Shown piece by piece: positions 1 to 26,983 of a stretch of DNA of 26,983 nt. Source of the stretch: Chthoniobacteraceae bacterium (GTDB taxonomy: Bacteria; Verrucomicrobiota; Verrucomicrobiia; Chthoniobacterales; Chthoniobacteraceae); NCBI GenBank assembly GCA_031409655.1, contig JANNXQ010000280.1, positions 1 through 26,983 on the forward strand. The letters are read 5' to 3'. The stretch's first letter is position 1; every line of letters begins with the position of its first letter. The notes beneath the pieces are model-generated. The model saw nothing but the letters and a program-made list of their open reading frames with translations, had not been told where the DNA came from and made no database searches. The translations under genes were made by a program, and so were the position numbers.

Positions 1-1427
1 CCACAGAACGGCAGCATCGCCATCGGATCGCGGCGCACCTTGCCGATCGTGCCCGCGGCCGCCGCGGTCATCTCGCTCCCCATGGTGGCACCCATGTAAA
101 CGCCCGTGCTCCAGTTAAAGGCCTGATAGACGAGCGGCATCGTGGTGGCGCGGCGTCCGCCGAAGATGATGGCGCTGAGGGGAACGCCTGCGGGATTTTC
201 CCAGTCAGGATCGATCGTGGGACACTGGGAGGCGGGCGCCGTGAAACGGGAGTTCGGGTGGGCGGCCTTCGTGCCCTTCTCCCTGGCGATCTCCGGGGTC
301 CAGTTGTTGCCCTGCCAATCGATCGCCTTTGCGGGAGGCGTGTCTGTCATACCTTCCCACCACACCCCACCGTCGGGCGTCAGCGCTACATTGGTGAAGA
401 TCGTATTCTTTCTTAGTGAGGCCATCGCGTTCGGATTCGTATGGTCTCCGGTTCCCGGCGCGACCCCGAAGAAACCGGCCTCCGGATTGATCGCGTGCAG
501 GCGGCCATCCGTGCCGGGTTTGATCCACGCAATGTCATCACCCACCGTCCACACCTTCCACCCTTCCTGCACAAAGTGCTTCGGTGGAATGAGCATGGCA
601 AAGTTCGTCTTCCCGCAGGCGCTCGGGAAGGCCGCCGCGACGTAGGTCTTTTTCCCCTGTGGATTCTCGACTCCGAGGATGAGCATGTGTTCTGCCATCC
701 AACCTTCGTCGCGAGCCATCGCGGAGGCGATCCGCAGGGCGAAACATTTCTTCCCCAGCAAGGCATTACCCCCGTAACCGGAGCCGTAACTCCAGATCTC
801 CCGGGTCTCGGGAAAGTGGACGATGTATTTCTCCTTGTTACACGGCCAGGTTACGTCCTTCTCCCCTTTCTTCAGCGGCGCACCGACCGAGTGCAGACAA
901 GGCACCACGCGCTTTTTTGACTTATCAATAAGGTCAAACACTTTCTTCCCAATCCGCGCCATGATGCGCATATTCGCCACTGCATAAGGGGAGTCCGTAA
1001 GTTGCACGCCGATCTGGGACATCGGCGAATTCAGCGGCCCCATACTAAAGGCCAGGACATACATGGTGCGTCCGCGCATGCAGCCATTGAAAAGCTCCCG
1101 GAGCTTCTTCTTCATCTCGAAAGGGTTCATCCAGTTGTTCGTCGGGCCGGCGCCGTCCCTGGCGTAGCTGCAGATGAAGGTGCGGTCCTCGACGCGCGCC
1201 ACATCGCTGGCATCGGAGCGAGCGAGGAAGCAGCCCGGCCACTTTTTGGCATTGAGGCGGATCAGCGTCCCGGATTTTACCATCTCGTCGCAGAGCTGAT
1301 CGTACTCGGCCTTTGACCCATCCACCCAATGAATGCGATCCGGTTTGGCGAGAGCGGCCATTTTTTTGACCCACCGGAGGAGGTGGACGTTTTTGCTGAG
1401 CGGTTTCGAGGGATTGGCAGAGGTCAT
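1..1427 (-). CDS. pckG: Phosphoenolpyruvate carboxykinase (GTP), 3' end runs off the left edge of the window
   Basis: Not in the ORF track because no stop lies in the window. Manual translation from ATG at 1427 gives [38 protein letters not shown]...[14 protein letters not shown], the signature FPSACGKTN (about 603-629), AHPNSRF, and [11 protein letters not shown] at the window edge. Confidence 0.97.
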
Positions 1428-1562
1428 GTCGGTGATTCGGTGGTGCCCTCGCATATGCGAGGAGGCACTGGCAAAGCACGACTAATGTTCGTCACCGGCG
1501 GCCGCCCGCCCGCTGCACATTTGGCCTCGCCACCGCGAGCGCGGCACTTTGCACTCCGGCGC

Positions 1563-1886
1563 ATGGCTGAAGAAGTTCTCGTCACATTCACCACCTGGCC
1601 CGATGCCGAAAAGGCCCGGGCTGCCGCGCACGTCCTGATCGAGGAAAAGCTCGCGGCCTGCGCGAACATCGTCCCGAAGATCGAATCCATCTATCGGTGG
1701 AAGGGCAAGGTCGAGACGGCGGTGGAAGTGCTGATGATCCTCAAGACGACGATCGCGCGCTACCAGATGCTGGAGACGCGCATCCGGGCGCTGCATCCTT
1801 ACGAGGTGCCGGAGATCGTCTGTTTGCGGGCGACGGACGGGCTGCCGGCTTACTTGCGCTGGGTGGAGGAAAGCTGCCGGTCGTAG
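1563..1886 (+). CDS. cutA: Divalent-cation tolerance protein CutA (107 aa)
   Basis: MAEEVLVTFTTWPD...LIEEKLAACANI...SIYRWKGKVE...HPYEVPEI: classic CutA1 motifs. Start placed at ATG 1563, not the track start at 1329. Confidence 0.95.
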   Translation: MAEEVLVTFTTWPDAEKARAAAHVLIEEKLAACANIVPKIESIYRWKGKVETAVEVLMILKTTIARYQMLETRIRALHPYEVPEIVCLRATDGLPAYLRWVEESCRS

Positions 1887-1895
1887 ATCGCGGGA

Positions 1896-3443
1896 TCACG
1901 AACCCGGCAGCACGCGCACGTCGAAGACGCCGGTGAGGACGCGGCCTTCGTGGCGGATCTGGACCCAGACGCGGTATTCGCCAGGGCGGGGAAAGGCGTA
2001 GGGGAAGGTGACTTCAGCGCCGGGCGGGGCGGGTGGTGACGGGCCTTCATTGGGCGGGCGGTCGCGGTTTGCGAGGAGTTCCTGGGCGGCCATCGAGACG
2101 GTGCCGACGGGATGCAGGTGGGTGAAGACGGTGCCATCGGTGCGGCGCACCACGGCGTGTCCGGTCATACCCATGTAGGGTTGCAAAGTGGCGCGGTGGC
2201 CGGTGGCGGCGAAGACGGAGAAACGCAGGGAGGTTTCGCGATCGGCGACGAGACCGCCCGCATTTTCAAAGACCATCTGCAGGTCGCCGGGGAGCGGGCT
2301 GACGAGCGTGCGCGTGTCGGCAGGGACGGCGGGCGTGGGCGCGAGGTGCCAGGAATCGTCGGCGTCGAGGGCGTAGGGTTGGGCAGCGTTGCCGAGCGGG
2401 ACGGTGGGCGCGCGGCACCAGACTTCGTTGACCATTTTCCAATCGGCCATCGGCGGTAGCGCAGGACCAGCGGGCTCGGGCAGGGCGAGGCGCGCGGTGA
2501 GGGTCTGGGAGAGGCCGTTCTCCTGGGTGACTTCGGCGTAGAGCCGGTAGTCGCCGGCCGGGAGTGGGGGCAGGACGTTTTCAAAAGTGCGGCCATCGCG
2601 GCGCACCGGATGCAGATGGGCAAAGGCCACGCCGTCCGGCTCGCGGACGAGGAAGAGGTGCATGAGCTTGCCGTGATCGGCGACAAGCGTGTCCCAGTTG
2701 GCGTCGGGCGATTCATCGGTGCCGGGGGTGAGCCGGAGGAGGCGCAGGGTGCCGGCGGTGCGGATCTCGGCGGCGACTGGCAAGGGGCGGGCGAGGGCAT
2801 TGTTCCGGAAGTCGCGGTCCATCGCCCGCCAGCGCGCGGTGCCGGCGGCGAGGGCGGCGGCGAGCACGAGTGTGGCGAACAGAGCGGCGCGGCGGCCGCG
2901 TGCGTGATCGCGCGGCGAGGGAACGGCGCCGGGAGGCAGGGTGCTTTCGCGAGCGGCCGTGCCGACGATCCACACGGCACTGCTGAAGAGCGCGACGCCA
3001 AAGACCGCGAGCAAGGCGCCGAGCGCTGGCGGCATCGTAGGGCGCTGGGTGGCCGCGGAGTTCAGCGGGATGGAGACGGCGCCGGCGCCGCGGGGACTCG
3101 CGATCGTGACCCGCACGCGATACGAGCCGCGAGTGAGGAGCCAGAGCGGGGCGTGAAAGAGCCCGGCCTCGCCCGCGACCCGCGCTGCTGGCAAAGGCGC
3201 GGCGGCAGCGGAGTCGCCGGCTTCCCACGGCGCGGCCTGGATCGTCACGGCGTCCGCACCTTCACCCGCCACGCGCACATCCACCTGCGCGACGCCCGGC
3301 AAGGTCGCAGGCGGGCGAATGACGACGCGCACCGCGTGTGGTCCGGCCTGGCCCTCAAAAAAAACGTTCGGACTGCCGACGTGGGCGCGCGCGGCGAGCG
3401 GCAGCAGGAGCAGGGCGACGGCGGTGAGGAGCAGCGTCTTCAT
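1896..3443 (-). CDS. Secreted/membrane-anchored His-rich putative copper-binding protein (515 aa)
   Basis: C-terminal part of the 1073-aa track ORF. ATG at 3443 gives signal peptide MKTLLLTAVALLLLPLAARA then HVGSPNVFFEG, a beta-rich domain, two hydrophobic helices, and two related modules DHGKLMHLFLV...FAHLHP and LQPYMGMTGHAVV...FTHLHP. The start overlaps the upstream stop (ATGA). Confidence 0.8.
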   Translation of the reverse strand: MKTLLLTAVALLLLPLAARAHVGSPNVFFEGQAGPHAVRVVIRPPATLPGVAQVDVRVAGEGADAVTIQAAPWEAGDSAAAAPLPAARVAGEAGLFHAPLWLLTRGSYRVRVTIASPRGAGAVSIPLNSAATQRPTMPPALGALLAVFGVALFSSAVWIVGTAARESTLPPGAVPSPRDHARGRRAALFATLVLAAALAAGTARWRAMDRDFRNNALARPLPVAAEIRTAGTLRLLRLTPGTDESPDANWDTLVADHGKLMHLFLVREPDGVAFAHLHPVRRDGRTFENVLPPLPAGDYRLYAEVTQENGLSQTLTARLALPEPAGPALPPMADWKMVNEVWCRAPTVPLGNAAQPYALDADDSWHLAPTPAVPADTRTLVSPLPGDLQMVFENAGGLVADRETSLRFSVFAATGHRATLQPYMGMTGHAVVRRTDGTVFTHLHPVGTVSMAAQELLANRDRPPNEGPSPPAPPGAEVTFPYAFPRPGEYRVWVQIRHEGRVLTGVFDVRVLPGS

Positions 3444-4561
3444 CGGCGCACGCGCTGGAGCCAGGCGCCAAGCCAGAGCCCGAGCCGCGCGGAGACGATC
3501 GCGAGCCCGGCAGCAAGGAGCGTATTGCGCAGATTCATCTCGTCCCCTGTGGCCGTCCAGAAGGCCGTCTCCGCGGACGGCGCGAGGCGCTGGAAAAACG
3601 GCCAGTGCTTTCCGCCTCCGGCGAAGAACCAATGGTCCGCCGCGGGCGAGAGGAGGAATCGCGCGAAGGGCCACTGCACCGCGAGGAACACCGCGAAGAA
3701 GGCCAGCCCGGCCTCGATCGCCTGCCCCCAGCCCGGGGCGCGCGTCGCTCCCTTTTTCGGGAAGACCCGGAGCAGTGCATCGAGGGCGAGAGCCGGGGCG
3801 ACGAGGAGCAGCGGAAAGGGCGGTGGCAAAAGGTAGTCGCGCGGATGATAAATGGGCGCGACCTGCGGCGAGCCGGGCACAAGCGGCAGCAGCCAGACCA
3901 TCGCCGCCACGAGTAGCATCCCGGCGAGCGCACCCGGGGTGGCCGTCCAGCGTCCACGGCCCGCGAGCGCCAGCGCCACGAGCACCACGGGATACGCCCC
4001 GCAGGCGATCTGATAGAAGGTGGCGGAGTGCTGGCGATTGGCGAAATTCCCGGCCAACGTGAAGAGGAACGTGAGCGCCAGCACCACCCCTCCGGACGCT
4101 GCGAATCCCGCCCGGAGCCCCGTCCCGCTGACCCATGCTCCGAAGGTGATGGCCAGAAAAGCCGCTGCCTTCAGCAATTGCGGCGGGTGCCAGATGCCGG
4201 CGGCGAGCCCGTAGCTGGCCTGCCACCAGCGATCGAAAAGAAACGCCGCGCCGAAAGCGCAAGCCCCCCACAGCACCACCCGCGCGCCCAGCGTCCCGCC
4301 AGCACTCGCGTTTCCCGGCAGAAAGAGGACCCCCAACGCCGCGCCCGCCGCCAGCGCGACCGCGAGGTAAGTGGCGACATGCGGCGGTGACCCCACGAGA
4401 TCGATCCCGATGGTCGATTCCCAAGAAAAATCCCAGAGCAAGCTCAGCGGCAGGCCCGCCGCCGCAAGCAGTAACAGCCAGCGGGCGCCGGTCGGCAGGG
4501 GCCGGAAACCGGGGGCCGACGCGACAGCGTCTTCTCGGTCGGATTGGGGAAAAAGGCTCAT
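3440..4561 (-). CDS. Polytopic membrane protein (373 aa) with two D-x-x-W-x...PP(H/Q) motifs spaced like the PmoC/AmoC metal sites
   Basis: Many hydrophobic segments; motifs WDFSWESTIGIDLVGSPPH and FDRWWQASYGLAAGIWHPPQ; ATGA overlap with the downstream gene. Confidence 0.8.
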   Translation of the reverse strand: MSLFPQSDREDAVASAPGFRPLPTGARWLLLLAAAGLPLSLLWDFSWESTIGIDLVGSPPHVATYLAVALAAGAALGVLFLPGNASAGGTLGARVVLWGACAFGAAFLFDRWWQASYGLAAGIWHPPQLLKAAAFLAITFGAWVSGTGLRAGFAASGGVVLALTFLFTLAGNFANRQHSATFYQIACGAYPVVLVALALAGRGRWTATPGALAGMLLVAAMVWLLPLVPGSPQVAPIYHPRDYLLPPPFPLLLVAPALALDALLRVFPKKGATRAPGWGQAIEAGLAFFAVFLAVQWPFARFLLSPAADHWFFAGGGKHWPFFQRLAPSAETAFWTATGDEMNLRNTLLAAGLAIVSARLGLWLGAWLQRVRR

Positions 4562-4651
4562 CCAAAACGACGCTTACACGATGCGCCCCGGCACCGCGAG
4601 CGCCGCGCCTGGAGGCCCACGGTAATATTTTCATCCGACCCGTGTTTTGTC

Positions 4652-4680
4652 TTGCCGCCAGTGCGCCGAGTAAATAGAAA
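4652..4680 (+). promoter_or_regulatory. Possible sigma70-type promoter for the PEP-CTERM gene
   Basis: TTGCCG-N17-TAGAAA in the AT-richer divergent intergenic region, 23 nt before the ATG. The -10 element is imperfect. Confidence 0.3.
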
Positions 4681-4703
4681 CCATAAGAAATTCTTTCTTC
4701 CCC

Positions 4704-5429
4704 ATGAAACTCCGACTCCTCTCTTCGATCGCCCTCACGTCCGGCTTCCTCTCGGTCGCTTCGCAAGCCGCCTTTCACGTCATGCAGATCGAGCAGGTGC
4801 TCGGATCGGTGAATGGAAATACCAATGTGCAGGCCATTCAGTTGCGCATGCGTTCCGCCGGGCAAGGCGTCATCGGCAACGGTCGCCTGGTGGCCTACGA
4901 CGCCAATGGACTCAACCCCGTAATCTTGCTTGATCCGACGACGAGCGTCGGCATCAACACGGCTGGGTCCAATGTTCTTTTCACCTCCGCAGCCTTCGAT
5001 TCGTTGATGGGTTCGGTGCCCGGCTATGCGAAGGATTTCACCCTCGCCAACACCATCCCTGCCTCCTACTTCTCGGGCGGGAAAGTCACTTGGGAAAGCA
5101 ATGCGGGCATTATCCAATGGGCAACGGCTTTCGGCGCTTACCTCGGGACGAATACTGGCTTGGCCTCCAATACCGTCGGCGCTACGGGCAACTTCGGCGC
5201 ACCGTTTGCGGGCAACTTGCCGACTCTCGGGACGCAGGCGATTCGCTTCACTGGCGCCGCCTCGGCCGCGAGCACCGCGAACTCCTCGGACTACGCCTTC
5301 AGTTCTCCAGCCACGGTGCGCAATAACGCTGGCGCTTCATTTGCCGTCGTCCCCGAACCGGGCACGGCTGCGCTGCTTGTGACCTTCGGTCTCGGCGCCA
5401 TCGCCATCGCCCGCCGCCGCTCGCGGTAA
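4704..5429 (+). CDS. PEP-CTERM sorting-domain surface protein (241 aa)
   Basis: Signal peptide; Ser/Thr/Gly/Ala/Asn-rich body; C-terminal VPEPGT, hydrophobic helix and RRRSR basic tail (exosortase target). Confidence 0.95.
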   Translation: MKLRLLSSIALTSGFLSVASQAAFHVMQIEQVLGSVNGNTNVQAIQLRMRSAGQGVIGNGRLVAYDANGLNPVILLDPTTSVGINTAGSNVLFTSAAFDSLMGSVPGYAKDFTLANTIPASYFSGGKVTWESNAGIIQWATAFGAYLGTNTGLASNTVGATGNFGAPFAGNLPTLGTQAIRFTGAASAASTANSSDYAFSSPATVRNNAGASFAVVPEPGTAALLVTFGLGAIAIARRRSR

Positions 5430-5433
5430 GGGG

Positions 5434-6300
5434 TCAGGGTCGGGCCGGGATGGCCCGTTGCAGTTCGGCGGCCAGTTCGTCCGCGGCCCATTGGTTGCCG
5501 GAGAAGATTCTTCGCACCGTGCCGTCGGGAGAGATCACGGCGGTCCGCAGATTGTGATTCCACTCCGCGCCCTCGCGGAAGACCGCCAGCCCGAAGAACC
5601 CGCTCAGCTTCGCAATCTCCGCTGGCTCGCCTGTCACGAAACGCCACCGCGTCGGATCAGCGGTCTGGCGCCGCGCATATTCCCCGAGCCGCTCTGGCGT
5701 GTCGTGCTCCGGGTCGATGGTGACGGAGAGCAGTTGGCAGCCATCCTTCGCGCCCGCCGCCGCGAGTAACCGCTGCACCTCGGCGAACCGCGCGCTGAGC
5801 AGCGGGCAATAATCCGGCAACGGACAGCGCGTGTAGATGAAAGTGATCGCCAAGGCGCGTCCCTGGAAATCTCCGAGCCGCAGCGCGCGCCCGTCCTCAT
5901 CCACGAGGGCGACATCCGGCACGGACGCATCCGGCGCCAGCCGCGGCTCGGCCACTTTTGGGGTAGGAAGCTCCACGTGTCCGGTCTTCCGCACCTGATC
6001 GATCCAGCTCTCCGTCTCCGTCACCGAGAGGCGGAAGGCGAGCTGATCGCCCGGCACCAGGCCCGCGAGATCTTTCGCCTCCCTGGCCCGGAGTTCCATG
6101 GTCATCGCGTCCATGTACCCGGGGATCGTCTCGTGCGCGATCACCGCCCGGCGGCCATCTGGCAGCGTCTCCTGAAGCACCCCGCGCACTTCAAAGGTGG
6201 TGAGTTCCGGAACCGTCCTGGCGTCTTTCCGATCCGGGTCGCAGCCAGCCAGGACGAACACGCACAGGAGGAAAGTGAGGGGGAGAAAGTACCGTCGCAT
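5434..6300 (-). CDS. SCO1/SenC-family lipoprotein with N-terminal CusF-like copper-binding domain (288 aa)
   Basis: ATG at 6300; lipobox LAGC; CusF-like HETIPGYMDAMTM; SCO thioredoxin-fold TFIYTRCPLPDYCP, SVTIDPEHDTPERL and distal His in WNHNLRT. Confidence 0.92.
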   Translation of the reverse strand: MRRYFLPLTFLLCVFVLAGCDPDRKDARTVPELTTFEVRGVLQETLPDGRRAVIAHETIPGYMDAMTMELRAREAKDLAGLVPGDQLAFRLSVTETESWIDQVRKTGHVELPTPKVAEPRLAPDASVPDVALVDEDGRALRLGDFQGRALAITFIYTRCPLPDYCPLLSARFAEVQRLLAAAGAKDGCQLLSVTIDPEHDTPERLGEYARRQTADPTRWRFVTGEPAEIAKLSGFFGLAVFREGAEWNHNLRTAVISPDGTVRRIFSGNQWAADELAAELQRAIPARP

Positions 6301-6355
6301 TGGCCCCCTTGTAGCGTAGGAAGCGGAGTCGCCGCAGCCAAATTCCCAACGCGCC

Positions 6356-7336
6356 CTACTCGACCCGGTCGCGAACCCACACCGCCAACTCCGCAAAATC
6401 CTTGATCGCGATCCCGGAAGCGGCGGCCTCGCGGGGACGGCGTTGCCGGAGCATTCCGCCGGAAAGGATCCACGCGTCGTCGCGGTAGGGGCCCACTTTG
6501 CCGGGGTCGCTCCAGGTGTGGATGGCGACGACGTTGGGCGTGAGCGCGGCGGCGATGTGCATGGGGCCGCTATCGACGCTCACCACAAAGGCGGCGCGGC
6601 GGAGCAGCCAGATGAGTTCGGCGATGGAGGTGCGATTGAGGAGGTCGGTGGCACTGGGGATCGCGGGTAGCGTGGCCTCGGCGCGACCGGCGATGACCAC
6701 GCGCATGGGGGCGAGGGCGCGGCAAAATTCGACGACCTCCCCGGGGGTGAGGGACTTGCCGGTACCGCGCGAAAAGGGATGGAGGAGGACAAATGGGGTG
6801 GCGGCGAAATCCGGGATGGCGGAGCCGCTCGGGAGTGGCCAGCGCAGCGCGGATGAAGGTGGCGCGGGCGTGCCGCCGGTGGCCTGCACGGCGAGGGCGA
6901 GGTAGCGATCGACGGCGTGCGGCGCGGCGACGACATCGACGGCTTCGTCGTAGAAAAAGCGGGCACCTTCCCGGGCATCGGAAAGGCCGAGCACGCGGGT
7001 CTTTTCGCCGCGGCAAAGTTTGGCAATGAGCGCGCTACGAAGCAGGCCCTGGAAGTCGAGAATCAGGTCGGCGTCGATCTGCGCGCGGAGCGCCTGCGCC
7101 CACGGCGCGATCTTCAGGACGCCGCCGACACCGCGGAAGCGACGCCGTGGAAATTCGATCGCTTCTTCTATATCCGGATTCCCCTCAAGCAGCGGCAGCC
7201 ACTCCGTATTGGCGATCCAGCGGATGGAGGCGCGGGGCCAGCGATCCTTGAGCAGCGCAACAGCCGGGAGCGTGTGGACGATGTCGCCGAGCGAACTCGG
7301 CTTGATGATGAGGATGGAGGGGATTTCAGATTTCAG
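6356..7336 (-). CDS. Glycosyltransferase family 9 (LPS heptosyltransferase, WaaC/WaaF-like), probable CTG start, about 326 aa
   Basis: The frame extends upstream of the track ORF (6994) through LDFQGLLRSA to the GT9 N-terminal motif ILIIKPSSLGDIVHTLP. C-terminal VSVDSGPMHIAAAL. An in-frame TGA at 7340-7342 leaves CTG at 7336 as the most plausible start. Confidence 0.88.
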   Translation of the reverse strand: MKSEIPSILIIKPSSLGDIVHTLPAVALLKDRWPRASIRWIANTEWLPLLEGNPDIEEAIEFPRRRFRGVGGVLKIAPWAQALRAQIDADLILDFQGLLRSALIAKLCRGEKTRVLGLSDAREGARFFYDEAVDVVAAPHAVDRYLALAVQATGGTPAPPSSALRWPLPSGSAIPDFAATPFVLLHPFSRGTGKSLTPGEVVEFCRALAPMRVVIAGRAEATLPAIPSATDLLNRTSIAELIWLLRRAAFVVSVDSGPMHIAAALTPNVVAIHTWSDPGKVGPYRDDAWILSGGMLRQRRPREAAASGIAIKDFAELAVWVRDRVE

Positions 7337-7413
7337 ATCTCAGATTTCAGATTGAAACGAGCCGCGCGCGCGTTCCCCCAATCTGAAATCTGAAATCTAC
7401 AATCTGAAATCCC
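7320..7413. repeat. Inverted pair of heptamer tandem arrays (GATTTCA)n...(TGAAATC)n forming a long hairpin
   Basis: Arms 7320-7354 and 7379-7413 (35 nt each, 3 mismatches), 24-nt spacer. Confidence 0.95.
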
Positions 7414-7414
7414 G

Positions 7415-8149
7415 CTACTTTCCCAGCGCCAGCCGATCCGCGAGCCGCTGTGGGAGGCCGGCGGCCACGATCTTATCCTGCGCCGTCCAGATGTCGTACT
7501 CGAGCCGGCGAAGCTCCACTTTTTGCTCCTCAGGGGAATAGAGGACGTAGGCGGAATGCCAGTCGCCGTCGCGTGGCTGGCCGACGCTGCCGCAATTGAT
7601 GAAATACTTTTTGCCCGGCTCGATCTGCATGATCTTTTGCACTCCGTCGAAGGCGTGGCTTTTCACCGGACCGTCGCGGATGTAGGCGCGCGGGGCGTGG
7701 GTGTGGCCGTAGAAGCAGAGCTGGGTGTGCTGGTAGTTGAAACTCGCGGCGGCATCGAGCTGATTGAAGACGTAGCCCCACTTGTGCGGGGTATCGAGGG
7801 TGGCGTGGACGATGGTGAAGTCGCGCACCTGGCGGACCATCTTGAGGTCGCGCAGCCACTGCTTGTCTTCGTCAGTGAGCTGGTGGCGGGTCCAGTTGAT
7901 CGCCTCCTCGGCGAGCGGATTAAAGCCGACGAGTTCCTCGGTCATCGACGCCTGCTCGTCGTGATTGCCTTTGATCACCGGGCATTCGAGACCGCGGACG
8001 ATCTCCAGACACTCGTGGGGGTTCGCATTGTAGCCGACGACATCGCCGAGGCAGACGTAGTGTGTGACCTCACGCTCCTTGGCATCGGCAAGCACGGCTT
8101 GCAGGGCCTCGAGGTTGGCATGGATGTCTCCGAAGATGGCGTAACGCAT
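7415..8149 (-). CDS. Calcineurin-like metallophosphoesterase (YfcE/Metallophos_2-type, 244 aa)
   Basis: GDIHAN, LGDVVGY, GNHD, VH, GHTH and NCGSVGQPRDGD motifs. Confidence 0.95.
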   Translation of the reverse strand: MRYAIFGDIHANLEALQAVLADAKEREVTHYVCLGDVVGYNANPHECLEIVRGLECPVIKGNHDEQASMTEELVGFNPLAEEAINWTRHQLTDEDKQWLRDLKMVRQVRDFTIVHATLDTPHKWGYVFNQLDAAASFNYQHTQLCFYGHTHAPRAYIRDGPVKSHAFDGVQKIMQIEPGKKYFINCGSVGQPRDGDWHSAYVLYSPEEQKVELRRLEYDIWTAQDKIVAAGLPQRLADRLALGK

Positions 8150-8153
8150 GGGG

Positions 8154-8927
8154 TCAGCGAGGAGGTTTTTCCGGAGGCGGATTATAGACCCGCTCGGCAG
8201 GAGGGATACTCAATTTCTGCTGCAAGGTGTCGAGCCACTTGAGGAGCGTGGGCAGATGCTCGTCTTCGCTCTTCAGGAAAAGGGCGCGCATGATCTCGTA
8301 GGCCGCGCGCTCGTGGCCGGGGCATTGGGCGAGTTCGTAGGCAGCGAAACGCTGGGCATACATCGGTGCCTTGGGGAGCGCGGCGCACTGCGCATAGGCC
8401 CAGGCGGCTTTGCAGTGGTCGTTCAGTTTGTCCCGATAGACCACGCCGAGCATGTCGTAGAGACGGGTGCTCTCGGGGTTGTTGGCGATGCCTTCGAGGA
8501 GGTAATTTTCGCCGGTCTTGATGAACTCGCGGGCCGCGCGCAGCCGGAGCGCGGCGCGGGGTTGCTGGCGATTTTCCAGCGCGGCGACGCTGGCATTGTG
8601 CGTCAGGTGCCAGGCGGACATTTCCCAGAAAAGGACGCAGCGCGGCTGGAGCGAAGTGACGATGTCGAAGTCGAGTTTCATCCGCGCCCAATCGACGCGC
8701 TCCCAAGCCGTCTGCGCGTGAATCCAGAAGCCATCCGCGACGATCGCGCGGAAGCCGCTGAGCGCGGCGACGAAGCCGAGCTGCCCGAGCTGCTGCCGCA
8801 TCGAGAGATCGACCTGCCCCTTGCGCAAGCCCACGGCGTGATGCGCCTTTGCGAGGGCGGACTCGATGGGCAGCCGCACCGCGCCGAAGACGAGCAGACC
8901 GAGCACCGTGAGCGCCGCGCGTTTCAT
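8154..8927 (-). CDS. Hypothetical alpha-helical (TPR-like) protein with N-terminal anchor, putative ABC-transporter accessory (257 aa)
   Basis: ATG at 8927 (MKRAALTVLGLLVFGAVRLP); LSGFRAIVADGFWI; TPR-like LLEGIANNPESTRLYDMLGVVY. The track's longer N-terminus reads through a repeat element. Confidence 0.75.
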   Translation of the reverse strand: MKRAALTVLGLLVFGAVRLPIESALAKAHHAVGLRKGQVDLSMRQQLGQLGFVAALSGFRAIVADGFWIHAQTAWERVDWARMKLDFDIVTSLQPRCVLFWEMSAWHLTHNASVAALENRQQPRAALRLRAAREFIKTGENYLLEGIANNPESTRLYDMLGVVYRDKLNDHCKAAWAYAQCAALPKAPMYAQRFAAYELAQCPGHERAAYEIMRALFLKSEDEHLPTLLKWLDTLQQKLSIPPAERVYNPPPEKPPR

Positions 8928-8938
8928 CGGAAAGCAGT

Positions 8939-9059
8939 CCTGGGAGCGCCGCCGTCCTCGTGCGGCAACCTTCCAAGCAGGCGCAGCCTCACCTTCATTG
9001 CGAGCGTGCTGCGCACGGTTTGTTTTTCGATGCCGCCCGGGGACGGCGGCGCTCCCAGG
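8939..9059. repeat. REP-doublet/MITE-like palindromic element
   Basis: 29-nt inverted repeats at 8939-8967 (CCTGGGAGCGCCGCCGTCCTCGTGCGGCA) and 9031-9059 with 2 mismatches. A second copy of the arm lies at 26894. Confidence 0.9.
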
Positions 9060-9069
9060 GGACGCGTCT

Positions 9070-9957
9070 TCACAGCTCCTTATTTTGAAAGAGGAAATAA
9101 CCGGCAAGGAAATAGACGGCGATGTAGGTCACGCCGAGAGCGACAGTCCTGCCGAAAATCGCCAGCGGCAGCGCGGCCCCGGCGGCGATGTCATCGACCA
9201 CATTGAAGATCTGGAGATCCGGAAAGATCAGCGCGACGAAGGCGAGGAAGGTCTTCGTGACCGCGCCGACATTGGCCCCTTGCAGCCAGTAGTCGCGCGC
9301 GATGGCCTGCACGTGGCCGATGAAATACACGACCACCGAAACCATGATGGTGAAGATGGTGGTGCTCGCGAAGGTCGAGAGGAAGAGGGTGAGCGAGGCG
9401 CAGAGCGCGGCCTTCAGGTAGATGAAAACGATGCCGGGGATGAGGTTCCAATTAAAGGTACTCGCGCGCACCGCGGCGATGGCGTCGGCCAGCTCGGCGG
9501 GCGGCATGTCTTGCAGCGCGGCGATGGCACCCTGCTCGCGGTAGTAAAGGACGATGCCGAAAAGCGCGGACATGAGTGCAGTGGCGATGAAGAGCAGCGC
9601 GAGCACGCCGAGCAACTTCCCCAGCAGATACTCGAGTCGCGGCACCGGCTTCGCGAGGATGGTGTAGAGCGTGCGCTCCTCGATGTCCTTTGGCAGGAGC
9701 AGCGCCGTGGAGAGCACCGCGAGCAGCCAGGTGAAGATGGACATGGCGCCGAGAGCCACGTCTTTGAGCACCTGGAATTGCTCCTGAAAACTGAACTTCA
9801 CCAGAAACGCCGAGCTGCCGATGATGAGCAGCGCGAAGAGCAGCATGAAGTAGAAGACCTTCAGCCGGATGAGTTCGAGGAGGGTATTCGCCGCGATGGC
9901 GGTGATCCGCGCGGGGGAGAAAAGCCGGTGCTGGGTGGCGGCGGGCGCGTCGCTCAT
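9070..9957 (-). CDS. ABC-2 type transporter permease (PilI-like, 295 aa)
   Basis: ATG at 9957; AIAANTLLELIRLKVFY and KDIEERTLYTILAKPVPRLEYLLGKLLG; about six TM segments. Confidence 0.9.
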   Translation of the reverse strand: MSDAPAATQHRLFSPARITAIAANTLLELIRLKVFYFMLLFALLIIGSSAFLVKFSFQEQFQVLKDVALGAMSIFTWLLAVLSTALLLPKDIEERTLYTILAKPVPRLEYLLGKLLGVLALLFIATALMSALFGIVLYYREQGAIAALQDMPPAELADAIAAVRASTFNWNLIPGIVFIYLKAALCASLTLFLSTFASTTIFTIMVSVVVYFIGHVQAIARDYWLQGANVGAVTKTFLAFVALIFPDLQIFNVVDDIAAGAALPLAIFGRTVALGVTYIAVYFLAGYFLFQNKEL

Positions 9958-9967
9958 AGCCAGGGAG

Positions 9968-10072
9968 TGAACATCGAACATCGAACGTCGAACACTGAAC
10001 ATCGAACAAGGCAGTTGGCGCCCGGACGCTTCGTTCGATGTTCGATGTTCAATGTTCGAAGTTCGATGTTCA
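9968..10072. repeat. Inverted pair of heptamer tandem arrays (GAACATC)n...(GTTCGAT)n forming a long hairpin
   Basis: Arms 9968-10007 and 10033-10072 (40 nt each, 5 mismatches), 25-nt spacer. Confidence 0.95.
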
Positions 10073-10924
10073 TTTCTTCCCGCTCCCTCCCGTCACCTCC
10101 AGAAAGTACCTCTCCAGCGTCGTCTGCGGTTTCCTTTCCTCCACGATCTTCGCCCCACCACGCGCCGCTGCCGCCCGCACTTCGGCGAGCAGTTCCGGCG
10201 TCGCATTTTCCAGGATCAGCTCCGTCTGGGAACTGATCGAGATCAGATCGTCGAGCGCGCCTTCGCGCACCAGCCGGCCCTCGTGCAGGATGCCGATGCG
10301 GTCGCAGATCTCCTGCACCTGGCTGAGCAAATGCGAGCAGAGTAGCACCGTGATGCCGCGCTGACGGAAGCCGAGGATGAGATCGCGGATCTCGCGCGAG
10401 CCCGCGGGATCGACCCCTGCCGTCGGCTCATCGAGCACCAGCAACCGCGGCTCCTGGACCAGCGCCTGCGCCAGGCCGATGCGTTGTAACATGCCTTTCG
10501 AGTAACCGCCGATCCGCCGATCCGCCGCATTCTCCAGCCCCACGAGATGCAGCAGTTCCTTCGCGCGATCCCGGAGCTTCGCCCCGCGCAGCCCGCACAA
10601 TTTTCCGTAGAAAAGCAACGTCTCCATTCCGGTGAGGAACTTGTAAAAGTAGGGATTCTCCGGGAGAAAGCCGACATCCTCGCGGCTCTCGACCGTCGTC
10701 GAATCGCGCCCGAAAATTTCCGTCCGCCCGGAAGTCGGCGAGACCAGCCCGAGCACGATCTTCATCGTCGTCGATTTCCCCGACCCATTCGGCCCGAGCA
10801 GCCCATAGACGTGCCCCGCCTCGACGTTGAGCGAGAGATCCTGCACCGCGATCACCTTCTCCCGCCGGAAGGGGATCGGGTAAATCTTCGTGAGATTCTG
10901 GATGGAGATGGCGAGGGTGGGCAT
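10070..10924 (-). CDS. ABC transporter ATP-binding protein (ABC-2/DrrA class, PilH-like, 284 aa)
   Basis: Walker A GPNGSGKST, signature YSKGMLQR, Walker B LLVLDEPT, H-loop SHLL; start placed at ATG 10924 (MPTLAISIQNLTK). Confidence 0.95.
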   Translation of the reverse strand: MPTLAISIQNLTKIYPIPFRREKVIAVQDLSLNVEAGHVYGLLGPNGSGKSTTMKIVLGLVSPTSGRTEIFGRDSTTVESREDVGFLPENPYFYKFLTGMETLLFYGKLCGLRGAKLRDRAKELLHLVGLENAADRRIGGYSKGMLQRIGLAQALVQEPRLLVLDEPTAGVDPAGSREIRDLILGFRQRGITVLLCSHLLSQVQEICDRIGILHEGRLVREGALDDLISISSQTELILENATPELLAEVRAAAARGGAKIVEERKPQTTLERYFLEVTGGSGKK

Positions 10925-10979
10925 CAGGGTCGGGGCGATTCTGTTCGCGAATTGCAGACGCCGCAATCGGCGTGTGCGT

Positions 10980-11252
10980 TCAGTTGGCGATCTCGAATCC
11001 GCGGACGCCGACGAGGGGCGGGATCGGGGTGGCCGTGACTTTGCGAATGTGCGCCTTCAGTTCGCTCTCGGTGATGGCTTTGAGAAAGGCAGCGACTTCC
11101 TCGGCTTCGCCGCTGCACTGCAACTCGACGCGGCCATCCGGAAGATTGCGCACCAAGCCAACAACGTCGTAGCCGCGCGCGATATTTTTGCAGGTGTAGC
11201 GGAAGCCGACTCCCTGGACTCGTCCTTCGTAGAGAATGTGGCGACCAGTCAT
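10980..11252 (-). CDS. acyP: Acylphosphatase (90 aa)
   Basis: GRVQGVGFR and GLVRNLPDGRVE signatures; ATG at 11252. Confidence 0.95.
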   Translation of the reverse strand: MTGRHILYEGRVQGVGFRYTCKNIARGYDVVGLVRNLPDGRVELQCSGEAEEVAAFLKAITESELKAHIRKVTATPIPPLVGVRGFEIAN

Positions 11253-11387
11253 GGGGCGGATGGCATGGGAATACGCAAGCGGAGGCCGACCCTCAATCCC
11301 GAACACGCACCGGCTCCGGCTACGCCTGGCGCGCTTCATTTGCTAGGCGGATGGCGAGTGGTTGTGAGTCGGCGAGTAGATGGAAAG

Positions 11388-11430
11388 TCGTCCTCGTCCT
11401 CGATCTGCGAGCTGTCGAGGACGAGGACGA
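11388..11430. repeat. Perfect 16-bp inverted repeat built from hexamers (GTCCTC/GAGGAC)
   Basis: TCGTCCTCGTCCTCGA (11388-11403), 11-nt loop, TCGAGGACGAGGACGA (11415-11430). Confidence 0.9.
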
Positions 11431-11519
11431 GTGGGAGCCCGGCACGAGCCGACGCTCCTGGCGCGACGCGTGGAGGAAAATCCCTTCACCCTGCGGCCTC
11501 CGTCGCACATCCTCTGCGC

Positions 11520-12236
11520 ATGGCCTTCCACATTGATCTGCACTGCCATTCGTTTTTCTCGGGGGATGGCGTGAGCAGCCCCGAGGAAAACATCGCCAGC
11601 GCCCGGGCGAAGGGCCTGCATGGTTTTGCGCTCACGGATCACAACACTTCGGACGGCTGCCGCCACCTGCTCGATCAGGGCCTGATGCGGGAGGACGGGC
11701 AACCGGTGGATGGTTTCCTGATCGTACCGGGCGCGGAGATCACGACGGCCGAGGGGCACCTGCTCTGCCTCGGCGTGCTGCTGCCAAATAATCTCAAGGG
11801 CACGCCCGCGGCGGAGATTTGCAAGATCGTCCACGACCTGAATGGGATCACCATCCCGCCACACCCTTACGATCTTTTCCGCGCGGGGATCCGGGAAGCG
11901 GTGCTCGATACGCTGGAGATCGATGCGCTGGAGGTTTTCAACGCCGCGACCACCTTCAAGCGCTACAACCGGCTGGCTTTTGAATACGCCACGCAGCGCG
12001 GCTTGCCGATGACCGCGGGGAGCGACGCGCACCATGCCGCGGCGATGGGCACGGCTTTCACGATTCTCAACACCGATGATTTCTCCACCCGCGGCATCCT
12101 CGATCAGGTCAAAAAAGGAACCGAACTGAACCAGCGCTACCTCTCGCGGAAGGACGCCCTGCGCAAAACGTGGAACAACTGGCTGCGCCTGCGCCGCAAG
12201 CGAGTGCATCGGCCCGAAGGCGGCGGCGAAAGCTGA
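11520..12236 (+). CDS. PHP-domain metal-dependent phosphoesterase (238 aa)
   Basis: IDLHCHS, LTDHN, GAEITT, GHLL, PPHP, LEVFN and GSDAH motifs; ATG at 11520. Confidence 0.93.
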   Translation: MAFHIDLHCHSFFSGDGVSSPEENIASARAKGLHGFALTDHNTSDGCRHLLDQGLMREDGQPVDGFLIVPGAEITTAEGHLLCLGVLLPNNLKGTPAAEICKIVHDLNGITIPPHPYDLFRAGIREAVLDTLEIDALEVFNAATTFKRYNRLAFEYATQRGLPMTAGSDAHHAAAMGTAFTILNTDDFSTRGILDQVKKGTELNQRYLSRKDALRKTWNNWLRLRRKRVHRPEGGGES

Positions 12237-12246
12237 CGATGGTCAG

Positions 12247-13218
12247 TCAGCGCGTTTTCTTGCGGATCGTCGGCGCCGGCGTCGCTGGCGTCGCTGGCGG
12301 CGGACGATCCTTGTAGAAGAGCACGCCGGAGCGGCGCAGATTGGCGATGAGCGTGCGGAGATTTTCCGCCGTCTCGCGGTCGGAGAGCATCATCCCGAGC
12401 GCGCCATCGCCGCGATCGGCCTTGGCAAAGAGGCTCTTGGCGCTGTCCGCAGCCTTGGTCGCGGAGTCGGCCATCTTGCGGAAGTCGCCGATCGCGACTT
12501 TCAGGTCGCCGGCGGTGCCGTCGATCGTCTTCATCGTGCCTTGCGCGGAGGTGACCACGCTTTCCGTCTTGGTCATCACGCCTTCCAGCTTTTTCGCGGT
12601 GTCCGCAAATTCCTTCGAGGTCGAACTGAGGTTCTCAAAGGTGACTTCGATGTTCTTGAGATTCTTTTCCGTGAGGAGCCGTTGATTGATGCTCTCCGTC
12701 GCGACCTTCAGGGCATCGAGTTCCGCGCTCACCTTCTTGAGAATGTCACGGTTCAGCGTGTCCATCATCTCCGTGCCTTTGCTCGTGAGATCGTCGATGC
12801 CGGTGCTGCGCGACCCGGCGATCTCTTCGCCCGGCTTGGCGAAATCGGCCTCCGTGAAGGTCTGCGGCGTATTCACATCCACATACGAGTCGCCGAGGAG
12901 GCCAGTGGTCCGGATCTGGAAATAGGAACTGCGCGGGATCTTTACATCGGCGCGGATGCGCAGCCTGACCTTCACGGCATAGGTGCCGCTCGCCAGCTCC
13001 GGAAGCGCCGCGACATTGCCAATGCTCGCCCCGGAGAGCAGCACTTCGGAGCCCTTTAAGACGCCGCTGGCGTTGGGAAATTGGACCGTGATCTCATAGG
13101 ACTCCTGCATCGCCTGCCCGAGCCGGCCAAACATCACCACCATGACCGCGATCGCACTGAAGCCCGCCAGCAGGAACAATCCGACGAGGAATTCGACGCC
13201 CTTCTTTTCAGTACTCAT
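12247..13218 (-). CDS. mlaD: MlaD/MCE-family lipid transport substrate-binding protein with long helical extension
   Basis: N-terminal TM (VGLFLLAG), MCE domain FPNASGVLKGSEVLLSG...TTGLLGDSYVDV, coiled-coil, GDGALGMML; downstream of mlaE and mlaF. Confidence 0.9.
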   Translation of the reverse strand: MSTEKKGVEFLVGLFLLAGFSAIAVMVVMFGRLGQAMQESYEITVQFPNASGVLKGSEVLLSGASIGNVAALPELASGTYAVKVRLRIRADVKIPRSSYFQIRTTGLLGDSYVDVNTPQTFTEADFAKPGEEIAGSRSTGIDDLTSKGTEMMDTLNRDILKKVSAELDALKVATESINQRLLTEKNLKNIEVTFENLSSTSKEFADTAKKLEGVMTKTESVVTSAQGTMKTIDGTAGDLKVAIGDFRKMADSATKAADSAKSLFAKADRGDGALGMMLSDRETAENLRTLIANLRRSGVLFYKDRPPPATPATPAPTIRKKTR

Positions 13219-13221
13219 CGA

Positions 13222-13959
13222 TCAATCAGACTCCCCGGAGCGCCCTTGAATAAAGTCCTGCACCACGGAGTCGGGCGAACTGCGCAGTTCGTCCACGGTG
13301 CCGACGAAGTAGATCCGCCCTTCGTGGAGAAAGGCGATCCGGTCGCCAGTATGAAAAGCGGTATGCATGTCGTGAGTGACGACCACGGATGTCACTTGGA
13401 GACGCCTTTGCAAGCGTCGAATCAAGTGATTGATCGAGTCGGAGGTGATGGGATCGAGCCCCGTCGTCGGTTCATCGTAGAGGATGCAGGCGGGCCGGGA
13501 GACGATCGTCCGCGCGAGCCCCACCCGCTTTCTCATGCCGCCGCTCAGGTTCTCCGGCATCTTCTTTTCCGCCCCGAGCAGCTCCACCATATCGAGGGCT
13601 TCATGGACGCGCTCCTCGATCACTTTGCGATCGCGCAGCCCGATCTCGCGCAGCGGAAAAGCGATGTTCTGCTCAACACTCATGGAGTCAAAAAGCGCCC
13701 CGCTCTGGAAGAGCATCCCGACCTTTTTGCGGACCGCACCAAGCTTCCGCTCCGGCAACCCGGCGATCTCCTCCCCTTCGATGAGCACATGTCCCGAGGT
13801 CGGCTGGAGGAGCCCGATGAAATGCTTCAGCAGCACGCTCTTCCCACACCCCGAGCGGCCCATGATGACGCACGTCTCGCCTTTCGTGATCTCAAGATTC
13901 ACGCCGCGCAGCACCTCCTGAGTGCCAAGCGTCTTGTGCAGGTCGGAGACGGTGATCAT
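13222..13959 (-). CDS. mlaF: MlaF/Mkl-family ABC ATPase
   Basis: GRSGCGKS, LFQSGALFDSM, LSGGMRKRVGLAR, YDEPTTGLDP, VTHD. Confidence 0.93.
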   Translation of the reverse strand: MITVSDLHKTLGTQEVLRGVNLEITKGETCVIMGRSGCGKSVLLKHFIGLLQPTSGHVLIEGEEIAGLPERKLGAVRKKVGMLFQSGALFDSMSVEQNIAFPLREIGLRDRKVIEERVHEALDMVELLGAEKKMPENLSGGMRKRVGLARTIVSRPACILYDEPTTGLDPITSDSINHLIRRLQRRLQVTSVVVTHDMHTAFHTGDRIAFLHEGRIYFVGTVDELRSSPDSVVQDFIQGRSGESD

Positions 13960-14813
13960 CCGGCGGGGAAAATCATGTTCAGCGCAAAGGTGAGGAAGAA
14001 ATTCACGATCAGAATGCTCAGCGAACTGATCACGATCGCCTCCGTCGGCGCCCGGCCCACGCCCACCGCGCCTTCCTTCGCATTGAGCCCCTGATGACAG
14101 CTCACGATGGCGATGATCACCGCGAAGCAGAAGCCCTTCACCAGCGCCATCTTGATGTCCCGCATACCGGTGTAGCGGACCATATTCGTAATGAAATAGG
14201 GCGCGCTGATATCCAGAAGCTGCGTGCCCACCAGGTAGCTGGCGAAGAGCGCCAGAGCCACGCTTTCCGCGACGAGGAGAGGCATCGAGATGAGCAGCGC
14301 GAGCACCCGAGGGACGATCAGGTAATCGACCGGATGGACGCCGAGCGCGCGGAGGGCATCAATCTGTTCGGTGACCTTCATCGTGCCGATCTCCGCTGCG
14401 ATCGAGGCGCCGACGCGCCCCGCCACCATCAGGCCGGTCATCGTCGGGCCGAGTTCGCGGAAGACCGAGACGGAGACCACCGAACCCACCGCCGTGGCCA
14501 TGCCGAGCTTGGAAAATTGAAAGAAAGTCTGCGCCGTGAGCACCGCGCCGGTGAACATCCCGGTGACGATGACCACCGTCTGCGAACGGAAACCGATCTC
14601 CGCGATCTGCCGCAGGAGCAGCCCCCAGCGAAACGGCGCGACGATGATCGAGACCACCGTATCGACGGCCAGCATCGCGAGTTCGCCAAGGTAGCCGACG
14701 AAGGAGAGCGCAATCTTCCCCGGGGCCATGATTAGGCGGGCGAGCGGGAATTTTTCGAGTGCGCCGAGGCGTGCGGTCGGGGATGAAGGGTCGCCTTGGG
14801 GCTTCGTCAGCAT
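13956..14813 (-). CDS. mlaE: MlaE-family ABC permease (start uncertain: ATG 14813 or ATG 14729)
   Basis: RELGPTMTGLMVAGRVGASIAAEIGTMKVTEQIDAL, GAVGVGRA; ATGA overlap with mlaF. Confidence 0.93.
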   Translation of the reverse strand: MLTKPQGDPSSPTARLGALEKFPLARLIMAPGKIALSFVGYLGELAMLAVDTVVSIIVAPFRWGLLLRQIAEIGFRSQTVVIVTGMFTGAVLTAQTFFQFSKLGMATAVGSVVSVSVFRELGPTMTGLMVAGRVGASIAAEIGTMKVTEQIDALRALGVHPVDYLIVPRVLALLISMPLLVAESVALALFASYLVGTQLLDISAPYFITNMVRYTGMRDIKMALVKGFCFAVIIAIVSCHQGLNAKEGAVGVGRAPTEAIVISSLSILIVNFFLTFALNMIFPAG

Positions 14814-15020
14814 GAGAAGGCGGGAAGCTAGGCACTGCCGTTGAGGTTGTCCACCGTGCCCGCGCCGCAATCGTCCGGCCGGTGTGATGGCCACGATACC
14901 TGCCCAAATTTACCAGGCACGGGTGCGCTGTGTTCGATCTCTCTACCTCCCTTGAGATGCCTCGAAAAATGCCATGGCCACCTCGAGATCGGCCGAACCC
15001 AACGTCTAGGTCCTAAAAAA

Positions 15021-15096
15021 TGGAGCGGGTGAAGAGACTCGAACTCTCGACATCTTCCTTGGCAAGGAAGTGCTCTACCAACTGAGCTACACCCGC
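15021..15096 (-). tRNA. tRNA-Gly (anticodon GCC)
   Basis: Reverse complement GCGGGTGTAGCTCAGTTGGTAGAGCACTTCCTTGCCAAGGAAGATGTCGAGAGTTCGAGTCTCTTCACCCGCTCCA: 76 nt, canonical cloverleaf, encoded CCA. Confidence 0.98.
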
Positions 15097-15119
15097 ATGT
15101 TCGCAGACGAACGGGCGGG

Positions 15120-15148
15120 AAACTATTTAGGAGGCCCCCGGGAAGCAA
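15120..15148 (-). promoter_or_regulatory. Sigma70-type promoter of tRNA-Gly
   Basis: TTGCTT-N17-TAGTTT, preceded by an A-tract and followed by a GC-rich discriminator (CCCGCCC), 23 nt upstream of the tRNA. Confidence 0.65.
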
Positions 15149-15235
15149 GGGTTTTTTCCGGCAAGGTCCTTGGGGTCGCCGAAATGGCTCAGGCGGGCCT
15201 CGCCACCGCCGCCAGAGGCAGGCCGGGAGAATTCC

Positions 15236-15264
15236 TTGGACAATCGAAGGCTCCTGCATACCCT
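15236..15264 (+). promoter_or_regulatory. Possible sigma70-type promoter of yajC-secDF
   Basis: TTGGAC-N17-TACCCT, 59 nt upstream of the yajC ATG. Confidence 0.45.
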
Positions 15265-15277
15265 TCCGCTCCCTTTC

Positions 15278-15317
15278 GCCCGGGGGGCTTCCGCTGCCTC
15301 TGGGACGGGCTTTTTTT
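15278..15317 (+). terminator. Terminator-like GC hairpin plus T7 immediately upstream of yajC
   Basis: GCCCG-GGGGGC...GCCTCT-GGGA-CGGGC followed by TTTTTTT; the stem contains a bulge and G-U pairs. Confidence 0.35.
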
Positions 15318-15323
15318 AGCACC

Positions 15324-15641
15324 ATGATTTTGCTCTCCATCGTCACTCTCGCCCAGCAAACCACACCCTCGCCGCAACAGGGGATTGGCAGCATGCTCGT
15401 GCCGTTCATCTGCATCGGCGTCATCTTCTACTTCCTCATTCTGCGTCCGCAGAAACAGCAGCAGAAGAAGCTCACCGAGATGGTGGCGGCTTTGAAGACG
15501 GGCGACAAGGTCGTGACCTCGGGCGGGATCCACGGGATCATCGCCAACGTGAAGGACGGGGCCACGCTCATCCTCAAGGTGGACGATAACTCCCGGATGG
15601 AGGTCGATAAGGCATCCATCGCGACGATCAAGAAGGAGTAG
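15324..15641 (+). CDS. yajC: Preprotein translocase subunit YajC
   Basis: IFYFLILRPQKQQQK...LKTGDKVVTSGGIHGII; adjacent to secDF. Confidence 0.97.
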   Translation: MILLSIVTLAQQTTPSPQQGIGSMLVPFICIGVIFYFLILRPQKQQQKKLTEMVAALKTGDKVVTSGGIHGIIANVKDGATLILKVDDNSRMEVDKASIATIKKE

Positions 15642-15677
15642 CGCGGCGCCGGTGAGCGCCCGCGGCTTCAGTTTCAG

Positions 15678-15707
15678 AATTTCCAATTCCTTAATTCCTC
15701 ATTCCCG
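15678..15707 (+). repeat. Degenerate single-armed (AATTCCT)-type heptamer array abutting the secDF start
   Basis: AATTTCC-AATTCCTT-AATTCCTC-ATTCCCG then ATG; period 7-8, AT-rich in a GC-rich background. Confidence 0.55.
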
Positions 15708-18113
15708 ATGACCCCCGCTGCCTGGACCTTTACCTTCGGCTTGTCCGTCCTGATCCTTTTCGCCTGGTACTTTTTTACCGATAGCGATCGGGTGAAACGC
15801 ATCCTTGGCTCGGTCCTCACGGTGGGCATCGCGGCCTTTTGTCTGTGGTCGGTGAATCCGCCGAATGACGTGCTCAATGCCGAAGGCGAGGTCGTGCAGG
15901 CCGGCCGGATCCAGCGCGGCCTCGACCTCAAGGGTGGCACCTCTTTCCTGATCCGCCTGATCTCGGAGCCGAATGAGAAGGGTGAAATGCGGGAGATCAC
16001 CCCCACGATGGTCGATCAGGCCGTGGAGGTGATCCGCAAGCGCGTCGATCAACTCGGCACGAGCGAACCGGCGATCACGCCTTCGGGCACGGACCGCGTA
16101 CTCGTGCAGATCCCGGGGCTCGACCCGAAGCGGCTGGAGGAAACACGCGAGCAACTGCGCAAGGTGGCCAAACTCGAGTTTCGCCTCGTGCATCCGCAGA
16201 GCAACGAACTCGTCCCGCAGATCGAGGCCGGCACGGCGGTGCTGCCTCCGGGTTACAGTGTCGAGGCCATGGAGAATGAGCGTGGGGGCAAGAAGGTCGA
16301 GGGTCGGATCTTAGTAAAGAAGAAGCCGGATCTTCTCGGGACCCACGTGACGCGGGCCTCGGCGAGCTTCGGTCAGGAAGGTTGGGAGACAAATTTGGAG
16401 TTTGATGCGCAAGGTGGAGAGCTCTTTGGCAAACTCACCGAGCAGGTCAATCGCGAGAATTCGCAGATGGCCATCGTGATGGACGGCAAGGTCATCTCTG
16501 CGCCGGGCGTGAAGACGCAGGGCGGCATCTGGGGCGGCAGCGCCCAGATCAGCGGTGGCAGCATGAATGAGCGCGAGGCCCGCAATCTGGCCAGTGCCCT
16601 CGAGAATCCGCTCGAGACGCCGGTGGCCATCGAAGAAGAGCGGAGCGCGTCCGCATCCCTCGGCGAAGACGCCATCAACAGCGGCCTGAAAGCCGGCCTC
16701 CTCGGCGTCGCGATCACCATCTTCTGCGTGCTCATCTACTACCGGACGGCCGGGCTCATCGCGAATATCGCGCTGGCCGTGAACGTGATTTTTCTCTTCG
16801 GCGCCATGGCGTCTTTCAATGTCGTGCTCACCCTGCCCGGGATCGCGGGCGTGATCCTCACGCTCGGCATGGCTATCGATGCCAACGTGCTCATCTACGA
16901 GCGACTGCGCGAGGAACTCGCCGAGGGCAAGTCCATCCGGGCGGCCGTCAACGCCGCTTACGACAAGGCCTTCTCCGCCATCTTTGACTCGAACGTGACG
17001 ACGCTGATCACCGCGGTGATCCTCTTCTGGAAGGCGACCGGTCCGGTGAAGGGCTTCGCCGTCACGCTCACCATGGGCATCGTGGCCTCGATGTTCACGG
17101 CGATGATCGTCACCCGGAACCTCTTTGAGTGGGCGCTGACGAAGGGCTGGATCAAGCAGATCAAGATGACCAATCTGATCCGCGCGACGAACTATGACTT
17201 CCTCGGCAAGCGAAAAGCCGCGATCGGGCTTTCGCTGGTCGTCATCACGGCGTCGATTGCCATCTTCGCCTCCCGCGGCGAACGCAACTTCGGCGTGGAT
17301 TTCAAAGGCGGCGACCGCCTCGTCCTCGAAGCCAAAGGCTCCCGGCCTTCGGACAATGAAGTCCGGACCGCACTCGCCTCGATCAAGGTGGGCGATTGCG
17401 TCGTGCAGACGGAAAAATCCGCGGCGAAGGAATTCATCACCGTGCGCAGTCCCGCCGACACCAGCACGGCGGTGTCGAAGCACCTTGTGGCGACCTTCCC
17501 GCAGGCGCAATTCACCGAACAAGGCGTGGAAAAAGTCGGCAGCCTCATCGGGAGCGAACTCGCGCGGAACTCACTCATCGCGCTCCTCCTCGGCGTGGTC
17601 GGCATCCTCCTTTACGTCACCCTGCGCTTCGAGTTTTCCTTCGCTGTCGGCGCGATCGTCGCCTTGCTCCACGACGTCATCATCACCGTGGGTTTCTTCG
17701 CGCTCTTCGACCGCGAGCTCTCCCTCATCATCGTCGGTGCCGTGCTGACCATCGCCGGCTACTCGGTGAATGACACCATCGTCGTCTATGACCGCATCCG
17801 CGAAGGCATCAAGTCTGGCCGGAAGGGCTCCGTGCAGGAGATCATGAACCTGAGCGTGAACGAAACGCTCAGCCGGACGATCCTGACCGGCGGCGTCACT
17901 TTGCTCACGACGGCTGGGCTCTACATCTTCGGCGGCCCGGTGCTGAATGACTTCGCGTTTGCGGTCCTCATCGGCGTCATCGTCGGCACCTACTCGTCGA
18001 TCTTCATCGCCGCGCCGATCGTCCTCTGGTGGAGCGGCAAAGGTGGCCGCGATCTGCGCGCGGAGATCAAGCGCAGCGACGAAGGGCCGGGGTCAGCGCC
18101 AGCCTTGGTCTAG
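15708..18113 (+). CDS. secDF: Fused protein translocase subunit SecDF (801 aa)
   Basis: GLDLKGG, LTLPGIAGVILTLGMAIDANVLIYER (SecD); GVDFKGG, GYSVNDTIVVYDRIRE, VGTYSSIFIA (SecF). Confidence 0.97.
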   Translation: MTPAAWTFTFGLSVLILFAWYFFTDSDRVKRILGSVLTVGIAAFCLWSVNPPNDVLNAEGEVVQAGRIQRGLDLKGGTSFLIRLISEPNEKGEMREITPTMVDQAVEVIRKRVDQLGTSEPAITPSGTDRVLVQIPGLDPKRLEETREQLRKVAKLEFRLVHPQSNELVPQIEAGTAVLPPGYSVEAMENERGGKKVEGRILVKKKPDLLGTHVTRASASFGQEGWETNLEFDAQGGELFGKLTEQVNRENSQMAIVMDGKVISAPGVKTQGGIWGGSAQISGGSMNEREARNLASALENPLETPVAIEEERSASASLGEDAINSGLKAGLLGVAITIFCVLIYYRTAGLIANIALAVNVIFLFGAMASFNVVLTLPGIAGVILTLGMAIDANVLIYERLREELAEGKSIRAAVNAAYDKAFSAIFDSNVTTLITAVILFWKATGPVKGFAVTLTMGIVASMFTAMIVTRNLFEWALTKGWIKQIKMTNLIRATNYDFLGKRKAAIGLSLVVITASIAIFASRGERNFGVDFKGGDRLVLEAKGSRPSDNEVRTALASIKVGDCVVQTEKSAAKEFITVRSPADTSTAVSKHLVATFPQAQFTEQGVEKVGSLIGSELARNSLIALLLGVVGILLYVTLRFEFSFAVGAIVALLHDVIITVGFFALFDRELSLIIVGAVLTIAGYSVNDTIVVYDRIREGIKSGRKGSVQEIMNLSVNETLSRTILTGGVTLLTTAGLYIFGGPVLNDFAFAVLIGVIVGTYSSIFIAAPIVLWWSGKGGRDLRAEIKRSDEGPGSAPALV

Positions 18114-18139
18114 CTCTGGAGGCACCGCACCACCGCGCA

Positions 18140-18904
18140 CTACTTCACGAGGGCGGAGACGAGCCGCAGATACTGCGCGGCCGTCAGCTTCAGCACATCG
18201 CCGGCGTCCTCTGCACTTGGCTGCCACGTGGAGGGCGGGAGCGATTTCGAAAACTCCACCTTCTCGAAGCGCACCGCGATCTGCCACTCCGGCTGCTCCA
18301 CGATCAGTCGCGTCGGTGTGCCTTTCGGCCCGACCCACACGCGGCTGCTCCAGCCCGGCGCCTTCAGCGAGCGCTCGAGCTCCGGCGCGAGGCGCAGGCC
18401 AAGCACGCGACACACCTCACCGTCGAGCGTTTCCTGGCCACCGTCTTCGACGCGGAAGAGCGCGGGGAGAAAGACGAGCTGCTTTTCCGGCACTGGCAGG
18501 CGGAAAGGTTCGAGGCGCGCCTTCGGATCGGCGGGCGGCAGTTTCTTCGTGCTGGTCGCGGCCTGGAGCAGCGCCTCAACCCGACTGCCGGGCGTCGCCC
18601 AGAGCGACTGGCCATTGCGGCAGATCGTCAGCGTCTCGCCGAGGATCGGGCCGTGCAGGCGGAGCTTGTCGGGATACTCGAGCGAGAGATCGGCGCGGGC
18701 GCCGCCCAGGGCTTCGGGCAGGCCGGTCATCGTCTCGAGCCGCGCGGTGAGCTGCATCGCGCGGTTCGGATGGCGCGTCTGCTGCGCCAGGACGTTGGCA
18801 AAAGGCATCAGCACCTTTGCGAGCACGTCGTACTTATTTTCCGCCGCGGAGATCGGTGGCGGCGCGAGCAGCGTGACGATGAAGAAGAGTTGAAGGAGTT
18901 TCAC
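18140..18904 (-). CDS. Secreted LolA-fold-like protein (DUF2092/lipoprotein-carrier-like, 254 aa)
   Basis: Signal peptide; YPDKLRL...TICRNGQSLW and ETLDGEVCRVL...RVWV...PTRL...FEKVEF patterns typical of the LolA/RseB-like superfamily. Confidence 0.65.
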   Translation of the reverse strand: MKLLQLFFIVTLLAPPPISAAENKYDVLAKVLMPFANVLAQQTRHPNRAMQLTARLETMTGLPEALGGARADLSLEYPDKLRLHGPILGETLTICRNGQSLWATPGSRVEALLQAATSTKKLPPADPKARLEPFRLPVPEKQLVFLPALFRVEDGGQETLDGEVCRVLGLRLAPELERSLKAPGWSSRVWVGPKGTPTRLIVEQPEWQIAVRFEKVEFSKSLPPSTWQPSAEDAGDVLKLTAAQYLRLVSALVK

Positions 18905-18955
18905 AGCTTTGCCTTTGAATCACCGCACGCAATCAACTAGAGCAACGCACGTCCG

Positions 18956-19726
18956 ATGGCGGCAATGCTTTTCCCATTCTCAATGCTCGCTTCCAGTTCC
19001 GCAGGTGGATTGATCTTCGCTCTCGAGAACTCGACGCTCTCCGGCATTCTCGTCCTGCTCGCGCTCTTCGCGGCGTCGATCTTTTCCTGGACGGTGATGT
19101 ACACGAAGTGGACGCAGATCCGGCGCGCCCAGCTTCGGCGGCTCGAATTCCTCGATCTCTTCCGCTCGGAGCGCCAGCCGCTGCGGATCTTTGCCGATCG
19201 CCTGCGCTTCGAAGGCACCCCCATTTTCGCGGTGTATAAGGCGGGCTGCAAGGAGCTGACCTTTCAGCTCCTCGGCTCGGCGGATGTGGACGAGACCTTC
19301 CGTGGCCGGCTGGATGTGGCGGCGAAAATCTCCCCGGCGCAGATGCGCGTGGTGACGACGGCCATGGAGCGCGCAGTGGGCGAGACCGCGCTGAATCTCG
19401 AATCGCGGATGATCGTGCTCGCGACGGCGGTGAGCGGCGCACCCTTCCTCGGGCTGCTCGGCACGGTCTGGGGCGTCATGGATACTTTCAGCGATGTGGC
19501 GCGCGCGGGTTCGGCGAATCTCGCGGCGATGGCGCCCGGCGTGAGCGCGGCGCTCATCACCACCGTCACTGGCTTGCTCGTCGCGATCCCGGCGATGTTT
19601 GGCTACAACTACCTCGTGACGACGATCCGCGGGATGATCGTGGAGCTCGACAATTTCGCCGCTGAACTCGCGAGCGAACTGGAGCACAAGTACGTGGAGC
19701 ACGGCGGACGGAGGGCGGAGCGATGA
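18956..19726 (+). CDS. MotA/TolQ/ExbB proton channel protein
   Basis: SIFSWTVM, APFLGLLGTVWGVMDTF, APGVSAALITTVTGLLVAIPA. Confidence 0.95.
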   Translation: MAAMLFPFSMLASSSAGGLIFALENSTLSGILVLLALFAASIFSWTVMYTKWTQIRRAQLRRLEFLDLFRSERQPLRIFADRLRFEGTPIFAVYKAGCKELTFQLLGSADVDETFRGRLDVAAKISPAQMRVVTTAMERAVGETALNLESRMIVLATAVSGAPFLGLLGTVWGVMDTFSDVARAGSANLAAMAPGVSAALITTVTGLLVAIPAMFGYNYLVTTIRGMIVELDNFAAELASELEHKYVEHGGRRAER

Positions 19727-20136
19727 AGCGTTTCTCCGACCGGCATGGCCTCTCCACGGTGAGCGAACTCAACGTCACGCCGCTGCTCGATCTCGCCTTC
19801 GTGCTGCTGATCATCTTCATGATCACCACGCCGCTGATGGACAACTCGATGGACCTCCAGCTCCCGAAGAGTGGCGCGCCGGAGCGTCCGCTCGATCCCG
19901 GGGCGGTGCAGACCATCTCCATCGATCGCGATGAGAAGGTCGCATTCAATGGGCGCGAGTTGTCGCTCGAAGCACTGAGCGCCGCCCTCGCGACGGCGCT
20001 GGCTGAGAAGCCGGAGATCGCGGTGGTCGTCCGCTCGCACCGCGAACTGCAGGTGCAGAAATTGATCGACGTGCTCGACGTGGTGAAGGCGACGAAGATC
20101 ACGAAGGTGGGTGTGGTCACGAATCCCGAGCAGTGA
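19723..20136 (+). CDS. ExbD/TolR protein
   Basis: ELNVTPLLDLAFVLLIIFMITTP with the conserved TM Asp; ATGA overlap with the upstream gene. Confidence 0.95.
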   Translation: MKRFSDRHGLSTVSELNVTPLLDLAFVLLIIFMITTPLMDNSMDLQLPKSGAPERPLDPGAVQTISIDRDEKVAFNGRELSLEALSAALATALAEKPEIAVVVRSHRELQVQKLIDVLDVVKATKITKVGVVTNPEQ

Positions 20137-20211
20137 TGACCCGCCGCCTTTCTTCCGCACCCGCGCGATCACTTTGAAGCGACTTCCCCGTCTCCCCGAC
20201 TAAGATCACGC

Positions 20212-21192
20212 ATGGCCGAAATCCAAAAGTTCCGCCGCAATCTCATCGTCGTCGCGCTTGCCCATGTGCTGCTCGTCGCGCTGCTCTATGTGGCCGGCGT
20301 GATCCGCCCGAAGCCGCACGTGGATGAAGTGCTGTGGCTCGATGGCGGCTCCCCAGGAGGCGGGGAACCGGCGGCCAATGAGGGCGAGCCACCGCTCGCG
20401 CCAGCACCGCCGGATCCAGCGCCGCCCGAGCCCGAGCCGCCGGCTCCGGAGCCACCGATCGTCGAACCGCCGCCCGTGATCGAGCCCGTGAAGAAGGATC
20501 TGCCGAAGGAAGCCGAGATCGTCGAACCGAAAAAGACCACCCCGACGCCGACGCCAAAACCCAAGCCAAAAGCCAGCACCCCGACCCCCAAGCCCAAGCC
20601 TAAACCGACGACGCCGCGCGCCACCCAAAAGCCAACCGCGAAGCCCGTGGCGAAAGCTTCCCCGAAGGCGCCGCAAAAGCCCGTGGCCAAGACATCGCCA
20701 AAAACCGCGAAGGTCACGAACGACAAAGCGGCCGCGACCAAGCCCTCCGAGAAACCCACGGGAGCGCCAGGCTCTGGAAAGACGGAGCTGGCGAACAAAA
20801 AACCGGGCGCCGGTCCAGGCACGAAATCGACCGGCGCAGGCACGGGCGTCGGCAGCGGCAAGGGTGCCGGTCGCGAGGGCGGCGGCTCGCGGGAAAACGA
20901 GAACAGTTGGTATTTCGAGATGCTGCACGATCGCTTTCACGCACGCTGGGAGCAGCCGACTTCGATCGAACGCGCGGGGCCGGATTTTGTGACGACGCTC
21001 AAGCTGCGCATCGGCAAGGACGGCACGATCCTCGCCCGCGAGATCGTCAATGGCTCGGGCAATGCGGTGATGGATGAATCCGTGCTCACGGCCGCGCAGA
21101 AGGTGCTGACGATCGACCCGCTGCCAAAGGGGCTGGGCAATGGGGAATTCTTTGAGGTGAAGCTGAACTTCAAACTCGACCAGGCGCAGTAA
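20212..21192 (+). CDS. TonB/TolA-family energy transducer
   Basis: N-terminal TM with His (ALAHVLL), Pro/Lys-rich linker, C-terminal TonB_2-like domain (RWEQP...IGKDGTI...SGNAVMDESV...PLP). Confidence 0.88.
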   Translation: MAEIQKFRRNLIVVALAHVLLVALLYVAGVIRPKPHVDEVLWLDGGSPGGGEPAANEGEPPLAPAPPDPAPPEPEPPAPEPPIVEPPPVIEPVKKDLPKEAEIVEPKKTTPTPTPKPKPKASTPTPKPKPKPTTPRATQKPTAKPVAKASPKAPQKPVAKTSPKTAKVTNDKAAATKPSEKPTGAPGSGKTELANKKPGAGPGTKSTGAGTGVGSGKGAGREGGGSRENENSWYFEMLHDRFHARWEQPTSIERAGPDFVTTLKLRIGKDGTILAREIVNGSGNAVMDESVLTAAQKVLTIDPLPKGLGNGEFFEVKLNFKLDQAQ

Positions 21193-21202
21193 GCGCCCGC
21201 CC

Positions 21203-21811
21203 GTGTCTGTGACCTCCCTCCGCCGCGTCTGTGTCTATTGCGGGTCGAATGCGGGCGCTTCAGCGGAGTATCGCTCCGCAGCGGAGGCGCTGGGCACCTT
21301 GCTCGCAGTGCAGGGCGTCGGGCTCGTCTTTGGCGGTGGACGAGTCGGGCTCATGGGGGCGATCGCGGATGCCGCCCTGCGGGCGGGCGGCGAAGTCATC
21401 GGAGTCATCCCGCGCGCGCTGGAGGAGAAGGAGCTGGGACACACTGGCTGCACCGAGCTGCACGTCGTCGGATCGATGCATGAGCGGAAGCAGCTCATGG
21501 CCGATCTCGCGGATGGCTTCCTCGCACTGCCCGGCGGGATCGGCACGCTGGAGGAGCTGTTTGAAACTTTCACCTGGCTGCAACTCGGCTTCCACGCCAA
21601 GCCCGTAGGCGTGTTGAACGTCGCGGGCTTCTTCGATCACCTGCTCGCTTTTCTCCGGGACGTGACCACCGGGAAATTTCTCCTGCCCGAGCATCTTGAC
21701 TGCCTGCTCGTGGAATCCACCCCGGAGCCGCTCCTTGCGCGGATGTCCGCTTTTCGTCCGCCGCAACTCGGGAAGTGGCTGCCCTCGCCGCCCGTTCCAG
21801 ACGAACGCTGA
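21203..21811 (+). CDS. LOG-family (TIGR00730-type) nucleotide phosphoribohydrolase
   Basis: VCVYCGS, GGGRVGLMG, MHERKQLM, ALPGGIGTLEE. Confidence 0.95.
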   Translation: MSVTSLRRVCVYCGSNAGASAEYRSAAEALGTLLAVQGVGLVFGGGRVGLMGAIADAALRAGGEVIGVIPRALEEKELGHTGCTELHVVGSMHERKQLMADLADGFLALPGGIGTLEELFETFTWLQLGFHAKPVGVLNVAGFFDHLLAFLRDVTTGKFLLPEHLDCLLVESTPEPLLARMSAFRPPQLGKWLPSPPVPDER

Positions 21812-21826
21812 GCGGCGCCACAGTGC

Positions 21827-23152
21827 TTACTTCGCCGCCTTCATCCGGTAGGCGACTACGTCCGTCTGCTGGTAGATGCCGTAGAGTTCGCGCAGCTCGC
21901 CGAGCCGCATCAGCAGCCATGGGGAGAGGCGCGAGCGGCCATTCTTCGTGAAGACGATGTCGTCCGCGATGAAGACGCAGGAGTGGAAGGTATTGCCCGT
22001 CTTCCGATCCATGAAGAAGAGGATGTCGCCGAGCTGATCCGCCTTCGGCACTTCGACGAAGTTTTCGAGGGTGTAAGCGGTCGCGAGCGGCGGCTCGGCG
22101 AGACGCTCGAGGGGCTCGTAGTTGGAGAAATTCAACGACGTCCAGTGGCAGTCGGGATAGTAGCCGGAGCGGCCGTGGGTCTCGTTGGGGAAAGTGTAGA
22201 GCAGCTTGCGGACGTTGGCTGGCAGGAGGTGGACGAGGTCGATGTGATCGACGCCATCGGTCGCCAGCATCGAGTCGAGGAAAGGTTCAATGTCCTTGAA
22301 CCTCCGCCCGGCGCTCCAGTATTCGGCGAGCTTCGCGGCGTTGGCTTCCGGTCCGAGGCGGACCTTGCCGACCAGCGTCGCGGTGCGGGAGAGCGCCTTC
22401 CGGATGAGCAGGCGCTCGGCATCGGATTCGGCCATCCGCAGGATCAGCGCCTTGTCGGCGAAAAGCGTGGTCTGCCCGCGCCGAAAGAGCGTCTTCTGAA
22501 TCACCTCGAGGATCGCCGGACGCAGCGGCGTATTGCGGAGCCACGTCTCCACATCGCCACCGGGGACGAGAGTGGGCTCGGCGTGAAAGCGATTCTCGGA
22601 AAAACGCCCGAGCACGGAGTAGATCGCCGCGCGGGCCGCGGACGGGAGCGTCTCCAAGGTCCCGGCCGATGGCGACACGGTCACGATGTTGCCGTCTCGT
22701 CGCCACTTCCCCAGGTCGAGCAACTCCGTGCGGATCGGCTCCGGCAGTTCCACGGAGCGGAGGAGCTTCTCCACGTCCGCCTCGGGCAGGCCGACGAAAT
22801 TCCAATCGAGCGCCAGGGACGAGAGCTCAATCGACTTCAGGAGATCGAGCGGGACCTCCAGATAGGTGGTGAAAAACTCGAGCTCACCCCAGGGGCCGGG
22901 CTTGGCGAGTTGGAGCTGCCCGCGCGGCGTGGTCCCGGCGTCCTGGCGCGTCGTTTTCGCGGGCGGCGCGGCCATGAGCTGGCTGAGCTTTTTGCCTTTC
23001 GGGGGCAGGGTCAGCATGGAGTTGAGCGGATCTTCCTCGGGCACCCCCGCAAAAACGCCGGCCATCCCGGCGAAAATGCTGGCGCAGGCGGCGAGGCAGA
23101 GCGCGGGTTTGAGGGCGGGCTTGGGAAACATTTTATCGAAAATGGGCGGCAC
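21827..23152 (-). CDS. Hypothetical secreted protein with C-terminal putative papain-like Cys-His domain (start GTG 23152 or ATG 23131)
   Basis: 441-aa ORF with protein-like composition filling the gap; signal-like N-terminus; DCHWTSLNF...GDILFF...FHSCVFIADDIVFTKNG. Confidence 0.75.
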   Translation of the reverse strand: MPPIFDKMFPKPALKPALCLAACASIFAGMAGVFAGVPEEDPLNSMLTLPPKGKKLSQLMAAPPAKTTRQDAGTTPRGQLQLAKPGPWGELEFFTTYLEVPLDLLKSIELSSLALDWNFVGLPEADVEKLLRSVELPEPIRTELLDLGKWRRDGNIVTVSPSAGTLETLPSAARAAIYSVLGRFSENRFHAEPTLVPGGDVETWLRNTPLRPAILEVIQKTLFRRGQTTLFADKALILRMAESDAERLLIRKALSRTATLVGKVRLGPEANAAKLAEYWSAGRRFKDIEPFLDSMLATDGVDHIDLVHLLPANVRKLLYTFPNETHGRSGYYPDCHWTSLNFSNYEPLERLAEPPLATAYTLENFVEVPKADQLGDILFFMDRKTGNTFHSCVFIADDIVFTKNGRSRLSPWLLMRLGELRELYGIYQQTDVVAYRMKAAK

Positions 23153-23329
23153 GGTAGCGCAGAAAATGCCGCGCTCAAGTGCGACCTAAGGGCAATATCC
23201 AAGCCACTGAGTGAAATAACTGTAATTTCAAGCAAGTGGCTCGTTTGTTTTCGTCGGTCGCGGAGCGGGTGTCTTCCCTTCCCCGGTTGTCTCCGGTAGG
23301 AGAGTGGTCCGCCCCGACTGCTTTATCTC

Positions 23330-26300
23330 ATGCGCCTCCTCCTCTGCTCCCTCCTCGCCCTCCCCGCCAGCGCCGTCGCTGCCCCTGCGCAGATCGACGC
23401 GCGGATGCTGCAAATGCCGGCCGTTTCCGCGACTCAGATCGCCTTTGTCTATGCCAGCGACCTCTGGATCGCCCCGAAGACCGGCGGCAATGCGGTGCGC
23501 CTCAGTTCCCCGCGCGGCACTGAGCAGTTCCCGCGCTTTTCGCCGGATGGCACCCGCATCGCCTTCAGCGGAAACTACGAGGGCGACGTGGACCTCTACT
23601 CGATGCCCGTGAGCGGCGGCGAACCGCTGCGGCTCACCCACCATGGCGCCAATGACCGGATGCTCGGCTGGTTTCCGGACGGGCAGTGGATCCTCTACGC
23701 GTCGAAGATGCAGGGCTTCACCGAGCGCGTGGGCGAACTGTACAAGGTCGCGGCCACGGGCGGCTTGCCGGTGAAGCTCCCCGTGCCCTTCGGCGAATTC
23801 GGCGCCATCTCCGCAGACGGACGGACCCTCGCCTACACCATGATCGAGACGAGTTTCGCGACGTGGAAGCGCTACCGCGGCGGCATGGCGCCGGATATCT
23901 GGCTCTACGATCTGGAGAAGGGCACGGCGGAGATCGCCGCGCCGAGCGACGCCGCGGACTCCCAGCCGATGTGGCACGGCGAAACGCTCTATTTCCTCTC
24001 CGATCGCGGCGCAGGCGCGCGGGCAAATCTCTGGAACTACGATCCGCGCACGAAGCAAACCCGGCAGGTCACGCGCTTCACGGATGCCGACGTCCACTTC
24101 CCGAGCATCGGACCGGCGGACATCGTCTTTGAGCGCGAAGGCCGGCTGCATCTCCTCGACCTCGCCACGGAGAAAGTGCGCGAAGTGCAGATCAACGTGG
24201 TGACGGATCGCACGACGCTGCGGCCGCGGGTGGAGAATGTGGCGTCGCTGATCCGCACCTCGACGATCACGCCCACCGGCAAGCGGGTGCTCATCGAAGC
24301 GCGGGGCGACATCTTCAGCATACCAGTCGAGCACGGGGTGCTGCGCAATCTCACGGATTCGAGCGGCGTGGCCGAGCGTTCGCCCGCAGCCTCCGCGGAT
24401 GGAAAGTGGGTCGCCTATTTTTCGGATCGGAGCGGCGAGTATGAGCTCACCCTGCGCGCCGCGGACGGCAAGGGGCCCGAGCAGCAGCTCACCCAACTCG
24501 GCGCCGGCTTCCGCTATCAGCCGCAGTGGTCGCCGGACTCCCAGAAGATCGTCTTTGTGGACAGCGCGATGCAGATTTTCCTCCACGATCTGAAGACGAA
24601 GACGACGGCGATCATCGACCGGCAGATGTGGTCGTATCAGGGAGAGCTCAGCCGCTTTGCCGTGAGCTGGAGCGCGGACAGTCGCTGGCTGGCCTATGCC
24701 GGCGATCAGGAAAATCAGCAATCCGCGATCATGCTCTACGACACCCGGAGCCACGAACGGCGGCAGGCGACGAGCGGATTTTACGACGACGATCTGCCGA
24801 CCTTCGACCCCGCCGGGAAGTATCTCTACTACCGCTCGAAGCGCTGGTTTGACCCGATCTATGGTGAGCTCGACAACACCTGGATCTACGCGAATGGCCA
24901 CGCGCTCGTGGCCGTGCCGCTGCGCGCGGATGGACCATCGCCGATCGCCCCGCGCAACGATGAGGAGTCCGTGAAGAAGGACGAAAAAAAGGCCGAGGAA
25001 AAGAAGCCCGAGACCACCGCGCCGAACCTCGCCGGTACCTGGAAAGGCGCGGTCTCCCTGCCCGACGGGGAGATGAAATTCACCCTCAAACTCCAGGTGG
25101 GCGCGCACGGTGAAATCACCGGCACTGCGGAAACGGAGAAGGATGAGCGAGGCACTGTGACCGGCAAATTCGACGTCACGAAAGGCACGTTCACGCTCAA
25201 CTCGGAGCTCGGCGAGGAGCACGTGGTCTTCGAGGGGAAACTCGAAGACGCCACCTTCACTGGCACCGCCTACGTGCAGGACGCGAAGCTCGCCGTGAAA
25301 GCTTCCCGCGAGGTCGCGCCGGGAACGATCGCCGCCAAGCCCGCGAACACCGCGCCGAAGCTGGTGGCGATCGACCTCGAAGGCTTCGAGTCGCGGGGCG
25401 TGATCCTGCCGCCGACGGGCGGGCGTTTCTCCTGGATCGGCGCGACGCCGGGACGCGTGCTCTTCATCCGTCCGCCGCGCGTGGGCTCCAATACGAAGAC
25501 GCACGCGCTGGTCGCTTACGATCTGGAGAAGCGGGAGGAGAAGGTCGTGATCGATGACGCGCACGGCGCGGAACTTTCCGCCGATGGCAAACGTCTGCTC
25601 GTGACCAGGCCAGGCGCGTGGCGGGTCGTGGGCAGCAGCGATGCGCCGAAATTCGACAAGACCCTGCCGACTGGATCGCTCGAGGCGGTCGTCGATCCCG
25701 TGGCGGAGTGGCGGCAGATCTTCACCGATGCGTGGCGCATCGAGCGCGACTTTTTCTACGACCCCGGGATGCACGGCGCGGACTGGCCCGCGCTGCGCAC
25801 GCGCTACGGGAAGCTCATCGACGAGTGCGCGACGCGCGCCGATGTGAACCACGTGCTCGGCGAACTCCTTGGCGAACTCAACAGCTCGCACACCTACCGC
25901 AGCGGCGGCGATCTGAACGACACGCCCGCGAGCCGCAATGTCGGTTACCTTGGCTGCGACTTCACGCTCGAGCAAGGTGCGTATCGCATCGCGAAGATCC
26001 TCGAAACCGCGCCGTGGGACATCAATACCCGCTCCCCACTGCGCCAGCCGGGCTTGAAGGTGAAAGAGGGCGACTGGCTGCTCGCGGTCAATGGCCGCCC
26101 GCTCGACACGGCGAAGGATCCCTGGGCCGCCTTCCTCGGCCTCGCGGACAAGGACGTCTTCCTCACCGTGAATGACCAACCGGTGCTCGAAGGCGCGCGC
26201 GAGGTGCTGGTGCAGCCGATCGCCAGCGAAAGCTGGGTGCGCCAATACGCATGGGTGGAAAAGAACCGCCGGCTCGTGGACGAAGCGAGCGGCGGGCAGA

Positions 26301-26893
26301 TCGGGTACATCTACGTGCTGAACACCGCGACCGAAGGGCAGAACCAGCTCGCGCGGCAATTCCGCGCGCAAGTCCACAAGCCCGGCCTGATCATCGACGA
26401 GCGTTGGAATGGGGGCGGACAAATCCCGGACCGCTTCGTCGAGCTGCTGGCGCGCAAGGTGAGCAACTACTACGCAGTCCGCGATGGGCGCGACTGGCAG
26501 AGCCCGTCCATCGCGCACACCGGCCCGAAGGCCATGCTCACGAATGGCTGGAGCGGTTCGGGCGGCGATTGCTTTCCCTTTCTCTTCCGCCAAATGCAGC
26601 TCGGCCCGCTCATCGGCACGCGCACCTGGGGCGGCCTCATCGGCATGACCGGCGCGCCACGACTCGTGGATGGCGGCGAGGTCACCGTCCCCACCTTCTC
26701 CATCTACGACCGCACCGGGAAGTGGATCATCGAAGGCTACGGCGTCGATCCCGACATCACCGTGCCGGAAGATCCCGCGCAACTCGCCAAGGGTCGCGAC
26801 CCGCAGCTCGAGCGAGCCATCGAGGAAGTGCAGAAGGCGCTGAAAGCGAACCCACCCAGGCCGCCAACGAAACCCGCGTATCCGAAGCGGTAG
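23330..26893 (+). CDS. Tricorn-type S41 family protease (1187 aa)
   Basis: Signal peptide; PD40/TolB-like propeller repeats (PRFSPDG, WSPDS); GELNSSHTY; PDZ region; IIDERWNGGG; catalytic NGWSGSGGD; IGTRTWGG; EGYGVDPD; DPQLERAI. Confidence 0.97.
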   Translation: MRLLLCSLLALPASAVAAPAQIDARMLQMPAVSATQIAFVYASDLWIAPKTGGNAVRLSSPRGTEQFPRFSPDGTRIAFSGNYEGDVDLYSMPVSGGEPLRLTHHGANDRMLGWFPDGQWILYASKMQGFTERVGELYKVAATGGLPVKLPVPFGEFGAISADGRTLAYTMIETSFATWKRYRGGMAPDIWLYDLEKGTAEIAAPSDAADSQPMWHGETLYFLSDRGAGARANLWNYDPRTKQTRQVTRFTDADVHFPSIGPADIVFEREGRLHLLDLATEKVREVQINVVTDRTTLRPRVENVASLIRTSTITPTGKRVLIEARGDIFSIPVEHGVLRNLTDSSGVAERSPAASADGKWVAYFSDRSGEYELTLRAADGKGPEQQLTQLGAGFRYQPQWSPDSQKIVFVDSAMQIFLHDLKTKTTAIIDRQMWSYQGELSRFAVSWSADSRWLAYAGDQENQQSAIMLYDTRSHERRQATSGFYDDDLPTFDPAGKYLYYRSKRWFDPIYGELDNTWIYANGHALVAVPLRADGPSPIAPRNDEESVKKDEKKAEEKKPETTAPNLAGTWKGAVSLPDGEMKFTLKLQVGAHGEITGTAETEKDERGTVTGKFDVTKGTFTLNSELGEEHVVFEGKLEDATFTGTAYVQDAKLAVKASREVAPGTIAAKPANTAPKLVAIDLEGFESRGVILPPTGGRFSWIGATPGRVLFIRPPRVGSNTKTHALVAYDLEKREEKVVIDDAHGAELSADGKRLLVTRPGAWRVVGSSDAPKFDKTLPTGSLEAVVDPVAEWRQIFTDAWRIERDFFYDPGMHGADWPALRTRYGKLIDECATRADVNHVLGELLGELNSSHTYRSGGDLNDTPASRNVGYLGCDFTLEQGAYRIAKILETAPWDINTRSPLRQPGLKVKEGDWLLAVNGRPLDTAKDPWAAFLGLADKDVFLTVNDQPVLEGAREVLVQPIASESWVRQYAWVEKNRRLVDEASGGQIGYIYVLNTATEGQNQLARQFRAQVHKPGLIIDERWNGGGQIPDRFVELLARKVSNYYAVRDGRDWQSPSIAHTGPKAMLTNGWSGSGGDCFPFLFRQMQLGPLIGTRTWGGLIGMTGAPRLVDGGEVTVPTFSIYDRTGKWIIEGYGVDPDITVPEDPAQLAKGRDPQLERAIEEVQKALKANPPRPPTKPAYPKR

Positions 26894-26921
26894 CCTGGGA
26901 GCGCCGTCGTCCTCGTGCGGC
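26894..26921 (+). repeat. Second copy of the REP-like arm (partner arm probably beyond the window edge)
   Basis: CCTGGGAGCGCCGTCGTCCTCGTGCGGC, 27/28 identical to 8939-8966, starting right after the protease stop codon. Confidence 0.85.
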
Positions 26922-26983
26922 CATCCAGGATCGAGCGCAGCGCCCATCTTCCAGACGATGAGGAACCCGGCAGGCGAAGATGG

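Follow-up and report, generated by a model that had tools for sequence, protein, structure and literature searches.

Genes and features of the locus

The window is a single 27-kb contig (26,983 nucleotides) of a 6.85-Mb host genome that matches Chthoniobacterales most closely. The genes and features considered here are as follows.

1563-1886, plus strand: cutA, convergent with B
1896..3443, minus strand: partner B (P0001, 515 aa), with signal peptide, mature N-terminal His, Ig-like domains and two TM helices
2346..2450, minus strand: inserted, clade-only loop of B with Cys343 and His366
3440..4561, minus strand: M (P0002, 373 aa, ~10 TM helices), membrane subunit with a PmoC-like four-helix core and a PmoA-like half
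3443..4120, minus strand: PmoA-like C-terminal half of M, about residues 148-373
4178..4234, minus strand: changed CuD-equivalent site of M, D110-x3-Q114-x10-H125-x2-Q128, from alignment to the second PmoC motif
4379..4432, minus strand: changed CuC-equivalent site of M, D44-x3-E48-x12-H61, from aligned homologs
4704..5429, plus strand: xFH protein (P0004, 241 aa), with signal peptide, unnamed domain and PEP-CTERM tail
4770..4778, plus strand: Ala-Phe-His of xFH, predicted mature N-terminus with His at position 3
5434..6300, minus strand: CusF-SCO fusion lipoprotein (P0003, 288 aa), assigned by its Pfam domains

The original prediction described a polytopic membrane gene, M, coupled by an ATGA overlap to the gene of a signal-peptide protein, B, both on the minus strand, and this arrangement was confirmed. 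It further placed a CusF-SCO lipoprotein upstream on the same strand and cutA at the other end. The identity and minus strand of the lipoprotein were correct, but it is not directly upstream, as the xFH gene, which was absent from the earlier gene list, lies between SCO and M on the opposite strand, divergent from M with 142 bp between them. The inclusion of cutA was not upheld: the gene runs on the plus strand and converges with B, and a search of 134 related loci found it in none.

P0003 matched PF11604 (CusF, E 1e-9) and PF02630 (SCO, E 1e-19), both over the Pfam cut-offs, and the Cys pair with C-x5-C spacing, the distal His and the CusF His/Met cluster are all present. It thus shares both domains with the known Sco/SenC and CusF chaperones but, unlike these, carries them fused in one lipoprotein. 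As described in PMC7558416, Sco proteins load cuproproteins, e.g., CuA centers, and CusF takes Cu(I) from export ATPases; on the basis of these roles, the likely client of CusF-SCO is the Cys loop of B.

The tail of xFH scored over the cut-off of the PEP-CTERM model TIGR02595 and has the sorting features of PEP-CTERM/exosortase surface proteins (TIGR02595, PF07589), i.e., a PEP motif, a TM helix and a basic tail, and the genome contains six exosortase matches. The domain beyond the tail matched no named Pfam or NCBIfam family. His25, the sole His of this xFH protein, is invariant, both among the locus proteins (32 of 32) and among more distant homologs (53 of 53), and adjoins a near-invariant aromatic residue. 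The motif was shown by 109 of 120 xFH family proteins, and when the -3,-1 rule for signal peptide cleavage was applied to these 109, the predicted mature position of the His was 3 in 104 proteins and 2 in 10. A free N-terminal amine combined with a His at position 3 forms an ATCUN site, which binds Cu(II) or Ni(II), and the predicted His3 spacing of xFH, with the cleavage site placed by this simple rule, is that of such a site. The tails within the family vary (PEP-CTERM, dockerin, FlgD/T9SS-like, MopE-like repeat), and in 2 of 60 related genomes the xFH domain is fused to a GSDH propeller.

M and B compared with copper membrane monooxygenases

Searched singly, M and B gave no match in Pfam, in NCBIfam or among PDB sequences. 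Family profiles of M searched against PDB sequences retrieved PmoC/AmoC chains first, in 7 of 8 matches (best E 2.7e-5), and a second profile search retrieved them in 4 of 4 matches. In a profile-profile comparison (hhalign) the M family scored 44.1 against PmoC, whereas shuffles scored at most 19.5. A profile restricted to variants with the ligand changes described below scored 19.6, which is noise level, and therefore the link between M and PmoC runs via relatives in which the His ligands are intact. The structure model of M (pLDDT 93.7, pTM 0.92) matched PmoA/AmoA chains best; contrary to the earlier statement that no pmoA-like gene is visible, a PmoA-like part is fused into M. M is thus a fused, distant relative of two methane monooxygenase subunits, PmoC and PmoA. 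A search of the genome for AMO and AmoC gave no match.

The original prediction named the PmoC copper site motifs D-x3-H-x12-H and N-x3-H-x13-H, but a regular-expression search of M for D-x3-H-x12-H and [N/D]-x3-H-x13-H found neither. The aligned residues are D44/E48/H61 and D110/Q114/Q128, with H125 three residues ahead of Q128, so that three of the four CuC/CuD His residues are replaced (E48, Q114, Q128). In a set of M and its best 119 homologs (52-85% identity), the CuC-equivalent columns contained D44 in 119, E48 in 118 and H61 in all 120 sequences, and the CuD-equivalent columns Q114 in 113, H125 in 119 and Q128 in all 120. The His-intact relatives have D-H-H at the CuC-equivalent and D-H-S/T-H at the CuD-equivalent site. 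Position 48 was E in 49 of 49 variant and H in 56 of 56 His-intact sequences, the same column having served to sort both groups. New polar positions are fixed around the variant pocket (E48, H125, K131, N175, Q177).

According to PMC12801151, the AMO ligands are Asp134/His138/His151 and Asn205/His209/His223. The CuC and CuD spacings of the M family are the same, and the wider family therefore keeps the PmoC pattern. A profile search with M yielded 1412 cluster representatives at E <=0.001; among M and the best 149 of these under 500 aa, many of them fragments, both full His sets were present in 59 of 150 and D-E-H/D-Q-H-Q in 7 of 150. In a tree of 86 of 116 aligned sequences, the variants grouped in a single clade of 19 tips with a support of 0.95. 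A small D-D-H group is its sister, and under a midpoint root the clade is nested among His-intact members, the deep nodes being weak. Judged from sequence by the two ligand sets, the M locus falls outside the copper membrane monooxygenases while sharing their scaffold.

B consists of an Ig-like domain, two TM helices and two repeated His/Met-rich Ig-like domains with the motifs DHGKLMH...HLHP and MGMxGH...HLHP; its structure model has a pLDDT of 86.4, with low confidence at residues 332-356 in the inserted loop. The PmoB architecture proposed for B is present in outline: H21 is predicted to be the first residue of the mature protein, and a soluble domain is followed by two TM helices, at 142-160 and 185-203, and then by additional soluble domains. 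The domains, however, match Ig-like folds. A B profile gave no match among 11 PmoB sequences (best score 15.9, E 0.49), and the top fold matches of B were Ig/FnIII with no PmoB chain listed, in a search with the whole 515-aa model in which single domains can be missed. PmoB has two cupredoxin-like domains according to PMC13058606, whereas the domains of B match Ig-like sandwiches. In a comparison with Helicobacter pylori CrdA (PDB 9LL2), CopC (5ICU) and P19/FtrA/Tp34, unrelated carbohydrate-binding/FnIII domains scored equally (11.1), and B differs from these proteins in being membrane-bound, in having three domains and in carrying His motifs of its own.

The CuB site of pMMO/AMO combines an N-terminal His with a His-x-His in the first domain of the subunit. 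In B, H21 is kept in 81 of 81 loci, the conserved His-x-His pairs 276/278 and 442/444 belong to the later domains, and nine His/Asp/Met positions are invariant in variant and His-intact loci. C343 occurs in 120 of 120 and H366 in 116 of 120 B homologs. At the loci, C343 was present in 44 of 44 variants, including a Cys loop kept outside Verrucomicrobiota, whereas 34 of 37 His-intact loci have a gap there.

When compared with pMMO (PmoCAB) and AMO (AmoCAB), using Pfam AmoC PF04896 and AMO PF02461 and PDB 9leg, 9cl6, 7s4l and 7s4h as reference entries, the system shares the PmoC-type first motif and both site spacings at the family level, the PmoA-like fold, the C-A-B gene order and a two-helix partner with a mature N-terminal His. 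It differs in having C and A in one chain, in the His replacements, in that M stays below all Pfam cut-offs, and in the attached CusF-SCO and client-like exported protein. The suggested kinship with copper membrane monooxygenases holds as family-level PmoC/AmoC homology, but this copy lacks three of the four His ligands, its PmoA-like part is fused rather than absent, and the domains of its partner match Ig-like folds. No description of the M-B family was found in open-license papers and bioRxiv.

Gene neighborhoods and distribution

Neighborhoods were compared between 54 variant loci from a genome collection, two of which are edge fragments without the motif region, and the best 80 of at least 598 His-intact loci, from metagenomes; the two sets differ in collection, search pattern and taxa, and kin within them are not independent. 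B was located <=400 bp from M in 51 of 54 variant and 65 of 80 His-intact loci. The linkage to CusF-SCO, for which a neighborhood survey had been suggested, held for the variant clade (25 of 54 loci) and was seen in 0 of 80 His-intact loci, and the xFH family was present in 41 of 54 versus 0 of 80. Among loci whose flanks extend for 2 kb or more in both directions, xFH was found in 28 of 31 variant versus 0 of 21 His-intact loci and SCO in 16 of 31 versus 0 of 21; xFH is more tightly linked to variant M than SCO. The His-intact pairs comprise the same protein families in the same M-B adjacency, but the changes of the variants come as a package: M loses three His residues and fixes polar residues, B gains the Cys loop, and SCO and xFH join.

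The xFH gene was located upstream on the opposite strand in 25 loci, upstream on the same strand in 5, directly after B in 5, and in 6 beyond a multiheme cytochrome and an MtrB/PioB porin. MtrAB is found beside 6 of 54 variant loci. By taxon label, 40 of the 54 belong to Verrucomicrobiota and 8 to Myxococcota; three labelled Bifidobacteriaceae look mislabelled. The linkage survives rearrangement and crosses phyla. SCO was adjacent in verrucomicrobial loci only, with 0 of 14 among the variant loci labelled otherwise. No pathway enzyme recurred near either set, and no cytochrome oxidase or Cus pump near the variant loci.

Strong M matches were obtained in 9 of the 60 related genomes, 8 with variant and 2 with His-intact M, one genome having both. 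xFH matches were also found in 9, 7 of them with variant M, and the genome with only His-intact M has none. Two genomes (75% and 87% complete) contained xFH without a detected M, and one (72% complete) variant M without xFH. The eight best CusF-SCO matches were in the eight genomes with variant M. As these relatives probably overlap the locus set, the counts from the related genomes and those from the loci are not independent. In 300 other genomes drawn evenly from the phylum there was no full-length match and only one weak partial match, and the system is therefore patchy.

Relatives were also seen on plasmids. A Chondrinema plasmid carries a full M-B pair without copper neighbors. Proteins with only the PmoC-like core are encoded near a multicopper oxidase and a cupredoxin in Streptomyces, near a BlaI/MecI/CopY regulator and a YHS protein in Mycolicibacterium, and without such neighbors in Rubrobacter. 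A relative of the C-terminal domains of B follows a heavy-metal regulator, an HMA protein and an RND pump in Anabaena, and another lacks such neighbors in Priestia.

A possible role in copper loading of xFH

The four-gene system is likely not a methane- or ammonia-oxidizing enzyme. Of the two options offered by the original prediction, a copper loading module fits better and a cryptic monooxygenase worse. The reading we favor, tentatively, is that the four genes may encode a machine for the maturation of exported xFH, which would receive copper at its N-terminus. As xFH has a single conserved N-terminal His and occurs one-to-one with His-depleted M, it is most simply taken as a client that enters the pocket of M. 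From the observed homology, ligand changes and gene linkage we infer metal binding, the identity of the metal and the direction of its flow. CusF-SCO would take periplasmic Cu(I) and deliver it to B, where the clade-specific Cys343/His366/Met loop and the His-rich Ig domains would receive it. B would hand it to the pocket of M (Asp/Glu/His and Asp/Gln/His/Gln). This pocket is predicted to hold metal more weakly than CuC/CuD, leaving open positions. The x-Phe-His terminus of the client, which at this stage would still be anchored through its C-terminal helix, could enter the pocket, supply the missing His and leave metallated. Surface display of the client by exosortase would follow. A redox role of xFH there is hinted at by the GSDH propeller fusions and the MtrAB neighborhood in relatives.

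Several observations speak against copper loading of xFH. An N-terminus with His3 should be able to bind Cu(II) by itself, which counts against the need for a membrane machine. Only a simple rule places the cleavage site, and the compared locus sets differ in their makeup, the variant one being largely verrucomicrobial. SCO is missing from all 14 variant loci labelled outside Verrucomicrobiota despite their kept Cys loop, three of the related genomes have xFH or variant M without the other, and Fe, Mn or Zn could fit the carboxylate-rich pocket just as well. Since His-intact pairs work without xFH or SCO, the ancestral function would have been something else. In a related, rather unlikely version, a protein-acting machine derived from a monooxygenase would have its re-tuned CuC/CuD pocket plugged by x-Phe-His, which supplies a His in trans, and xFH would become, through metallation or oxidative maturation, a redox-active copper center at the surface, with a GSDH-type dehydrogenase or an MtrAB conduit feeding it.

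The same parts could serve copper uptake, xFH scavenging scarce Cu(II) at the surface and B and M passing the metal inward or to CusF-SCO for other cuproenzymes, a reading we consider improbable. With similarly low probability, M-B may act in the membrane as an oxygenase or oxidoreductase on a lipid or small substrate, its metal site having been switched to an Fe/Mn/Zn- or Cu-carboxylate type. SCO would then load a Cys-bound electron-transfer copper in B, and xFH would be an accessory subunit. The C-A-B order, the kept PmoC and PmoA folds, the many newly fixed polar pocket positions and the redox neighbors (MtrAB, GSDH-xFH fusions) agree with such an enzyme. The lone invariant Cys of B with its His/Met residues also recalls PmoD, each monomer of which gives one Cys to an interface CuA according to PMC13058606. 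However, no pathway enzyme recurs near either locus set, both CuD His residues are Gln, and the export tails of xFH vary, unlike those of a fixed subunit.

It is more doubtful still that M-B is a copper-dependent maturase that chemically modifies the x-Phe-His terminus by hydroxylation or cross-linking and so builds an xFH cofactor. The one-to-one linkage of xFH to the variants, the invariant His beside a near-invariant aromatic residue and the oxygenase-derived scaffold would suit this chemistry, but the residues lost are those that bind catalytic copper in pMMO/AMO. The main reading of the original prediction, a cryptic copper membrane monooxygenase in which the CuC/CuD sites are intact and one subunit resembles PmoB, is very improbable: homology to PmoC and PmoA and the topology and N-terminal His of B favor it, whereas the absence of the His motifs from M already contradicts its ligand part, and B gave no PmoB profile match and has domains that match Ig/FnIII folds. 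The three lost His residues and the patchy distribution might point to decay of a His-intact pair, next to which SCO and the PEP-CTERM gene would lie by chance. This reading is largely refuted and hardly credible in view of open frames, near-invariant replacements over 120 homologs, fixed variant-specific positions and a linkage that persists across rearrangements and phyla.

If the monooxygenase-derived, protein-acting machine described above is real, it would represent a new class of dedicated cuproprotein maturase, and the natural ligand-swap series (D-H-H, D-E-H, D-D-H, D-Q-H) could be used to probe the roles of CuC and CuD. Neither these roles nor the evolutionary source of the pMMO/AMO scaffold is settled in the field. 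The scaffold occurs here as a single C-A chain in bacteria without detected pmo/amo genes and in natural variants with and without the His residues, the loss of which is accompanied by a defined set of new partners. A possible role of the scaffold in copper trafficking can thus be tested in a small system of four genes. xFH marks an unnamed surface-protein family with a single conserved N-terminal His, and with it the unnamed M family as a whole gains its first candidate client or substrate.

Surroundings of the module

Two stretches of the window hold ordinary genes:

1-1886, ordinary genes
6356-26893, ordinary genes

Among them are genes for GTP-PEPCK, cutA, a GT9 heptosyltransferase, a metallophosphoesterase and an ABC-2 transporter, as well as for acylphosphatase, MlaDFE, SecDF, ExbBD-TonB, a LOG family protein and tricorn protease. 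Short AGATTTCAG-like units are repeated at positions 7340-7410, between the metallophosphoesterase and heptosyltransferase genes.

Gene order and xFH in related loci

In six related loci (L021, L027, L033, L036, L040, L043) the membrane subunit M and its His-rich partner B are followed on the same strand by genes for a multiheme cytochrome, an MtrB/PioB porin and the exported x-Phe-His protein xFH, in this order. M and B are separated by four inserted genes in L116 and L117, both of which are His-intact loci; one of the four codes for a GMC oxidoreductase, and another is C92 amidase-like. In two further loci the xFH domain is N-terminal to a fused glucose/sorbosone dehydrogenase propeller:

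L169, 1165-3276, xFH domain with fused propeller
L173, 1441-3612, xFH domain with fused propeller

A verrucomicrobial-looking xFH gene accompanies the module in L051, L052 and L054, records titled Bifidobacteriaceae; these titles may be wrong.

PmoC-like proteins beyond the M family

Two actinobacterial plasmid proteins of ~475 amino acids have only the PmoC-like core in common with M:

L176, 5944-7371, plasmid protein with PmoC-like core
L177, 5932-7377, plasmid protein with PmoC-like core

Copper-related genes are located near both. A divergent pmoC-pmoA pair (PF02461, E 1.7e-55) lies at a contig end in L150 (G424:C9), whose host genome belongs to a family other than the class's main methanotroph family.

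Ligand variants of M

Two other variants of the M family carry the ligand sets D-D-H (P0252, P0253, P0258, P0297, P0343) and D-Q-H (P0318, P0320, P0353, P0363, P0379). As placed in the tree, the D-D-H group is sister to the window's variant. Genome G535 has two M copies, one His-intact and one variant (L154, L162), and their presence in one genome suggests that the two types have separate jobs.
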